This document shows, one piece after another, positions 1 through 64,000 of a DNA stretch of 64,000 nt. This stretch comes from an uncultured Bacilli bacterium (GTDB lineage Bacteria > Bacillota_I > Bacilli_A > RF39 > UBA660), in the NCBI GenBank assembly GCA_934153945.1, contig CAKPFM010000001.1, forward strand, positions 72,128 to 136,127. The letters are read 5' to 3'. Numbering within the stretch: position 1 is the first letter of the stretch; every line of letters begins with the position of its first letter. Made by a program: the position numbers and the translations under genes. The notes below the pieces were generated by a model. The model was not told the origin of the DNA. It did no database searches and saw only the letters and a list, made by a program, of their open reading frames with translations.

Positions 1-1
1 A

Positions 2-235
2 TTAACTCCTCAAGAAGTAGATAAAATACTAGGAAGTATGGGAATGAGTAGATTAGAAATTGGAAACAATTTAAGTGTTGGAGATTCAATAAAGGTTATA
101 ACTGGACCATTTGCTAATATGTATGGAAAAGTAAAATCAATTGATATGGAACAACAACGTTTAGAAGTAGCGCTAGATTTATTTGGACAAGAAACTATTG
201 TTGATTTAGGTTTAACAGAAATCGAAAAAGCATAA
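2..235 (+). CDS. nusG: NusG, C-terminal KOW-domain fragment (gene starts upstream of the window)
   Basis: Open frame from position 2. Translation GDSIKVITGPFANMYGKVKSIDMEQQRLEVALDLFGQETIVDLGLTEIEKA matches the NusG KOW domain. The nusG-rplK neighbourhood is standard. Confidence 0.85.
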   Translation, partial: LTPQEVDKILGSMGMSRLEIGNNLSVGDSIKVITGPFANMYGKVKSIDMEQQRLEVALDLFGQETIVDLGLTEIEKA

Positions 236-681
236 TGGAAAATGTTAGTTTATTGGTTCATAGAGTCAATAATAATATTGAAAATGTTGAAGTTTTATTA
301 GAAGAAGATAATCTAGACAAAGAAGCAAGCAGTCTAATTGGAAAAATAATTGATGAACAAATGAATAATATATTACAAAATTCAGAATTATATTATTTAG
401 AAGATGATTGTATTGCTAAAAACAAAGATAAGTTATTCTTATTTGAATATATTAACTATATAAAAAATCAAATGTTAATAAATGATAATGTAATAGTTAA
501 GATGGTATATAAGAATAAAAAGGTAGAAATAAATCTTGAAATGTTAAAAAAGATATTGAAATATTTATTATCGTTAAATTATGATAATATTGACAATATT
601 TATATAGAACAAAAAGAAGATGAACTTCATATAAAAATAAATTTTGAAAAAAATAAGGAACATAGTTTACAAAGTAAGTAA
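235..681 (+). CDS. hypothetical protein, 148 aa, N/K/E-rich with no recognisable motif
   Basis: ORF whose ATG overlaps the nusG stop (taATGg). Codon usage resembles the neighbouring genes. I could not recognise a family. Confidence 0.5.
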   Translation: MENVSLLVHRVNNNIENVEVLLEEDNLDKEASSLIGKIIDEQMNNILQNSELYYLEDDCIAKNKDKLFLFEYINYIKNQMLINDNVIVKMVYKNKKVEINLEMLKKILKYLLSLNYDNIDNIYIEQKEDELHIKINFEKNKEHSLQSK

Positions 682-788
682 AATATGTTATATTATTAGA
701 GCTATATTTAGTTTAATATAGATTAAGTGGGAGCAAAACGGATTATGCAATTTTTACCACACGCGAAAAAAATAAGGAGGTGTTTTTC

Positions 789-1217
789 GTGGCAAAGAAA
801 AAAATAACAAAAGTAATTAAATTACAAGTACCTGCTGGAAAAGCAACACCAGCTCCACCAGTCGGAACTGTTTTAGGACCTGCAGGAATTAATTTACAAG
901 AATTCTGTACAAAATATAATGATGCTACAAGAGACAAAATGGGAGATATCGTACCAGTAGTAATTACTGTTTATGAAGATAGAACATTTGATTTTGTATT
1001 AAAAACATCACCAACAGCAGAATTAATCAAAAAAACAGCTGGAATTAAAAAAGGTTCAGTTAAAGGAAAAAATGAAACTGTTGGAAAATTAACTCGTGCT
1101 CAAATAAAAGAAATAGCAGAAATTAAATTACCAGACTTAAACGCTTATGATATAGATGCAGCAATGAAAATTGTTGAAGGAACAGCTATAAACATGGGTG
1201 TTAAAGTAGAAGACTAA
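789..1217 (+). CDS. rplK: 50S ribosomal protein L11
   Basis: GTG start 9 nt after AAGGAGG. Translation (M)[34 protein letters not shown]... is canonical L11. Confidence 0.95.
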
Positions 1218-1278
1218 TTAACATATAGGTTATACCTATGTGGAAGGAAAATCCGTTATACCACATAAGGAGGTTAAT

Positions 1279-1974
1279 ATGAAAAAAGGAAAGAAATATT
1301 TAGAAGCTTCTAAAAAGATTGAAAAATCAAAATTATATACAAAAGAAGAAGCAATTAAATTAGTTAAAGAAACATCAACAACTAGTTTTGATGCATCTGT
1401 TGAAATAGCTATGAATCTAAATCTAGATACTAAAAAAGCTGATCAACAATTAAGAGGTGCGTTAGTACTTCCAAATGGAACAGGAAAAACTAAAAGAGTT
1501 TTAGTTATAGCAAAAGGTGCTCAAGCTGAAGCTGCAAAAGAAGCTGGAGCAGACTATGTTGGAGATATGGATATGTTAAATAAAATCGAAAAAGAAAATT
1601 GGTTCGAATTCGATACTATGATAGCAACTCCAGATATGATGCCAGCACTAGGTAAAATTGGTAAAATTTTAGGACCTAAAGGTTTAATGCCAAATCCTAA
1701 AACTGGAACTGTAACAATGGATACTAAAAAAGCTGTTGAAGAAGTTAAAAAAGGACGTGTAGAATATCGTACTGATAGTTTCGGTAATGTACATGCACTT
1801 ATTGGTAAAGTATCATTTGATGATGCTAAACTAGTAGAAAATTTAAATAGTTTCGTTTCAATAATTAATAAATCTAAACCTGCAACTGTAAAAGGAAAAT
1901 ATATATTAAATATATCAGTTTCCTCTACAATGGGTCCAGGAATTAAAATTGATCCAACAAGTTTTGACTTTTAA
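1279..1974 (+). CDS. rplA: 50S ribosomal protein L1
   Basis: ATG after AAGGAGG. Translation [25 protein letters not shown]...[22 protein letters not shown]... is an L1 signature. Confidence 0.95.
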
Positions 1975-1984
1975 TTATTGTTAT

Positions 1985-2135
1985 GATATAATTAATTTGT
2001 TTGAAGAAATGTACCGTAGACAGTAGGGGCTTAGGCTTAATAATCCTACCGAGGACTTAAATAAAAGTTTTCGGCTCTCACTATCTAAGGATGAGAGCTT
2101 TTTATTCGGTATTCATGAAAGAGAGGTGCAAACAA
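1985..2135 (+). promoter_or_regulatory. rplJ leader region (L10-leader-like) ending in a rho-independent attenuator hairpin
   Basis: 150-nt untranslated spacer between rplA and rplJ. Hairpin GCTCTCA-N11-TGAGAGC (2074..2098) is followed by TTTTTATT. Firmicutes rplJ leaders are regulated by L10(L12)4 through a terminator of this kind. Confidence 0.5.
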
Positions 2136-2627
2136 GTGGCAAATCAAAAAATCATTGAAAAGAAAATGAGTGTTGTAGATGAAATTACAGCAAAAATGAA
2201 AGATGCTTCTTCAATTGTATTCTTCGAATATCGTGGACTTACCGTTGGTGAAACTAACGAACTAAGAAGAAAATTAAGAGAATCAAATTCAGAATTTAAA
2301 ATTTACAAAAACACTCTAGCAAAAAGAGCATTGGATAATTTAAATATTAATGTAGATGAACATTTAAATGGTCCAAAAGCAATTGCATTTGGTAAAGATG
2401 CAGTCGCACCAATTAAAACATTAAGTGATTTCGCTAAAGATCATACTGCTCTAGAATTAAAAGTTGGTATCGTTGATGGTGAAATCATGAATCAAAAAAT
2501 GCTTGCAGAACTTGCTTCAATACCATCAAGAGAAGGATTACTTACAATGCTTGCTGGTGGACTTATGGGAGTTGTTCGCGACTTATCAATTTGTTTAGAC
2601 TTATATAGTCAAGATTTAGAAAAATAA
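2136..2627 (+). CDS. rplJ: 50S ribosomal protein L10
   Basis: GTG start after AGAGAGG. Translation MANQKIIEKKMSVVDEITAKMKDASSIVFFEYRGLTVGETNELRRKLRE... aligns with the L10 N-terminus. Confidence 0.9.
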   Translation: MANQKIIEKKMSVVDEITAKMKDASSIVFFEYRGLTVGETNELRRKLRESNSEFKIYKNTLAKRALDNLNINVDEHLNGPKAIAFGKDAVAPIKTLSDFAKDHTALELKVGIVDGEIMNQKMLAELASIPSREGLLTMLAGGLMGVVRDLSICLDLYSQDLEK

Positions 2628-2645
2628 TTTAAGGAGGAATATAAA

Positions 2646-3011
2646 ATGGCAAAATTTACAAAAGATGAATTTATTAGTGGATTAAAAGAAATGACTATTC
2701 TTGAAGTTAAAGAATTAGTTGATGCAATGAAAGAAGAATTTGGAGTAGATCCAAGTGCTGTAGCTGTAGCTGCTGCTCCAGCTGCTGTTGTTGAAGAAGG
2801 ACCAAGTACAGTTAATGTTACATTAACAAGTGCTGGTGCTAACAAATTAGCAGTTATCAAATTAATCAAAGAAATCACTGGATTAGGATTAGGTGAATCT
2901 AAAGCATTAGCTGATAACGGCGGAGTTGTTAAAGAAAACGTATCTACTGATGAAGCAAAAGAAATGAAAGCTAAATTCGAAGAAGCTGGCGCTACAATCG
3001 AATTAAAATAA
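2646..3011 (+). CDS. rplL: 50S ribosomal protein L7/L12
   Basis: Translation MAKFTKDEFISGLKEMTILEVKELVDAMKEEFGV, an Ala-rich hinge, then KLIKEITGLGLGESKALAD... Confidence 0.95.
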   Translation: MAKFTKDEFISGLKEMTILEVKELVDAMKEEFGVDPSAVAVAAAPAAVVEEGPSTVNVTLTSAGANKLAVIKLIKEITGLGLGESKALADNGGVVKENVSTDEAKEMKAKFEEAGATIELK

Positions 3012-3029
3012 TTAAAAAATATGGTTGGC

Positions 3030-3072
3030 CTGTACTAAAAAATATAGTATAGGCTTTCACCGTTTATTTATA
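3030..3072 (+). terminator. possible partial terminator/attenuator after rplL
   Basis: Hairpin GCCTGTACTA-N8-TAGTATAGGC (one G-U pair) followed by a T-rich tract. Confidence 0.35.
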
Positions 3073-3082
3073 TGGGGTATTT

Positions 3083-3670
3083 ATGAATCAATACTTTGAA
3101 AATAATGAAAATTTAAAAAGTGAAATACAAATAAAAAAAGTAAAAATAAAAAATAATGACTTTGAATTTATGACTGACAATGGTGTATTTTCTAAAAAAG
3201 GATTAGATTTTGGTACTAGAAGTTTGTTAGAAACAATAGATACTAATGCTATTACTGGAAACGTACTAGATTTTGGATGTGGATATGGACCAATTGGTAT
3301 CTACATTGCTAGTATGACAAACGCCCACGTTCATATGATTGATATAAACAGAAGGAGCTTGGAATTGGCAAGAAAGAATGTTAATCTGAATCATGTGAAT
3401 GTCACAATATACGAAAGTAATATATATGAAAATGTAACAGAAAAATTTGATTACATCATATCTAATCCACCAATAAGAGTAGGAAAAACTATACTATATA
3501 AAATATTATTTGAAGCAAAAGAACATTTAAACAAAAATGGAAAATTAATCATTGTAATAAATAAAGATCAAGGTGCTAAATCAGTTATGAAAGATTTAGA
3601 AAAAGAATATCAAGTTCATTTATTAGATAAAAATAAAGGATTTTATATAATTGAAGCAATTTATGTATAA
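3083..3670 (+). CDS. class I SAM-dependent methyltransferase, YbxB-like small rRNA/RNA methyltransferase
   Basis: Motif I VLDFGCGYGPIG and the NPPI motif (SNPPIRVGK). It sits between rplL and rpoB as ybxB does in Bacillus. Confidence 0.8.
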   Translation: MNQYFENNENLKSEIQIKKVKIKNNDFEFMTDNGVFSKKGLDFGTRSLLETIDTNAITGNVLDFGCGYGPIGIYIASMTNAHVHMIDINRRSLELARKNVNLNHVNVTIYESNIYENVTEKFDYIISNPPIRVGKTILYKILFEAKEHLNKNGKLIIVINKDQGAKSVMKDLEKEYQVHLLDKNKGFYIIEAIYV

Positions 3671-3697
3671 TTTAAACTAAAAGAATATAACAAACAA

Positions 3698-3726
3698 TTG
3701 ACAACAGTTGACAAATTTGATAAAAT
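3698..3726 (+). promoter_or_regulatory. candidate sigma-A promoter for rpoBC
   Basis: TTGACA-N17-TAAAAT about 70 nt upstream of the rpoB start. Confidence 0.4.
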
Positions 3727-3796
3727 CAATTATTGACGCATATACTTTATTTTAAGTTATGTTCTTTTGTAAAATATAGGTTATAGGGGTGAAAAA

Positions 3797-6700
3797 GTGT
3801 CTTATACAGAACAAATTATTAATAACCGTAGAGTTAGAAGAAATTATGGTAAAACAAAAAATGCAATTGAATTAAACAATTTGCTAGAAATCCAAAAAAA
3901 ATCTTACAATTGGTTTATGGAAAAAGGAATAAAGGAAGTATTTGAAGATATTTCACCAGTAGAAAGTTTCACTGGTAATTTATCTCTTGAATTCGGAGAA
4001 TATTCTTTTGATGAACCAAGATATTCTATTAAAGGATGCAAAGAAAGATATGCTACTTATGCAGCTCCTTTAAAAGTAGAAACTAGACTTTTCAATCATG
4101 AAACAGGAGAAGTCAAAGAACAAGAAATTTATATGGGTGATATGCCTATAATGACTGAATCAGGAACATTTGTTATAAATGGTGCTGAGAGAGTTATCGT
4201 ATCACAATTAGTACGTTCACCATCTGTTTATTTTGGTAGAGAAATAGACAAAAATGGGCGTAATGTAATCACTAGTCAAATTATTCCAAACCGTGGAACA
4301 TGGTTAGAATTTGAATTAGATGCTAGAGATGTTATATATGTTAGAATAGATAGAACAAGAAAAGTTCCTATTACAACATTACTTAGAGCAATAGGTTTAT
4401 CAAGTGATGAAGATATTTATGATTTATTTGGTGAAAATGATTACTTAGAAAGAACAATAGCTAAGGATTCAAATAAAAATACAGATGAATCATTAATCGA
4501 TATTCATGCAAAATTAAGACCTGGAGAACCATCAACACTAGATAGTGCTAAAAACCAATTAGTATCTAGATTCTTTGATGCATTCAAATATGATTTAGCT
4601 AAAGTAGGACGTTACAAATTTAATAAAAAATTAAATGTTGTAGATAGATTACTTGGTGTTAAAATAGCTGAAACTATCAAAGTGGATGGAAAAGTTATAG
4701 TTGAAAAAGGAAGCATTATTACTAAAGAAATTTTAAGCGAGTTAAAACCTGTTTTAGCAAGCGGTTATGGTGTAAAAGAAGTATTAATTAATAATGATTT
4801 AGATACTTATAATAAAGTACAAATTATTAAAGTATACTCAAATAAAAACCCAGAACAAATTATAAATGTAATTGGTAATGATATAACAACTGATATTAAA
4901 CGTTTAACAATATCAGATATATATGCATCAGTTTCATATTATTTAAACTTACTTGAAGGAATAGGTTCATATGATGAAATAGACCATTTATCAAATAGAC
5001 GTGTTCGTCAAGTTGGTGAATTATTACAAAATCAATTTAGAATTGGTATTTCAAGAATTGAAAGAGTAATTAGAGATAGAATGAGTACTCAAGAAATTAC
5101 AGAAGTAACTCCAAAATCTTTAATTAATATTAGACCACTTACAGCTTCTATTAAAGAATTCTTTGGTAGTAGCCAGTTATCTCAATTCATGGATCAAGTA
5201 AACCCAGTAGCTGAATTAACAAATAAAAGAAGACTTTCTTCTTTAGGACCAGGAGGACTATCAAGAGATAGAGCTGGTATGGAAGTACGTGACGTTAACC
5301 CATCACACTATGGAAGACTTTGCCCAGTTGAATCTCCAGAAGGACCAAATATCGGTTTAATTACTTCTTTAGCAAGTTATGCTAAAGTAGACGATTATGG
5401 ATTTATTATGACTCCATATAGAAAAGTAGTAGATAAGAAATTAACTGATGAAGTTGTATATATGACAGCTGATGAAGAATTAGATTACTATATTTCACAA
5501 GCTGCTATAGAAGTTGATAAAGACAACAAAATAGTTGCTGAAAGAGTACCAGTAAGATACCGTGGAGATAATATCATGATTGAATCTAGTAAAGTAGATT
5601 ATGCTGATGTTTCACCACAACAAGTTGTATCTGTTGCAACTCAAGGTATACCATTCCTTGAACACGATGATGGTAAAAGAGCCCTAATGGGTGCTAACAT
5701 GCAACGTCAAGCAATACCACTTTTAAAAGCTGAAGCACCACTTGTTGGAACAGGTGTAGAAGCAATTGCCGCTAGAGATAGTGGAGCTGTTGTAATAGCT
5801 AAAGCAGATGGTGTAGTAGACTATGTAGATTCTAAAAAAATAGTAGTAAAAACATTAGGTGGTATGGATACATATTACTTAAATGGATATGAAAGAAGTA
5901 ATGCAGGTACATGTTACCATCAAGTACCAATCGTAAGACTTGGTGAAAGTGTTAAAAAAGATATGATAATAGCTGATGGTCCATCTACAGAAAATGGAGA
6001 AATGGCCTTAGGTAAAAACGTTACAGTAGCATTCATGAACTTTAACGGATATAACTATGAAGATGCTGTTATCTTAAATGAAAGATTAGTAAAAGATGAT
6101 GTATTTACATCAATTCATATCGAAGATTATCAAATTGAATGTAGAGATACAAAACTAGGACCAGAAGAATTTACAAGAGATATTCCTAATATTAGTGAAG
6201 ATGCTCGTAAAAACTTAGATGAAAATGGTATAGTTCGTATTGGTACAGAAGTAAATTACAATGATATATTAGTAGGTAAAGTTACACCAAAAGGTATGGC
6301 AGAACTTACTTCAGAAGAAAAACTATTACATGCTATATTTGGAGAAAAAACAAGAGAAGTTAGAGATACTTCACTTAGAGTTCCAAATGGAGGAGCAGGT
6401 ATAGTACATGATGTAAAAATATTTACAAAAGAAGATTCTGATGAACTTCCAGCAGGAGTATCTAAAATTATAAGAGTTTATATAGCTCAAAAGAGAAAAA
6501 TAACTGTTGGTGATAAAATGGCCGGACGTCATGGTAATAAAGGTGTTGTTTCATTAGTATTACCAGAAGAAGATATGCCATATTTACCAAATGGTAAACC
6601 AGTAGATATTTTACTTAACCCACTAGGAGTTCCATCTCGTATGAACCTAGGACAAATTCTAGAAATGCATTTAGGTATGGCAGCTAAAGAATTAGGAATT

Positions 6701-7390
6701 TATGTTGCTACACCAGTATTTGATGGTGCTACTCGTGATGAAATAATTGATGCTTTAAAAGAAGCAGGATTAGAAGAAGATGGAAAAGCTGTTTTATATG
6801 ATGGTAGAACAGGTGAACCATTTGATAATAGAATTTCAGTTGGTATCATGTATATGATCAAATTAAATCACATGGTTGATGATAAATTACATGCTAGATC
6901 AACAGGACCTTACTCTTTAGTAACTCAACAACCTCTAGGTGGTAAAGCACAATTCGGTGGTCAAAGATTTGGTGAAATGGAAGTTTGGGCATTAGAAGCA
7001 TATGGCGCAGCTCATGTACTTCAAGAAATGATTACAATCAAATCGGATGATGTTGTAGGACGTGTTAAAGTTTATGAAGCTTTAGTAAAAGGAACACCAC
7101 TTCCAGCATCGGGAGTACCAGAAAGCTTTAGAGTATTAATGAAAGAATTCCAAGCTTTAGGACTTGATATGACAGTTCTAGATAGTGAAGGAAACTTTGT
7201 TGATATGAAAGATTTAGAAGCAGCAGAAAATGATGGTTTCTTAACTTTAGAACCAGAAGAATTAGAAAGTGTTGCTAATAATGATATTGAAGAAGAAGAA
7301 ACAGAAGAAGAATATGATGATGAACCAGATTTTGGTGATGATTTTGATCAAGATATGGATGATTTTGATTTAGAAGGGGATGGGGAATAA
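3797..7390 (+). CDS. rpoB: DNA-directed RNA polymerase beta subunit, with a ~45-aa acidic C-terminal tail
   Basis: 1197 aa with canonical RpoB motifs (for example [15 protein letters not shown] and [52 protein letters not shown]). GTG start after an RBS. Confidence 0.97.
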
Positions 7391-10300
7391 TGAATATTAA
7401 TAACGTTGAAGGGTTAAGAATAGCAATTGCCTCTCCTGAAATAATCAGAGAATGGTCTAATGGAGAAGTAAAAAAAGCAGAAACAATAAACTATCGTACT
7501 TTAAAACCTGAAAGAGATGGTTTGTTCTGTGAAAAAATATTTGGACCAACAAAAGACTGGGAATGTTCTTGTGGTAAATATAAAAGATTAAGATATAAAA
7601 ATATCGTTTGTGATAGATGTGGAGTAGAAGTTACATCTTCAAAAGTTCGTCGTGAACGTATGGGACACATAGAGCTTGCTACTCCTGTATCTCACATTTG
7701 GTTTTTTAAAGGTATACCATCTCGTATGGGATTAGTACTTGATATGTCACCAAGAGATTTGGAAGAAGTATTATACTTTGTTTCATATGTAGTATTAGAT
7801 CCAGGAGCAGCTCCTTTAGAGAAAAAACAAATAATCAGTGATAAAGAATACCGTGCTTACTATGAAAAATACGGAAGTAGTTTCAGAGTTGGTATGGGTG
7901 CTGAAGCAATTAAAGAATTATTACAACAAGTTGATATTGAACAAGAAGTAGAAAATATCAAAAAGGAAATAGAAGAAATAAAAGATAGTGCAAGTCAAAA
8001 AAGAGTTCGTTTAATCAAGAGATTAGATGTACTAAATGCTTTCCTTGAATCAGGAAATAAACCTGAATGGATGATAATGGATGCTATTCCAGTAATTCCA
8101 CCAGAATTAAGACCAATGATTCAATTAGATGGTGGTAGATTTGCTACATCTGATTTAAATGATTTATATAGAAGAGTAATCAATCGTAACAATCGTTTAA
8201 AAAAATTAATGGAATTAGGCGCTCCTAGTATCATTATTCAAAATGAAAAACGTATGTTACAAGAAGCAGTAGATGCATTATTTGATAATGGTAGAAGAGG
8301 ACGTAACATTACTGGAGCAGGTAATAGACCACTTAAATCTTTATCAAGTATGTTAAAAGGTAAACAAGGTCGTTTCCGTCAAAACTTACTAGGTAAACGT
8401 GTTGACTATTCAGGTCGTTCAGTTATCGTAGTTGGACCATCACTTAAAATGTATGAATGTGGTATTCCAAAGGAAATGGCTTTAGAATTATTTAAACCTT
8501 ATGTAATAAATGGCTTAGTATCTAAAGATATAGCATCAAATATTAAAGCTGCTAAACGTATGATTGAAAATCAAGATCCAAGAGTTTGGGATATTGTAGA
8601 AGAAAAAATTAAAGAACATCCAGTTATGTTAAACCGTGCTCCAACACTTCATAGACTTGGTATTCAAGCATTTGAACCAAAATTAATTGATGGTAGAGCA
8701 ATTCGTCTACATCCGCTTGTTTGTGCAGCATTCAATGCCGACTTTGATGGGGACCAAATGGCTGTTCACGTTCCAATTAGTGAAGAAGCTCAAGCTGAAG
8801 CTAGAATTTTAATGTTAGGTGCTAATAACATCCTAAAACCTTCTGATGGTAACCCAATTGTTACTCCAGGACAAGATATGATTTTAGGTAACTATTACAT
8901 AACTATTGAAAAAGCTGATATGCCTGGTGAAGGCAGAGTATTTAAAAATCCAGATGAAGCATTAATGGCATTTGAAAGAAGAGAAATTTCTCAACATACA
9001 AGAATTGCTATTCCAGTAAGTGGATTTAAACATAAATTATTTACTGAAGAACAAATGGATAAATATTTAGTAACTACAGTAGGAAAATTAAAATTCAATG
9101 AAATTTTCCCAGATACTTTCCAATATATTAACGAAGGTACAAAAGAAAATATAGAAGGTATAACACCAGCAAAATATTTCTTAAGTAGAGGTACTAATAT
9201 AAAAGAAGCAATTAAAGAGATGGAATTAGTAAAACCTTTTGGTAAAAAAGTTTTAACTAAATTAATTGCTCAAATATACAAAAGATATCAAACAACTGAA
9301 ACATCAATTATGCTTGATAAAATGAAAGATTTAGGATTTAAAGAATCTACATTATCAGGTATATCAATTGGTATTGGTGATATTATTCCATCAAAAACTA
9401 AAAAACAAGTTTTAGAAAATGCTAACGATAGAGTAGCACAAATAAATAAACAATTTAAACGTGGTTTAATTACTGATAAAGAAAGATATGAAAAAGTAGT
9501 TGCTACATGGAATAGTGCTAAAAATGAAATAGCAGATGAATTATCACAAATTATTGCTGATAATAAAGATAATCCTATATCAATAATGATTGATTCAGGT
9601 GCCCGTGGTAATATGAGTAACTACAACCAAATGGCTGGTATGCGTGGACTTATGGCTAAACCAAATGGTGAATCAGTAGAAATTCCAATCACTTCTTCAT
9701 TTATTGAAGGTGCAAGAGTTTCCGAGTTCTTCTTAGCAACTCACGGTATCAGAAAAGGTTTCGTTGATACAGCTCTTAAAACAGCAGATGCTGGTTACTT
9801 AACAAGAAGACTTATCGATGTATCACATGATATAATTATCAAAGAAGATGATTGTGGTACTGATGATGGTGTAGTAGTAGAAGCATTCTTAAATACAGAT
9901 GGTACTGTTATTGAAGGATTAAGAGATCGTATTGTTGGTAGATATACTAATAAGAAAGTTATTAATCCAGAAACAAAAGAAGTAATTGCTGATAGAAATA
10001 CTTACATTACTGAAAATTTAGCAGATAAAATTATTGATGCTGGAATTACAAAAGTTTCAATTCGTACAGTATTAACTTGTAAATCAAAAGGTTCAGTATG
10101 TAGACATTGTTATGGACGTAACTTAGCTACTGGACAAATTGTTGAAATAGGAGAAGCAGTTGGTACTATGGCAGCACAATCAATTGGTGAACCAGGAACA
10201 CAATTAACAATGCGTACTATCAACTCAGGTGGTGTAGCCGGAGACGATATTACTCAAGGTCTTCCTCGTGTTCAAGAATTATTTGAAGCACGTAATCCAA

Positions 10301-11022
10301 AAGGTAAAGCAACTATTTCAGAAATAAATGGTACAGTATCTAATATTGAAGAACAAAATGGTAAATTTATCATTTCTGTTAAAAATGATGTTGAAACAAA
10401 AGAACACACAAGTAATTATGGCGCTAAATTAGCCGTTAATATTGGTGATACAGTAGTATCTGGACAACGTTTAACTCATGGTGCTATTAGTCCAAAAGAA
10501 TTATTAGTTGTTACAGATCCAATTACTGTTCAACAATATATCTTATCAGAAATTCAAAAAGTTTATCGTTCTCAAGGTGTTGATATATCAGATAAGCATG
10601 TTGAAATTATTGCTAAAAGAATGATTTCAAAAATCAAAATTGTAAATAGTGGAGATTCTTATCTACTACCTGGAACTATGGTTAATATTAATGACTTTAG
10701 AGAAGAAAATAAAGAATTAATCTTAAATGGTAAAAACCCAGCTACTGGTAGACCAGTATTATTAGGTATTACTAAAGCTTCTCTTGAAACAGATTCATTC
10801 TTATCAGCTGCATCATTCCAAGAAACAACAAGAATATTAACTGATGCTGCTATTCATGGTAAAGTAGACCACTTAAATGGTTTAAAAGAAAATGTTATCA
10901 TTGGTAAATTAATACCAGCAGGTACAGGTGCTAAAAAATATAAAAATGTTGATTACACTTTAGAAAAAGTTGATTCAACTCTAGAACCATTAGATGTTTT
11001 AGAAAATGAATTAATGGATTAA
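7390..11022 (+). CDS. rpoC: DNA-directed RNA polymerase beta' subunit
   Basis: 1210 aa; start overlaps the rpoB stop (taATGa). The N-terminus carries four cysteines ([20 protein letters not shown]), consistent with the Zn finger. The NADFDGD catalytic motif is present ([17 protein letters not shown]). Confidence 0.97.
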
Positions 11023-11025
11023 GAG

Positions 11026-11050
11026 GTTCTTGAAAAAGAACTTTTTCTTT
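11026..11050 (+). terminator. rho-independent terminator after rpoC
   Basis: GTTCTT-GAAA-AAGAAC hairpin followed by TTTTT. Confidence 0.7.
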
Positions 11051-11113
11051 ACTCAAATATCTTTTTTTAATAAATAAACTTTGGTATAATGTTAATAGTA
11101 AGGTAGTGATAAT

Positions 11114-13276
11114 ATGAGAAATGGTAGAAAGACTATTTGGAAGGCACCAATGTATGTATATATGGGTGTACTTTTCCTTACTCTTATTTTGTATATACAA
11201 TTTGTTTATTTATCACTGTCACCTACAATATATGGAAGAAATATGTCGGAATTTGCTGCAAGTCGTAATACAGTAAAAAGAACTCTTTCTGCTAAAAGAG
11301 GAACAATATATGATAGTAATTCAAATGTACTTGCCTTAAATGTAAGTTCATATACAGTAATAGCTTACTTACCAAAAAGTACAGTATATACAAAAGAAAA
11401 CTATGTAAAAGATGTAGATGCTACGGCAGAAGCATTAAGTCCACTTCTAAATATGGAAGTTGATACTTTAAAAAAATTACTTACTCAAGATAAATATCAA
11501 GTAGAATTAGGACCTGGTGGTAGAGGAATTACTGAATTAAAAAAAGATGAAATAGAAGCTTTAAATTTACCGGGAATAGATTTTACTGAAGATCAAAAGA
11601 GATATTATCCAAACGGAGATTTTTCTTCATATATTATTGGGTACGCTAAAGATAATGAGATAACAGAAACTGATAAAAATGGAAAAACAACGACTACAAA
11701 ACAAATTGTAGGAGAACTTGGAATAGAATCGAAATATAATAGTTTATTAAGCGGTAAAGATGGATATTTAGAATATCAACAAGATAAATATGGATATAAA
11801 ATAGCTAATACTCAAGTAAAAGAAATTAAAGCCGAAAATGGATATGATATATATTTAACAATTGACGCTAATATACAAAGATTTATAGAATCAGCAATTA
11901 AAGAAGCACAAAATACATATAATCCTGAATGGATTACAATATCAGTAATGGATGCCAAAACAGGAGATATATTAGGAACTAGTTCAACTCCTTCATATGA
12001 TCCAAATGTTAGAAACATTACTAATTATGAAAATATATTTACATCTATTCCATTTGAACCAGGATCAACTATGAAAACATATACATATATGTGCGCTATG
12101 GAAAAAGGAATATATGATGGTTCAAAAACATTTGAATCTGGTACATTTAAAGTAGGTAATTATACAATTAATGACTGGAATCGTAGTGGATGGGGAGCTA
12201 TTACATTTGATAAAGGATATGAATATTCAAGTAATGTAGGAATTGCTAATTTAATTGATCAAGGATTAACGAGACAAGATTTATATGAATGTTTTACAAA
12301 ATATGGATTTGGTGAATTAACTGGAATAGAACTATCAAGAGAACAATCAGGAAAATTAAAATTTATTTATCCAATAGAAGTTTATACAGCCGGATTTGGT
12401 CAAGGTATTACAACTACTCCTGTACAACATTTACAAGCTTTAACTATGGTAGCAAACAATGGAGATATGCTAAAACCTCATATAGTAAGCAAAATAGTTA
12501 ATCCAGATACAAATGAAATTTATTATGAAAGAAACATAGAAAAAATTAGTAATGTTATTTCAACTGAAACAGCTACTAAAATAAAAGATTTAATGTATAT
12601 AACTGTCCAAGGAAAAGATCCAGGAACAACTGGATATCCATATAGAATAGATGGATTTGATGTAATTGGAAAAACAGGAACATCTCAAATTTATAGTAAT
12701 ACATTGGGAGGATATTTAACAGGAGATAATTCATATATATTTTCATATGCTGGTATGTATCCATATGAAGATCCTGAAATTATTATATATGCAGCTATGA
12801 AATTACCAACATGGGGCAAAAGTAGTGGTTTATCAAATGCTGTTAAAGATATAATGAAAAGTATTGCTAAATATAAAAATATGTTTAGTGAAACAAAAGA
12901 AGAAGAGACTTTAAATACAATTGAAATTAAGTCATATTTAAATCAAAATGTAAAAGATGTTACAACAACTTTATCTAATCAAGGATTAAATGTAATAGTA
13001 CTTGGAAATGGTGAAAAAATAATAAAGCAATCAATAGTTAATGATTATTTGATAAGTGGCGAAAAAATTATTTTATTAACTGATGATTCAGAATACAAAA
13101 TGCCAAGTATTATAGGTTGGAGTAGAAATGATGCTATTAAATTATTTAATTTATTAAATATATCTTATACAATTGATGGATATGGATATGTAACAAATCA
13201 AAGTATTGAAAAGAATACAACTATAACAAATGATATGAATATTAATATTACTTTATCAAGTAATTTAGAAAGTTAG
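11114..13276 (+). CDS. class B penicillin-binding protein (transpeptidase) with C-terminal PASTA-like repeats
   Basis: N-terminal TM segment. SxxK motif (GSTMKT), SxN motif (YSSNVG) and KTG motif (GKTGTSQ). About 130 aa of repeated C-terminus. Confidence 0.9.
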   Translation: MRNGRKTIWKAPMYVYMGVLFLTLILYIQFVYLSLSPTIYGRNMSEFAASRNTVKRTLSAKRGTIYDSNSNVLALNVSSYTVIAYLPKSTVYTKENYVKDVDATAEALSPLLNMEVDTLKKLLTQDKYQVELGPGGRGITELKKDEIEALNLPGIDFTEDQKRYYPNGDFSSYIIGYAKDNEITETDKNGKTTTTKQIVGELGIESKYNSLLSGKDGYLEYQQDKYGYKIANTQVKEIKAENGYDIYLTIDANIQRFIESAIKEAQNTYNPEWITISVMDAKTGDILGTSSTPSYDPNVRNITNYENIFTSIPFEPGSTMKTYTYMCAMEKGIYDGSKTFESGTFKVGNYTINDWNRSGWGAITFDKGYEYSSNVGIANLIDQGLTRQDLYECFTKYGFGELTGIELSREQSGKLKFIYPIEVYTAGFGQGITTTPVQHLQALTMVANNGDMLKPHIVSKIVNPDTNEIYYERNIEKISNVISTETATKIKDLMYITVQGKDPGTTGYPYRIDGFDVIGKTGTSQIYSNTLGGYLTGDNSYIFSYAGMYPYEDPEIIIYAAMKLPTWGKSSGLSNAVKDIMKSIAKYKNMFSETKEEETLNTIEIKSYLNQNVKDVTTTLSNQGLNVIVLGNGEKIIKQSIVNDYLISGEKIILLTDDSEYKMPSIIGWSRNDAIKLFNLLNISYTIDGYGYVTNQSIEKNTTITNDMNINITLSSNLES

Positions 13277-13283
13277 GTGCAAT

Positions 13284-14438
13284 ATGAAGAAAGGTTTTAC
13301 TTTAGTTGAAGTTTTAACAGTAATAGTGATATTATCTATTTTATCTATGATTGTTTTTCCTAATGTTGTTAAGATAATAAATAAATCAAAAGATAATTTA
13401 TATCAAACACAACTTAGAGAATTAGAAATGTCTACAAAAAATTTTGCTTTAGATAATCAACAATTATTAGATAAAAATCATTTAAATGATACATATATAT
13501 CATTAGAAACTTTAAAACAATCAATGTATATAAAAAGTGATAAAATTAGTAATCCTAAAACAAGTAAAGAAATGAATGGATGCATGAGAATATACTACAA
13601 TCATGATACTAACCAATATAATTATGAATATATTGATAATGAATGTACTACAGATAGTGGATATATTATTACCTATAAAAATGGTAGTTTTAAAAAAGAA
13701 GAAATTAATCCAGTTAAATCTGCTTATGATAAGATTTTAGAAGATAATACAGCAATATATTTATTAGGAAATACCGAAAGTGGATTATATGACATAGGTG
13801 ACGAATATATTTTTAGAGGTACATCTCCTGCAAACTATGCTGAATTAGGTGGAGAAAAATATAGAATAATTAGTTTAAATAAAACAGATAAAACTATTAA
13901 ATTGATTAAAGAAGTTTATGAAACGAGCGTTTATAGTAGTACTAATAATAATTCTTTTGTAGATTCAACAATATCAAAAGTTATTTTTCCAGAATTTATA
14001 GCAAATAAAAAATATTCAAATAAAATTGTAGATAGTTATAAATGGCCAAATGGAATACTAGATATAACACAAAGTATTGATTATGATACATTGCTATCAG
14101 TTGAAAATACTAACTATGTTCAAAATAGATTAGGTTTAATAAATGTTAGTGATTATGTTATAGCTTCATTAGATACAAATTGTTATAAAAATATTACTTC
14201 AAGTACTTGTAAAAATTCAAATTATTTATATGATTTATTTAAAGGAAAATCATTATGGACTATGAATAATTCTACTAGTGGCAATGTTATAACATTAGAA
14301 GATGGAGTAATTACTAATCATGTTTTAAATTCATCAACTGATTCATCATATAGAATATATCACATAGTAGTATTAAAAAAGAATGTAACAATTAGTAAAG
14401 GAATTGGAACTAGTAGTTCTCCATATAAAGTAGAGTAA
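13284..14438 (+). CDS. large (384-aa) pilin/pseudopilin-like protein with a prepilin-type N-terminal cleavage/methylation motif
   Basis: N-terminus MKKGFTLVEVLTVIVILSILSMIV is a class III signal peptide with the G-F-T-L-x-E motif. The rest has no recognisable domain. Confidence 0.75.
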   Translation: MKKGFTLVEVLTVIVILSILSMIVFPNVVKIINKSKDNLYQTQLRELEMSTKNFALDNQQLLDKNHLNDTYISLETLKQSMYIKSDKISNPKTSKEMNGCMRIYYNHDTNQYNYEYIDNECTTDSGYIITYKNGSFKKEEINPVKSAYDKILEDNTAIYLLGNTESGLYDIGDEYIFRGTSPANYAELGGEKYRIISLNKTDKTIKLIKEVYETSVYSSTNNNSFVDSTISKVIFPEFIANKKYSNKIVDSYKWPNGILDITQSIDYDTLLSVENTNYVQNRLGLINVSDYVIASLDTNCYKNITSSTCKNSNYLYDLFKGKSLWTMNNSTSGNVITLEDGVITNHVLNSSTDSSYRIYHIVVLKKNVTISKGIGTSSSPYKVE

Positions 14439-14505
14439 AGATAATGAACAATTATCTTTTTGTTTTTAATAAATACTTGTAAGCATATAATTAAATGGTG
14501 ATAAC

Positions 14506-16413
14506 ATGTTTAATAAAGAAGTGCATACTAGAATTAAAATAGTATTATTTATATTAATAATTTGTTTAATTATGATTATATGTAAAGTATTTTATACCCA
14601 AGTAATAGATTATAAGAAATTAAATTATCTAGCTAATCAACTTTGGAATAGAAATTTACCAATAATGGCAGATAGAGGAAAAATATATGATAGAAATGGT
14701 GTTGTACTAGCTGATAATATTACTACAACTTCACTAGTACTTATTCCAAATCAAATACAAAATAAAGAAGAAGTAGCAACTAAATTAGCTGAAATATTAA
14801 ATGTAAGTTATGAAGAAATGTATAAACATGTAAGTAAAAAGACATCTATAGAAAGAGTACATCCAGAAGGCAGAAAATTATCATATGAGATAGCTGACAA
14901 AATAAATGAATTAAAGTATGATGGAGTATATTTAGTAAAAGAAAGTACTAGATCATACCCATATCAAAATTTACTGTCGCATACTTTAGGATTTGTAGGA
15001 ATAGATAATCAAGGATTAAGTGGTCTAGAATTAATGTATGATTCATATTTAACTGGTGAATCAGGAGCAATTAAATATATCAGTGACGCAAAAGGAAATA
15101 AATTGGAATTAACTGAAAGTTATGAAGCACCACAAGATGGAGTAAATATGACTTTAACAATAAATTATGAATTACAAGCTGTACTAGAAAGAGAATTAGA
15201 TAATGCAGTAAGTAAATATAATCCAGATCAAGCATTAGGAATAGCTATGAATCCAAAAACGGGAGAAATTCTAGCAATCGCATCACGTCCTGATTTTAAT
15301 CCTAGTGAATATCAAAATTATACAGTAGAAGAAATAAATAGAAATTTGCCAGTATGGATGACATATGAACCAGGATCAACTTTTAAAATTATTACATTAA
15401 GTGCTGCTTTAGAAGAAAAATTAATAGATTTGGATAATGATACATTTTATGATGGTGGCAGTGTAAATGTCGAAAATGCTAGAATAAAATGTTGGAAACA
15501 TGGAGGACATGGAGCTCAAACATATTTACAAGTTGTAGAAAACTCTTGTAACCCAGGATTTGTATCTATTGGTCAAAAATTAGGTAAAGAAAAATTATTT
15601 GAATATATAAATGCATTTGGATTTGGTCAAAAAACAGGAGTAGATTTAAATGGAGAAGCAAGTGGTATATTGTTTAAACTAGATAAAGTTGGCCCAGTAG
15701 AACTAGCAACTACTTCTTTTGGTCAGGGTGTAAGTGTAACACCTATACAACAAATAACTGCTGTTAGTGCTGCTATAAATGGAGGTACTTTAATAAAACC
15801 ATATATAGTAAAAAGTTTAAATGAACCAGAAACAAATACTGTTATTAAAAATTTTGAAAGTGAAATAAAAAGAAAAGTAATAAGCGAAGATACTAGTGAA
15901 AAGGTAAGATATGCTCTAGAAAGTGTAGTTACAAATGGAACAGGTAGAAATGCTTTTATTGATGGATATAGAGTAGGTGGTAAAACTGGAACAGCTCAAA
16001 AAGTAAAAGATGGTAGATATATGGTAGGAAATTATATTGTTTCATTTATAGGATTTATGCCTGCTAACGATCCAGAAATAGTTGTTTATATAGCTGTAGA
16101 TAATGCTAAAGGAATAACACAATATGGAGGCACAATAGCAGCCCCTATCGCAAGAACAATATTACAAGAATCAATAGATATACTAAATATTGAAAAACCA
16201 GTTGGGGCAAGTGAAAAAAAATATAATTATTTAGATAGAAAATATGCAACTGTACCAGATGTTACTAATATGACTTTAAAAGAAGCTTTACAAAATTTAA
16301 AAGGATTTAAAGTAGAATATACTGGAACTGGTTCAAAAGTTATATATCAATCTCCTAGTAAGGAGACAAGAATATTTGAAGGTGAAACTGTTAAATTAAT
16401 GTTAGGAGAATAA
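14506..16413 (+). CDS. class B penicillin-binding protein (FtsI/SpoVD-like) with a C-terminal PASTA domain
   Basis: TM segment, then motifs STFK (GSTFKIITLSAAL), SCN and KTGTA. C-terminus ATVPDVTNMTLKEALQNL is PASTA-like. Confidence 0.9.
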   Translation: MFNKEVHTRIKIVLFILIICLIMIICKVFYTQVIDYKKLNYLANQLWNRNLPIMADRGKIYDRNGVVLADNITTTSLVLIPNQIQNKEEVATKLAEILNVSYEEMYKHVSKKTSIERVHPEGRKLSYEIADKINELKYDGVYLVKESTRSYPYQNLLSHTLGFVGIDNQGLSGLELMYDSYLTGESGAIKYISDAKGNKLELTESYEAPQDGVNMTLTINYELQAVLERELDNAVSKYNPDQALGIAMNPKTGEILAIASRPDFNPSEYQNYTVEEINRNLPVWMTYEPGSTFKIITLSAALEEKLIDLDNDTFYDGGSVNVENARIKCWKHGGHGAQTYLQVVENSCNPGFVSIGQKLGKEKLFEYINAFGFGQKTGVDLNGEASGILFKLDKVGPVELATTSFGQGVSVTPIQQITAVSAAINGGTLIKPYIVKSLNEPETNTVIKNFESEIKRKVISEDTSEKVRYALESVVTNGTGRNAFIDGYRVGGKTGTAQKVKDGRYMVGNYIVSFIGFMPANDPEIVVYIAVDNAKGITQYGGTIAAPIARTILQESIDILNIEKPVGASEKKYNYLDRKYATVPDVTNMTLKEALQNLKGFKVEYTGTGSKVIYQSPSKETRIFEGETVKLMLGE

Positions 16414-16462
16414 TATAGCATTTAATATCTTAATTTGATATAATAGAGTTGGAGTTGATATT

Positions 16463-16846
16463 ATGATTAATTTTAATAAATATCGTGGAAACATTTTAGA
16501 AAAAGATGGAAACTTTGTAAACTATCAAACAACTACAGGAATTATGCATTATGAGATTGTTGAAGATTATTGTAGAAAAAAAGATTATAGTACATGTAGT
16601 GAGCAAGCTATAATAGAAAATGGAAATATTTATATTAGAAATGCTAACATGGGAATGTTTGTAATATATATGCCTTCTAACATAACCAATGAACAATTAT
16701 ATCAATTAGAAGCTAATGATAAAATAATTGATAATTTTACTTATTTAGGTGTTGTTAAAGATGGAAAAAATTATGAGTATACAAATGATATATGGCATAA
16801 TTTTTCAAATGATATTATACAGTCATATTATAAAAAAATAAAATAA
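16463..16846 (+). CDS. hypothetical protein, 127 aa
   Basis: ORF with a plausible RBS and no recognisable motif. Confidence 0.4.
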   Translation: MINFNKYRGNILEKDGNFVNYQTTTGIMHYEIVEDYCRKKDYSTCSEQAIIENGNIYIRNANMGMFVIYMPSNITNEQLYQLEANDKIIDNFTYLGVVKDGKNYEYTNDIWHNFSNDIIQSYYKKIK

Positions 16847-17000
16847 AATTATTATTTAATATATATAGTAATTTATTACCTTTTAATGGTAATGATTTAG
16901 CTATATTTGTAAAAAGAAAAGCAAAATAAAGTTTTTCTTTTTCTATACTATGAAAGAATATAAAATTATGATAAAATAATAAAAGAAATGGAGTAATAAT

Positions 17001-18422
17001 ATGAAAAACGAAAAAATAACAAGTAGAGATGTTGATTTTGCTAAATGGTACACGGATGTAGTAATGGCTGCCCATTTAGCTAGTTATACAAATGTAAAAG
17101 GATGTATTGCAATTGAACCAAATGGTTATGCAATATGGGAAAAAATGCAATCTATTTTGGATAAAAAATTTAAAGAACTAGGACATGTTAATGTACAAAT
17201 GCCTCTATTAATACCAGAAAATTTATTAAAAAAAGAAAGCGATTTAGTAGAAGGTTTTGCTCCTGAAGTAGCATGGGTAACATATGGTGGTTCAAAAGAA
17301 TTAGAAGAAAGATTATGTATTAGACCAACAAGTGAAACAATGTTTTGTGACTATTATAAAGATCATGTTTCATCATATAGAGATTTGCCTAAATTATATA
17401 ATCAATGGTGTAATGTACTTAGATGGGAAAAAGAAACTAGACCTTTTCTAAGAAGTAGAGAATTTTTATGGCAAGAAGGACATACTATTCATAGTACAAG
17501 TGAAGAAGCAGAAAAAGAAACAAAACAAATGATGGATGTATATAAATGGTTTCATCATGAAATTTTAGCTATACCATCTATAACAGGAAGAAAAACAGAA
17601 AAAGAAAAATTTGCTGGAGCTGAATATACTTTAACTAATGAAGCTCTAATGTATAATGGTGTAGCACTTCAAGCAGGAACAAGTCATTACTTTGGACAAA
17701 AATTTAGTAAAGCATATGATGTTAAATTTTTAACTAAAGAAAATAAACAAGAATATGTATATCAAACTTCTTGGGGAACTACTACTAGAATGATTGGTGG
17801 ATTAATAATGGTTCATAGTGATGATAAAGGACTTGTTTTACCACCTAGAATAGCTCCAAAACAAGTAGTTATCATTCCTATTGGTAATAATGAAGATGTC
17901 TTAAATTTATCTAATCAAATAAATCAAAAATTAAATGAAAAAAATATTGTCTCATATGTTGATTTATCAGAAAAATCTCCAGGATTTAAATTTGCTGAAG
18001 CTGAAGTAAATGGTATACCAGTTAGAATAGAAATAGGACCAAGAGATTTAGAAAATAATTTAATTACTATAGCAAGACGTGATACAAGTGAAAAATATCA
18101 AGAAAATATTAATATTGATATAGTAGAATATGTAAATAATTTATTAGAAACTATTCAAAAAGATATGTATAATAGGGCATTAGAAAGAAGAAATAAACTA
18201 ACCTTTACAGCAAAAACTTTAGAAGATGTAGAAAATATAATGAATACACAACCAGGATTTGTTAAAGCTGATTGGTGTGGAAGAGAAGAATGTGAACTTA
18301 AAATGAAAGAAATAAAAGGTACAAAATCTAGATGTATAGTAGATGAAGAAATGATAACAGGTAAATGTGTAGTTTGTGGAGAGGAAGCTAAACATACTGT
18401 TATATGGGGACAGCAATATTAA
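17001..18422 (+). CDS. proS: prolyl-tRNA synthetase, archaeal/eukaryotic-like short type
   Basis: 473 aa. Class II aaRS motifs are present. C-terminal CVVCGEEAKHTVIWGQQY with a terminal Tyr is typical of type-II ProRS. Confidence 0.9.
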   Translation: MKNEKITSRDVDFAKWYTDVVMAAHLASYTNVKGCIAIEPNGYAIWEKMQSILDKKFKELGHVNVQMPLLIPENLLKKESDLVEGFAPEVAWVTYGGSKELEERLCIRPTSETMFCDYYKDHVSSYRDLPKLYNQWCNVLRWEKETRPFLRSREFLWQEGHTIHSTSEEAEKETKQMMDVYKWFHHEILAIPSITGRKTEKEKFAGAEYTLTNEALMYNGVALQAGTSHYFGQKFSKAYDVKFLTKENKQEYVYQTSWGTTTRMIGGLIMVHSDDKGLVLPPRIAPKQVVIIPIGNNEDVLNLSNQINQKLNEKNIVSYVDLSEKSPGFKFAEAEVNGIPVRIEIGPRDLENNLITIARRDTSEKYQENINIDIVEYVNNLLETIQKDMYNRALERRNKLTFTAKTLEDVENIMNTQPGFVKADWCGREECELKMKEIKGTKSRCIVDEEMITGKCVVCGEEAKHTVIWGQQY

Positions 18423-18434
18423 TTCAATAATGTA

Positions 18435-18462
18435 AAGATACTTGAAAAAAGTATCTTTTTTT
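18435..18462 (+). terminator. rho-independent terminator after proS
   Basis: AAGATAC-N9-GTATCTT followed by an 8-T run. Confidence 0.7.
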
Positions 18463-18489
18463 GTTATAAAAATAGAAGGATAGAAAATT

Positions 18490-18836
18490 ATGAAAAAAGG
18501 ATTTACATTAATAGAGCTACTAGCAGTCATAGTAATTTTATCAATAATAGCGTTAATCGCAACACCGATGATATTAGGAGTAATAGAAACAACTAAAAAA
18601 GGAGCGCTAAATCAAGTGCATTAGGCTATATAGATGCAGTAGAAAAAACAATATCAGTAAATATGTTAAATAGTAGTAAAGAGAATATAGATGATGGAGT
18701 ATATGAAGTAAAAACATTAAAAGAAGCAAAATATGATATTCAAGTAAAAGGATAAATACCAAACGATGAAAGTTGGTTAAAAATAAAAGAAGGTGAAGTA
18801 GTATCATATTCATTAAAAATAGTAGAATTGGAATAA
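18490..18836 (+). pseudogene. type IV pilin/ComGC-like pseudogene with one frameshift and one in-frame stop
   Basis: Translation MKKGFTLIELLAVIVILSIIALIATPMILGVIETTKKGA runs into TAG at 18622. The reading continues in another frame (..KSSALGYIDAVEKTISVNMLNSSKENIDDGVYEVKTLKEAKYDIQVKG) to TAA at 18753 (..VKG*IPNDESWLKIKEGEVVSYSLKIVELE), then on to the stop at 18834. Confidence 0.7.
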
Positions 18837-18878
18837 GACCAGGTATAACAATATCTAAATCAATTATTAAATAAAAAA

Positions 18879-18905
18879 CAAAGACTTCAATTGAAGTCTT
18901 TTATT
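18879..18905. terminator. bidirectional terminator between the pilin pseudogene and ssb
   Basis: Perfect palindrome AAAGACTTCAA/TTGAAGTCTTT with A-rich flank on one side and T-rich flank on the other. Confidence 0.65.
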
Positions 18906-18948
18906 ATGATAAAATTGAAATTTGAAATCTTACGTTTAAAATTATAGT

Positions 18949-19275
18949 TTAGTCTTTTTTACTTGATAAAAATGTTACTTTTTCAGCTACTACTTCAGTG
19001 ATATTTTTCTTAGATTCATCATCCATTTCTACTGTTCTTGTTTGAATTCTACCTTTAATTCCTAAAAGGTCACCTTTGTGGCAATATTCAGTAGCTGATT
19101 CAGCTACACCTTTCCAAAGAACACAATTGATAAAGTCAGTATCATAAACTCCTTCAGAATTCTTGTAACTCCTTGGTACAGCTAAAGTAATATTTGTTAC
19201 TTTATTGCCACTTTCAGTTTCATATAGTTCAGGATCACGAACTAATCTACCTACTAGTACAGTTTGATTTAACAT
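18949..19275 (-). CDS. ssb: single-stranded DNA-binding protein, short form lacking the acidic C-terminal tail (SsbB-like)
   Basis: Translation MLNQTVLVGRLVRDPELYETESGNKVTNITLAVPRSYKN...DFINCVLWKGVAE is an OB-fold SSB. It is 108 aa and ends ..SSKKD, with no DDDIPF tail. Confidence 0.85.
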   Translation of the reverse strand: MLNQTVLVGRLVRDPELYETESGNKVTNITLAVPRSYKNSEGVYDTDFINCVLWKGVAESATEYCHKGDLLGIKGRIQTRTVEMDDESKKNITEVVAEKVTFLSSKKD

Positions 19276-19511
19276 ATTGTCCTCCTTTCTGGTTAACTAC
19301 TTTAACAAATTAAAATACTATAATCAAATGGCAAAAACTCGTAATTGATAACTAAATATATATTCAAATTTTAAAATTAGTATATCCATTTTGCAATAAT
19401 AGTTATATTCTAAGTGTCTAAAATAGTAAATTGGTAAAAAATGTAAAAAAAATTATTTACAACATTCATTGTTGATGATACAATAACACAGGATTTATGA
19501 GGTAATGTAAA

Positions 19512-19706
19512 ATGATAAAAATTAAGTTGTATAACAAGCTTTTTAATAAAGGTCAAAAGAAATTTAATTATATATTAGAAAAAGAAGTTGATAATATCTT
19601 AAAAAGAGCTAATCAAAGATTAAATATGGAAAAAGAATCAAAAAAACAAACCAATAATTTAGATAAACAATATCAAAAAACAAAAAGAAGTAGCAAATTT
19701 TTTTAG
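19512..19706 (+). CDS. small basic hypothetical protein, 64 aa
   Basis: ORF with a terminator hairpin (AGTAGC..GCTACT plus T-run, 19689..19715) overlapping its stop. No recognisable motif. Confidence 0.35.
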   Translation: MIKIKLYNKLFNKGQKKFNYILEKEVDNILKRANQRLNMEKESKKQTNNLDKQYQKTKRSSKFF

Positions 19707-19766
19707 CTACTTTTTATACTATATAAATATCAAAAAAAATATGATATAATTAAATAGGTGATTTTA

Positions 19767-20219
19767 ATGAAAAAAATCAGTTTATATACATTTTTATTTT
19801 TATCAATAGATCAAATATCAAAAATATTAGTAAGAATGTATTTAAATTTATATAATGATATAGTACTAATACCTAACTTTTTAAGTTTAATACATGTAAA
19901 AAATGATGGAGCAGCTTTTAGTATATTAGAAGGAAAAACTATCTTTTTTATAATAATAACAATAATAGTATTAATAGGTATAATTTATTATATTAAAAAT
20001 AAAAAATTTAAAAAAATAGATTATATAATATATGGCATGTTAATAGGTGGAATAATAGGTAACTTAATAGATAGAATAATATATGGTAATGTTACAGACT
20101 TTATTTCATTTACAATATTTAATAAACCAATGCCTATATTTAACTTAGCTGATACATTTATATGTATTGGATGTATTTTAATGATATGGAGGGAAGAAAT
20201 ATGCAAGAAATCAAAATAG
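19767..20219 (+). CDS. lspA: lipoprotein signal peptidase II
   Basis: Translation ..HVKNDGAAFSIL...GNLIDRIIYGNVTDFISF...NLADTFI matches LspA motifs. ATG sits 6 nt after AGGTGA. Confidence 0.85.
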   Translation: MKKISLYTFLFLSIDQISKILVRMYLNLYNDIVLIPNFLSLIHVKNDGAAFSILEGKTIFFIIITIIVLIGIIYYIKNKKFKKIDYIIYGMLIGGIIGNLIDRIIYGNVTDFISFTIFNKPMPIFNLADTFICIGCILMIWREEICKKSK

Positions 20220-21094
20220 AAAATGACGAAAATAAGAGAATAGATTCTTACCTTATAGAAAAATTAAATCTAAGTCGTAGTAAAATTCAAACTATGATAA
20301 AAAATAAACAAATACTAGTAAATAATAAGGAAATAAAAAATAGTTATGTTTTAAAAAATGGTGATATTATTACTTCCGAAGAATATGTAGAAGAAGAAAT
20401 GAAAGCTGTTCCAGAAAAAATGGATTTAGATATTGTATATGAAGATGAAGATGTAATAGTTGTCAATAAGAAAAATGGTATGGTAGTTCATCCAGCAGTA
20501 GGAAACAAACATGGAACACTTGTAAATGGGCTTTTATACCATTCTAAATTAAGTGATATAAATGGAGAATTTAGACCAGGAATAGTACATAGAATAGATG
20601 CTTATACAACAGGACTACTAGTGATTGCTAAAAACAATGAAGCACATCTATCTTTAGCTAAACAACTAGAAGAAAAAACAACAACAAGAAAGTATATTGC
20701 TTTAGTACATGGAGTCGTAAATACTGATACTGGAACAATAGATGCTCCAATAGGAAGAGACACTAACGATAGAAAGAAAATGGCTGTAACTGATGTAAAT
20801 GCTAAAAACGCAGTAACTCATTTTAAAGTACTAGAAAGATATAAAAATACTACTTTAATAGAATTACAACTAGAAACAGGAAGAACTCATCAAATAAGAG
20901 TTCATATGAATTATATAGGTTATCCAGTAGTAAATGATCCAGTATATGGTAAAAGAAAATTATTTGATAATACAGGTCAATGTTTACATGCTAAAACTCT
21001 AGGATTTATTCATCCTAGAACAGGGAAATATATGGAATTTACGAGCTGTTTACCAGAATGTTTTATAAACATACTAAATCAAGTTAAAGATTAA
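20201..21094 (+). CDS. rluD: RluA-family 23S rRNA pseudouridine synthase (RluD-like)
   Basis: S4 domain (RIDSYLIEKLNLSRSKIQTMIKNKQILVNNKEI) and catalytic HRIDAYTTGLLVIAKN. Overlaps the lspA 3' end, as in many Firmicutes. Confidence 0.85.
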   Translation: MQEIKIENDENKRIDSYLIEKLNLSRSKIQTMIKNKQILVNNKEIKNSYVLKNGDIITSEEYVEEEMKAVPEKMDLDIVYEDEDVIVVNKKNGMVVHPAVGNKHGTLVNGLLYHSKLSDINGEFRPGIVHRIDAYTTGLLVIAKNNEAHLSLAKQLEEKTTTRKYIALVHGVVNTDTGTIDAPIGRDTNDRKKMAVTDVNAKNAVTHFKVLERYKNTTLIELQLETGRTHQIRVHMNYIGYPVVNDPVYGKRKLFDNTGQCLHAKTLGFIHPRTGKYMEFTSCLPECFINILNQVKD

Positions 21095-21536
21095 TAAAAT
21101 AAATAGTTAAACTTAATATAGTCGCAAACACATTAAAATAAACATATGGAAGTAAAAATTTAGAAGCATTTTCATCTAATGATTTAGTTTCATAGTATAA
21201 AAATAAAGATGTTATTAAATTAGCTAATGCTATAACAAAACTGAAAAATAAATTTTTAAAGATAAATAATATATAAGTAAATAATTCATTAAATATATAA
21301 TTACTTATTAAAGATTTATTATAATCTTTAATATATTTAGGTTGATACATATTATAAATAATAGATATACTAATAGAAATTAATATATAAAGTATAGTCC
21401 AAATAATTGGAAATGCCCATCTAGGTAGAGCAAAAAATGGTAAATTTAATTCACTATAAAATGAATAGTCTCTAATAAATAAAGAAGGAATTATCCAAAT
21501 AATAAAACTAACAATAAAAATAATTAATTTCTTCAT
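21084..21536 (-). CDS. TspO/MBR family (tryptophan-rich sensory protein-like) membrane protein
   Basis: 150-aa polytopic protein. LPFFALPRWAFPIIWTILYILISI resembles the TspO signature. Confidence 0.5.
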   Translation of the reverse strand: MKKLIIFIVSFIIWIIPSLFIRDYSFYSELNLPFFALPRWAFPIIWTILYILISISISIIYNMYQPKYIKDYNKSLISNYIFNELFTYILFIFKNLFFSFVIALANLITSLFLYYETKSLDENASKFLLPYVYFNVFATILSLTIYFINL

Positions 21537-21590
21537 ACTATCACCTAATAAATAATATGAAATAAATTAAACAATATTACAGGAGGAATT

Positions 21591-22742
21591 ATGACAGATA
21601 ACATGGATGAAATGGTAATGAAATTATTACATTACTTTATAACAGAAAAAGGGTATAGTCCAGTAGTATTACATGGCGCTAAAAATGAAATATGGTTAGA
21701 AAACTTTACAAATGATTTTGGAATTGTAAGAATAGTAACAGATAACATATATAATGATGAACAATTCAATTATGATATATTTAAAACAAATAAAATCGCA
21801 CAAAAAATAAAACAAAAAACATTTACATTTCGTTTAAATATATTAAGTATTTACTTAAATATAGGCGAAAATGTTAACATGGAAAATTACTATCATTTAC
21901 CTAAAATGGAATGTATAAATATAAAAGAAATAAATGATTTAGATAAATTTGAAGTAATAAAAGATAATTTTAGTGATATAACAAAAAATACTGATTTTAA
22001 AGAAGAAGGTATGGATTTATTTATTAAATTAACTGGAGAAATAGCTTCTACTAATGAAGAAAATAATATAAAGGCTGAAAAAATATTTAGAGTTAAGACA
22101 CCTATAATTACTTATTCATTAGTAATTATTAATATTCTAGTATTCTTATCAATGTATATATTTGGTAATGGTTCTACAGATATTAATACTTTAGTTAATT
22201 TTGGAGCAATATATTCTCCTTTAATTAAGGCAGGTGAATATTATCGATTATTATTTGCTGGATTTATACATATTGGTATAATTCATTTATTTGTCAATAT
22301 GTATTCACTACTTGCTATTGGAACTCGTTTAGAGAGTTTAATAGGTAAATGGAAATTTTTAATCGTTTATTTAGTAAGTTTAATAGTTGGTAATTTAATG
22401 AGTATGCTTTTTATTGGAAACAGTATAAGTGCTGGAGCAAGTGGAGCATTATTTGGATTATTTGGAGCGCTTCTTTATTTTGGATATCATTATAGAGTTT
22501 ATTTAGGAAGTATGATGGCATCTCAAATAATACCAATTTTACTTATTAATTTCTCTTTACCATTTTTCTTAAGTGGTATTGATCTAGCAGCTCATATTGG
22601 TGGATTTGCAGCTGGATTACTTACTTTATGGGCTTTAGGAGTAGAATATAAATCAAATAAAAGTGATAAAATAAATGGTTTAATTTTATTATTAATGTTT
22701 GTTATATTTTTAGTTGTTTTAGCGTTTAATATAGTAAAATAA
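21591..22742 (+). CDS. rhomboid-family intramembrane serine protease with an N-terminal cytoplasmic domain
   Basis: Catalytic GASGALFGLFGALL (Ser) and downstream AHIGGFAAG (His) within TM helices. Confidence 0.85.
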   Translation: MTDNMDEMVMKLLHYFITEKGYSPVVLHGAKNEIWLENFTNDFGIVRIVTDNIYNDEQFNYDIFKTNKIAQKIKQKTFTFRLNILSIYLNIGENVNMENYYHLPKMECINIKEINDLDKFEVIKDNFSDITKNTDFKEEGMDLFIKLTGEIASTNEENNIKAEKIFRVKTPIITYSLVIINILVFLSMYIFGNGSTDINTLVNFGAIYSPLIKAGEYYRLLFAGFIHIGIIHLFVNMYSLLAIGTRLESLIGKWKFLIVYLVSLIVGNLMSMLFIGNSISAGASGALFGLFGALLYFGYHYRVYLGSMMASQIIPILLINFSLPFFLSGIDLAAHIGGFAAGLLTLWALGVEYKSNKSDKINGLILLLMFVIFLVVLAFNIVK

Positions 22743-22791
22743 TTTGTATAAATAATTATTTTATTATATAATTAATGTAGGATGTGATGAT

Positions 22792-23829
22792 ATGAAGAAG
22801 TTTAGTTTATTGTTAGTTATTATTTCATTATTTATTATGACTGGATGTAATAAGAAAGAGGAAAATAATATACCTAAAGATGAACCTCAACCAATACCAG
22901 TAAAAAAATTACAAATATTTAATCAAGATTCTAATTCAAGAGTGATTGCTGTTCAAATAAATAATCACAATCAGGCAAGATTAAATCATGCTGGATTACA
23001 AGATGCATTTATTGTATATGAAGCTATGGTAGAAGGCGGAATTACTAGAATGTTAGCTTTATATAAAGATAAAACTACAGAAAAAATTGGTAGTGTAAGA
23101 AGTTCAAGACCATATTTCTTAGATTATGTTTTAGAAAATGATGCAATATATGTTCATTTTGGATTTAGTGAACAAGCTAGAAAAGATATTGCCTCTTTAG
23201 GAATTAACAATATTAATGGTTTATATGACAATGCATTTTGGAGAGATACAACTTTGAATGTTGCTTATGAACATAAAGCATTTACAAGTATGGAAAAAAT
23301 CAATAATATGATTGCTCAAAAAGGTTATAGAACTACAAGTGATTCTCCTGCATTATTAAATTATGATGTAGATGAAGTAAATATTAGTGAAACAAAAGAA
23401 ACAGAATTAGAAGATGGTACTAAGGAAACTACTATAACAAATAAAGCTAATACAGTAGTTATTCCATATTCTTATTACATGACTGTTAAATATGAATATG
23501 ATAGTGAAAATAAAGTTTATAATAGATTTGCTAACGACAAAGCACATACAGATGCTATAACTAAAAAACAATATAATTTTAAAAATATAATAATTATTAA
23601 GGTTAAGAATTATTCAATTGATAGTTATGGAAGACAGGCATTAGATAATATTGGAACAGGTAGTGGATATTTCATAACTAATGGTTGTGTTAAAGAAATA
23701 ACATGGCAAAAAGATTCAAGAAGTTCAAAAACAGTATATAAATATTTAGATGGAACAGATGTAGTAGTTAATGATGGAAATACATTTATTCAAATAGTTC
23801 CAATAAATAGTAATGTTACATTTAATTAA
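22792..23829 (+). CDS. lipoprotein, possibly DUF3048/YerB-like
   Basis: Signal peptide with lipobox LFIMTGC. The family assignment is a weak recollection only. Confidence 0.5.
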   Translation: MKKFSLLLVIISLFIMTGCNKKEENNIPKDEPQPIPVKKLQIFNQDSNSRVIAVQINNHNQARLNHAGLQDAFIVYEAMVEGGITRMLALYKDKTTEKIGSVRSSRPYFLDYVLENDAIYVHFGFSEQARKDIASLGINNINGLYDNAFWRDTTLNVAYEHKAFTSMEKINNMIAQKGYRTTSDSPALLNYDVDEVNISETKETELEDGTKETTITNKANTVVIPYSYYMTVKYEYDSENKVYNRFANDKAHTDAITKKQYNFKNIIIIKVKNYSIDSYGRQALDNIGTGSGYFITNGCVKEITWQKDSRSSKTVYKYLDGTDVVVNDGNTFIQIVPINSNVTFN

Positions 23830-23840
23830 ATAGTTTAATG

Positions 23841-23872
23841 GTACCTATAGAAGGTATCTTTTTAATTATATA
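23841..23872 (+). terminator. possible terminator after the lipoprotein gene
   Basis: TACCT-ATAGA-AGGTA followed by TCTTTTT. Confidence 0.4.
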
Positions 23873-24065
23873 AATTTTACTATTTTTTTTAATTTTTTTA
23901 AAATATACTAATTTAGTATTTTAGTTATATCAAATATATCTAATATAATAAAATAGCTATAACTAAAATAAAAAAATAGTAAAGAAAATAAATCTAAAAT
24001 ATGAAAATCCTCATTTGAAATACAAAAATAAATTTGATAAATTAAATCACCAAGAGGTGAACATC

Positions 24066-24875
24066 ATGAAAAAGAAATTCTATACTTGTAAATATGATAA
24101 AGCATTTAAAGAAATAATGATGAAAAAAGAAAACTTTAATATATTAAAAAAAGTATTAGAAACAATACTAAATATAGAAATAACAAATATAGAAATACAA
24201 CCATTAAACTTAAATACAAATAATATATATGTAAGAGGAAAAGAAGCAGATTTGCTAGTAACAACGAAACAAGGAAAAATAGAAGTAGAAGTAAATACTT
24301 ATTATCAAGACTATGTAAAAGTAAGAAACTTTTGTTTAATAACAAATATATATCAAAATGAAACAGTAGTAGGAGAAGATTATAATGAGGATAAAAATAT
24401 AATCCAAATAAATTTAAACTATGGAGTAAAAGATAAAGAATATAAAAGAATATATAAAGTAAGAGATGAAAGTGGATTAGAATATATAAAAAATTTGACA
24501 ATCTATGAAATAAATATGGATAAATATAAAGAAATATTATATAATGGAGATGAAGAACAACTAGAAGAAAATAAATATCTAATAATGTTAGATATGGATA
24601 AAGAAGAACTAAAGAAACTAAAAAAAGATAAGGTGGTAGAAGAATATATGGAAAAAATAGAAAGACTAAATCAAAATCCAATGTTTATAAATTGGATAAC
24701 AAAAGAAAAAGATGAAGAAATGATAAAAAACACCCAAATAAGAAGAGCAACAGAAGAAGGAATAGATACAGGAAAAAAGGAAATAGCTAAATCTATGTTA
24801 GAAGATGGAATGGATTTAGAAAAAGTATCGAAATTGACTGGATTAACTATAAATGAAATACAAAAACTAGTATAA
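24066..24875 (+). mobile_element. Rpn/YhgA-like PD-(D/E)XK nuclease-family 'putative transposase' (recombination-promoting nuclease family)
   Basis: ATG after AGAGGTG. N-terminus FYTCKYDKAFKEIMMKK resembles the family start. C-terminus ..EEGIDTGKKEIAKSMLEDGMDLEKVSKLTGLTINEIQKL is DUF4351-like. No terminal inverted repeats seen. Confidence 0.55.
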
Positions 24876-24880
24876 CATAT

Positions 24881-24915
24881 CATCAAAATTAGATTTTAAA
24901 GTCTAATTTTTCTTT
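24881..24915 (+). terminator. terminator after the Rpn-like gene
   Basis: AAATTAGA-TTTTAAA-GTCTAATTT followed by a T-rich run. Confidence 0.5.
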
Positions 24916-24959
24916 TAAACAAGTATTAAATTTGATACAATAATGTGGGAAGTGGAATT

Positions 24960-25790
24960 ATGAGTAAAATATTAGGACAAGTAAATACTTTAGAAATAGA
25001 TAAAACATTACCATATTTAGATGGATATATATTTGGATTAAAAGACTATTCAGTTAATTTTTTAAATACTTATAATTTGGATGAATTAAAAGATTTAATA
25101 ATAAAATTAAAAGAAAAAAATAAAGAAATATATATATCAATAAATAAGAATTTACATAATAAAGAAATTAATGAATTAAGAAAAATACTAATAGAAATAG
25201 ATAATTTAAATATAAATGGTATTATGTATGCTGATAACGGATTTATTACCTTAAAAAAAGAATTAAATTTAAAAACAAATTTAATATGGTATCAAGAACA
25301 TTTAACAACATCTTACTCTAGTATAAATACCTATAAAGAATTTGGTATTGATTCAGTTGTTATTTCAAATGATATTACAATCCATGAAGTAAAAGAAATA
25401 ATTGATAATACAAACAGTAAATTATATTATATGATATTTGGATACTTACCAATGTTTATAAGTGAAAGAAATCAAATAAAAAATTATGAAAATTATTTCA
25501 AATTACAAGGTTCAACAGAATATAACTATTTTGTTAATGATAATATAAAATATCCTATTATAGATAACAATTTAGGTACATTTGCTTTTTCTAGTTTACC
25601 TGTATTTGCTTATCAAGAATATTTAGAAATAAAAGATAAGATTGACTATGTAATACTATCTGATTTATTTATTGACTGTGATACATATATAAAAGTATTG
25701 GATAAGGTAAAAAATGAAAGAGATATTGATTTAAATATAGAAACATCACCAAATTTTCTATATCAAGATACAATATATAAAGTAAAATAG
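24960..25790 (+). CDS. peptidase U32 family protein, first of a tandem pair
   Basis: 281 aa immediately upstream of a clear U32 gene. This mirrors the Bacillus yrrN/yrrO (tRNA hydroxylation TrhP1/TrhP2-like) pair. Confidence 0.55.
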   Translation: MSKILGQVNTLEIDKTLPYLDGYIFGLKDYSVNFLNTYNLDELKDLIIKLKEKNKEIYISINKNLHNKEINELRKILIEIDNLNINGIMYADNGFITLKKELNLKTNLIWYQEHLTTSYSSINTYKEFGIDSVVISNDITIHEVKEIIDNTNSKLYYMIFGYLPMFISERNQIKNYENYFKLQGSTEYNYFVNDNIKYPIIDNNLGTFAFSSLPVFAYQEYLEIKDKIDYVILSDLFIDCDTYIKVLDKVKNERDIDLNIETSPNFLYQDTIYKVK

Positions 25791-25798
25791 GAGGAAAT

Positions 25799-26998
25799 AT
25801 GCCAGAGTTATTAGCGCCAGCAGGTGATTTAGAAAGATTAAAAATAGCTTTTATATATGGGGCAGATGCTGTATATATAGGAGGACCAATACTAGGTTTA
25901 AGAGCAAATGCTATTAATTTTACCTTTGAAGAAATAAAAGAAGCTGTAGAATTTGCTCATAATTTAAATAAAAAAGTATATGTAACAGTTAATATTGTAC
26001 TACATAATAAAGAAATAAAAGCAGTAGATGAATACTTAAAAAAATTGGAAAGTTTAAAAGTAGACGCTATCATAGTAAGCGATATTTATATTATAAAAAG
26101 AGCACTTACTACAACAAATCTAGAAGTTCACTTGTCTACTCAAGCATCGACAATGAATAAAGAAATGGCAAAATTCTATAAAGAATTAGGTGTTACTAGA
26201 ATTGTTTTAGCTAGAGAAAATACCAAAGAGGATATACTAGATATAATAAATAATGTCGATATAGAAATAGAATGTTTTATTCATGGAGCAATGTGTTCAA
26301 GTATATCTGGTAGATGTGCTATGTCAAACTTCTTAACAGGAAGAGATGCCAATAGGGGTGGATGCGCTCAAACATGTAGATGGGACTATAAATTACTAAA
26401 TAAAGAAAATAAAGAAATAAAAGGAGAAAAAGATTTTACCTTCTGTGCTAAAGATTTATCAATGTTAGATTCATTAAAAGAAATGATAGATATGGGTATT
26501 AAATCATTTAAAATTGAAGGAAGAATGCGTTCTATATATTATATTGCTACAGTAGTTGGTATATATAGGAAAGTAATAGATAATTACTTAAAAGATAAAG
26601 AATATAAATACGATAAAAATTTGGAAACGGTTTTAAGAAATTGTGCCAATAGAGATTCAGTAATTCAATTTTTCAATAATAAAAAAGATGAAACTTGTAG
26701 TTACTATAATGGAAGACAAGAAGTAAGTAATCAAGAATTTTTAGGTATAGTATTAGATTATAATAAAGAAACTAAAATGGCTACAATAGAACAAAGAAAC
26801 TACTTTAAAATAAATGATGAATGTACAATATTTGGACCAAATCATGAAGATATTAACTATAAATTTAATAACATATATGATGAAGATGACAATATAATAG
26901 AAATAGTTAGACATCCAAGACAAATAGTAAAAATAAAAGTAGATAATGAATTACAAAAATATGACATGTTAAGATTAAAAAAAGTTGACAAAAGCTAA
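25799..26998 (+). CDS. peptidase U32 family protein (collagenase-like / TrhP-like)
   Basis: N-terminus MPELLAPAGDLERLKIAFIYGADAVYIGG is a canonical U32 start. A conserved Cys cluster (CSSISGRC..GGCAQTCRW) is present. Confidence 0.85.
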   Translation: MPELLAPAGDLERLKIAFIYGADAVYIGGPILGLRANAINFTFEEIKEAVEFAHNLNKKVYVTVNIVLHNKEIKAVDEYLKKLESLKVDAIIVSDIYIIKRALTTTNLEVHLSTQASTMNKEMAKFYKELGVTRIVLARENTKEDILDIINNVDIEIECFIHGAMCSSISGRCAMSNFLTGRDANRGGCAQTCRWDYKLLNKENKEIKGEKDFTFCAKDLSMLDSLKEMIDMGIKSFKIEGRMRSIYYIATVVGIYRKVIDNYLKDKEYKYDKNLETVLRNCANRDSVIQFFNNKKDETCSYYNGRQEVSNQEFLGIVLDYNKETKMATIEQRNYFKINDECTIFGPNHEDINYKFNNIYDEDDNIIEIVRHPRQIVKIKVDNELQKYDMLRLKKVDKS

Positions 26999-27043
26999 AA
27001 TGTATAGTATTATTTTGAGTGTTAAATAGAAGAGGTGGACAAT

Positions 27044-27514
27044 ATGCCAGAAAAGAAAAAAACATACCTTACTGAAGAAGGTTTAAATGATTTAAAGAAA
27101 GAATTAGACTATTTAAAAAATGAAAGAAGACCAGAAGTAATACAAGCTTTAAAAGAAGCTAGAGCTTTAGGAGATTTAAGCGAAAATGCTGAATATGATG
27201 CTGCTAGAGCAGAACAAGCTGAAGTAGAAGGAAAAATAGCTTCAATAGAAACAATGCTTGAAAATGCTGAGGTAATAAAAGATGTAAATACAAATAAAGT
27301 ATCAATTGGTACAACAGTTACATTAAAATACTTAGAAGATGACGAAGTAGATACATATACAATCGTTGGTAGTAAAGAAGCAGATCCTTTTGATAACAAA
27401 ATATCAAATGAATCACCAATAGCTAAAGCAATAATTGGTGCAAAAAAAGGAGAACTTGTTACTGTAGATAGTCCAAATGGAAAATATCAAGTAGAAATAT
27501 TAGAAATATCATAA
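27044..27514 (+). CDS. greA: transcription elongation factor GreA
   Basis: Translation MPEKKKTYLTEEGLNDLKKELDYLKNERRPEVIQALKEARALGDLSENAEYDAAR.. Confidence 0.95.
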   Translation: MPEKKKTYLTEEGLNDLKKELDYLKNERRPEVIQALKEARALGDLSENAEYDAARAEQAEVEGKIASIETMLENAEVIKDVNTNKVSIGTTVTLKYLEDDEVDTYTIVGSKEADPFDNKISNESPIAKAIIGAKKGELVTVDSPNGKYQVEILEIS

Positions 27515-27594
27515 TAAATGATATTTTTTAAGTTTTATACTTTCAAATTTAATCAAAATAAGATATAATATATATTGTAATTAGGAGGAATATT

Positions 27595-28848
27595 ATGGAA
27601 AAAAATAAATTAGAATATACAATTAAAATTGAAGGAAAAGAATGGGAAGAAGCAATAGAAAAAGCATTTGTTGAAGCAAATAAAAAAGCTAAAATAGATG
27701 GTTTTAGACCTGGAAAAGCTCCAAAAGAAGTATTTATTAAAAAATATGGAGAAGAATCATTATGGTTAGATGCTGCTGATCATGTACTACAAAGTGCATA
27801 TACTAAAATGTTAGATGAACATAAAGACTTAGAATTAGTTGCTCAACCTGATGTAGCAATTAAAGCTATTTCAAAAGAATATGTAGAATTTAATTTCATA
27901 TTAATTACTAAACCAGAAGTTAAATTAAATAAATACAAAAAATTAGGTGTTAAAAAAGAAGAAGTAAAAGTAACAAAAGAAGAAATAGATAAAGCTATCT
28001 TAGATATGCGTAATAAATATGCTGAAAATGTTACAAAAGAAGGAACACTAGAAAATAATGATATAGCTATCATTGATTTTGAAGGATTCAAAGATGGAGT
28101 AGCATTTGAAGGCGGAAAAGGTGAAAACTATTCTTTAACAATTGGATCAAATACATTTATTCCAGGATTTGAAGAACAATTAATTGGTATGAAAAATGGT
28201 GAAGAAAGAGAAATCAAAGTAACTTTCCCAGAAGATTATCATGCTGAAGAATTAAAAGGACAAGAAGCAACATTTAAAGTAAAATTAAATGAAATTAAAC
28301 AAGTAGTTATTCCTGAACTTAACAAAGATTTCTTTGATGATTTAGGAATGGAAGGAATAAATGATGAAGAATCTTTAAGAAAACAAGTAGAAGAAAATAT
28401 TAAAGCACATAAAGAACATCATGCTGAAGATCATTTTATAGATGAATTATTAGAAGAAGGAATTAAAAACATGGAAGTTGAAGTTCCTGATGTAATGATT
28501 GAAGAAGAATTAAATAGAATGATTAGACAATATGAAGAAAATTTAAAAATGCAAGGACTTTCTTTAGCTCAATTCTATCAATTTACAAATTCAGATGAAG
28601 CAGCTTTAAAAGATCAAATGAGAGAAGAAGCTGAAAAAAGAGTTAAATCTAGATTATTACTAGAAGAAATAGCTAAATTAGAAAAATTAGAAGTAACAGA
28701 TGAAGAAGCAGAAAAAGAAGCAGAAGATTTAGCTACTAAATACAACATGAAAAAAGATGAATTCTTAAAACTATTCGGTGGTATAGAAATGGTTAAATAT
28801 GACCTAGAAATGCGTAAAGCTATCGATGTATTAAAAGAAAATAATTAA
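27595..28848 (+). CDS. tig: trigger factor
   Basis: N-terminal ribosome-binding domain with GFRPGKAPK, followed by FKBP and C-terminal domains. 417 aa. Confidence 0.95.
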   Translation: MEKNKLEYTIKIEGKEWEEAIEKAFVEANKKAKIDGFRPGKAPKEVFIKKYGEESLWLDAADHVLQSAYTKMLDEHKDLELVAQPDVAIKAISKEYVEFNFILITKPEVKLNKYKKLGVKKEEVKVTKEEIDKAILDMRNKYAENVTKEGTLENNDIAIIDFEGFKDGVAFEGGKGENYSLTIGSNTFIPGFEEQLIGMKNGEEREIKVTFPEDYHAEELKGQEATFKVKLNEIKQVVIPELNKDFFDDLGMEGINDEESLRKQVEENIKAHKEHHAEDHFIDELLEEGIKNMEVEVPDVMIEEELNRMIRQYEENLKMQGLSLAQFYQFTNSDEAALKDQMREEAEKRVKSRLLLEEIAKLEKLEVTDEEAEKEAEDLATKYNMKKDEFLKLFGGIEMVKYDLEMRKAIDVLKENN

Positions 28849-28870
28849 GGAACCTAGTTCCTTTTTTCTT
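28848..28870 (+). terminator. terminator after tig
   Basis: AGGAAC-CTA-GTTCCT followed by TTTTT. Confidence 0.7.
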
Positions 28871-28985
28871 TATATATAAGGATATTTTTATAAAATTTAA
28901 AAAAATTACAAAAATATAAATAAAAATAATGTTAAAATGTTGTCAATTGTGATATAATGTATTAGTCTTGAGGTGAAACATAAAA

Positions 28986-29489
28986 ATGCCAAATGTAGAA
29001 AAAGATGAACAATATTTTTCAATTATAGATAACATTATTTATGATAAAGAATTTTATAAATTAAATGATATAGAACATCATGGAATTACTAGATATACAC
29101 ATTCAGTAAGAGTTTCTTACTATTCATATAAAATATGTAAAGCTTTAAAATTAGATTATGTAGATGCTGCTAGAGCAGGTTTATTACATGATTTTTATAT
29201 AAGCAAAGAAAATAGAAATTTTAAAGAAAGATTTACTGAAACATTTACCCATCCTAAAAAAGCTATGGAACATGCTATGGAAATATATGGGATAAATGGA
29301 AGAGAAGCTGATATTATTCGTTCTCACATGTTTCCATTTACAACATCTATTCCTAAGTATGCTGAAAGTTGGATAGTTGTACTAGTTGATAAAACTATTG
29401 GTAGTTTTGAATTCTGTAAAAAATTTGAAAAACAATTAATTTATTCAGCAAATATATTTATGTTATTTATTATGAATATGATTAAATAG
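28986..29489 (+). CDS. HD-domain phosphohydrolase family protein
   Basis: Translation ..HGITRYTHSVRVSYYSYKICKALKLDYVDAARAGLLHDF.. carries the H..HD motifs. Confidence 0.7.
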   Translation: MPNVEKDEQYFSIIDNIIYDKEFYKLNDIEHHGITRYTHSVRVSYYSYKICKALKLDYVDAARAGLLHDFYISKENRNFKERFTETFTHPKKAMEHAMEIYGINGREADIIRSHMFPFTTSIPKYAESWIVVLVDKTIGSFEFCKKFEKQLIYSANIFMLFIMNMIK

Positions 29490-29497
29490 GAGGACTT

Positions 29498-29719
29498 ATG
29501 GAGGTTAGTAATATACAAGATTTTAATGTAAAAAAATTTGCACTAGACGGCAGTATACAATATTTAGAAAATGGTTTAGGTATGGTTAAACAAATGTTAG
29601 TTGCTGCTAAAACAGAAGAAGACTTAGAAAAAATACAAGTATATTTAAATATGACTATTAGTAGTGCACAAGATCAAATAGATAAAATAGTTCATGCTAC
29701 ACAGCAAAGAACAAGATAA
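29498..29719 (+). CDS. small hypothetical protein, 73 aa
   Basis: ORF with an RBS directly after the HD gene. No recognisable motif. Confidence 0.4.
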   Translation: MEVSNIQDFNVKKFALDGSIQYLENGLGMVKQMLVAAKTEEDLEKIQVYLNMTISSAQDQIDKIVHATQQRTR

Positions 29720-29961
29720 AGACTTTTTAGTCTTTTTTTAATTTTAATTTATTAAAGAAATATACATGATATAATACTAGTATGTAATGGTAGTATAATG
29801 ATAGTACAAGACTTTCCTAAGGAATACTTCGAAAATGACATACTTTAAAATAAGGCTAAAGAAAAGATTGTATTAATACATAATGACTAAATTATGGCAA
29901 AAATCTAAAAAACATAAAATAATTTGGGAAAATTATGATATAATTAATTTGCATTTTATAT

Positions 29962-30038
29962 GTCCTCGTAGCTCATCGGGATAGAGCAAAAGTTTCCTAA
30001 ACTTTAGGTGGTAGGTTCGAGTCCTATCGGGGACGCCA
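29962..30038 (+). tRNA. tRNA-Arg, anticodon CCT
   Basis: Manual cloverleaf fold: acceptor GTCCTCG/CGGGGAC, D arm GCTC..GAGC, anticodon arm AAAGT-TTCCTAA-ACTTT, T arm GTAGG-TTCGAGT-CCTAT, then discriminator G and encoded CCA. Confidence 0.85.
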
Positions 30039-30051
30039 TTTTTTAACTATA

Positions 30052-30079
30052 AAAGACTTGGTAAAACAAGACTTTTTTC
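30052..30079 (+). terminator. terminator-like hairpin after tRNA-Arg
   Basis: AAGACTTG-N7-CAAGACTT (one mismatch) followed by TTTTTT. Confidence 0.5.
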
Positions 30080-30111
30080 ATGTTATAATTTTGTTAGGAG
30101 GATGTTAATTT

Positions 30112-30882
30112 ATGAAAGAAACATTCAAAAATGGTTTTCTTGATGATAAGATGCAAGAAAAAATTAAAAAAGTTAAATTTAAATATAAAGAAGAATTTGA
30201 TACGTTATATGATTTTAATAGATTAACATATAAGGTTTTTGAAAATTGCAAAGATATTGATGCAGTAGATGAAAATCTGTATTTGTTACCTGCTTTTGTA
30301 GAGATTAGTAAATTATATCAATCAGCAGTTATTATGTTAGAATATGGTTTCCTTAATAATTTTGAAAGTATAGTAAGAAATATGTTAGAGTTATCATTCC
30401 AAATGTTATATGTGTTTGATGATAAAGAAAACGTTAAAAATTTAAAAAAATATACTTATTCTGAAACTATGAAAAAATTGGAATATATCAAAGATAAAAA
30501 ATTATACGATGTTGTACCTAAGGAATTTGTGGATAGACGATATGCAGAATTAGAAAGTTTAAAATCTGATATAAAAAAAATAGGTGCAAAGAATCCGCCA
30601 AATGTAAAAGATATGTGTAAAAATTTAGGATTAGAAAAAGAATATGTATATTATCAATTATTAAGTGATTATACTCATAATGATTATAGTATTATATTTG
30701 ATTTAAATATTTTTACTAAAGAAGGTGTACTTGTAAATTCAAATGGTAATTACACAAATTTTAAATATAATAGTTTAAGATTGATATCTACATTAAATAT
30801 GACATTATTAAAAATGATTGAAAGATATGTTCCGCTATTAAAATCTGAATATGATGAATTGATAAGAAAAGCATTTAATTGA
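30112..30882 (+). CDS. hypothetical protein, 256 aa, first gene of the tRNA-Arg-adjacent island
   Basis: Long ORF with RBS AGGAGG. No motif I can recognise. Confidence 0.55.
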   Translation: MKETFKNGFLDDKMQEKIKKVKFKYKEEFDTLYDFNRLTYKVFENCKDIDAVDENLYLLPAFVEISKLYQSAVIMLEYGFLNNFESIVRNMLELSFQMLYVFDDKENVKNLKKYTYSETMKKLEYIKDKKLYDVVPKEFVDRRYAELESLKSDIKKIGAKNPPNVKDMCKNLGLEKEYVYYQLLSDYTHNDYSIIFDLNIFTKEGVLVNSNGNYTNFKYNSLRLISTLNMTLLKMIERYVPLLKSEYDELIRKAFN

Positions 30883-31158
30883 TATAAAGTCAAAGAAAAA
30901 TAAATTGAATGATATATTATATATCATTGAAATGTGATATAATTAGTGTGGGTGGTGTAATTATGGAAATAAAAAATAATAAAATAATTTATAAAGCATA
31001 TAAAGAATTTTATAGGAAAGAACCCAATTTTTGTAAAGAAAATATAAGGAATATTACAATAGAAATTCAATCAATGCTTTTTTATATTACGCGAATATGG
31101 AATAAATTTAGGATGTGAAAGTTTTGTTAAAAATGCATATAGTGATTTAGACTTACCA

Positions 31159-31587
31159 ATGGATATGACAATACAAGATATAATTATTGGAAAATTAATC
31201 GGAAAAAATATTGATTTGATTGATGATTCAATTAAGTTTAATGAACTTGCAAATAAATATATTGATGTTATTGGAAATGCAATAACAAATGTAATAAATA
31301 ATTCAGAAGATCCAATAGAAACATTACGAGTAATAACTTATATTTTATATACAAGAAAATATGTTTTACCGACAGCGACTGCTGATGTGATTAAGGAATT
31401 TACAAATTGTCAAGAAACAGACTTAGAAAATGTAAATAGATTAATTTATTCAATTAAGATTGAGTTGTGTAAGGATAACTTTGATAAAGTTAATATAGAA
31501 AAAATGATTAATGAATCAGAAAATGGAGAAACTCCACATATATCAGAAGAAAGTAGAAAGATAGCGGTAAAAGCATTATTAAAATAA
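31159..31587 (+). CDS. hypothetical protein, 142 aa
   Basis: ORF of unknown family. Confidence 0.45.
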   Translation: MDMTIQDIIIGKLIGKNIDLIDDSIKFNELANKYIDVIGNAITNVINNSEDPIETLRVITYILYTRKYVLPTATADVIKEFTNCQETDLENVNRLIYSIKIELCKDNFDKVNIEKMINESENGETPHISEESRKIAVKALLK

Positions 31588-31694
31588 TTATATCTAAGAT
31601 AAATAAAATTGATATAAAGTAAGTAGTAGTTTATCAAAACAGGATAAGATGTTTGTGTCACATTTTCTGATAAACCCTTATTTCATAAGAAAAT

Positions 31695-31787
31695 TTAATT
31701 AAAAAATGGTGTCAATTTGAATAATAGAAGTATAAGTAGAATGATGATAATGATTAAAACAAAGATTAAAAAATCTTTCTTAGTCAT
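31695..31787 (-). CDS. small hydrophobic peptide (30 aa, MTKKDFLIFVLIIIIILLILLLFKLTPFFN), candidate type I toxin-like membrane peptide
   Basis: ATG 7 nt after a GGAGG SD that lies in a perfect CCUCC-GAAA-GGAGG hairpin on the mRNA strand. Paralog of the peptide at 39544..39627. Not in the supplied ORF track (below the size cutoff). Confidence 0.55.
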   Translation of the reverse strand: MTKKDFLIFVLIIIIILLILLLFKLTPFFN

Positions 31788-31867
31788 TTCACCACCTCCT
31801 TTCGGAGGTAAGCACTCAACGGTTAAAGTATTACTAAATAAATTATATTAAAACATATATTATAAAA

Positions 31868-31892
31868 ATAACTCAAAAGTTATTTTTTTTAA
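31868..31892. terminator. palindromic terminator-like hairpin between peptide 1 and the VTC fragment
   Basis: AATAACT-CAAA-AGTTATT flanked by an A-run and a T-run. Confidence 0.45.
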
Positions 31893-31963
31893 TCTTTATT
31901 TAATAAAATGGAAATAAAATGATAATGAAATGAAGGGCATAATCATTTCTAAAGGAGGAAAAT

Positions 31964-32341
31964 ATGTATGATAATCACTTTCAAAGAGTAGAAGAAAAAT
32001 ACTTATTAAATGAAGAACAAAAAGAAATATTTTTAAAAAAAATTAAAAATTATATAAAAAAAGATAAATTTTATATAAGCAATATTCATATTGATAATAA
32101 AAATTTAAGAATTACATTTGATAACAATTTAAGAAGTAGAAAAAGTAATCTATACTTTAAAGATGAAGAATCTTTAGAAAATTACTTTAGTGATAATATG
32201 TATATAATGGAAATAAAAACTGTAGGTTCTATGCCTTTATGGTTAGTTAGAATTTTGTCAGAAATGAATATTATGCCAACATCATTTTCAAAATATGGAA
32301 AAATATATGAAAAAGAAATGGAGAAAATAAAATATGCTTAA
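31964..32341 (+). CDS. VTC-domain (polyphosphate polymerase-like) protein, N-terminally truncated version (125 aa)
   Basis: Matches only the C-terminal half of ~240-aa bacterial VTC proteins (NLRITFDNNL.., IMEIKTVGSMPLW.., ..TSFSKYGKIY). No ORF upstream could supply the missing half. It has its own strong RBS AAAGGAGG. Confidence 0.6.
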   Translation: MYDNHFQRVEEKYLLNEEQKEIFLKKIKNYIKKDKFYISNIHIDNKNLRITFDNNLRSRKSNLYFKDEESLENYFSDNMYIMEIKTVGSMPLWLVRILSEMNIMPTSFSKYGKIYEKEMEKIKYA

Positions 32342-33005
32342 TAGTATTTTTACAAGTACAACTAGTTCTATTGAACTATCATCATTACTTATATGTTCTA
32401 TAACATCAATTATATTAGGTTTCATAATTGCCTTAGTACATAAATATACATCTAAATATAGTAAAAATTTTTTAATAACGGTAACTTTATTACCAATAAT
32501 GGTTGAATCTGTTATGTTAATGGTAAATGGAAATTTAGGAACTTCAGTAGCGATAATGGGAGCATTCAGTCTAGTAAGATTTAGAAGTATACCAGGAACA
32601 TCAAGAGAAATATTAGTAGTATTCTTTGCTATGGCAGTAGGACTTGCTACTGGTATGGGACAAATATGGTTTGCTATTATATTAACAATAATAGGATGTT
32701 TAATGATATTATTATTTAGTAATGTTAAAATATTTGATATAAACAAAAATGTCAAAGAATTAAAAATATTAATACCAGAAAATTTAGATTATATAGATGT
32801 ATTTGATGATATTTTTGATAAATATTTAATAGAATGTAATTTAGAAAAAACAAAAACAACAAATATGGGAAGTATGTTTGAATTAACATATCTAGTTGTA
32901 TTAAAAGACAATATAAAAGAAAAAGATCTTATAGATGAAATAAGAACAAGAAATAGTAACTTAAAAATATCGTTATCAAGAGAAAATAATACTTTAGATT
33001 TATAG
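32334..33005 (+). CDS. DUF4956-family membrane protein
   Basis: Signature MGAFSLVRFRSIPGTSREI within four TM helices. Overlaps the VTC gene end; VTC-DUF4956 pairs are a known cassette. Confidence 0.7.
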   Translation: MLNSIFTSTTSSIELSSLLICSITSIILGFIIALVHKYTSKYSKNFLITVTLLPIMVESVMLMVNGNLGTSVAIMGAFSLVRFRSIPGTSREILVVFFAMAVGLATGMGQIWFAIILTIIGCLMILLFSNVKIFDINKNVKELKILIPENLDYIDVFDDIFDKYLIECNLEKTKTTNMGSMFELTYLVVLKDNIKEKDLIDEIRTRNSNLKISLSRENNTLDL

Positions 33006-33013
33006 GAGCAAAT

Positions 33014-34606
33014 ATGAAAAAGAAATATATAATAATTATATTATTACTAGCTTTATGTGGTATCTTTGTATTATTTAAAATTGTACCAAATGAAAATGAA
33101 GAAGAAGCAATAATTAATGATGACATAGATTGGTCTACATACGAAGTTACAAATTATACTCTAACAGAAAGTATAACTATAACAAAAGAAGGAATTTATA
33201 ATTTAACAGGTACACTTAATGGAAGTATTACTATTAATACTAAAGGAAATGTAAAACTAATATTAAACAATGTAACAATTAATAATAATGGACCTGCTAT
33301 ATATATTGAAAATGCTAATATAACAGTTATTGAAACAGAAGAAGGTACAGTTAATACTCTATCAGATAGTAATACTTATAATAATTATGAAGATGAAATA
33401 GAAGGTACAATTTATAGTAAAGATGATTTAGTATTAGAAGGAAATGGAGCTTTAATTGTAAAAGGTAATAAAGGAGATGCTATAGTTAGTAAAGATAGCA
33501 TTAAAATAAATAGTGGTACTTATAATATTACATCAGCTTCTACTGGTATTAAAGTAAAAGATTCTATATATATAGTAGATGGAACATTCAAAATAAATTC
33601 TTCACTAGATGGAATAAAATCAACTAAAGGATATGTTCAAATTGATAATGGAGAATTTATTATAGTATCAGTTAATGATGGTATTCAAGCTGAAACAAAA
33701 CTTTTAATTAATGAAGGTAATTTTAATATAACTACCGGTTCAGGAAGCCCAACATTAAATGGTAATAGAAAAGTAACTATTATAGATAGTTCTAAAGGAT
33801 TAAAAGCAGGAGATAGTCTTATCATAAATGGTGGATCTTATAATTTAGATACTTTAGATGATGCAATACATTCAAATAATTATTTATATATTAAAAATGC
33901 TAGTTTAAATATATCAACAGGTGATGATGGCATACATTCGGATAAGGAATTGGTAATAGATAGTGGTACTATAAAAATTAATAAAAGTTATGAGGGTATT
34001 GAATCGGAAAATATTACTATTAATGGTGGTGATATTAATATAATATCTAATGATGATGGTATAAATGCTGCAGGAGATAGTACAGGTGGATTAACAATCA
34101 ATAATGGTAATATATATGTAAATGCTAGTGGAGATGGACTAGATGCTAATGGTTCAATATATGTTAATGGTGGAACTATAACTGTCGATGGACCAACAGA
34201 TAATGGAAATGGTGCTCTTGATTATGATTCAAAATGTATAGTAAAAGGTGGAACTTTAATAGCAGCAGGTTCAAGCGGAATGGCTCAAGAAATTAGTAGT
34301 GATTCTACTCAATATGGATTATTGATTAACTTTACAAATACATACAATGCAGGAATTAAAATTTCTATTTTGGATAGTAATGATAATGAAGTAATATCAT
34401 ATACACCAACAAAAACATTCTCATTGATTGTATTTAGTATAGCTGACTTAAAAACAGGTACATATAAAATAATGATAAATGATGAAGAATATCAAACAGT
34501 AACAATAAGTAGTATAACAACTACGGTTGGTTCTGTACAAGGTATGGAAGGTAATCCCGGCATGGGTGGACCAGGAATGGGTGGTCAACCTAGAAGAACT
34601 AGATAA
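33014..34606 (+). CDS. secreted beta-helix repeat protein, Cthe_2159-like carbohydrate-binding domain family
   Basis: Signal/TM anchor MKKKYIIIILLLALCGIFVLF. Repeated ITxxGxYxLTGTLNGSITIN... units resemble the Cthe_2159 family consensus. Gly/Pro-rich C-terminus. Confidence 0.6.
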   Translation: MKKKYIIIILLLALCGIFVLFKIVPNENEEEAIINDDIDWSTYEVTNYTLTESITITKEGIYNLTGTLNGSITINTKGNVKLILNNVTINNNGPAIYIENANITVIETEEGTVNTLSDSNTYNNYEDEIEGTIYSKDDLVLEGNGALIVKGNKGDAIVSKDSIKINSGTYNITSASTGIKVKDSIYIVDGTFKINSSLDGIKSTKGYVQIDNGEFIIVSVNDGIQAETKLLINEGNFNITTGSGSPTLNGNRKVTIIDSSKGLKAGDSLIINGGSYNLDTLDDAIHSNNYLYIKNASLNISTGDDGIHSDKELVIDSGTIKINKSYEGIESENITINGGDINIISNDDGINAAGDSTGGLTINNGNIYVNASGDGLDANGSIYVNGGTITVDGPTDNGNGALDYDSKCIVKGGTLIAAGSSGMAQEISSDSTQYGLLINFTNTYNAGIKISILDSNDNEVISYTPTKTFSLIVFSIADLKTGTYKIMINDEEYQTVTISSITTTVGSVQGMEGNPGMGGPGMGGQPRRTR

Positions 34607-34669
34607 AATTGTCTTTATATGACAATTTTTTTGCTTTTATGATATAATTGAAAAGAAGTAGGTGACAAT

Positions 34670-35926
34670 ATGAAACAATTAAATTTAACAAGTACTCCTT
34701 ACATAATTAAGTGTAAAGATTATAGTACATTAACATTTGATTTGATATATCCAACAACATATGATGCAAAAAACATGTTTGATAAAGAATTATTCAAACA
34801 GATAGTTATGAACTCATCCTTTGATTATAAAACAGAGCAAGAATTTAAAAAAGCAAAAATTAATAAATTGATTATAGGTTTAAATTGTAAAACTATTAGA
34901 TACCATAATAATTTATATATAATATATTCTTTAACAATACCAGATCCTAAAAAAGTAAAAGATTTTAATATAGAAGAATCTTTTGAATTTTTTTATAACA
35001 CCATTTATAAACCCAATATAATAAATGATGAATTTAATAATAAACAATTTGAAAGAGAAAAAGAATATATAAAATTTGGTATTCAAAACTCACTAAAAAG
35101 AATCCAAAATTATGGATTTCAAAGATTTATTGAAGTAGCAGATGATATAGGAGATTTAAAAAATAACTTAAATAATAATCTTGATTTGATTGAAAATACA
35201 ACTGCAAAAAGTTTATATGATTATTATAAAAAAATTGTTATAAATAATACACCAATATGTGTTGTTTATGGAAATATAGAAGAAAAAGAAGTAAATAAAT
35301 TATATGATAAATATTTTAATCAAAATAAAACAATAACAATTAATGAAGATTATGATTGCTATATGAAATTAAATGAAACAACTAATTATGTAGAAGAAGT
35401 ATCAAAATTTAATCAATCAGTACTTTATATGTGTTATAAAGTTAAAAATATGAAAGAAGAAGATAAAATATATTTAATGTTATTATCTGATATATTAAAT
35501 GATAGATCAACAAATTTAGTATTTAAAGCTTTACGTATAAAAAATAATCTAATTTATTCATATAATCTTTTATCATACAGTAGATATGGAATGTTTTTTA
35601 TAGAATCATATATAGAAAAAAATAACAAAGAAAAAACTATTGAAGTTATAAATGAACTAATGAATGAATTAAAAAATGAAAAATTAATTAAAGATTGTAT
35701 TTCAAAAATAATAGAAGAATTAGAGTATAATTTGATAGAAACAAAAGATTCAAAATATTATGAATTTGATAAATTTATAGATAATTTATTAGATACTAGA
35801 AAATCATTAGAAACAATATATGAAACATATCAAAATATAGATATCAATGAATTTATGCAATTTTTAAATAGAGTAAAATTAGATACAGTATATTTTCTAA
35901 GAGGTGAAGCAGATGAAACAAAGTAA
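34670..35926 (+). CDS. M16-family peptidase-like protein lacking the HxxEH motif (inactive partner subunit)
   Basis: 418 aa of the same size and architecture as the next gene and overlapping it. No HxxEH motif. Confidence 0.5.
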   Translation: MKQLNLTSTPYIIKCKDYSTLTFDLIYPTTYDAKNMFDKELFKQIVMNSSFDYKTEQEFKKAKINKLIIGLNCKTIRYHNNLYIIYSLTIPDPKKVKDFNIEESFEFFYNTIYKPNIINDEFNNKQFEREKEYIKFGIQNSLKRIQNYGFQRFIEVADDIGDLKNNLNNNLDLIENTTAKSLYDYYKKIVINNTPICVVYGNIEEKEVNKLYDKYFNQNKTITINEDYDCYMKLNETTNYVEEVSKFNQSVLYMCYKVKNMKEEDKIYLMLLSDILNDRSTNLVFKALRIKNNLIYSYNLLSYSRYGMFFIESYIEKNNKEKTIEVINELMNELKNEKLIKDCISKIIEELEYNLIETKDSKYYEFDKFIDNLLDTRKSLETIYETYQNIDINEFMQFLNRVKLDTVYFLRGEADETK

Positions 35927-37157
35927 AATTTACACTTTAAAAAATGGATTAAAAGTAGTATTTTATCAAGATACAACTAAGCATTTATCATTTGCTGAAT
36001 TGATTGTAAAATATGGTGGTATTAATAATAAATTTACTTTAAATAATAAAGAATATCATATCAATGATGGTATGGCTCATTTTTTAGAACATTTATTAAT
36101 AGAACATAGCATATATGGCAATGTACTTGAATATTTTCATAATAATCATATAAGTACAAATGGATTGACATCAATTAAACGTACTAAATTTTATATAAAA
36201 ACAGCTAAAAATTTTTTAGATAATTTAGAAAAATTAATCAAAATAGTTAATCAGCCAATATTTAATGAAGAAGATATAGAAAAAACTAAACCAGCTATTT
36301 ATGAAGAAATAAGAAAAGGAAAAGATAATAATTTTAAAATGTTATTTAATTTAGAAAAAAGTTGTTTATTTAATAATATAGATGCTAAATCAGTTTTGGG
36401 AGAAATAGAAGATATTCAAAATATTAATTATGAAATGGCAAAATTATGTCATGATGTATTTTATCAACCTCAAAATCAGATTCTAGCAATTGCTGGTAAT
36501 GTTGACATAGAAAAAACACTTGAATTAATAGAAAAAGTATATGATGAAATTAATATTAAAAAAATAGAGTATCAAGTACCAACTATAGCAGAACCAAATG
36601 AAGTAGCTAAATTAAATGATTTTATTTATAGAGATATTGAAAATGATTTTGTTAGAATTGCATATAAGATTAATATAGCATCTCTATCTCCATATGAAAG
36701 AGTAAAATTAACTTTTTATATTGGTTATTTTTTAGAGTATAATTTTGATGAAACTTCTATAAATTATAAAAAATTGATGGATGATAAAATATCTGTTAAC
36801 AATATCAATAGCAATGTTAGTTTTATTGATAATTTTATGATTATAACAATAGATACTTATACTGATAAACATGATGAATTTATAAATTTAATAAAAACTG
36901 CTATAGAAAGTAAAGCCATAGATAAAGAAGATTTTGAAATTAGAAAAAAGAGAACATTAATAAATTTTCTTTTGAGGGAAGAAAACTTTATGAGTATGAT
37001 AAATCCTTTTGTTGATAATATTTTATCGTTTGATTATTATGAAAATGATAAGATAGAAGATATAGAAGAAGAAAACTATGAAGAGTATAGTAATATAATA
37101 AATTCATTAGATTTTAGTAACTATACTATATTGAAAATGTTAAAGAAGATAAATTAG
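35913..37157 (+). CDS. M16-family (pitrilysin-like) zinc peptidase, active subunit
   Basis: Inverted zinc-binding motif HFLEH in NDGMAHFLEHLLIEHS. ATG after GAGGTGAAG. Confidence 0.7.
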   Translation: MKQSKIYTLKNGLKVVFYQDTTKHLSFAELIVKYGGINNKFTLNNKEYHINDGMAHFLEHLLIEHSIYGNVLEYFHNNHISTNGLTSIKRTKFYIKTAKNFLDNLEKLIKIVNQPIFNEEDIEKTKPAIYEEIRKGKDNNFKMLFNLEKSCLFNNIDAKSVLGEIEDIQNINYEMAKLCHDVFYQPQNQILAIAGNVDIEKTLELIEKVYDEINIKKIEYQVPTIAEPNEVAKLNDFIYRDIENDFVRIAYKINIASLSPYERVKLTFYIGYFLEYNFDETSINYKKLMDDKISVNNINSNVSFIDNFMIITIDTYTDKHDEFINLIKTAIESKAIDKEDFEIRKKRTLINFLLREENFMSMINPFVDNILSFDYYENDKIEDIEEENYEEYSNIINSLDFSNYTILKMLKKIN

Positions 37158-37219
37158 GTTAGTATTTACTAACTTTTTTCTTTTTGTGATATAATATTTA
37201 CATTATTGGAAGTGATAAA

Positions 37220-37819
37220 ATGTCTAAAGTTTCAAATACAATAACATTATTAAATTTATTAGCAAGTGGTAAAAAATATAATATAAATGAATTAGCTGAT
37301 ATTCTAGAAGTAACACCTAGAATGGTTAGAATATATAAAGATGAATTAGAAAAGTCTGGAATATATATAGATACTATTATGGGACCATACGGAGGATATG
37401 TTTTAAATCAACAGATAAGAATTCCATATAGAAAATTCAAAACAGAAGATTATAAAATGTTAGATAAATATATTAAAGAAGAAACAAATGAAGAATTAAA
37501 AAATAAACTAATTTTATTACAAGATAAAATTAGAGGAATATATATTGGAAGTAAATCCGAAAGTAAAGAACTTAATTTGGAAAAAGAAACATTAAATAAA
37601 TACAATATTTTAACTAGAGCAATAAAAGAACATAGAAAGGTAAAAATTACTTATTATTCTTATAATAAAGGAGAAAATGAAAGAATAATAAATCCTATAG
37701 AAATGTTTTTATATAATACTGGATGGTTTTGTGCTGCATATTGTAATTTAAGATGTGACATGAGACATTTTGAATTAAAAAGAATAAGAAAAATAGAATT
37801 ATTAGAAGAAAAATTTTAA
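37220..37819 (+). CDS. WYL-domain transcriptional regulator with N-terminal HTH (YafY/BrxR/CapW-like architecture)
   Basis: N-terminal HTH (ITLLNLLASGKKYNINELADILEVTPRMVRIYKDELEKSGIYI). C-terminus ..KVKITYYSYNKGENERIINPIEMFLYNTGWFCAAYCNLRCDMRHFELKRIRKIE fits the WYL domain pattern. Confidence 0.7.
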   Translation: MSKVSNTITLLNLLASGKKYNINELADILEVTPRMVRIYKDELEKSGIYIDTIMGPYGGYVLNQQIRIPYRKFKTEDYKMLDKYIKEETNEELKNKLILLQDKIRGIYIGSKSESKELNLEKETLNKYNILTRAIKEHRKVKITYYSYNKGENERIINPIEMFLYNTGWFCAAYCNLRCDMRHFELKRIRKIELLEEKF

Positions 37820-37870
37820 GTTGACAACATATTACCTACTCAAGTAGTAATATCTACTTGGAGGTGTTTT

Positions 37871-38785
37871 ATGGAAGAAAATTTTAAACTTTTATTTGAT
37901 AGAATAATTGATACATTAGAAACAACAGATTTAATTAAAATCAAAAATCAATTAGAAAATATAAAAGGTAATACAGTTTTTGTAGGATCAGGTGGTTCTA
38001 AAGTAGTAGCTACTTTCGCATCTAAAATACTAAACGGGTCAAATGTAAAAAGTTCAAGAGATTTAAATTATATGGGCCTAAATAATATAGATAATATAAT
38101 GATATTTAGTTATAGTGGAATAGGTTATACAATAGAAAATTTATTAAAAAATAACAAAAAAATATATTTGTTTACTAATGGAAATAGGGAATATGAAAAT
38201 GTAGAAAATATAAAATATAACTCATCACTAAAAAGTGAACATAGTTTTATTTCATTAGCTAGCACACTTATGCCAATGACAATTTTATACAATTATTATA
38301 AAAATTTAGAAATTAATCATCTTAAATTAATTTTAAATGATATGTTTGAAAAAGCAAAAAATATAAATATTGAAAGCAATAATGTATATGAAATATTAAC
38401 AGGATATGATACTTTAACTGCTTCTACTTATTTAGAAAGTACAATGGTTGAATCTGGTATAGCTGTTCCAATTATCCATGATAAATATGATTATTGTCAT
38501 GGTAGAACAACTACATCATATAAATCACACAATGGTTTAATATATTATGAAAATACAAAAGAATTAGATAAACTTTTGCTAGAAAATTTAAGTAAATATT
38601 ATACTGAAATAATTAAAATAGAAAAGTATTATAGTGATGATTTTGTAATTGACAATGATTATTATGCAACAATAAAATCGATGTATTTAACTAAAAAATT
38701 AGCTGAAAATAAACAAATAGATTTATCGAAAATAGAATATTCACCTCTTGTAAAAAAATTATACTATTTTAAAGGAGAAATGTAA
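37871..38785 (+). CDS. SIS (sugar isomerase/phosphosugar-binding) domain protein, 304 aa
   Basis: Motifs GNTVFVGSGGSKVVATFASKIL (GxGxSxxxA) and DNIMIFSYSGIGYT (ISxSGxT). These fit the SIS fold better than a SIR2 fold. Confidence 0.55.
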   Translation: MEENFKLLFDRIIDTLETTDLIKIKNQLENIKGNTVFVGSGGSKVVATFASKILNGSNVKSSRDLNYMGLNNIDNIMIFSYSGIGYTIENLLKNNKKIYLFTNGNREYENVENIKYNSSLKSEHSFISLASTLMPMTILYNYYKNLEINHLKLILNDMFEKAKNINIESNNVYEILTGYDTLTASTYLESTMVESGIAVPIIHDKYDYCHGRTTTSYKSHNGLIYYENTKELDKLLLENLSKYYTEIIKIEKYYSDDFVIDNDYYATIKSMYLTKKLAENKQIDLSKIEYSPLVKKLYYFKGEM

Positions 38786-38787
38786 TT

Positions 38788-39384
38788 ATGGTAACATATG
38801 TAACAGGAAATTATGGTAAATATATATCAGTAAAAGAAAAATTTGAAAAATATAATATAGATATAAATTATTATAAATGTGATATTGATGAATTAAATAT
38901 TAATGATATAGAAAAAATAAGCAAAGATAAAGCTAGACAAGCTTATTTAAAATTAAATTCACCAGTATTTGTAGTAGATTCAGGATTTTATATTAGAAGT
39001 TATCCAAATAATCCAAATTATCCTGGAGCATTTGTTAAAAGATCTGGGGTAGCTAAAAATGTAGAAGAGTTATTAAATATTATGAGAGATGTTAAAGATA
39101 GATATTGTTTTTTCCTAGATTGTTTGACTTACTATGATGGAGAAAATTATAAAACTTTTTATGGTAAAAGTGAAGGATTTTTGTCATATGAAGTAAAGGG
39201 TAATGATTTAGTACAAGCCAAATCAAATTTATGGAAAGTATTTATTCCTAAAAATTATGATAAAACTTTAGCTGAAATGACTGAAGATGAAAGAAAAAAT
39301 AGGGGAGAAATAGGCGCTACTGAAAAGTTTATTAATTGGTATAAAGAAAATTTAAATGCTAAAAATTTAGTATTAAAAAAATAA
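38788..39384 (+). CDS. HAM1/RdgB-family (ITPase-fold) non-canonical NTP pyrophosphatase-like protein, divergent
   Basis: N-terminal YVTGNYGKYISVKEKFEKY (TGNxGK..E), VVDSGF, RYCFFLDCLTYYDGE and LAEMTEDERKNRGEIG follow the HAM1 family order. Starts 3 nt after the SIS gene stop. Confidence 0.5.
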   Translation: MVTYVTGNYGKYISVKEKFEKYNIDINYYKCDIDELNINDIEKISKDKARQAYLKLNSPVFVVDSGFYIRSYPNNPNYPGAFVKRSGVAKNVEELLNIMRDVKDRYCFFLDCLTYYDGENYKTFYGKSEGFLSYEVKGNDLVQAKSNLWKVFIPKNYDKTLAEMTEDERKNRGEIGATEKFINWYKENLNAKNLVLKK

Positions 39385-39398
39385 AAATATATGAAATA

Positions 39399-39540
39399 TT
39401 GAAAAAAATTTAAATATATGTTAATATGTATTTAGCAAGCAGTCTTGCATAAAATAAAAAAGGGAACATTCAATTGTGCATGTTGAGTGATTGCCTATAT
39501 AGGTTTCACCTAAATCATTGCTGAGTTAGGTGATTTTTCA
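39399..39540 (+). ncRNA. candidate small RNA 'A': consensus sigma-A promoter plus a ~105-nt transcript ending in a terminator that abuts the 3' end of peptide 2
   Basis: TTGAAA-N17-TAATAT (39399..39427). Terminator hairpin CACCTAA..TTAGGTG plus ATTTTT (39507..39538). No ORF. The 5' ~110 bp is duplicated at 39777..39890 (start of locus B). Confidence 0.45.
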
Positions 39541-39543
39541 TAT

Positions 39544-39627
39544 TTAGATTAAAACTATAAATAGTAATAATACTAATAGGAAGATAAGAATTACTAAAGC
39601 AAAGATTAAAAAATCTTTCTTGTTCAT
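39544..39627 (-). CDS. small hydrophobic peptide (27 aa, MNKKDFLIFALVILIFLLVLLLFIVLI), paralog of 31695..31787 and candidate type I toxin-like peptide
   Basis: GGGAGG SD 8 nt upstream of ATG. A CUUCU-AAAA-AGAAG hairpin abuts the SD. The 5' coding region is conserved with peptide 1 at the nucleotide level. Not in the ORF track. Confidence 0.55.
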   Translation of the reverse strand: MNKKDFLIFALVILIFLLVLLLFIVLI

Positions 39628-39795
39628 AATATCGCCTCCCTTCTTTTTAGAAGTTTGGCAAATCACCCAACTATTAAATGTCCCTATAAATAATATATCA
39701 AACATATATTCGTATATCAAGTAGTTTTATTAAATTTATAAAATTTAGTTTTAATAAAGTAATAATATTGTAAAATGATAAAAATATATGAAATA

Positions 39796-39938
39796 TTGAA
39801 AAAATTTTAAATATATGTTAATATGTATTTAGCAAGTAATTTTGCATAAAATAAAAAAGAGGAACATTCAATGTTGCAAGTGAATGTTGCCTCACAAAAG
39901 TGTGTGACACTCTACAAATGCAGGGTGTCTATTTTTTT
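39796..39938 (+). ncRNA. candidate small RNA 'B', second copy of the promoter plus 5' segment of sRNA A with its own terminator
   Basis: TTGAAA-N17-TAATAT (39796..39824). Transcript 5' end is ~85% identical to sRNA A. Terminator GACAC..GTGTC plus TATTTTTTT (39906..39938). Its 3' end is convergent with the gene at 39989..40933. Confidence 0.4.
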
Positions 39939-39988
39939 GTTAATACCATTATTGTTTAGCATGAAATATATAGCACATTTTCATTTTA

Positions 39989-40933
39989 TTAAAATTTACT
40001 TTTTCTATAAACTAATATTGAATCATTTATTGTACTATCTTTAAATTTTATTCCATCAACACCTATGAATGAAAGCAATTGTGGATTATATTCTTGCAAT
40101 ATTTCAAAAGTTTTTTCTAGATTATATATTGGTTTCCAATCTGGGTGGTATGGAGTGTTTCTATCAGTTTTGTATAAATAACTAATAAGAAGTAACCCAT
40201 TATTATTTAAATTTTTTGATATATTATCTATCATTATTTTTAAAAAATGTCTCGAAATATATGTTCCAATATTTGATAACCATATTGAATCAAATTGTTT
40301 ATTCATTTTTACTTTAAATACATCGTCAGTAATAAATTCTAATTTTGTTTTTTTTATTTTTGCTTTTGTTTCGTCATATAATATATCGCTTTGCAAATAA
40401 GGATTGCATCCTACTATCACATCTATTTTATTTTCGTCAGAATAAAATAATTCTTCTCGTATATTCAATCCCTTAAAGTTTGAAAATAATTCATCCCAAA
40501 ATAAATAAGATTCATAATCTAATAATCTTAAAGTAGATATGATTCTTTTATAAATGTCATTATTAAAAACAAATTTATTATTTCTAAATGTTTTATATTT
40601 ATAACTTAAAAATTCTAAAAATTCATTTTTACTTAATTCAAGTAAACAACTTATTTTTAAATAAATATAAAATTTTGCATATGGACAAATATCTAAACAA
40701 GTTACATTTTGACAATCAAATAAACTTGCATTTATAATTTGGTCACCAGATGCTCCAACAGTTAATAATGTTCCATTAGATAAATTAAAATTGTTTATAT
40801 AACCTGCAATATTTTCTGTCGTAAAAGGATAGAGCAATTGAAACTCTTTAGCAATATCTTCTACAAACATCCCATTACATTTATTGATTGCATTCATCAA
40901 AAGTATTTCAAAATTTGAATCTTTTTTATACAT
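39989..40933 (-). CDS. hypothetical protein, 314 aa, possibly a SAM-binding DUF3419/BtaA-like fold
   Basis: Long minus-strand ORF. Segment LLTVGASGDQIINASLFDCQNVTCLDICP loosely resembles a methyltransferase-like motif I. Low-confidence family call. Confidence 0.5.
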   Translation of the reverse strand: MYKKDSNFEILLMNAINKCNGMFVEDIAKEFQLLYPFTTENIAGYINNFNLSNGTLLTVGASGDQIINASLFDCQNVTCLDICPYAKFYIYLKISCLLELSKNEFLEFLSYKYKTFRNNKFVFNNDIYKRIISTLRLLDYESYLFWDELFSNFKGLNIREELFYSDENKIDVIVGCNPYLQSDILYDETKAKIKKTKLEFITDDVFKVKMNKQFDSIWLSNIGTYISRHFLKIMIDNISKNLNNNGLLLISYLYKTDRNTPYHPDWKPIYNLEKTFEILQEYNPQLLSFIGVDGIKFKDSTINDSILVYRKSKF

Positions 40934-41181
40934 TTATCATCACCTCAATAACTTAAAATTGCTTATTATTATATCACATATTTAAACTATTGAATATATC
41001 TAATAAAATATTTAAAATCTATTTATAAATTAGTAGTTAAATAACTTTAAAATTCCTTATATATGGTTTACAATGAAGAAATTTAATCAAAAACAAATTC
41101 GTTAATAATAAAATTAATTTTAAATAAATGATTATCATTTACATTTATATATGATAAAATAATTTTGTTAAAGGAGTAAGT

Positions 41182-42015
41182 ATGGAAAAATATCAAGAAA
41201 TAGAAAGAAGTATAATAAAAAAATATCGAAAAGAAATATGGAGTAAATTTGTAAAAGCTGTAAGTGAATATGAATTAATAAAAGAAAACGATAATATTAT
41301 GGTATGTATTAGTGGAGGAAAAGACTCATTTTTATTAGCAAAATGTATTCAAGAACTACAAAGACATGGTAAATTTAAATTTGACGCTAAATACGTAGTA
41401 ATGAATCCGGGATACACAGGAAAAAATAAAAATCATATAATAAAAAATGCAGAGATTATGAATATACCAATAGAAATATTTGAAAGTGACATATTTGATA
41501 TAGTAGACAAAGTAGATAAAAGTCCATGTTATTTATGTGCTAGAATGAGAAGAGGATGTTTGTATAACAAAGCAAAAGAACTAGGATGCAATAAAATAGC
41601 TTTAGGACATCACTTCAACGATGTAATAGAAACAACACTTTTATCTATATTATATGGAGCTGAAACAAAAACGATGGTTCCAAAATTACATAGTGATAAT
41701 TTTGAAGGCTTAGAATTAATACGACCATTATATTTAGTAAAAGAAGAAGATGTAATATCTTGGAAAAAATTTAACGAATTAAAATTTTTAAATTGTGCTT
41801 GTAAATTTACAGAAGAAAATTACAAAGAAGAAAATAAAACAAGTAAAAGATTAGAAATAAAAAATTTAATAAAACAATTAAAAAAAATAAATCCCGATGT
41901 AGATTACAATATCTTTAAAAGTATGGATAATATTAATTTAAATTGTGTACTAGGATATTCAAAAAATGGCAAAAGAATAGAATTTGTAGATGATTATGAA
42001 AATAGAACTAGATAA
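41182..42015 (+). CDS. PP-loop ATPase, TtcA-like tRNA 2-thiocytidine synthetase family
   Basis: Translation IMVCISGGKDSFLLAKCIQ carries the SGGKDS PP-loop. CYLCARMRRG and a downstream Cys pair are present. Confidence 0.75.
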   Translation: MEKYQEIERSIIKKYRKEIWSKFVKAVSEYELIKENDNIMVCISGGKDSFLLAKCIQELQRHGKFKFDAKYVVMNPGYTGKNKNHIIKNAEIMNIPIEIFESDIFDIVDKVDKSPCYLCARMRRGCLYNKAKELGCNKIALGHHFNDVIETTLLSILYGAETKTMVPKLHSDNFEGLELIRPLYLVKEEDVISWKKFNELKFLNCACKFTEENYKEENKTSKRLEIKNLIKQLKKINPDVDYNIFKSMDNINLNCVLGYSKNGKRIEFVDDYENRTR

Positions 42016-42093
42016 GTTCTATTTTTTGTTAGGGTATTGACAAATTTAATTCATTAGCATATTATTATATAGGGTCAAAAAATAGGTGATGTT

Positions 42094-42543
42094 ATGGAAA
42101 ATATAGTTTTATTCAAAATTAAAGAATTAGACAAAAAAATAGTAAGAACAATATTAAAAGAAAATAGTGATATTAATATATCACCACTTACATCAACACA
42201 AATCCAAATATTAAAATATATGATTGAACATCAAAACGAAGATGTTTATCAAAAAGATTTAGAAAATGTTTTAAATCTAAGAAGAGCAACTGTATCAGGC
42301 GTATTACAAACTATGGAAAAAAATAATTTAATAAAAAGAGAAATATATGAAAATGATGTAAGAGTAAAAAAAATAATACTAAATGAAAAAACAAAAAGTA
42401 TATTTTTAAAAAATAAACAAAAAATAGATGAAATAGAAAAAAATATAACAAAAAATATATCTAAAAAAGACCTAAATGATTTTATAAAAGTAATTGATAA
42501 ATTGATAACTAATTTAAATGAATATGAGAAAGGAAATGATTAA
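42094..42543 (+). CDS. MarR-family transcriptional regulator
   Basis: 149-aa winged-HTH (..LTSTQIQILKYMIEH...DLENVLNLRRATVSGVLQTMEKNNLIKRE..) directly upstream of an ABC exporter pair. Confidence 0.75.
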   Translation: MENIVLFKIKELDKKIVRTILKENSDINISPLTSTQIQILKYMIEHQNEDVYQKDLENVLNLRRATVSGVLQTMEKNNLIKREIYENDVRVKKIILNEKTKSIFLKNKQKIDEIEKNITKNISKKDLNDFIKVIDKLITNLNEYEKGND

Positions 42544-42544
42544 T

Positions 42545-44308
42545 ATGTTAAAATTATTAAAAAATTTTACTAAAAAAGAATGGCTATTTGTACTTATAAG
42601 TTTTATTTTAATATTTTCACAAGTTTGGCTAGAATTAAAAATGCCAGATTATATGTCAGAAATAACTGTATTAGTACAAACAGAAGGAAGCAGTATGTCA
42701 GATATTATAAGAAATGGAATGTATATGTTAGCATGTGCATTTGGTTCTTTATTATCTTCAATTATAGTAGGATATATAATTGCTAATATATCAGCAACAT
42801 TCTCTTTAAAAACAAGAAAAAAACTATTTGATAAAGTAGAAAACTTATCTATGCAAGAAGTAAAACAATTTTCTACTAGTAGTTTAATTACAAGAACTAC
42901 AAACGATATAACACAAATAGAAATGATTATTGGTATGGGATTACAATTATTGATAAAAGCTCCAATAACTGCTATTTGGGCTGTAACAAAAATATTAAAT
43001 AAAAATTGGGAATGGAGCCTAATAACTGCTATCGCTGTATTAATATTATTAACAACTATAGGAATTTTAACTATAATAGTAATGCCAAAATTTAAAGTAG
43101 TACAAAAATTAACCGATAATTTAAATGGTGTTACAAGAGAAAATTTAAATGGTATTAGAGTAGTAAGAGCTTTTAATGCTGAAGCATATCAAGAAAATAA
43201 ATTTAATGAAGTAAATAATAAATTAACAAAACAACAACTATTCAACCAAAAAACATTTGCTATAATGTCTCCAATAATGTATTTGGTAATGTATATGTTA
43301 ACACTTTCTATATATTTTGTTGGGGCATACCTAATAAAAGATACTTTAATGGTAGATAAATTAAGTTTATTTGGTGATATGGTAGTATTTTCATCATATG
43401 CTATGCAAGTAATAATGTCATTTTTAATGCTTGCTATGATATTTATGATGTTACCTAGAGCACAGGTATCAGCTAAGCGTATCAATGAAGTTTTAGATAC
43501 AGAAGTAAATATAAAAGATGGAACTAAAACAAAAGGAAAAGAAATTGGTACAGTAGAATTTAAAAATGTATCATTTAAATATCCAGATGCTGAAGAATGT
43601 ATTATAAATAATATTTCATTTAAAGCAAATAAAGGTGAAACTGTAGCATTCATAGGATCAACAGGTAGTGGTAAATCAACTTTAATTAATCTAGTACCAA
43701 GATTTTATGATGTAACAGAAGGTGAAGTATTAATAGATGGAATAAATGTGAAAGATTATAAATTAGAAAGTTTATATAATAAAATAGGATATGTTCCACA
43801 AAAAGCAGTTATGTTTAATGGAACAGTATCATCAAATGTTTCATATGGCAAAGGTTCTAAAAAAGTAACAACTGATAAAATAAAAGAAGCTATAAAAGTA
43901 GCTCAAGGTAAAGAATTTGTAGAAAAGTTAGATAAACAATATGAGGCTCATATAGCCCAAGGTGGAACTAATGTTAGTGGAGGTCAAAAACAAAGACTAG
44001 CAATAGCTCGTGCAATAGCAAGAGATCCAGAAATATATATATTTGATGATTCATTCTCAGCACTTGATTATAAAACAGATGCAGTTCTTAGAAAAGAATT
44101 AAAAAAATATACAAAAGATGCTACATCTTTAATAGTAGCGCAAAGAATAGGTACTATTATGAATGCTGATAAAATTATAGTATTAGATAATGGTAATTGT
44201 GTTGGTATGGGAACACATGAAGAATTATTAAAAAACTGTGAAGTATATAAACAAATAGCATTATCTCAACTATCAAAGGAGGAACTAGAAAATGGCAAAA
44301 GAAAATAA
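42545..44308 (+). CDS. ABC transporter permease/ATP-binding protein (multidrug-exporter type, heterodimer half 1)
   Basis: Six TM helices, then Walker A GSTGSGKST, signature VSGGQKQRLAIARA and Walker B IYIFDDSFSALD. Confidence 0.9.
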   Translation: MLKLLKNFTKKEWLFVLISFILIFSQVWLELKMPDYMSEITVLVQTEGSSMSDIIRNGMYMLACAFGSLLSSIIVGYIIANISATFSLKTRKKLFDKVENLSMQEVKQFSTSSLITRTTNDITQIEMIIGMGLQLLIKAPITAIWAVTKILNKNWEWSLITAIAVLILLTTIGILTIIVMPKFKVVQKLTDNLNGVTRENLNGIRVVRAFNAEAYQENKFNEVNNKLTKQQLFNQKTFAIMSPIMYLVMYMLTLSIYFVGAYLIKDTLMVDKLSLFGDMVVFSSYAMQVIMSFLMLAMIFMMLPRAQVSAKRINEVLDTEVNIKDGTKTKGKEIGTVEFKNVSFKYPDAEECIINNISFKANKGETVAFIGSTGSGKSTLINLVPRFYDVTEGEVLIDGINVKDYKLESLYNKIGYVPQKAVMFNGTVSSNVSYGKGSKKVTTDKIKEAIKVAQGKEFVEKLDKQYEAHIAQGGTNVSGGQKQRLAIARAIARDPEIYIFDDSFSALDYKTDAVLRKELKKYTKDATSLIVAQRIGTIMNADKIIVLDNGNCVGMGTHEELLKNCEVYKQIALSQLSKEELENGKRK

Positions 44309-46313
44309 TCAAAGACATATGCCAGGACCTGGAATGCATAGTACTGAAAAAGCTAAAGACTTTAAATCAGCTATGAAACGATTATTAAAAGAATTAAAAA
44401 GTTATCAGGTTTTGATATATATATCACTTATTTTAGCAGCATTAGGTTCTATTTTATCAATAATGGCACCTAATAAATTATCTAAACTAACTGATGAAAT
44501 ATCAAAAGGTTTAATAGTGAATAAAGATAATTTTGAAACTTTAAATAAAACAATATATGAGTCAATTCCTAATTTTAAGGAAATTGAAATAGATGGAGTA
44601 GTAATTTCAGTAGAAGATCAAATTTCATATATGAATGAAATGAAAGATTTAAATGAATCAAGTAGTGCAAGTGAACTATATTCTAAGATAGATAATTTAC
44701 CAGACAGTATAAAAAGTGTTGTAAAACCATTTATGGATATAGATAAGATTAAACAAATAGCTATCTTTTTAATCACATTATACTTATGTAGTGCTTTATT
44801 TACATATATTGAATCAATATCAATGACAGATGTTTCAAATAAGTTTGCTAATAAATTAAGAAGTAGTATATCTAAAAAAATAAATAAATTACCTTTAAAA
44901 TATTTTGATAATCATGCAGTAGGGGATACTTTATCTAGAGTTACTAATGATGTTGATACTATTGCTCAGTCAATGAATAATTCATTAGCAACTTTAGTAA
45001 GTGCTGTTACACTATTTATTGGTTCTATTATAATGATGTTTTATACTAACTGGATAATGGCTTTAACAGCAATATTTTCAAGTTTATTTGGATTTATGTT
45101 TATGTTTGCAGTACTTGGAAAATCTCAAAAATATTTTGCAGAAAGACAAACAGAATTAGGAAATTTAAATGGACATATTGAAGAAGTTTATTCAGGCCTT
45201 AATGTAGTTAAAGCATATAATGGAAAAAATGAAGCAGATGAAAAATTCGATTTATATAATAAAAAAGTATATGAAGCAAATAGAAAAAGTCAATTTTTAT
45301 CTGGGCTAATGCCACCTATGATGAATTTTATTGGTAATTTTGGTTATGTTGCTGTATGTATTGTAGGTGCTTTATTAGCAATGAACAATTATATTAGTTT
45401 TGGTGTAATTGTAGCATTTATTGCTTATGTAAGATTATTTACATCACCACTTTCTCAAATAGCACAAGCAATGACTTCTTTCCAATCTACAGCAGCAGCT
45501 AGTGAAAGAGTATTTGAATTTATTGATGAACCTGAAATGGCTAATCAAGATAATATTAAAAAACATTTAAATAAAACAAAAGTAAAAGGGAAAATAGAAT
45601 TTGAAAATGTAACATTTACATATGATGGAAATGAATCTCCAACTATTAAAGGTTTTAGCGCTAAAGCGTTGCCTGGAGAAAAAATAGCAATAGTAGGGCC
45701 AACTGGAGCAGGTAAAACTACTATGGTTAATTTACTTATGAAGTTTTATGATATTACATCAGGAGATATTAAAATTGATGATGTTTCTATTAGCAATTTA
45801 ACTAGAGAAAATATTCATGAATTATTTACAATGGTATTACAAGATACATGGTTATTTAATGGTACAATTAAAGAAAATATTGTTTATAATCGCAGTAATG
45901 TAAGTGATGAAGAAGTAGAAAAAGTTTGCAAGATTGTAGGTTTAGATCATTTTATTAAAACTTTACCAAATGGCTATGATTCTTATATAAATGACAATGA
46001 TAGTGTATCAGCTGGTCAAAGACAACTTTTAACTATTGCTAGAGGTATGTTAGAAAATGCTCCTTTCTTAATTTTAGATGAAGCAACTTCTAATGTTGAT
46101 ACTAGAACAGAAGAATTAGTATCTAGTGCAATGGATAAATTAACTGAAGGTAAAACTTCATTTATAATAGCTCATAGATTATCTACAATTAAAAATGCCG
46201 ATTTAATATTAGTTATGAAAGATGGAAATATTATCGAACAAGGTAATCATGAAGAATTAATGAAACAAAAAGGTTTTTATTCTGAGTTATATAATTCACA
46301 ATTTGAATTATAA
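44292..46313 (+). CDS. ABC transporter permease/ATP-binding protein (heterodimer half 2)
   Basis: TM domain, then Walker A GPTGAGKTT, signature SAGQRQLLTIARG and Walker B ILDEATSNVD. Overlaps the upstream gene by 17 nt. Confidence 0.9.
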   Translation: MAKENNQRHMPGPGMHSTEKAKDFKSAMKRLLKELKSYQVLIYISLILAALGSILSIMAPNKLSKLTDEISKGLIVNKDNFETLNKTIYESIPNFKEIEIDGVVISVEDQISYMNEMKDLNESSSASELYSKIDNLPDSIKSVVKPFMDIDKIKQIAIFLITLYLCSALFTYIESISMTDVSNKFANKLRSSISKKINKLPLKYFDNHAVGDTLSRVTNDVDTIAQSMNNSLATLVSAVTLFIGSIIMMFYTNWIMALTAIFSSLFGFMFMFAVLGKSQKYFAERQTELGNLNGHIEEVYSGLNVVKAYNGKNEADEKFDLYNKKVYEANRKSQFLSGLMPPMMNFIGNFGYVAVCIVGALLAMNNYISFGVIVAFIAYVRLFTSPLSQIAQAMTSFQSTAAASERVFEFIDEPEMANQDNIKKHLNKTKVKGKIEFENVTFTYDGNESPTIKGFSAKALPGEKIAIVGPTGAGKTTMVNLLMKFYDITSGDIKIDDVSISNLTRENIHELFTMVLQDTWLFNGTIKENIVYNRSNVSDEEVEKVCKIVGLDHFIKTLPNGYDSYINDNDSVSAGQRQLLTIARGMLENAPFLILDEATSNVDTRTEELVSSAMDKLTEGKTSFIIAHRLSTIKNADLILVMKDGNIIEQGNHEELMKQKGFYSELYNSQFEL

Positions 46314-46384
46314 GAGATTAAAAATCTTTTTTCTCTTTATTTCAAATTATTTTTATGATAAAATTAGTAGTAGGAGAGTGTAGT

Positions 46385-46921
46385 ATGGAAAAAATCAATG
46401 AGTTTTTTAAATCAAATATATTTTCATCAATTTTACTATTTATTTTAGGATTTATTTTGACAATAAAACCTGATACAGTTATTTCTATAATTGCTTATGC
46501 AGTAGCTATTATTTTGCTTGCTGTAGGGCTTAATGCTATTATTAAGTATGTTCAAGATAATAATCAAAGATATAATTTATTTGGTGGTATTATATCTTTA
46601 ACAGCATCAGTATTTTTGTTTTTTAAATATGAAATGGTTGTTTCTTTTATTCCATTTTTAATAGGATTATATATTATAATTAATAGTGCATTAAGAATAG
46701 AGTATATATTTAGATTGAAAAGTGAAAATAATCCAAAATACATGAATATGTTAGTAACAGTAATATTAAGTTTTATATGTGGTTTATTTTTAGTATTTAA
46801 TCCTTTTTCATCAACTTTAACAATTACTAGAATAGTTGGTATATTTATTATGATTTATTCTATAATGGATATTTATCAAACTCATGTTTTAAGAAAAGAA
46901 ATAGAAAATTTTATTAAATAA
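46385..46921 (+). CDS. small polytopic membrane protein, DUF308/HdeD-like
   Basis: Repeated TM hairpins. The family call is weak. Confidence 0.45.
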   Translation: MEKINEFFKSNIFSSILLFILGFILTIKPDTVISIIAYAVAIILLAVGLNAIIKYVQDNNQRYNLFGGIISLTASVFLFFKYEMVVSFIPFLIGLYIIINSALRIEYIFRLKSENNPKYMNMLVTVILSFICGLFLVFNPFSSTLTITRIVGIFIMIYSIMDIYQTHVLRKEIENFIK

Positions 46922-46989
46922 AATTTATTTAAAAATAAAGGCATTTTAAATTATATAAACAAAAATTATTAAAATTGTTAAATTTTATA

Positions 46990-47017
46990 TTGACATTATC
47001 ATAAAATATAGTATAAT
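46990..47017 (+). promoter_or_regulatory. consensus sigma-A promoter driving tRNA-Gly
   Basis: TTGACA-N16-TATAAT ending about 20 nt upstream of the tRNA 5' end. Confidence 0.55.
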
Positions 47018-47036
47018 TAAAAGTGCCTACTGAAGT

Positions 47037-47110
47037 GCAGATGTAGTTTAATGGTAGAACCTCAGCCTTCCAAGCTGACTGCGTGAGTTCGATTCTCATC
47101 ATCTGCTCCA
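47037..47110 (+). tRNA. tRNA-Gly, anticodon TCC
   Basis: Manual fold: acceptor GCAGATG/CATCTGC, D arm GTTT..GAAC, anticodon arm TCAGC-CTTCCAA-GCTGA, T arm GTGAG-TTCGATT-CTCAT, then discriminator T and CCA. Confidence 0.85.
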
Positions 47111-47119
47111 TATGAAATT

Positions 47120-47147
47120 AACAGACATTATAGTGTCTGTTTTTTTG
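47120..47147 (+). terminator. terminator after tRNA-Gly
   Basis: ACAGACAT..GTGTCTGT followed by a 7-T run. Confidence 0.65.
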
Positions 47148-47221
47148 TATTTATTCTACGCAGTCAGCTTGGAAAATACCAAATAAAAAATATTAAAATA
47201 TTTGATATTTTTACCATTAAA

Positions 47222-47533
47222 CTACATCTTTTTATTAATTACTTTATTGTTCATATATTCAATTATATCGTCAAAAATGCTATACCATTTTATTTGAACA
47301 CAAAATCTTTTTTTATCATATTTAGGATTATAATTTAGATTTCTAGTCATAGGTTGACAATATAAATTAGCAAAATGAACTCCAGTTGAATAAATATTTC
47401 TTTTTGAAAATATTATCTTGTCAATTTCATATCTTGTAATAAACAAAAAGTCATCTACAGTACCATAGATGATAGCATCTATACATTCATTAGAATTTTT
47501 TTCATATAGCGCATATATAAAATCTTTAAACAA
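47222..47533 (-). pseudogene. internally deleted copy (103 aa) of the 253-aa gene at 48593..49354
   Basis: N-terminus MFKDFIYALYEKNSNECIDAIIYG fuses residues ~28-40 (..LFKDFIYALYGKN..) to residues ~178-190 (..QGKNSNECIDAIIYG..) of the full paralog. The rest is ~90% identical. It has a start and a stop, so it might still be expressed. Confidence 0.55.
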
Positions 47534-47670
47534 GGGTTTAATGATCTAATTTTACAGACATTAAATAACAGGAAAATTTATAAAACTTGTTATAAAACTG
47601 ATACATGAGTAAATATGCTTTATTGCTAAAAATGGTTAAATTATGATAAAATATATTTAGGTGGTTACTT

Positions 47671-48309
47671 ATGAGAAAGATATTTTTGTATTTATATCCT
47701 GTTCATGAATATAATCATTCTTTTGAATTTTCAGAAGAATATTTACAACAAATGGAAAGAGAAAATCCATATAAAGTATTAAATCAATGTATACAAAAAA
47801 GGTATAGAGAAAAAGGATATCAAATTGTTTATGCAATGTATCCAGATAAAAATATTTACGGAATTAATCCTTTACCTACTGATAAAATAATTTATACTGA
47901 TGTAACTTTTGAACAAGCTAGTGGTTATAATCAAAATGGTAGTGAAAAGCGAGATAAAGATATTAAATATCCTAGTGAAAAATATTTAATAGAACAATTA
48001 GGAGACTTTGATGAAATAGTAATTGGTGGATTTCACTTTGGAGATTGTGTTAAAAAAGTTGCTGAATATTGTTATCAAAGTGGATTTTCTACTCTTGTAG
48101 ATTTAGATTTAACTGATTTATTTTTTAATATTTATCATAAAAAGGATTACTTTAAAATAGATGAGTATAATCCACAAAACTATAAAAATTATGTATTATT
48201 AAATAGTCGATTTAAAAATAAGGAAATGGCTGAAAGATTATTTGAAAGAAATTATAATAGCCCTGTTTATGGATTTGAAAATGTTGAAGAAAAAAGAAAA
48301 CTTAAATAA
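47671..48309 (+). CDS. hypothetical protein, 212 aa
   Basis: ORF with RBS AGGTGG. A weak resemblance of DEIVIGGFHFGDCVKKVAEY to isochorismatase-like folds is not enough to call. Confidence 0.45.
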   Translation: MRKIFLYLYPVHEYNHSFEFSEEYLQQMERENPYKVLNQCIQKRYREKGYQIVYAMYPDKNIYGINPLPTDKIIYTDVTFEQASGYNQNGSEKRDKDIKYPSEKYLIEQLGDFDEIVIGGFHFGDCVKKVAEYCYQSGFSTLVDLDLTDLFFNIYHKKDYFKIDEYNPQNYKNYVLLNSRFKNKEMAERLFERNYNSPVYGFENVEEKRKLK

Positions 48310-48460
48310 TAAAAATATATAAGGTATACTAAAATTATATTAGTTGTTTTTAAGAAGAAGTTTTATGGACAAAATTGTGGAGAAAATTAGTTAACAAACT
48401 AAAATATTGTTGGTTTAATAAAAAATAGATGATAGAAGATATATTTTGATAAAAGGTTTA

Positions 48461-48552
48461 AAGCTTTCCTATCAAATGGTCCATATAAAATTAACAGACT
48501 TTATATAGTCTGTTTTTTGTATTTATTCTACGCAGTCAGCTTGGAAAGTATA
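48461..48552 (+). repeat. direct repeat of the tRNA-Gly 3' end and its downstream terminator region (att-like junction)
   Basis: TCCTATCAAATGGTCCATAT matches the tRNA 3' end TCTCATCATCTGCTCCATAT at 15 of 20 positions. It is followed by a near-identical copy of 47111..47175 and then a copy of the 47190..47350 region. Confidence 0.55.
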
Positions 48553-48592
48553 AAATATCAATACAGAAATATTAAATATTTTTACCATTAAA

Positions 48593-49354
48593 CTACATCT
48601 TTTTATTAATTACTTTATTGTTCATATATTCAATTATATCGTCAAAAATGCTATACCATTTTATTTGAACACAAAATCTTTTTTTATCATATTTAGGATT
48701 ATAATTTAGATTTCTAGTCATAGGTTGACAATATAAATTAGCAAAATGTATTCCTGTTGAATAAATATCTTTTTTAGAAATTATTATCTCTTCAATTTCT
48801 TCTTTAGTAATAAACAAAAAGTCATCTACAGTACCATATATAATAGCGTCTATACATTCATTTGAATTTTTACCTTGTAAAATAAATCTATTGATTGCTC
48901 TTTTTATGATATATTCATTATTTAAAGCAATATTTATTTTATCAATTTTATCTTGATTATTAATTTTATATTCATATCCTGATATTCTATTTGCGCCAGT
49001 TCCATTAGTTGTACCATCAGCATAGTGATATTTTAAATATTCAATTATATTTTCTTTTGAAATACCAGAATCTATTAAAAAATGAATAAAACTAGATATT
49101 CCTTCAACATGAACTGAATTATTTATACCTTTTTTAATACTTATTTTTTTGATACAATCATTTATATTTATAATTAAATCATATTTTTTCTTATCATAAT
49201 CAACTTTACATTTTATTCTAGAATTTTCATTTAAATTTTTTCCATATAGAGCATATATAAAATCTTTAAATAAAGGGGTTAATGATTTAATTTTACAACC
49301 ATTTAAATAACAAGAAAATTTATGTTCATTTTCAAAACCTGTTACTTCATTCAT
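48593..49354 (-). CDS. hypothetical protein, 253 aa, full-length member of the duplicated family
   Basis: Long ORF. Its C-terminal 90 aa are nearly identical to 47222..47533. No confident family; no Cys/His nuclease motifs. Confidence 0.55.
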   Translation of the reverse strand: MNEVTGFENEHKFSCYLNGCKIKSLTPLFKDFIYALYGKNLNENSRIKCKVDYDKKKYDLIININDCIKKISIKKGINNSVHVEGISSFIHFLIDSGISKENIIEYLKYHYADGTTNGTGANRISGYEYKINNQDKIDKINIALNNEYIIKRAINRFILQGKNSNECIDAIIYGTVDDFLFITKEEIEEIIISKKDIYSTGIHFANLYCQPMTRNLNYNPKYDKKRFCVQIKWYSIFDDIIEYMNNKVINKKM

Positions 49355-49410
49355 TTAATATCATCTCCTCGAAATGTTTAAAAAATATTATAATATTATA
49401 AAAAAATAAA

Positions 49411-49479
49411 ATCAATCAAATTCAAAATACAAAAATCGACAACTATATATTGTCGAACTATGTAAAATATAATATTATT
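49411..49479. repeat. ~70-bp intergenic repeat, copy 1, with palindromic core CGACAA-ctatatat-TTGTCG
   Basis: Near-identical to 56590..56657 (..tcaacaactacatatattgtctaactatgtaaaatataatatta..). Confidence 0.5.
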
Positions 49480-49655
49480 GAATTCTATAAAATACTAAAT
49501 GATATGAATATAAGTACTTCCAATTATTAAAAATCAAAATAAGAATATCATATTAAAAATTATGTTTATAATAGAGTGGTATGGAACACGTTATAACATA
49601 GCAAATAAAAGAATAGAAAAAAATCATTAGTATTTGAATTAATTATTTTATATTT

Positions 49656-50669
49656 TTATTTTGATACATCCAAAAATCCTAATCCTAAATGTAACTTATC
49701 TCCATTTAATAATCTTTTTTTCAACTCACTTTGTAAAGTTGTTTTTTCAGGTAAATCGTTATAATTAACTTCTCCAAGAACTTTATCAAAAACAAAATTT
49801 AAGAAATCATTTACATTTTCTTCATATTCTATAATATTAAATTTATTTTGAAATTTTAGTATATTACTATTTGTTGATAATATTTCTTTAACCTCAGGAC
49901 TTAGTAACCAAGTTTTTGTATAATATGCTAGTTTTTCATTTTTTAATTCTGGATAATATTTTTTTATATATTTATCAGCTAAACTAAATGATTCATTAAC
50001 ATCTTTTTCATTTAAATGAGTATCTCTAGGTATATGAATATAAATATATTGGTGTTTTTCTTCAAAGTATTTATCTAGTTTATTAAAATTTTTAACTCCA
50101 ACTTCATATTGCAACCTTCCAATTTGGATTAAATATCCCTTCATAAAGTAAGATCCCCAAATCATTTGACTGAATCTTATTCCATTAATACCATATTTAA
50201 TATTATCGTTCGTACAAGTTAGTTTAATATTATACTTTTGTAATTTTATTTGTTCTAAATCAAAATTTCTAGTTTTCATATTTTCAATATGAAATTTATG
50301 ACCACATAATAAAGCTACAACTGGAATCATATAACTACCATTATTTTTAAATACATTATTTGTCGATTTCCAAGACCATATATTATAATAATTTTTCATA
50401 TCTGCTACAAATAAAATATAATACATTATAAAACAAATTACATTTAACTTATTATCTTGTTTTAATATTCTTAACTCTTTATAGAATCTTTCTTTAAAAT
50501 CATTATTAAATTCATAATAAGATAATATTAAATTGAAATCATAATTATCTAACCATCTACAATTATATTGTTTTTTAATATATTCATAACAATTAATCCA
50601 TGAATAGGGAATATCTTCTAATGATATATATTTTGCTAATTCATCTATAGAATACATAACTACCTCCAA
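49656..50669 (-). CDS. hypothetical protein, 337 aa
   Basis: Long ORF with no recognisable family. Confidence 0.5.
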   Translation of the reverse strand: MEVVMYSIDELAKYISLEDIPYSWINCYEYIKKQYNCRWLDNYDFNLILSYYEFNNDFKERFYKELRILKQDNKLNVICFIMYYILFVADMKNYYNIWSWKSTNNVFKNNGSYMIPVVALLCGHKFHIENMKTRNFDLEQIKLQKYNIKLTCTNDNIKYGINGIRFSQMIWGSYFMKGYLIQIGRLQYEVGVKNFNKLDKYFEEKHQYIYIHIPRDTHLNEKDVNESFSLADKYIKKYYPELKNEKLAYYTKTWLLSPEVKEILSTNSNILKFQNKFNIIEYEENVNDFLNFVFDKVLGEVNYNDLPEKTTLQSELKKRLLNGDKLHLGLGFLDVSK

Positions 50670-50884
50670 TTATTTCATATAATAAAATTATACAATATTT
50701 CGGAAAGTTTTTCTATACGATTATTGATTTTCCTTAGAGTTTATCTTATAATCTATTTAACTAATGAGGGATATTTTTTTGATAAATTGTTTAAAAACTT
50801 TTTATAGAATATTTAAATTTTGTATTAAAATATAAAAAAGATAGTCTATTTATGATATAATATCTATTATGAGGAGAATTAAAT

Positions 50885-51505
50885 ATGGAAAGTGCTAAAT
50901 TAAGTAAAAACGAATTAATCGATTTGATTTTTTATAGTTTAAATGAAAATAATGTTGATATAAAAGATATTAATCGTTTAGAAATTGAATCTATCTTTGC
51001 AAACTATATTAGGCTTTGTAATGAATTTCAAACTTCTTGTGTTCGAGGAGAATTAGATACATTTAAAAGAGCAGCATGTTTGTTAGTTGCTATTAATAGG
51101 GGAAGACTATCTAAGAATAAAAGACTTAATGCTTCTATTGCATTAGACACAGCTTATAAAATGTGTGAAAAACCTTATTGGAATATTGGTGAAAATTTTG
51201 ATATTCCAAAAAAATTGGAAGAAGTTGAATTTAAAAAAGCCTTTGAAAATGATATGTATGTGTATAATAAATCTAAAGAGATGTTAATTGATTCATTAGT
51301 TTATGAAAACGGTTCACCAATAAATTATAATCTTAATTTAGAATTATTATATCAAGTGGCATTAGAATTAAAACATAATCCAGTTCAATCAATGAGTAGT
51401 GAAAGCCAAGAAAAAAGCATAGAAGAAGAATTATTTGATTCAGAAGTAAGAAAAGACATAGGTCGAAAAAGAAAATTTTTAAATTTCTTTAAGAAACCAT
51501 TTTAA
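50885..51505 (+). CDS. hypothetical protein, 206 aa
   Basis: ORF after RBS GAGGAG. Terminator at 51518..51552 (AAACTACTGA..TCAGTAGTTT plus T-run). Confidence 0.5.
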   Translation: MESAKLSKNELIDLIFYSLNENNVDIKDINRLEIESIFANYIRLCNEFQTSCVRGELDTFKRAACLLVAINRGRLSKNKRLNASIALDTAYKMCEKPYWNIGENFDIPKKLEEVEFKKAFENDMYVYNKSKEMLIDSLVYENGSPINYNLNLELLYQVALELKHNPVQSMSSESQEKSIEEELFDSEVRKDIGRKRKFLNFFKKPF

Positions 51506-51674
51506 TTTTTATATTATAAAACTACTGAAAGTTAATAAATCAGTAGTTTTTTATTCAAAAATTATTATGTTAATTTAAAAATACTATTTTAAAATTTTAA
51601 TGATAAGGTTATATCTAATTTATCAATATAAAGCTTTTTTTGTTTTATATTTGTACCAATAGCGATATTGGTAT

Positions 51675-52562
51675 TTACTTTGTTATTATTTCAATAAGTT
51701 TTTTTGTACTAAAATTAGGTACGTGATTCTTTGGTAATGCGATTCCTATATATCGACTAGGAATTTTTTCTTTTATAGTTAATTCAAATAATTCTTTGTT
51801 TTTTATTGCATCTTTAATATACTCTTTAGTTACATACCCAATACCAAGACCAATTTTGGAAAATTCAACAACTAATGAATAACTTGCTACTTCAATATTA
51901 GGTTTAAGAATAACACCATTTTTTCTTGCTATATTATCTAAAAATTCCCTAGTATTTGAACCTTTTCTTTGCAAAATTAAAGGATAATTATTTAAATCTT
52001 TTAAAAATATTTCTTTACCAATCAAATCTTGATATTTATTATTTACTACAAAACAATCATTTATCTTTCTACATTTAATAATATCAATATCATTATCATA
52101 ATTTTTATCATTTAAATTTAATACCATAATATCTATTAATCCATTTTTTAATTTTGACATTAAATCTGAAGGTAAACTAGTTATTATTTGTATATCTATT
52201 TTAGAATATAAAGAATGAAATTCTTCTAAATATGGAAGTAAAAATTCTTTTGTTAATGTCGTACTAATACCAATTTTTATACATCCCGTTTCTAGATTAA
52301 TAAGGTCTGTAAACTTATTTTCAGCATTATTAATGTATTCAATTGCTTGCTTTATATAATTATAAAATTCTTTTCCTTCTTCAGTAAGAATAACACCTCG
52401 TTTAGTTCTAACAAATAATTGACCTCCTAGTTGTTCTTCTAGATTTTTAATTGATTTACTAATTGCAGGTTGAGAGATATTTAACTCTTCACTTGCTTTA
52501 GTAATATTACAGTGATTGGCAACTACATAAAAAATTCTATATAATTCAAAATCAATATTCAT
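51675..52562 (-). CDS. LysR-family transcriptional regulator
   Basis: N-terminal HTH FYVVANHCNITKASEELNISQPAISKSIKNLEEQLGGQLFVRTKRGVILTEEG plus the LysR substrate-binding domain. Confidence 0.9.
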   Translation of the reverse strand: MNIDFELYRIFYVVANHCNITKASEELNISQPAISKSIKNLEEQLGGQLFVRTKRGVILTEEGKEFYNYIKQAIEYINNAENKFTDLINLETGCIKIGISTTLTKEFLLPYLEEFHSLYSKIDIQIITSLPSDLMSKLKNGLIDIMVLNLNDKNYDNDIDIIKCRKINDCFVVNNKYQDLIGKEIFLKDLNNYPLILQRKGSNTREFLDNIARKNGVILKPNIEVASYSLVVEFSKIGLGIGYVTKEYIKDAIKNKELFELTIKEKIPSRYIGIALPKNHVPNFSTKKLIEIITK

Positions 52563-52651
52563 AATAACCTCCTGTTATGGTAAACATAATAAATATGTAT
52601 TTTAATTATATCAAAAATTGTAATATAATACAAGCAGATGGGAGGAAAAGT

Positions 52652-53209
52652 ATGATTATAGGGATTTGTGGTAAGTCAGGTAGTGGTAAAAGTACATTGG
52701 CAAATCAAATAATAGAATTAAAGAATAATAAAGCTATTCATTTGGATATTGATAAAGTTGGTCATAGTGTATTACTACTACCAGAAGTTAAAAAAGAATT
52801 AATAAATTCATTTGGAGAGTCTATTGTTGAAGAAAATATTATTGATAGAAAAAAACTTGGTAAAATAGTTTTTGATTCGAGAAGCGAGATGAATAAACTA
52901 TCTGATATTACATGGAAATATATGCAAATAGAAATTGATAAGTTTTTAAAACTTAATAAAGATAAAATTATTATTTTAGATTGGATATTATTATCAATTT
53001 CAAAATATTTTGATATGTGTGATATAAAAATATTGTTAGACATTCCATATGAAGTGAGAAAACAAAGAGCAATGAAAAGAGATGGCATAACAGAAAAAGA
53101 ATTTGATTTAAGAGAAAAGGCAAGTATTAATTTTGATGAAAAAGCTTTTGATTATATATTAAAAGAAAATGATAAAGAAGTAGTTAAAAGGATGGTGAAA
53201 TTATTATGA
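52652..53209 (+). CDS. coaE: dephospho-CoA kinase
   Basis: P-loop IGICGKSGSGKST. ..FGESIVEENIIDRKKLGKIVFDSRSEMNKLSDITW.. follows the CoaE pattern. Lies directly upstream of and overlaps coaD. Confidence 0.7.
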   Translation: MIIGICGKSGSGKSTLANQIIELKNNKAIHLDIDKVGHSVLLLPEVKKELINSFGESIVEENIIDRKKLGKIVFDSRSEMNKLSDITWKYMQIEIDKFLKLNKDKIIILDWILLSISKYFDMCDIKILLDIPYEVRKQRAMKRDGITEKEFDLREKASINFDEKAFDYILKENDKEVVKRMVKLL

Positions 53210-53700
53210 CAAAAGTTTTATACCCAGGAAGTTTTGATCCAATCACAAAAGGACATATGAATATTGTTGAACAAGCAAGCAATCTATTTGATGAAGTGAT
53301 AATAGCAGTTATGCAAAATCCTTCAAAAAAATCTGGATTATTTACTTTAGAAGAAAGAATGGAAATAATTAAAGAATTATATAAAAAAATAAATAATGTA
53401 AAAGTTATTTCTGCTAGTGGAGCCACTGTTGATGTTGCTTTACTTAATGATTGTAAAGCAATTGTTAGAGGTCTTAGAAGTTTAAGTGATTATGATTATG
53501 AAGTTCAATTACAACAAATTAATAAAGAAATATCAAACAATAAAATAAATACAATTTGTTTGTTTGCAGATAAAGAATATCAATTTGTGTCATCAAGTAT
53601 GGTTAAAGAAGTTCTTAATCTTGATAAAGATATTTCAAGATATGTAGATCCGATTGTTAAAGAAAAAATATTAGCAAAGAAAAGAAGTTTAGTAGGATGA
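53206..53700 (+). CDS. coaD: phosphopantetheine adenylyltransferase
   Basis: Translation MTKVLYPGSFDPITKGHMNIVEQAS.. is the canonical PPAT (T/H)xGH motif region. Confidence 0.92.
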   Translation: MTKVLYPGSFDPITKGHMNIVEQASNLFDEVIIAVMQNPSKKSGLFTLEERMEIIKELYKKINNVKVISASGATVDVALLNDCKAIVRGLRSLSDYDYEVQLQQINKEISNNKINTICLFADKEYQFVSSSMVKEVLNLDKDISRYVDPIVKEKILAKKRSLVG

Positions 53701-54458
53701 GTAAAGTAATAATTACACCACTTGGCACAGTATCACCTTATACAAAAGAAAACATGAATTGCCCTGGATTTTTAGTTGAATATAATAATAAAAAAATATT
53801 ACTAGATTGTGGTAATGGTATAACAAGATTATTACATTTTCCAGAAAATTTAAAAGATTTAAGTATAATTATTACTCATTACCATAAAGATCATTTTGGT
53901 GATTTAGGTGCTTTACAATATGCATCTTATGTTTATCACAATTTAGGTTTACTTGACAAAAGAATTGAAATATATTTACCTAAAAATGATATTGCATTTA
54001 ATAAATCATCAATCATTTCTAATAATGAAAGTTATTCAAATTATTATGATATTGATAATTTATATTCATTTTTTATAGATGATCTAAATATAACTTTTGA
54101 AAATAATAACTCACATTCTATTGAATCATATATGGTTAAATTGCAAAACAGTGATTTTAAAATAATTTATACTTCTGATATAGGTACAACAAATTTAATT
54201 GGATTAATAAATTTCTGTAAAAATGCAGATTTAATAATTTGTGAGAGTTCTTTTTTACAAAAACATAATGCTAATAGCAAAACTCATATGACTGCTTATG
54301 ATGCTGGTATTTTAGCAAGTAAATCTAATGCCAAAAAATTATTATTAACTCATTTTTGGCCTGAAGAAGATAAAAAATTATATTTAGAAGAGGCAAAACA
54401 AAATTTTAATCATGTTGAAGTGGCAGAAGAGGGTAAGAAAATAATATTAAAAAGGTGA
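53697..54458 (+). CDS. MBL-fold metallo-hydrolase
   Basis: HxHxDH motif in IITHYHKDHFGDLGALQYA. Confidence 0.75.
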   Translation: MSKVIITPLGTVSPYTKENMNCPGFLVEYNNKKILLDCGNGITRLLHFPENLKDLSIIITHYHKDHFGDLGALQYASYVYHNLGLLDKRIEIYLPKNDIAFNKSSIISNNESYSNYYDIDNLYSFFIDDLNITFENNNSHSIESYMVKLQNSDFKIIYTSDIGTTNLIGLINFCKNADLIICESSFLQKHNANSKTHMTAYDAGILASKSNAKKLLLTHFWPEEDKKLYLEEAKQNFNHVEVAEEGKKIILKR

Positions 54459-54509
54459 TATTTTATTGAAAAATGTAAGCAAATTTTATTAAAAAGGAAT
54501 GATAGAATA

Positions 54510-55427
54510 ATGATAGATAAATTAAATAAAATGTATTTCAATGGCATAATAAGTTCATATGAAAATAACAAAAAAATAATTGATATGCACACTCATACCA
54601 ATTATTCAGATGGTGATTTATCACCACAAGAATTAATAAGATTAGCAATAGATAAAGGAATTGGAACAATTGCTATAACAGATCATGATACTATAGAAGG
54701 AATTAAAAATGTTAATAGAAGTGAGAAAATAATTCTAGATAGTGGAATAGAAATAATTAATGGAATAGAATTATCTGCAAAAGTAAATAGAGGAAGAATG
54801 CATATTCTAGGTTACGGAATTGACTTAAATAATAAAACTTTAAATAAAAAGATGGTAGATTTGAAAGATAATAGTATTAATTCAGTTTTATCTATAATGG
54901 AACAAATAAAAAGAGATTATGGAATTAGATTTAGCTATGAAGATATAAAAGAGTTAGTGAATTCTAATCATAATTTAGGTCGCCCAGATCTAGCAAAACT
55001 TTGTGTTAAATATGGATATGCAACTACATTATCTGATGCATTTGATAAGTATTTAATAGATGCACATAATAAAACACGACAATCAAACAAAGGATTACAA
55101 TACCAAGAATGTTTAGAATTAATTGCAAATAGTGGGGGAATTCCAGTTTTGGCGCATCCAAAATCGTTAGAATTATCAGAAAAAGAATTTTTAATATTAT
55201 TAAAAGAAATGGTTAGTTGTGGTTTAAAAGGTATTGAAGTATATCATTCAAGCCATTCAAAAGAAGAAATGAATTATTATTTAGAAATAGCAAATAAATA
55301 TGATTTGTTAATAAGTGGGGGTAGTGATTTCCATGGAAAAACTGTTAAACCAGATATTGAATTAGGAACTGGTAAAAATAACAATATTAGAATAAAAAAA
55401 TTATCATTACTTGATAGATTACATTAA
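54510..55427 (+). CDS. PHP-domain phosphoesterase (TrpH/YciV-like)
   Basis: IDMHTHTNYSDGDLSPQELIRLAIDKGIGTIAITDHDT, plus later His/Asp ligands. Confidence 0.8.
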   Translation: MIDKLNKMYFNGIISSYENNKKIIDMHTHTNYSDGDLSPQELIRLAIDKGIGTIAITDHDTIEGIKNVNRSEKIILDSGIEIINGIELSAKVNRGRMHILGYGIDLNNKTLNKKMVDLKDNSINSVLSIMEQIKRDYGIRFSYEDIKELVNSNHNLGRPDLAKLCVKYGYATTLSDAFDKYLIDAHNKTRQSNKGLQYQECLELIANSGGIPVLAHPKSLELSEKEFLILLKEMVSCGLKGIEVYHSSHSKEEMNYYLEIANKYDLLISGGSDFHGKTVKPDIELGTGKNNNIRIKKLSLLDRLH

Positions 55428-55689
55428 ATAATATTATTGTTATAACAATTATTTATCAAATTTTACTATTATGAGTTTCAAATATCTTTACTAAGAATAA
55501 ATTGATAAATTTTAGAAATATCAAAAAATGAAATTAGTATTTACATAAATAATCATCAAAAAAAGAGGAAAAATTATCAAAACGATTTAATCCTCTTTTT
55601 ATATTTTAAAATTTTTGAAATAAAAGTGTATTTAGTGATTATTAAATTTATATTTATGAATAAACAAATATTATATAATTATTATATTT

Positions 55690-56301
55690 TTATAAATTTT
55701 CTTTTATTTCTGGAAATAAGTCATACAAATTATATCCTAATAAATTATCAAAATAATTTTTTAATTTCATCGTTTCTATTAAATGATAATGGGTATTTTT
55801 ATATACACCATGTCTCAATAATAAATCCATTAACCTTTTTTCTATTGTCTGTAATTCAGTAGTACACATTAAATCACATAAATTAATAATTTTTTCATAG
55901 ATTGTATATTCTTGTAACAAATATTCTTTTATAAATGAATAATTTTTATTAGTTGAATCTGTATAATCTCTATCATTTGCTAAACAATTAATATCATTAT
56001 TCAAAAAAGAATGTTTAATACATATACCAGCATATTTATCATCGTATCCTAATGATTTTAAATAATTATATCCATTAATTGCATGGGGTATTACGCCTTC
56101 ATAACTATTTGTTCCAAATCTTTTTCCAATATCATGAACATATCCTAATGTTTTAGCATAATCTTCGTCTAAATTTAATGATTTAGCGATTACACCTGCT
56201 GTATTACCAACACAAATTGAATGTGTAATCCAATTATCATTTTTTACCATACCTTTACAATTATTTAATAAAGCTAATGCGTCTTTACAACTTAATTTCA
56301 T
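55690..56301 (-). CDS. HD-domain protein
   Basis: ITHSICVGNTAGVIAKSLNLDEDYAKTLGYVHDIGKRFG carries the H..HD..K motifs. Confidence 0.7.
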   Translation of the reverse strand: MKLSCKDALALLNNCKGMVKNDNWITHSICVGNTAGVIAKSLNLDEDYAKTLGYVHDIGKRFGTNSYEGVIPHAINGYNYLKSLGYDDKYAGICIKHSFLNNDINCLANDRDYTDSTNKNYSFIKEYLLQEYTIYEKIINLCDLMCTTELQTIEKRLMDLLLRHGVYKNTHYHLIETMKLKNYFDNLLGYNLYDLFPEIKENL

Positions 56302-56589
56302 TGATTTATTTCCTCCTTAAAAATATTATTTTAATTTTTTTTTACTTACATAAAAATTTTTGTGAGTGATATACTGCTTCACTTGAATGATTTTAAATAT
56401 ATTATATTATAAAATAGCAAAATTCTCTAGGTTTTGATTTAAATTTAATAACAATTTATATTTAGATATAAAAAATAGTTTATTAGATGATGTTTAAATA
56501 AAATTAATAGATTTTATATAGCTCATTTTTTTATTATTTTCATCAAAATGGAATATATCATAATTTAAGCTATTTTACTAATAAACTAA

Positions 56590-56657
56590 ATCAATTGAAT
56601 TTAAAAGTCAACAACTACATATATTGTCTAACTATGTAAAATATAATATTACTATCA
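56590..56657. repeat. ~70-bp intergenic repeat, copy 2 (see 49411..49479)
   Basis: aaatcaattgaatttaaaagtcaacaactacatatattgtctaactatgtaaaatataatatta, ~65 bp upstream of the gene at 56720. Confidence 0.5.
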
Positions 56658-56719
56658 TGTAATATTTGAAAAAATATTATAATTATAGTATAATTTATAT
56701 ATTGAATGGAGGATACGAA

Positions 56720-57166
56720 ATGAAGTTTATTAAAAACAATAAAATAATTGTAGCACTTTTATTAATAGCAGTCATTATGTTTTCAACTATATTAATACTA
56801 ATATTTAGTAATCTAAGCAGTGGTAATGACAAATATGGAAATCGTTTAGATAATATAGAAAACTATCCAATAAGTGAAGAAATAATAACAAATATAAAAA
56901 ATGAATTAACAGGATTAGATAAAGTTAGTTCTGTAAGTTATAATCTAGAAGGAAGACTTGCTAATTTCATTATAATGGTAGAAGATGATCTAACAGTCAG
57001 TGAAGCAAAAAATTATGCTGATAAAGTAATAGAACACTTTAGTGAAGACTTAAAAAGTTACTATGACATTCAAATTTTAATTGATAGTAATAATAATGAA
57101 TCAGAAAATTATCCTATAGTAGGGTATAAACACAAAACAAGCGATTCATTAGTATGGAAGCAGTAG
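56720..57166 (+). CDS. hypothetical membrane-anchored protein, 148 aa
   Basis: ATG after GGAGGA. One N-terminal TM helix. Confidence 0.5.
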   Translation: MKFIKNNKIIVALLLIAVIMFSTILILIFSNLSSGNDKYGNRLDNIENYPISEEIITNIKNELTGLDKVSSVSYNLEGRLANFIIMVEDDLTVSEAKNYADKVIEHFSEDLKSYYDIQILIDSNNNESENYPIVGYKHKTSDSLVWKQ

Positions 57167-57174
57167 GTGAAACA

Positions 57175-59208
57175 ATGAAAAAAATAATAGCTATTGTAGT
57201 GTCTATTTTAGTTGTATTACTAGGAAGTTTAGGAGTATATACTGTATTTTTCAAACAAGATAAAGATACTACATTAACCCTTATAGAAAAACAATGGATT
57301 GAAAATAATAAAAATAATATTATAGACTTAAGTATAGTTAATAATATTCCAGTTTTTAATTACAATGGAACAGGTTCATTATTTGATTTTATCAATGAAC
57401 TAGAAGAAAAAACAGGATTAGAATTTAATAAAATACCTTATTCTGTGACAAACGAAGCAAGTAGTGAATATGCATTTAAAATAACTGAAAACTTAGGAGA
57501 AAATGAATTACAAATATTTGCTGATGAATATGTAATAGCTACTAAAGAAAATATCAAATATGACAATTTAATGTCTATTCCTGATATTACGCTTGGTGTA
57601 ATGGAAAAAGATTTACAAAAAGTTAATTATTATTTACAAGAAAATAAAAATATTAAATTCATTACATATAAAGATATAAACGAACTAATTAAAGCATATA
57701 AAGAAGAAAAAATAGATGGAATTTCAGTTCCAAAAACATTTTATTTAGATCAAATAATAGAAAATGATTTAAATATTAATTATATTATTTCAGAAGCTAA
57801 ATCTTATTTAGTTTTACAATTAGGTAATAATGATAAACTAAATACAATAATAAGAAAATATTTAAACAAATGGTATAATGAAGCTTATGAAAAATCATTC
57901 GGCAATAATTTAACAGATTATTATTTCTACAAAAATGATGTAGATGATGATTCTAAAGTAGCTTTTAAATCAAAACAATACAAATATGGATTTATTGACT
58001 ATGCACCATATGATAAAGTTATCAAAGGTTCATTAGTTGGTATTAACAATAATATTATAACTGAATTTACAAAACTAGCTAATGTTGAAGTAAAATTCTA
58101 TGAATATAACAATATAGAAGACTTAGTTTCAAACTTCAATAGCAATAATATTGATATGTATTTTGATATATCAAGTATTGATAAATTTGAAATGGATGTA
58201 TATGATACAGTATCACCATTTGATGAAGAAATAGTTGTATTAAGTCATTCAGAAAATAAACAAACAATAAATTCTGTATACAGTTTAAAAGATAAAAATA
58301 TTATGGTGATTAAAGATAGTAAAATTGCTAATTTAATGCATAATAATGATATTGAAGTAAAAGAATTTAAAACATTAAATAGTATGTTAAACAACTTAGA
58401 TAAAAATTATTTAGTTATAGTAGATAAAAATGTATATAGTACATATAAAACAACTTCATTAAAAGATTATACAGATGTATATACATTTAATTTAAGTGAT
58501 AATTATAACTATAAAATCAGAGATATAAACGATAATAAAGTATTCGAAAACTACTTCAACTTTTACTTGTTATATGCTGATATACAAGAATATGCAAATA
58601 AAATAAACTACAAAATGTTTAATTTAAATGCTAAAAGTAGATTAGGATTTAACATTATATTAATAAGTTCATTAATTATTATAATAGCTGGATCATTATT
58701 ATTTATGAAATATAAAAAGAAAAATATTAAAAAAGCTGCTAGTGGAGTAAGCAAAGAAAATAGAATTAAATATATTGATATGCTAACTTCACTTAAAAAT
58801 AGAAATTACTTAAATGATTCAATTGAAAAATGGGATGAATGTGGTATCTATCCTCAAGCAATAGTTATAATTGACTTAAATAATATTACATATATTAATG
58901 ATAATTATGGACATGCTGAAGGAGATAGCGTAATAAAAGAAGCTGCTTCAATTCTATTTAATAATCAAATTGAAAATAGTGAAATAATGCGTACAAATGG
59001 TAATGAATTCTTGATATATTTAGTTAATTATGATGAAAAACAAGTTGTATCATATATTAAAAAATTAAATAAAGAATTAAAAGAATTATCACATGGATTT
59101 GGTGCTGCTAGCGGATATAGTATGATAAATGATGGTTTAAAAACAGTAGATGATGCTATAAATGAAGCAACACTTGATATGAAAACTAATAAAGAAGAAG
59201 CAAGATAA
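57175..59208 (+). CDS. membrane protein with extracytoplasmic solute-binding-like repeats and a C-terminal degenerate GGDEF domain (NGNEF in place of GGDEF)
   Basis: N-terminal TM, ~480-aa extracellular region and a second TM. Then ..AIVIIDLNNITYINDNYGHAEGDSVIKEAASILF...RTNGNEFLIYL, a diguanylate-cyclase fold with a non-canonical active-site motif. Confidence 0.65.
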   Translation: MKKIIAIVVSILVVLLGSLGVYTVFFKQDKDTTLTLIEKQWIENNKNNIIDLSIVNNIPVFNYNGTGSLFDFINELEEKTGLEFNKIPYSVTNEASSEYAFKITENLGENELQIFADEYVIATKENIKYDNLMSIPDITLGVMEKDLQKVNYYLQENKNIKFITYKDINELIKAYKEEKIDGISVPKTFYLDQIIENDLNINYIISEAKSYLVLQLGNNDKLNTIIRKYLNKWYNEAYEKSFGNNLTDYYFYKNDVDDDSKVAFKSKQYKYGFIDYAPYDKVIKGSLVGINNNIITEFTKLANVEVKFYEYNNIEDLVSNFNSNNIDMYFDISSIDKFEMDVYDTVSPFDEEIVVLSHSENKQTINSVYSLKDKNIMVIKDSKIANLMHNNDIEVKEFKTLNSMLNNLDKNYLVIVDKNVYSTYKTTSLKDYTDVYTFNLSDNYNYKIRDINDNKVFENYFNFYLLYADIQEYANKINYKMFNLNAKSRLGFNIILISSLIIIIAGSLLFMKYKKKNIKKAASGVSKENRIKYIDMLTSLKNRNYLNDSIEKWDECGIYPQAIVIIDLNNITYINDNYGHAEGDSVIKEAASILFNNQIENSEIMRTNGNEFLIYLVNYDEKQVVSYIKKLNKELKELSHGFGAASGYSMINDGLKTVDDAINEATLDMKTNKEEAR

Positions 59209-59258
59209 TTGCTTCTTTTAATATTTTGAGATATAATTATGGAAGAATAGAGGGATTT

Positions 59259-60080
59259 ATGAAAAAATATTTTACAAAATTATTCAACATAATTAGAATG
59301 AAAGAAATGAGAATATTACCAGGACACTTATCATACTTTTTAGTTATGAGTTTAATGCCTCTTGTGACTTTAATAAGTTTTATTACGTCATTATTTCATT
59401 TTTCTATAACCGAATTTACAGAATTTTTACTTAAATTTGTACCAACAGAAGTTGCTAATTTGATATTACCACTTTTTGATAATACAAATATGAGTTTAAA
59501 TTTATTATTAATGATAGTAGGTTTTTACATTGTTTCAAATGGTATGCATTCTATAATTTTAGTTTCCAATACTTTATATAAATCAGAGGAAGAAAATCCA
59601 ATTAAAATGCGTATAAGATCTTTATTACTAACCATAATATTAGTAAGTCTATTTTTCTTTACTTTAATAATTATGGCATTTGGTAATATGATTTTAAGAT
59701 TTATATTAAGTTTTTCAATTTTTGATGCTATATCGACTTATGTATACCAATTATTTGTATTTTTAAAATATCCAATAGCGTTTTTGATAATGTATATATT
59801 TATTAAATTATTATATACTTTATCTCCAGAAAAACGAATAAAAAGTAAATATGTTACAAAAGGAGCTATATTTACAACACTAGGATGGATAATAATGACT
59901 TCTTTATATTCTTATTATGCGAATAATATCGCACATTATGACTTATTTTATGGAAATATTTCAAATTTAGTAGTTTTACTTATTTGGATATATAGTATTT
60001 CATATATATTTGTTATAGGAATAGGTATAAACATAACTGAATACAATTTGGCAGAAAATACTACTGATATAAAAGCTTAA
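59259..60080 (+). CDS. YihY/BrkB-family membrane protein
   Basis: Family-typical start ..RMKEMRILPGHLSYFLVMSLMPLVTL.. and six TM helices. Confidence 0.75.
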   Translation: MKKYFTKLFNIIRMKEMRILPGHLSYFLVMSLMPLVTLISFITSLFHFSITEFTEFLLKFVPTEVANLILPLFDNTNMSLNLLLMIVGFYIVSNGMHSIILVSNTLYKSEEENPIKMRIRSLLLTIILVSLFFFTLIIMAFGNMILRFILSFSIFDAISTYVYQLFVFLKYPIAFLIMYIFIKLLYTLSPEKRIKSKYVTKGAIFTTLGWIIMTSLYSYYANNIAHYDLFYGNISNLVVLLIWIYSISYIFVIGIGINITEYNLAENTTDIKA

Positions 60081-60205
60081 AATACTCATATTAATAATGT
60101 ATGTATTTATTACCGTATATACAAAGCAGACTACATTTAGTACCGAAACGTTTTATATGAACCATTTAAGTATTAGTAATAGGTAATGCATAAGTTTACT
60201 ATACA

Positions 60206-60231
60206 AAAAGTCTCCCAAAAAGGAGACTTTT
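60206..60231 (-). terminator. terminator after rpmB
   Basis: GTCTCC-N6-GGAGAC. On the minus strand it is followed by TTTTTGT. Confidence 0.65.
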
Positions 60232-60250
60232 AACATTAAAAAAACTGAAA

Positions 60251-60445
60251 TTATTCATTAACTTCAGCTTGTTTTCTACTAGCTTTTCTAAGTGTTCTAA
60301 TTTCTCTTGTACTTAATACTACTTTTGTACCATCTTCTAATGTCATATTTTGTAAATTAACTTTTTGAGCATGTTTTGTAGCTCTAAGTGAATGTGAACG
60401 TCTATTTCCGAATAAAGCTTTTCTTCCAGTTACTTTATTAGCCAT
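60251..60445 (-). CDS. rpmB: 50S ribosomal protein L28
   Basis: Translation MANKVTGRKALFGNRRSHSLRATKHAQKVNLQ.. Confidence 0.95.
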   Translation of the reverse strand: MANKVTGRKALFGNRRSHSLRATKHAQKVNLQNMTLEDGTKVVLSTREIRTLRKASRKQAEVNE

Positions 60446-60565
60446 AATATCCTCCTTTTTAATAATTCCTATGCCTTATAACTTTATCATATATTTTAAA
60501 ATAAGTCAAATAGTTCTTTAAAAAAAAGTAATAATATAGTAAAATATTTATAAGGATGTGATAAT

Positions 60566-63454
60566 ATGATTATACCTTTTAATATTAAAACCGATGCATC
60601 TTTATTAAAAAGTTTAATAAAAATAGATGATTTAATTAATATTGCTAAAGAATATAATTATGAAGCATTAACTATTACAGATAACAAAATGTATAATGTT
60701 ATGTCTTTTTATCACAAATGTCTCATCTCTAATATTAAACCAATCATAGGAATAGAATTAACTATTAATAACAATACATTCTTATTATATGCAAAAGATA
60801 TATTTGGATATTATAATTTAGTAAGAATAACTAGTTTAGAAAATATAACTATAAATGATTTAACAAAAGATGGATTAATACTAATACTACCTTATAAAAG
60901 TTTTGAATTAAAAAATGAATTAAAACAAATTTTTGACGATATATATTATAGTTATGAAAATGTTTTTGAATATGAACAAATTAAAGATACTAAATGTATA
61001 TATGTCAATGAAATAAAAGCATTAACTTTAGAAGATACGGAATATTTATCATACTTAGATTCTATTAGAACAGGTGAAAGTTTAGAAATCAAATATAATG
61101 ATTACTATTTAAAAACTAAAGAAGAATTAAAGAAATTAGAAAAAAATATAAAATATCATGAAGAAATATATAATAAATGTAATGTAGAAATTAACCATAG
61201 AGATGATTTGTTACCTAAATTTAAATGTCCTGATAATGAAGATAATTTTAGCTATCTAAAAAAACTATGTTTGATTGGTGTTAAAAAAAAGTTAGGAGAA
61301 ACAGTACCTAAAATATATCAAGAAAGATTAAAATACGAATTAAATGTTATAAATGAAATGGGTTTTTGTAACTATTTTTTAATTGTTCAAGATTATGTTA
61401 AGTTTGCGAAAGAAAATGGTATATTAGTTGGACCAGGAAGAGGTAGTGCTGCTGGATCTTTAGTATCTTATGTACTAGATATTACCGATGTTGATCCAAT
61501 AAAATATAATTTATTATTTGAAAGATTTTTAAATAAAATGCGTGTTACAATGCCTGATATAGATATAGATTTTGAATTTATTAGAAGACAAGAAGTAATA
61601 AATTATTGTATTTCTAAATATGGAGAAAAAAAAGTAGCGGGTATTATTACTTTTGGTACATTAGCGTCAAAACAAGCTATTAGAGATGTAGGAAAAGTAC
61701 TTAATGTATCAGTAGATAAAATAGAACAATTAACTAAAAAAATAGATTCTAAATTAAATTTAAAAGACAATTTAAATAATATTAAACAATATTTAAATGA
61801 TAAAGAATTACTAAAAATATATAAAGTAGCTTCTAAAATAGAAGGATTAAAAAGACATACATCTATTCATGCTGCTGGAATAATAATATCTAATGTGGAT
61901 TTAAATCAAGTAGTACCTATTGAAAAAAAAGACAATATGTATGTTGTAGATTATAGTATGGAATATTTAGAAGAATTAGGATTATTAAAAATGGATTTTT
62001 TAGCTTTAAAAAATTTAACTACTATTCAAAATATACTAGATAGTATAAATAAGGAACAACAAGTAATTGATTTAAAAGATATTCCATTAAATGATTCTAA
62101 AACATTTGAACTATTTCAAAATGGTAATACATTAGGTATATTTCAATTTGAAAAACCAGGAATGATTAAATTTTTAAAAAAATTAAAACCAACTAATTTT
62201 GAGGATATATTTGCTGCTTTAGCTTTATATAGACCAGGACCAATGGATAATATAGATACTTATATAAAAAGAAAAGAAGGCAAAGAAAAAATTGATTATA
62301 TTGATGATTCAATTGAATATATATTAAAACCAACTTATGGAATAATAATATATCAAGAACAAATTATGCAGATAGCTTGTACACTTGCTGGTTATACATT
62401 AGGTGAAGCTGATATTTTAAGAAGAGCAATCAGTAAAAAGAAAAGTAATGTATTATTAGAAGAACAATCTAAATTTATAGAAAAAACTATTAATAATGGA
62501 CATTCAAAAGAAGTAGCAACTAAAGTATTTAATTATATTTTAAAATTTGCTTCATATGGATTTAATAGATCACATTCAGTAGCATATGCACTTCTATCAT
62601 ATAAAATGGCTTATTTAAAAGCTCATTACCATGAACACTTTATGAAATGTTTACTATCACAATCTATTGGTAGTTCAATTGATACAAGTAATTATATAGA
62701 TGAATGTAAAAATGAAAATATCAAAATATTAAATCCAAATATTAATGAAAGTACAAATAATTATATAGTAACTAATAATGGAATTTTATATCCTTTAAAT
62801 AATATTAAAAATATAGGATCATTAGTAGCAACCAGTATAATTGAAGAAAGAAAAAATGGATTATATAAAGATATATATGATTTTATAAAAAGAACTGATA
62901 GAAAAATAGTAAATAAAAAAGTTATAGAATCACTCATATTAGCAGGAACTTTTGATATATTTAAAATAAATAGAAAAACTTTAATTGATTCGATTGATAT
63001 AATAATAAATTATGGAGAAGTAATAAAATTAAATGATGACTATAATTTAAAACCAGTTTTAGAAGAAAAAAATGATTATACAACTAAAGAAAAAATGGAA
63101 CATGAACTTGATTTATTTGGCTTTTATTTATCATTTAATCCCGTTGTAGAAATAAGAAAAAAAATTCCAACAACAATATCATTGAAAAATATTGATACAT
63201 ATTTTGATAAAATTGTTGATGTTGTTGTAATGGTAGAAAATTATCGTGTTATAGAAAGTAAAAATAATACAAAGATGGCCTTTATTTTAGGTAGTGATGA
63301 ATTTAAAAAGATGGATTTTGTATTATTTTCAAATGTTTATGAAATAGCTCCGGAAATAAATAAAAATGATATAGTAATAATTAGAGGTAAAGTAGAAAAA
63401 AGATTTGATAAATATCAAATTATAGTAAGTAAAATTAAAAAAGTTAATTATTGA
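60566..63454 (+). CDS. dnaE: DNA polymerase III alpha subunit (DnaE-type), relatively short at 962 aa
   Basis: N-terminal PHP domain, then the Pol III alpha catalytic region (..FLIVQDYVKFAKENGILVGPGRGSAAGSLVSYVLDITDVDPI..MPDIDIDF..). Confidence 0.9.
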   Translation: MIIPFNIKTDASLLKSLIKIDDLINIAKEYNYEALTITDNKMYNVMSFYHKCLISNIKPIIGIELTINNNTFLLYAKDIFGYYNLVRITSLENITINDLTKDGLILILPYKSFELKNELKQIFDDIYYSYENVFEYEQIKDTKCIYVNEIKALTLEDTEYLSYLDSIRTGESLEIKYNDYYLKTKEELKKLEKNIKYHEEIYNKCNVEINHRDDLLPKFKCPDNEDNFSYLKKLCLIGVKKKLGETVPKIYQERLKYELNVINEMGFCNYFLIVQDYVKFAKENGILVGPGRGSAAGSLVSYVLDITDVDPIKYNLLFERFLNKMRVTMPDIDIDFEFIRRQEVINYCISKYGEKKVAGIITFGTLASKQAIRDVGKVLNVSVDKIEQLTKKIDSKLNLKDNLNNIKQYLNDKELLKIYKVASKIEGLKRHTSIHAAGIIISNVDLNQVVPIEKKDNMYVVDYSMEYLEELGLLKMDFLALKNLTTIQNILDSINKEQQVIDLKDIPLNDSKTFELFQNGNTLGIFQFEKPGMIKFLKKLKPTNFEDIFAALALYRPGPMDNIDTYIKRKEGKEKIDYIDDSIEYILKPTYGIIIYQEQIMQIACTLAGYTLGEADILRRAISKKKSNVLLEEQSKFIEKTINNGHSKEVATKVFNYILKFASYGFNRSHSVAYALLSYKMAYLKAHYHEHFMKCLLSQSIGSSIDTSNYIDECKNENIKILNPNINESTNNYIVTNNGILYPLNNIKNIGSLVATSIIEERKNGLYKDIYDFIKRTDRKIVNKKVIESLILAGTFDIFKINRKTLIDSIDIIINYGEVIKLNDDYNLKPVLEEKNDYTTKEKMEHELDLFGFYLSFNPVVEIRKKIPTTISLKNIDTYFDKIVDVVVMVENYRVIESKNNTKMAFILGSDEFKKMDFVLFSNVYEIAPEINKNDIVIIRGKVEKRFDKYQIIVSKIKKVNY

Positions 63455-63500
63455 TTTTATATTTATAATTGATATAATAAGCGTGATGGATGGTGGCAGT

Positions 63501-64000
63501 ATGAAAGATAAAGTTTTCGCTAAAGGGTTTTGTGTAGAAAAAGCATTTTTACTATTTGTAGCAGGTTGTATTATAGGAAATTATTATGAACAAATTTTAA
63601 ATTTAATTACTCATTATTATAATGATGGAACAATATTTTGGGAGTATAGAAGAGGGGTAATTTATGGACCATTTAGTCCAATATATGGTACCGGAATACT
63701 TTTATTTGTATTTCTTCTTACATTAAAACCTTTAAATAATTTAAAAATTTTCTTATATGGATCATTCATTGGTGGAGCATTTGAATATTTAGTAAGTTTT
63801 TTTCAGGAATTATTTGTTGGAACAACATCATGGAATTATACAGGATATTTTTTAAATATAAATGGTAGAACAACGATTCCTTTTATGATGTTTTGGGGAT
63901 TAGGAGCTTTATTTACAATAAAAATATTTTATCCATGGTTTTCTAATTTGATTGAAAAAATCCCATATAAAATAGGAAATTTTATTTATAAATTTCTTTT
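63501..64000 (+). CDS. polytopic membrane protein (partial, continues beyond the window)
   Basis: ATG after GGTGG. Hydrophobic TM segments. No stop before the window end. Confidence 0.5.
   Translation, partial: MKDKVFAKGFCVEKAFLLFVAGCIIGNYYEQILNLITHYYNDGTIFWEYRRGVIYGPFSPIYGTGILLFVFLLTLKPLNNLKIFLYGSFIGGAFEYLVSFFQELFVGTTSWNYTGYFLNINGRTTIPFMMFWGLGALFTIKIFYPWFSNLIEKIPYKIGNFIYKFL

Follow-up and report, generated by a model that had tools for sequence, protein, structure and literature searches.

A probable type I toxin-antitoxin cassette of an uncatalogued family in the chromosomes of uncultured gut Bacilli

[quoted passage not shown] It lies in a 64,000-nucleotide stretch of DNA from an uncultured gut bacterium of the Bacilli, "Tenericutes"-like in character (the window), in which a plus-strand gene for a small structured RNA (sRNA), the putative antitoxin, converges on a minus-strand gene for a 27-aa hydrophobic peptide, the putative toxin. 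An earlier note made from the same DNA had proposed a type I module with the convergent, 3'-overlapping layout of txpA/RatA and bsrG/SR4. Set against comparative data, both the class and the layout appear to hold, as judged from the co-occurrence of the two genes, their mobility, their tandem repetition, decay that strikes only the toxin, and a predicted bsrG-like mRNA. Positions 37220-39384 of the window carry a tight co-directional block of three genes, coding for a 199-aa WYL/HTH regulator, a protein of 304 aa without annotation and a 198-aa Ham1-like NTP pyrophosphatase; the block is conserved in relatives (L017; neighbour clusters c0 and c1).

The peptide gene, MNKKDFLIFALVILIFLLVLLLFIVLI, occupies 39627..39544 of the minus strand, with its ATG at 39627-39625 and its TAA at 39546-39544, five bases beyond the T-run that closes the sRNA on the opposite strand, and it is preceded by the Shine-Dalgarno (SD) sequence GGGAGG (39640..39635) behind a CUUCU-AAAA-AGAAG hairpin; reading frame, stop codon and leader are all as the earlier note had described them. 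Residues 6-27 are hydrophobic without exception, and the peptide, being shorter than 70 aa with at least 10 hydrophobic residues in 15, is a candidate transmembrane protein, a pattern shared by its 30-aa homologues. Two types can be distinguished: type A, to which the window peptide belongs, with 25-29 aa, the beginning MNKKDFLI… and the ending …FIVLI, and type B, with 30 aa, the beginning MKTKTFI… or MKKRTFI… and the ending …IKK or …IKI. The C-terminal cluster of polar, charged or aromatic residues that is common, if not universal, in type I toxins was not found, the charged residues standing at the N-terminus instead (MNKKD, MKTK). For nine type A ORFs pN/pS was 0.25 in the coding frame, where the two other frames gave 0.46 and 1.99, and for 18 type B ORFs it was 0.33, with the wrong frames of both types ranging from 0.46 to 1.99; insertions and deletions within the ORF come in threes. 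These patterns indicate that the peptide is translated and under purifying selection.

The possibility, raised in the earlier note, that the peptide is part of a longer conserved protein in relatives was not borne out, since it is always 25-30 aa long with a conserved start, SD and stop, and the longer versions in databases are gene-caller extensions that translate the 5'UTR. A toxin-first search of 5.8 billion proteins, with an alignment led by such 43-aa versions from an upstream ATG, returned 55 unannotated homologues; on contigs of the window type no gene is called at the cassette. The peptide matches no type I toxin model in Pfam or NCBIfam at E-values up to 10, and type B has a weak NCBIfam resemblance to MgtR (E = 0.13). 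Several type B homologues (in L076, L077, L082 and L083; P0050 and P0014, also P0016, P0027 and P0048) are recorded with Trp at what is a TGA stop in translation table 11, so that some source pipelines must have used code 4; if the hosts truly read UGA as Trp, those type B toxins would be 4-20 residues longer.

The sRNA gene of the cassette (unit 1) has a plus-strand promoter at 39399..39427, made up of the -35 element TTGAAA (39399-39404), a 17-nt spacer and the -10 element TAATAT (39422-39427); the earlier note had picked out the same TTGAAA-N17-TAATAT, to which a TG extension of the -10 element can now be added. Transcription is predicted to start at about 39434 and to give an RNA of ~106-108 nt (39434..39539, both ends predicted) with three hairpins: SL1 (39435-39448), then an invariant A-rich linker (39449-39461), SL2 (39461-39496), and the terminator SL3 (39507-39532), whose CACCTAA...TTAGGTG arms and T-run (T5, 39534-39538) also agree with the earlier reading. 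Its further claim of ~105 nt free of ORFs is likewise sound, no plus-strand ORF of at least 20 aa being present before the terminator. A promoter scan of this AT-rich region returned 22 promoter-like sites against ~16 expected, so the promoter match by itself is weak evidence. Taken whole, the element stands far above chance, because it recurs elsewhere (70 copies), its promoter position is conserved and its hairpins show compensatory changes. Of 56 distinct upstream regions, 43 have a correctly placed promoter with at least 9 of 12 matches, in 42 cases with the TG; after shuffling 1 of 56 has one.

Unit 1 has a fold z-score of -2.7 and is matched by the family covariance model at 39433-39539 with 89.7 bits. 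Rfam has no match to the sRNA at gathering score, and a permissive search gave chance-level matches only (Qrr, frnS, EF0408_EF0409 and others; E 0.6-7, far below gathering scores); elsewhere in the window Rfam identifies an L10 ribosomal-protein leader and two tRNA genes (1996-2113, 29962-30035, 47037-47107). A coding role for the sRNA was considered and rejected: unit 1 holds only a 16-aa ORF beginning with TTG, the ORF of a second unit (below) has an SD and an ATG but crosses the terminator and in the L006 locus stops after two codons, and neither ORF is conserved.

Alignment of the sRNAs and of the 5'UTRs with MAFFT and RNAalifold recovered invariant cores only, because variable stems were misregistered, and was replaced by per-sequence folds, covariance-model realignment and shuffled controls. 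Folded one by one, nearly all family members form three hairpins. Pairs form in 88.1% of the structure cells of the model-based alignment, a share that drops to 33-42% when the partners are slid; double-sided changes affect 19 of 30 pairs (11.6 in shuffles) and compensatory changes 177 cells (55 in shuffles), and none of these measures was reached by any of 500 shuffles, statistics that are inflated by the fitting of the alignment to the model structure and by the phylogenetic relatedness of the members. In the terminator stem all 11 pairs covary. The strand on which selection acts can be read from SL2, whose predicted stability averages -11.0 kcal/mol over the family in the sRNA sense and -6.7 in the antisense (-11.0 and -2.4 in unit 1), because its G.U pairs turn into A.C mismatches in the antisense; a hairpin stable only in the sRNA sense argues for selection on the plus-strand RNA. 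The sRNA thus appears, from its comparative record, to be a selected, structured and transcribed unit, the A-rich linker and the 5' half being nearly invariant across the family.

On the minus strand, the peptide mRNA has a promoter of its own that the earlier note had missed (39692..39720; -35 TTGATA at 39720..39715, a 17-nt spacer and a TG-extended -10 TATATT at 39697..39692), from which transcription is predicted to start at about 39685. The position of this TGnTATAAT element is conserved in 21 of 31 distinct members and in 2 of 31 after shuffling, and among 35 non-redundant modules the conserved minus-strand features are the promoter, the 5' end of the mRNA, the anti-SD/SD hairpin and the ORF. 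The 5' end, AGGGACAUUUAAUAGUUGGGUGAUUUGCC (39657..39685), is a same-sense, loop-less near-copy of SL2; in the family it reads AGGAACAUUUrAU, followed by an element that tracks the 3' arm of SL2 and differs from it mainly by C-to-U and A-to-G changes. Since the 3' end of the same mRNA carries the antisense of SL2, this near-copy is complementary to it, G.U wobbles included. SL3 was also tried as the model for the 5'UTR; the resemblance is partial, the match to SL2 is better and more consistent, and duplex predictions place the partner at antisense SL2.

Two blocks to premature translation are predicted to act in cis, namely pairing of the 5' end with the 3' end and an anti-SD hairpin, GCC-AAA-CUUCU-AAAA-AGAAG-GGA-GGC (39634..39659), which includes the SD. 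The predicted probability that the SD is unpaired is 0.16 in the native context against 0.54 with the upstream sequence shuffled, and it is the lower of the two in 26 of 26 modules. In predicted folds of the full-length mRNA, 29 of 30 modules form a 5'-3' helix of 24-27 bp, and the cognate 5'-3' duplex has a mean energy of -33.1 kcal/mol, compared with -28.3 for non-cognate and -13.1 for shuffled pairings (0 of 5000 permutations); for L066, whose 5'UTR is near-identical to that of the window, the predicted duplex with its own 3'UTR has -31.6 kcal/mol.

The mRNA 3'UTR would extend over 39449..39543 (minus strand), taking in antisense SL3, antisense SL2 and a U-run, and thereby overlap the sRNA. 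This U-run is the complement of the sRNA's A-rich linker, is invariant in all 30 modules (8-9 T in 10) and is the only terminator-like site past the peptide stop codon, and the mRNA is likely to end there, near 39450-39455. Both the 3' end and the extent of overlap are tentative, since the local hairpin of type A is weak (-2.4 kcal/mol in the window), and the overlap in the window is deduced from the mRNA having no terminator before it enters the sRNA region. The peptide ORF of type A does not itself reach the sRNA; in type B its last codons lie opposite the U-run of the sRNA and are complementary to it. When the 3'UTR was masked, predicted SD accessibility fell in ~18 modules and rose in ~8, an inconsistency that gives no ground for claiming a translational effect of sRNA binding such as SR4 has. 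For pairing of the A-rich linker with the U-rich beginning of the ORF, inspection by eye gave only ~7 A-U pairs of low complexity.

A scan of metagenomes located the conserved sRNA core in 51 loci, and the covariance model placed 70 copies (63 distinct) in the window and the loci assembled, all from Bacilli-like organisms of gut metagenomes; it found no copy in 16 syntenic Ham1 loci of related species. Strain-level contigs (L001-L005) are identical across the module, and in a species whose Ham1-like protein is 62% identical (L017) an sRNA like the second unit converges on a 30-aa ORF, MKTKTFIVKVLKLIAIILLLSTLLVLAIKK, at a different chromosomal position. Spacing is fixed in most loci, with the ORF stop at +85 to +100 nt and its start at ~+180 nt from the sRNA core. 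In the toxin-first direction a convergent sRNA is present in 11 of the 11 loci with downstream sequence and a toxin without sRNA in none (a small sample, 8 distinct proteins), from which the pairing of sRNA and peptide appears obligate. The cassette occurs in ~30 unrelated neighbourhoods (95 neighbour clusters, few of them shared) and in tandem arrays of two (the window, L049, L075, L036, L040 and L047) or three (L079), an intergenic, multi-copy arrangement overlooked by gene callers such as type I systems tend to show. Its distribution points to a mobile cassette. Its neighbours are housekeeping genes, not prophages, and no copy was found in annotated plasmids, phages (50,697 phage records) or viral contigs.

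Some loci have features of their own. At L079:2200-3090 three sRNA copies, two with toxins and one without, lie within ~900 bp; the neighbouring genes on that contig, SMC_N and GTP1_OBG, are split into fragments, and the arrangement may come from a frameshift-rich assembly and not from biology. One cassette adjoins a reverse-transcriptase (RVT_1) gene (L082:2970-3923) and another an IS605 OrfB/TnpB gene (L078:1-339), so that the family is now and then associated with mobile elements.

Decay of the toxin beside a full-length sRNA is frequent, with a dead or missing toxin in ~13 of ~55 distinct evaluable copies. In the species-representative MAG CAKOWF01 (L006:4646-4933) the cassette is ~99% identical to that of the window, and the sole substitution in its ORF gives the toxin an ATT start in place of ATG, which looks like a natural knock-down. 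Elsewhere the toxin carries a nonsense codon (L034), is truncated (L039, L049 and L060) or is frameshifted (L063). At L054:3724-3829 a clean deletion has removed the ORF. Its end points are two copies of GACACTC, one in the sRNA terminator and the other in the mRNA 5'UTR, and this recombination between repeats internal to the cassette has left the sRNA directly fused to the toxin's 5'UTR and promoter.

This record bears on a different reading, in which the peptide is a small membrane protein without toxicity, perhaps an accessory or regulatory subunit, and the RNA antisense to it tunes its mRNA in cis; the locus would then be a small gene under ordinary antisense control rather than an addiction or toxin module. 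The toxic role is presumed, type A has none of the charged C-terminus typical of many toxins, the faint likeness of type B to MgtR recalls benign small membrane proteins that look like toxins, and purifying selection is expected of any functional small protein. Against this, no conserved partner gene accompanies the peptide across its unrelated neighbourhoods, presence or absence between close relatives together with tandem amplification would be unusual for a housekeeping accessory protein, the ORF has been inactivated repeatedly and independently while the antisense RNA was kept, and a translation doubly locked by SD hairpin and 5'-3' helix, as predicted here, is characteristic of toxin mRNAs. 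We therefore consider a benign peptide unlikely.

The window itself offers a case of toxin loss in a second sRNA gene, missed by the earlier note, that is an orphan paralogue of the first. This unit 2 (39796..39939, plus strand) has its promoter at 39796-39824 and an RNA at 39831-39939, with SL1 at 39832-39845, SL2 at 39859-39893 and a terminator SL3 at 39906-39929 followed by a T-run. It shares with unit 1 the order of 5' hairpin, A-rich linker, middle hairpin and terminator, and the two derive from a duplication in which 39374-39462 and 39771-39859, 397 nt apart, are 93% identical over 89 nt. Its fold z-score is -4.2 and its covariance-model match spans 39830-39936 at 89.9 bits. Opposite its terminator, at 39929..39955 on the minus strand, lies the C-terminal remnant of a type B toxin (…TIMVLTKK*) stripped of start codon, SD and 5'UTR; the equivalent remnant in L006, TITILAIKK*, matches the type B ending …LLVLAIKK*, and among the sRNAs those found with 30-aa type B toxins are the nearest to unit 2. 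Unit 2 accordingly reads, on this comparison, as an orphan antitoxin that remained after its type B toxin was lost.

Unit 2 also converges on a DUF3419-like gene of the minus strand (39989-40933) and faces the 3' end of that gene, downstream of which antisense SL2 and the U-run of unit 2 form the sole terminator-like element; unit 2 may supply the terminator of that gene while being antisense to its 3'UTR, and the same arrangement recurs in L006 and L066. The sRNA might be mainly a trans-acting regulator, or a terminator or 3'UTR-antisense element for its neighbours, with the link to the peptide secondary. Roughly one copy in four is an orphan whose promoter and structure are intact, unit 2 offers the DUF3419-like gene its only candidate terminator, and the A-rich linker and 5' half are held nearly invariant, all of which would fit such a role. 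However, the orphans retain recognisable toxin remnants at the expected position and are therefore derived from complete cassettes, the linker's invariance is explained by its being the complement of the mRNA U-tract, the toxin was never found without the sRNA (0 of 11), and the neighbouring genes differ in nearly every locus, so that this role is decidedly improbable as the main one.

Least credible of all is a non-functional miniature repeat of the MITE or REP kind, its hairpins and ORF incidental to a ~330-bp unit that is multi-copy, variably located and rich in hairpins, with IS605/TnpB beside one copy and a deletion between internal repeats in another, for such a repeat would not account for the frame-specific purifying selection on the ORF, the two correctly placed and conserved promoters, or the compensatory stem substitutions and strand-specific G.U pairs, and no flanking terminal inverted repeats or target-site duplications are present.

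The cassette probably acts in the manner of bsrG/SR4, as follows. Transcription of the minus strand from about 39685 to near 39452 would yield an mRNA of ~235 nt. The 27-aa peptide that it encodes, presumed to be the toxin, would lie in the membrane as a single helix, and its translation would stay low throughout because the SD is kept in the local anti-SD hairpin. The first ~28 nt of this mRNA are predicted to pair with the last ~35 nt in a closing helix of ~25 bp, equivalent to helix P1 of bsrG, and closing helix and anti-SD hairpin together should make the primary transcript stable and poorly translated. The presumed antitoxin, an sRNA of ~108 nt with three hairpins, would be transcribed from the plus strand under its strong extended -10 promoter, and its sequence matches the final ~85-95 nt of the toxin mRNA with perfect complementarity. 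SL2 would serve as a better-pairing mimic of the mRNA 5' end, so that binding of the sRNA displaces that end from the closing helix and creates a long duplex; RNase III could then attack this duplex and so bring about decay of the mRNA, as in bsrG/SR4 and txpA/RatA.

We put forward tentatively, as a minority view of our own, that the antitoxin acts mainly by molecular mimicry of the mRNA 5' end by SL2 and not by simple antisense occlusion, and that orphan sRNAs have been exapted. SL2 would pair with the 3' strand of the closing helix in Watson-Crick-perfect fashion, whereas the mRNA 5' end pairs with it only through G.U-weakened pairs, so the sRNA should out-compete the 5' end for that strand; and because the same strand doubles as the mRNA's terminator hairpin, the 5' end could be needed for termination. 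Were this so, orphan sRNAs such as unit 2 would have become terminators and antisense regulators of their unrelated neighbours, here of the DUF3419-like gene.

Type I systems are hard to find because their toxins are tiny and their antitoxins are RNAs, and almost all catalogued families come from cultured Proteobacteria and Firmicutes. The present cassette leaves the current understanding of these systems unchanged. What it contributes is a clearly bounded family in uncultured gut Bacilli whose genomes are small, for which two types of toxin and a covariance model are now described, together with about 55 peptides that deserve an annotation they lack. Toxin knock-outs occur in this family as a series made by nature, the predicted mRNA architecture is like that of bsrG and arose without any homology between the sequences, and at ~330 bp the cassette is compact enough for testing how 5'-3' mRNA locks and 3'-overlapping antitoxins cooperate.

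In comparison with known systems, the cassette appears to agree with the operational description of type I toxin-antitoxin loci by Fozo et al. 2010, which asks for a small toxin of <70 aa with a predicted transmembrane stretch, in all but the polar C-terminus, from which type A departs; the candidate antitoxin is encoded in cis, is antisense to the mRNA and has a promoter and a terminator of its own, its overlap with the mRNA in the window being deduced from the sequence. Indirect support for a toxic peptide whose synthesis the sRNA would prevent comes from the repeated inactivation of the toxin alone and from the finding of no toxin that lacks the sRNA. No description of this toxin or sRNA family was found in the literature searched. 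With hok/Sok and aapA1/IsoA1 of Gram-negative bacteria it shares the predicted locking of the full-length mRNA by a 5'-3' interaction and by SD sequestration, but the antitoxin here pairs at the 3' end and there is no sequence relationship. It resembles fst/RNAII, the par system of Enterococcus faecalis, and the Fst/Ldr superfamily in its Gram-positive host, its convergent transcription towards a shared terminator region, its membrane peptide of ~30 aa and its 5' mRNA structure limiting translation. In par, sRNA and mRNA interact through direct repeats at their 5' ends, outside the overlap, whereas the element common to both RNAs here (GGAACAUUyrAU…) is same-sense and not complementary; unlike that of par, the terminator is not bidirectional, antisense SL3 being followed by AAACC and no U-run, and the peptide has neither the Fst signature nor a match to Pfam Fst_toxin.

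The closest parallels are bsrG/SR4, bsrE/SR5 and txpA/RatA of B. subtilis. The toxins BsrG, BsrE and TxpA and the antitoxins RatA, SR4 and SR5 have no sequence similarity to the peptide or sRNA in Pfam, NCBIfam or Rfam; the toxins here are shorter (25-30 aa against 38-59 aa), as are the sRNAs (~108 nt against ~180-220 nt), and unlike that group the cassette lies outside prophages, among housekeeping genes of uncultured gut Bacilli. Structure probing of the bsrG mRNA has shown nt 1-35 paired with nt 232-262 in helix P1 and the SD within a stem of 4 bp; SR4, whose sequence is complementary to the 3' end of that mRNA, works by way of RNase III and by sequestering the SD. A difference here is that the terminator-proximal hairpin itself provides the 3' strand of the closing helix, no separate terminator stem-loop being present. 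As in the B. subtilis systems, however, the genes converge, the antitoxin folds into several hairpins, ends in a terminator of its own and is antisense to the 3' part of the toxin mRNA, and the toxin is small and hydrophobic, and as in bsrG a long 5'-3' closing helix is predicted together with an SD held in a short local stem. By these likenesses the cassette would stand as a previously uncatalogued family within the known type I kind.

Follow-up and report, generated by a model that had tools for sequence, protein, structure and literature searches.

The window, a 64,000-nucleotide stretch of the genome of an uncultured Bacilli bacterium, carries a functional tRNA-Gly(UCC) gene with an encoded CCA end (47037..47110; ARAGORN anticodon tcc; Rfam RF00005, 69.8 bits); this and all other features lie on the forward strand unless stated otherwise. 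The promoter (46990..47017: TTGACA, a 16-nt spacer, TATAAT) was read from the sequence, and its -35 and -10 elements and the leader AGTGCCTACTGAAGT are kept at related loci (designated by L numbers); the tRNA sequence itself is identical in L037 and L043. The ancestral order of the locus in this lineage is ABC transporter, ABC transporter, DUF308 protein, tRNA-Gly(UCC), terminator, a gene for a 253-aa nuclease, a 148-aa ORF and a GGDEF protein, with the nuclease gene on the opposite strand and converging on the tRNA gene. The tRNA gene is an insertion and recombination hot spot in this gut Bacilli genome.

Self-comparison reveals two direct units (47093-~47610 and 48466-49354) that are 93% identical: 47189-47488 matches 48560-48859 (300 nt, 93%), 47093-47145 matches 48466-48518 (53 nt, 83%) and 47141-47185 matches 48513-48557 (93%). 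These repeats bear out the tandem duplication beside tRNA-Gly that an earlier, sequence-only reading had described. Unit 1 has an intrinsic terminator of "type 1" (47122..47146; CAGACA...TGTCTG, then T7), whose A-run on the opposite side may allow it to act bidirectionally, and unit 2 has a "type 2" terminator (48495..48518). The intact 253-aa gene belongs to unit 2 (48593..49354, reverse strand). Its counterpart in unit 1 is a pseudogene (47222..47610, reverse strand; residual ORF 47222-47533, 103 aa), which is defective but not, as had been thought, truncated: it is a full-length copy with an internal deletion of ~370 nt, situated between two ~15-nt direct repeats (TTCATTWRAATTTTT), after which homology picks up again (47486-~47610, equivalent to 49226-49354 of unit 2), with loss of the catalytic core of the nuclease.

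Block 1 (47111-48483; 1,373 bp) is placed exactly at the tRNA-Gly 3' end and is a mosaic of three parts. One duplicates the local module of terminator, inverted tRNA fragments and nuclease gene, the last now dead through the repeat-mediated deletion; the second is the cassette of a 212-aa gene, and the third a tRNA-like repeat of 43 nt. The cassette (47590..48317; CDS 47671-48309) encodes a conserved hypothetical protein that has 420 homologues and no match in Pfam, NCBIfam or PHROG; it is 89-91% identical to DNA of L046-L050, where it occurs in other, unrelated contexts, one of them a Mob_Pre/serine-recombinase mobilizable element. The serine recombinase is encoded in L049 at the end that corresponds to the repeat-bounded end of the L050 element. 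At the right boundary of block 1, the att-type repeat (48444..48486) matches the tRNA end (nt 57-74) in register at 13/18 positions (48466-48483), as do only 1.3e-4 of all 18-nt windows in the 64 kb, and shows no significant similarity upstream of nt 57 (z = -0.19). A copy of the tRNA 3' end had been placed at 48461-48482 with a score of 15/20; the copy exists, with the corrected extent and score given here and a coordinate error of one. Instead of being a decayed local tRNA copy, however, this is a tRNA-like repeat in its own right, conserved, 88-93% identical to the two direct repeats (744-784 and 6450-6500) around the Mob_Pre/212-aa element in L050 and also found in L001 and L060. No recombinase gene was found in block 1, in agreement with the earlier remark that no integrase is present.

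The comparison of copy number across relatives that the sequence-only reading had proposed yielded 0, 1 or 2 units: none in L041, which has a probable tyrosine-recombinase C-terminal remnant beside the tRNA gene; one on the same backbone in L034-36; and one in L037-39, with type-2 terminator and spacer joined straight to the real tRNA. This tRNA is a hot spot in other genomes too: L002 has two tandem ~1.5-kb insertions at it, each with CGCTCCA at its end. Remnants of the tRNA are retained in L014 (13 nt) and L015 (7 nt). Because L037-39, whose flanks are 94% identical, have just one unit, which adjoins the tRNA directly, comparison supports block 1 as a probable insertion or accretion at the tRNA 3' end; serial integration at the tRNA was thus broadly the right idea as to insertion site and variable copy number, though not in counting the 253-aa gene as cargo. 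The terminator and spacer of unit 1 match those of L001 (38/39 and 37/37), and those of unit 2 match the single unit of L037 (37/39 and 36/36), where the type-2 terminator stands directly after the real tRNA; type 2 would accordingly appear to be the ancestral terminator, now displaced. Two alleles have been shuffled between genomes, and the history of the locus therefore includes unit-to-unit exchange, in an order not recoverable here.

The 253-aa protein, previously deemed unrecognisable, has a HinP1I/MspI-like PD-(D/E)XK endonuclease fold according to PADLOC (REase_II, E = 1e-9) and to Foldseek searches (2fkc, E = 3e-6; 1sa3, E = 1e-4) with an AF2 model (pLDDT 85.7). The match to the monomeric type IIP enzymes HinP1I (2fkc, 1ynm) and MspI (1sa3) covers the whole fold (Foldseek probability 1.0, TM 0.55-0.56, ~250 aa), and the invariant residues of the alignment, which include E10, D59, S72-x-K74 and E84, offer an E...D...(S)xK arrangement comparable with the E/D/(Q,N)xK catalytic site of those enzymes. 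Differences are the sequence identity of only 14% (by sequence the protein has no match in PDB or Pfam), the conserved chromosomal place beside a tRNA gene, and the lack of an adjacent methyltransferase gene at tRNA-linked loci: the 64-kb window contains no methyltransferase motif, and 29 loci (280 kb) contain one ~1.9 kb from the gene in L011 and another 5 kb from a distant homologue in L025. Far from being island cargo, the gene is a clade-wide conserved neighbour of tRNA-Gly(UCC) at about 30 divergent Bacilli loci. Its dN/dS against close orthologues (0.10-0.12) shows purifying selection; this value of ~0.1, together with the backbone synteny shared by the window and L034, points to long vertical inheritance. 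The protein is best regarded as an orphan restriction-like enzyme of type II that is dispensable and, by prediction, catalytically intact; most likely it is a defence or selfish nuclease. Linkage to the tRNA gene holds despite non-syntenic flanks and in two different orientations, which hints at a functional tie that the insertion account leaves aside.

Each unit also contains two inverted fragments of the tRNA gene, which the sequence-only reading missed and which are the most unusual feature of the locus. In unit 1, 47158..47174 is the reverse complement of tRNA nt 32-48 (17/17) and 47212..47229 that of nt 3-20 (18/18), the latter overlapping the stop codon of the pseudogene; in unit 2, 48530..48546 corresponds to nt 48-32 (17/17) and 48583..48600 to nt 20-3 (18/18), overlapping the stop codon of the intact gene. 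These fragments are 100% conserved among units 1 and 2, L037 and L001, in contrast to the intervening spacer, which exists as two alleles only 70% alike. Across loci of many species, tRNA nt ~32-50 recur as an inverted copy at a constant offset of 36-54 nt past the tRNA end; at 17 loci it tracks the local tRNA sequence in every lineage-specific change, and at 13/13 it is nearer to its own tRNA than to any other distinct tRNA (permutation, 0/20000). Two-sided changes occupy 37 cells, where shuffles give 9.6 +/- 2.4 (0/500); tRNA nt 41-45 and 48 account for 29 two-sided changes, no one-sided change of the G-U type and one unpaired cell, and the fragment/tRNA mismatches show no G-U strand bias (9 versus 12, plus 17 transversions). 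All 31 fragments within 450 nt of the tRNA are inverted, bar one chance-size hit (11/12), and 11 mostly chance-sized hits occur elsewhere in 183 kb. In L002 and L011, fragments parted from the tRNA have begun to decay, and in L043 an inverted pseudo-tRNA still reaches nt 72. The best reading of the fragments is that they are what is left of a pseudo-copy of the tRNA gene in inverted orientation, with the terminator hairpin at the centre. An extra inverted fragment immediately ahead of the tRNA promoter in L031, L053, L043, L009/L020 and L002, and a 10-nt one in L017, are poorly explained by a single ancestral palindrome.

This pattern fits copying at the DNA level, by quasipalindrome template switching or gene conversion, rather than selection for RNA pairing, as what may keep fragment and tRNA identical. 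Template switching, in the form of quasipalindrome correction, homogenises the arms of inverted repeats (PMC8604942, PMC7202029, PMC13100816), and gene conversion from arm to arm acts in palindromes; as in those systems, two inverted arms around a terminator hairpin stay identical while spacers diverge, and both arms change at once with no intermediates. In contrast to them, one arm here is part of an essential tRNA gene and the arrangement persists across a whole clade. Copying must contend with arms of 17-22 nt, ~100 nt apart, which are short for sustained conversion over a divergence that leaves nuclease proteins 51-60% identical, and with unit-2 fragments that are perfect at 1.4 kb from the tRNA. 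We found no earlier account of a tRNA gene accompanied by an inverted partial copy that co-evolves with it, and the inverted, tRNA-tracking fragment is the new element of this locus.

We consider insertion or accretion, accompanied by copied inverted fragments and an orphan nuclease, to be the best explanation, with a probability of roughly 60%. Block 1 would have entered, and could leave, through recombination of the tRNA-like repeat with the tRNA 3' end (nt 57-74 and the first bases of the trailer), catalysed either by a recombinase supplied from elsewhere in trans or by RecA, which would have used the ~0.45 kb of module homology in the incoming DNA; the mode would be the tandem accretion known for integrative mobilizable and cis-mobilizable elements (IMEs and CIMEs), and the redundant nuclease copy would have decayed after insertion. 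Neither an excision product nor a circular form of block 1 was observed, nor a recombinase, so the catalyst and the direction (gain versus loss) are ones that we infer, and the single units of the L037 type may have arisen by deletion from an ancestor with two units instead of representing empty sites. To our knowledge, serine-recombinase elements do not normally create long direct repeats, and the link to a serine recombinase is therefore weak. Tandem accretion of IMEs and CIMEs at tRNA-gene att sites in Firmicutes has been reviewed (PMC5704250), and the locus shares with such elements the insertion at a tRNA 3' end with an imperfect tRNA-end repeat marking the distal boundary, the formation of serial or tandem arrays (L002 and the window), members without a recombinase of their own, a related element equipped with both Mob_Pre relaxase and serine recombinase (L049/L050) and empty sites in relatives. 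Block 1 differs in being only 1.4 kb long and in duplicating the host's own module from downstream of the tRNA (terminator, tRNA fragments and nuclease gene), which makes homologous recombination as plausible as site-specific recombination. Apart from the lone restriction-enzyme-like neighbour and the inverted tRNA piece, this is ordinary island biology.

A local tandem duplication without any mobile element or att site, arising in situ by unequal crossing-over or slippage, followed by later arrival of the 212-aa cassette and decay of the distal tRNA, is tenable but rather doubtful. It would account for the direct orientation and 93% identity of the units and for the missing recombinase gene, and the two copies show much the same similarity (90-93%) to the L037 and L001 orthologues, so that both look native to the lineage. 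Tandem repeats of such size are also easily gained and lost by homologous recombination. The distal "tRNA", however, comprises nt 57-74 only, with 5/18 mismatched against a 7-13% difference in the adjacent DNA, and nothing upstream of it is tRNA-like; the same 43-nt sequence bounds a Mob_Pre element in another genome, and the junction bears the cassette common to that element.

It is improbable, somewhat more so than local duplication, that the nuclease gene works together with the inverted fragments and tRNA-Gly as a single functional module, whether the enzyme is a free-standing endonuclease, homing-type or tRNA-guarded, with its activity or expression linked to the tRNA gene, or the fragments are selected to pair with transcripts running into or out of that gene, a giant hairpin then masking antisense tRNA or marking read-through RNA for RNase III. 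Such a module could explain the linkage at about 30 loci, the bracketing of the tRNA transcription unit by fragments outside the terminator and, in several lineages, outside the promoter, the folding of read-through RNA from either strand at -74 to -75 kcal/mol (z = -9 to -13), and the invariance of the fragments beside a diverged spacer. Precedents are I-Ssp6803I, a PD-(D/E)XK homing endonuclease in a tRNA-fMet intron, and SegB of phage T4, a free-standing homing endonuclease in a tRNA cluster, which likewise tie a nuclease gene physically to a conserved, essential tRNA gene and show presence/absence polymorphism and occasional pseudogenes. Here, by contrast, there is no intron and no sign that the tRNA gene is a target, and the fold is that of restriction enzymes cutting 4-bp sites rather than of long-site homing enzymes. 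Gene and fragments are dispensable (L041), the real tRNA of L002 works without an adjacent fragment, and the tRNA-Arg gene of the same window has no such fragment; post-terminator fragments would be missing from normally terminated transcripts, and the absence of G-U strand bias and of one-sided intermediates at variable positions is what copying, rather than pairing selection, predicts.

Least probable by far is the assembly artefact, a collapsed or mis-joined repeat, that the sequence-only reading had itself raised: contigs of related MAGs do end inside the repeat (L001, L060), a sign that assemblers struggle with it, but L060, an independent ENA contig, matches 47237-48716 collinearly (99.6%) and crosses the internal junctions with unit-specific differences kept at both ends, MAG L001 has the same distal junction (full gene, terminator, tRNA-like remnant, 212-aa gene) at ~90% identity, making the arrangement older than the split of the two lineages, and the units differ by 7% and an internal deletion, unlike assembly duplications. 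Since L060 and L001 share the junctions, the duplication is real.

Beyond the intact nuclease gene, comparison with relatives shows a second, separate insertion, a 7.1-kb segment (49478..56608) that is absent from the same intergenic spacer in L001, L037 and L041 and is bounded by a ~42-nt direct repeat (left copy 49437..49477, right copy 56609..56651), which is single-copy in L037 and L001. To this segment, and not to the duplication at the tRNA site as formerly proposed, belong the 206-aa ORF (50885-51505) and the gene for the 337-aa protein (49656-50669, reverse strand), which was also considered unrecognisable and has a Pfam GNAT_C domain; further proteins encoded in it are of the LysR, CoaE, cytidylyltransferase-like, MBL, PHP and HD types.

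A tRNA-Gly(UCC) gene, intact according to both ARAGORN and Rfam, occupies 47037-47110 of the window and is followed by two direct copies of a module that comprises a terminator, inverted fragments of the tRNA and a gene for a 253-aa protein (unit 1, 47093 to about 47610; unit 2, 48466-49354). Three direct repeats connect the units: 47189-47488 with 48560-48859 (300 nt, 93% identity), 47141-47185 with 48513-48557 (93%) and 47093-47145 with 48466-48518 (53 nt, 83%). The sequence-only reading had recognized a tandem duplication here, and comparison with related loci and contigs from other genomes (L001-L060) bears it out: L060, an independent contig from ENA, aligns collinearly with 47237-48716 (99.6% identity) and has the unit-specific differences at both ends, and the distal junction of the duplication is also found in the MAG L001. 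Therefore, the duplication is real and old rather than an assembly artefact. The first copy of the gene, previously described as truncated, retains both ends; it is a pseudogene with an internal deletion of about 370 nt between two direct repeats of about 15 nt, beyond which the sequence again matches the full gene at its 5' end (47486 to about 47610).

Block 1 (47111-48483; 1,373 bp) begins at the first base past the intact tRNA, directly at its 3' end. Its contents are the unit-1 pseudogene and a 212-aa ORF only, with no recombinase domain, in agreement with the earlier statement that the element has no integrase; recombinases are confined to related loci (L049, L051 and a remnant in L041). 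Comparison of the locus for copy number had been proposed, and the number does vary among relatives when the orthologous locus is located through its DUF308 neighbour: the window, L001 and L060 have two units; L037-39, of which the flanks are 94% identical to the window, and the more distant L034-36, which have the backbone in common with the window, have one; and L041 has none. L041 lacks both the nuclease gene and the fragments, and has about 330 nt that include the probable remnant of a tyrosine-recombinase C terminus. The single unit of L037-39 abuts the real tRNA, which in L037 is directly followed by the ancestral terminator, and matches the unit-2 allele of the window in its terminator (37/39) and spacer (36/36). 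The single-unit and empty relatives identify block 1 as DNA inserted or accreted directly behind the tRNA.

The degenerate repeat of the tRNA 3' end that had been reported between the units does match the tRNA end at 13 of 18 positions in register (48466-48483), a match equalled by only 1.3e-4 of window 18-mers; it is, however, a repeat of the element type, as found around a Mob_Pre element in the genome L050. Further upstream there is no resemblance to the tRNA, and 48381-48482 was rejected as a full-length decayed tRNA because its 5' two-thirds score z = -0.19; by eye only, in comparison with L050, the same segment resembles tRNA-Gly with an internal deletion.

Several observations tie the right part of block 1 to mobile DNA. 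The cassette encoding the 212-aa protein (47590-48317) has counterparts of 89-91% identity in L046-L050; in L049 and L050 the matching DNA sits within an element that possesses a Mob_Pre relaxase, accompanied in L049 by a serine recombinase. The 43-nt repeat that includes the match to the tRNA end (48444-48486) has two copies in L050 (744-784 and 6450-6500), where they are the direct repeats bounding the Mob_Pre element. At L050 790-900, one of these tRNA-like repeats is followed by a terminator and an inverted fragment of the tRNA-Gly anticodon region (GCTTGGAAGGCC), with no nuclease gene nearby; therefore, the combination of pseudo-tRNA, terminator and fragment appears to move with mobile DNA. 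Other insertions at the same tRNA include two near-identical tandem elements of about 1.5 kb that separate the nuclease module of L002 from its real tRNA-Gly (6880-9930), each with two small ORFs, no recombinase and an end consisting of a T-arm-like remnant plus CGCTCCA; tRNA remnants of 13 nt in L014 and 7 nt in L015; and two fragment-terminator units in L021. Block 1 and these serial insertions match published accounts of IMEs and CIMEs accreting in tandem (PMC5704250). Insertion of block 1 by RecA would be as plausible as site-specific recombination, because block 1 carries about 0.45 kb of homology to the resident module. The tRNA-Gly(UCC) locus is a tRNA-linked accretion hot spot, and the islet adds a case from a little-studied group, gut Bacilli that are uncultured and have small genomes, to those already known of tandem accretion at tRNA genes. 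The proposal of serial integration at a tRNA attachment site holds to this extent, given the insertions and the relatives with one unit or none, but the 253-aa gene is not cargo.

Nor do the 337-aa and 206-aa ORFs belong to the same element, as had been supposed: they lie within a separate insertion (49478-56608) that is missing between the nuclease gene and a 148-aa ORF in L001, L037 and L041. In the window this segment is bounded by a direct repeat of about 42 nt (49437-49477 and 56609-56651) that is single-copy in L037. Besides these two ORFs, it encodes LysR, CoaE, cytidylyltransferase-like, MBL, PHP and HD proteins. Since the genes of this 7.1-kb segment look like housekeeping genes rather than those of a mobile element, it may be a translocated chromosomal piece with a long target duplication.

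The 253-aa gene (48593-49354, minus strand) encodes a predicted nuclease. The 253-, 212- and 206-aa proteins have no match in Pfam, NCBIfam or PHROGs, and sequence-based and profile-based PDB searches with the 253-aa protein were likewise negative, but it matches the PADLOC REase_II profile (E = 1e-9). An AlphaFold model built with a 22-sequence alignment (pLDDT 85.7, versus 34 from the single sequence) was used for Foldseek, of which the only significant matches are HinP1I (2fkc, E = 3e-6, TM 0.56) and MspI (1sa3, E = 1e-4). Residues E10, D59, S72-x-K74 and E84 are invariant in 22/22 sequences, and dN/dS relative to close orthologues is 0.10-0.12. No methyltransferase adjoins it: a scan for N6/N4 or C5 DNA methyltransferase motifs (not a profile search) found none in any ORF of at least 120 aa across the 64-kb window, and two matches in 280 kb around 29 homologue loci, in L011 and L025, the latter 5 kb from a distant nuclease homologue. 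The L011 match (about 6323) is PCQSWS, a motif of C5-cytosine methyltransferases, and belongs to an ORF of 340 aa or more about 1.9 kb downstream of the nuclease homologue; it sits in inserted DNA that displaced the tRNA, and is the sole such signal near any tRNA-linked member. Thus, the protein resembles the endonuclease of a type II restriction-modification system in its PD-(D/E)XK fold and conserved catalytic residues, and differs from such a system in having no adjoining cognate methyltransferase, although one may be encoded elsewhere in the genome; fold, invariant residues, dN/dS and isolation from methyltransferases together predict an intact, orphan, HinP1I/MspI-like endonuclease.

This assignment places a fold on a large family without a Pfam entry (751 representative clusters), which is represented in this clade by lone nucleases at a fixed position next to the tRNA-Gly(UCC) gene. 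The sequence-only reading had considered all of the ORFs unrecognizable and had suggested nuclease or defence folds for the 253-aa and 337-aa proteins; the former has a predicted nuclease fold, the latter has a GNAT_C domain (PF18164, E = 1e-35), and the 206-aa protein has no family assignment. For the 212-aa protein, 420 matches make up a conserved family that has no annotation. Longer nuclease homologues (520-820 aa) gave no functional help because they have no Pfam domain by which fusion partners could be recognized. The G+C content of the window is 24.5%, and GATC is strongly depleted in it (62 observed versus 135 expected, ratio 0.46); no link between this deficit and the enzyme can be drawn.

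The association of the nuclease gene with tRNA-Gly(UCC) extends across genomes. In a first set of 25 loci with homologues (51-87% identity) from uncultured Bacilli or Tenericutes-like MAGs, tRNA-Gly(UCC) is present in 14: in 12 it is convergent with the gene and about 80-370 nt downstream of it, in L002 it is convergent at a distance of 3 kb behind inserted elements, and in L017 it is co-oriented. Three further contigs of the set end within the first bases of the tRNA, and in five loci the gene, with its fragment and terminator, has been displaced by inserted DNA. The same association is found in further lineages (L031-33, L034-36, L043, L052-55 and L056-57). Within the subfamily, at 50% identity or more, almost every locus adjoins tRNA-Gly(UCC), the flanking genes being otherwise not syntenic; a distant homologue in L025 (26% identity) is not tRNA-linked and adjoins a serine recombinase. 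With respect to a free-standing homing endonuclease, the picture is mixed: the gene is missing in L041 and degenerate in L020, L022, L043 and unit 1 of the window, but dN/dS of about 0.1 and backbone synteny with L034 at 60% protein identity indicate long vertical inheritance. In L017, L031, L043 and L053 it lies upstream of the tRNA, co-oriented with it; one inversion between the repeats was rejected as the route from the convergent to this co-oriented arrangement, as no single event yields the fragment order that is seen. Pattern scans for the tRNA yielded no matches in viral contigs and, in metagenome contigs, five unrelated loci that are not usable relatives.

Between the stop codon of the gene and the terminator, both units of the window carry tRNA nt 3-20 and nt 32-48 as inverted copies without a mismatch, the nuclease stop codon falling within the nt 3-20 fragment. 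An inverted copy of tRNA nt ~32-50 recurs in 17 loci, 36-54 nt past the tRNA 3' end by ungapped extraction (gapped extraction gives artificially perfect matches). The 18.6 kb scanned to a distance of 450 nt from the tRNA contain 31 tRNA fragments, all inverted except for one match of chance size (11/12), compared with 11 mostly chance-sized matches in 183 kb elsewhere. In 13/13 loci the tRNA that the fragment fits best, among all the distinct ones, is that of its own locus, a result that none of 20,000 permutations equalled, and 37 cells are altered on both sides, versus 9.6 +/- 2.4 in shuffles (0/500). At L043 an inverted pseudo-tRNA persists, reaching nt 72; fragments that are apart from the tRNA, in L002 and L011, have begun to decay. 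The tRNA genes of this genome do not generally carry such fragments, as the tRNA-Arg(CCT) of the window has none, and Rfam detects no RNA family other than tRNA in 46.3-52.0 kb.

The manner of these changes bears on their explanation. At tRNA nt 41-45 and 48, 29 changes are two-sided, none is a one-sided change of the G-U type and one cell is unpaired; mismatches elsewhere have no G-U bias on either strand (9 versus 12, with 17 transversions). Selection for RNA pairing, tested through this strand bias, thus finds no support; the pattern is what wholesale copying of DNA predicts, and not what such selection predicts. Template switching or conversion within quasipalindromes has been described (PMC8604942, PMC7202029), and the fragment and tRNA arms likewise change jointly, without one-sided intermediates. 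Template switching or gene conversion would keep the arms alike in a quasipalindrome centred on the terminator hairpin. If copying is the whole explanation, the locus is a clean natural example of long-term arm homogenization involving an essential gene, and of a possible route for patching tRNA alleles, the tRNA of L041 being chimeric.

It is less probable that the orphan nuclease gene, tRNA-Gly(UCC) and the inverted fragments constitute, in RF39-like gut Bacilli, one functional module of a kind not described before. On one version, a homing-type or 'tRNA-guarded' nuclease that cleaves, or is regulated by, the single tRNA-Gly(UCC) gene would be fixed in position thereby, and local scars (the fragments, broken within the anticodon loop and D-loop, and the chimeric allele of L041) would be by-products; in another, the fragments would be a selected cis-element that neutralizes, by base-pairing, transcripts crossing the boundaries of the essential tRNA gene. 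The absence of G-U bias from the covariation and mismatches fits DNA copying and opposes RNA-pairing selection, but a very large hairpin is predicted for a read-through transcript of either strand (-74 to -75 kcal/mol, z = -9 to -13), several lineages have an extra inverted fragment just upstream of the tRNA promoter, and the linkage of gene and tRNA outlives extensive rearrangement; on these points a functional reading retains a probability of about 15-20%. A functional arrangement would mean a novel mode of tRNA-gene insulation or sensing, with restriction-like enzymes in a new setting. What is unusual about the locus is a fragment that evolves in concert with its tRNA and a fixed pairing of nuclease and tRNA, and no description of either was found in the literature searched.

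On the promoter side, L043 has three tandem units of about 10 nt (GAAGGCTNAG) at 7800-7835; they are antisense to tRNA nt 24-35 and lie shortly before the tRNA-Gly promoter. Similar single antisense fragments are located upstream of the promoter in L031 (nt 28-14, 15/15), L053 (nt 33-14, 19/20), L017, L009/L020 and L002. The AT-rich spacer between the fragments (47175-47211 and 48547-48582) exists as two alleles, 70% alike, that are 100% identical between genomes (unit 1 with L001, unit 2 with L037) even though the adjacent gene differs by about 10%, which implies recent exchange of a small region between units or genomes. The tRNA-Gly of L041 (5737-5810) differs from that of the window at 11 positions, all within nt 23-48, and is otherwise identical; nt 23-48 (anticodon stem and variable loop) resemble the allele of L034/L024, so that its sequence looks like a patch replacement of part of the gene by recombination. 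The tRNA is identical to that of the window in L037 (flanks 94%) and in L043 (flanks 75%).
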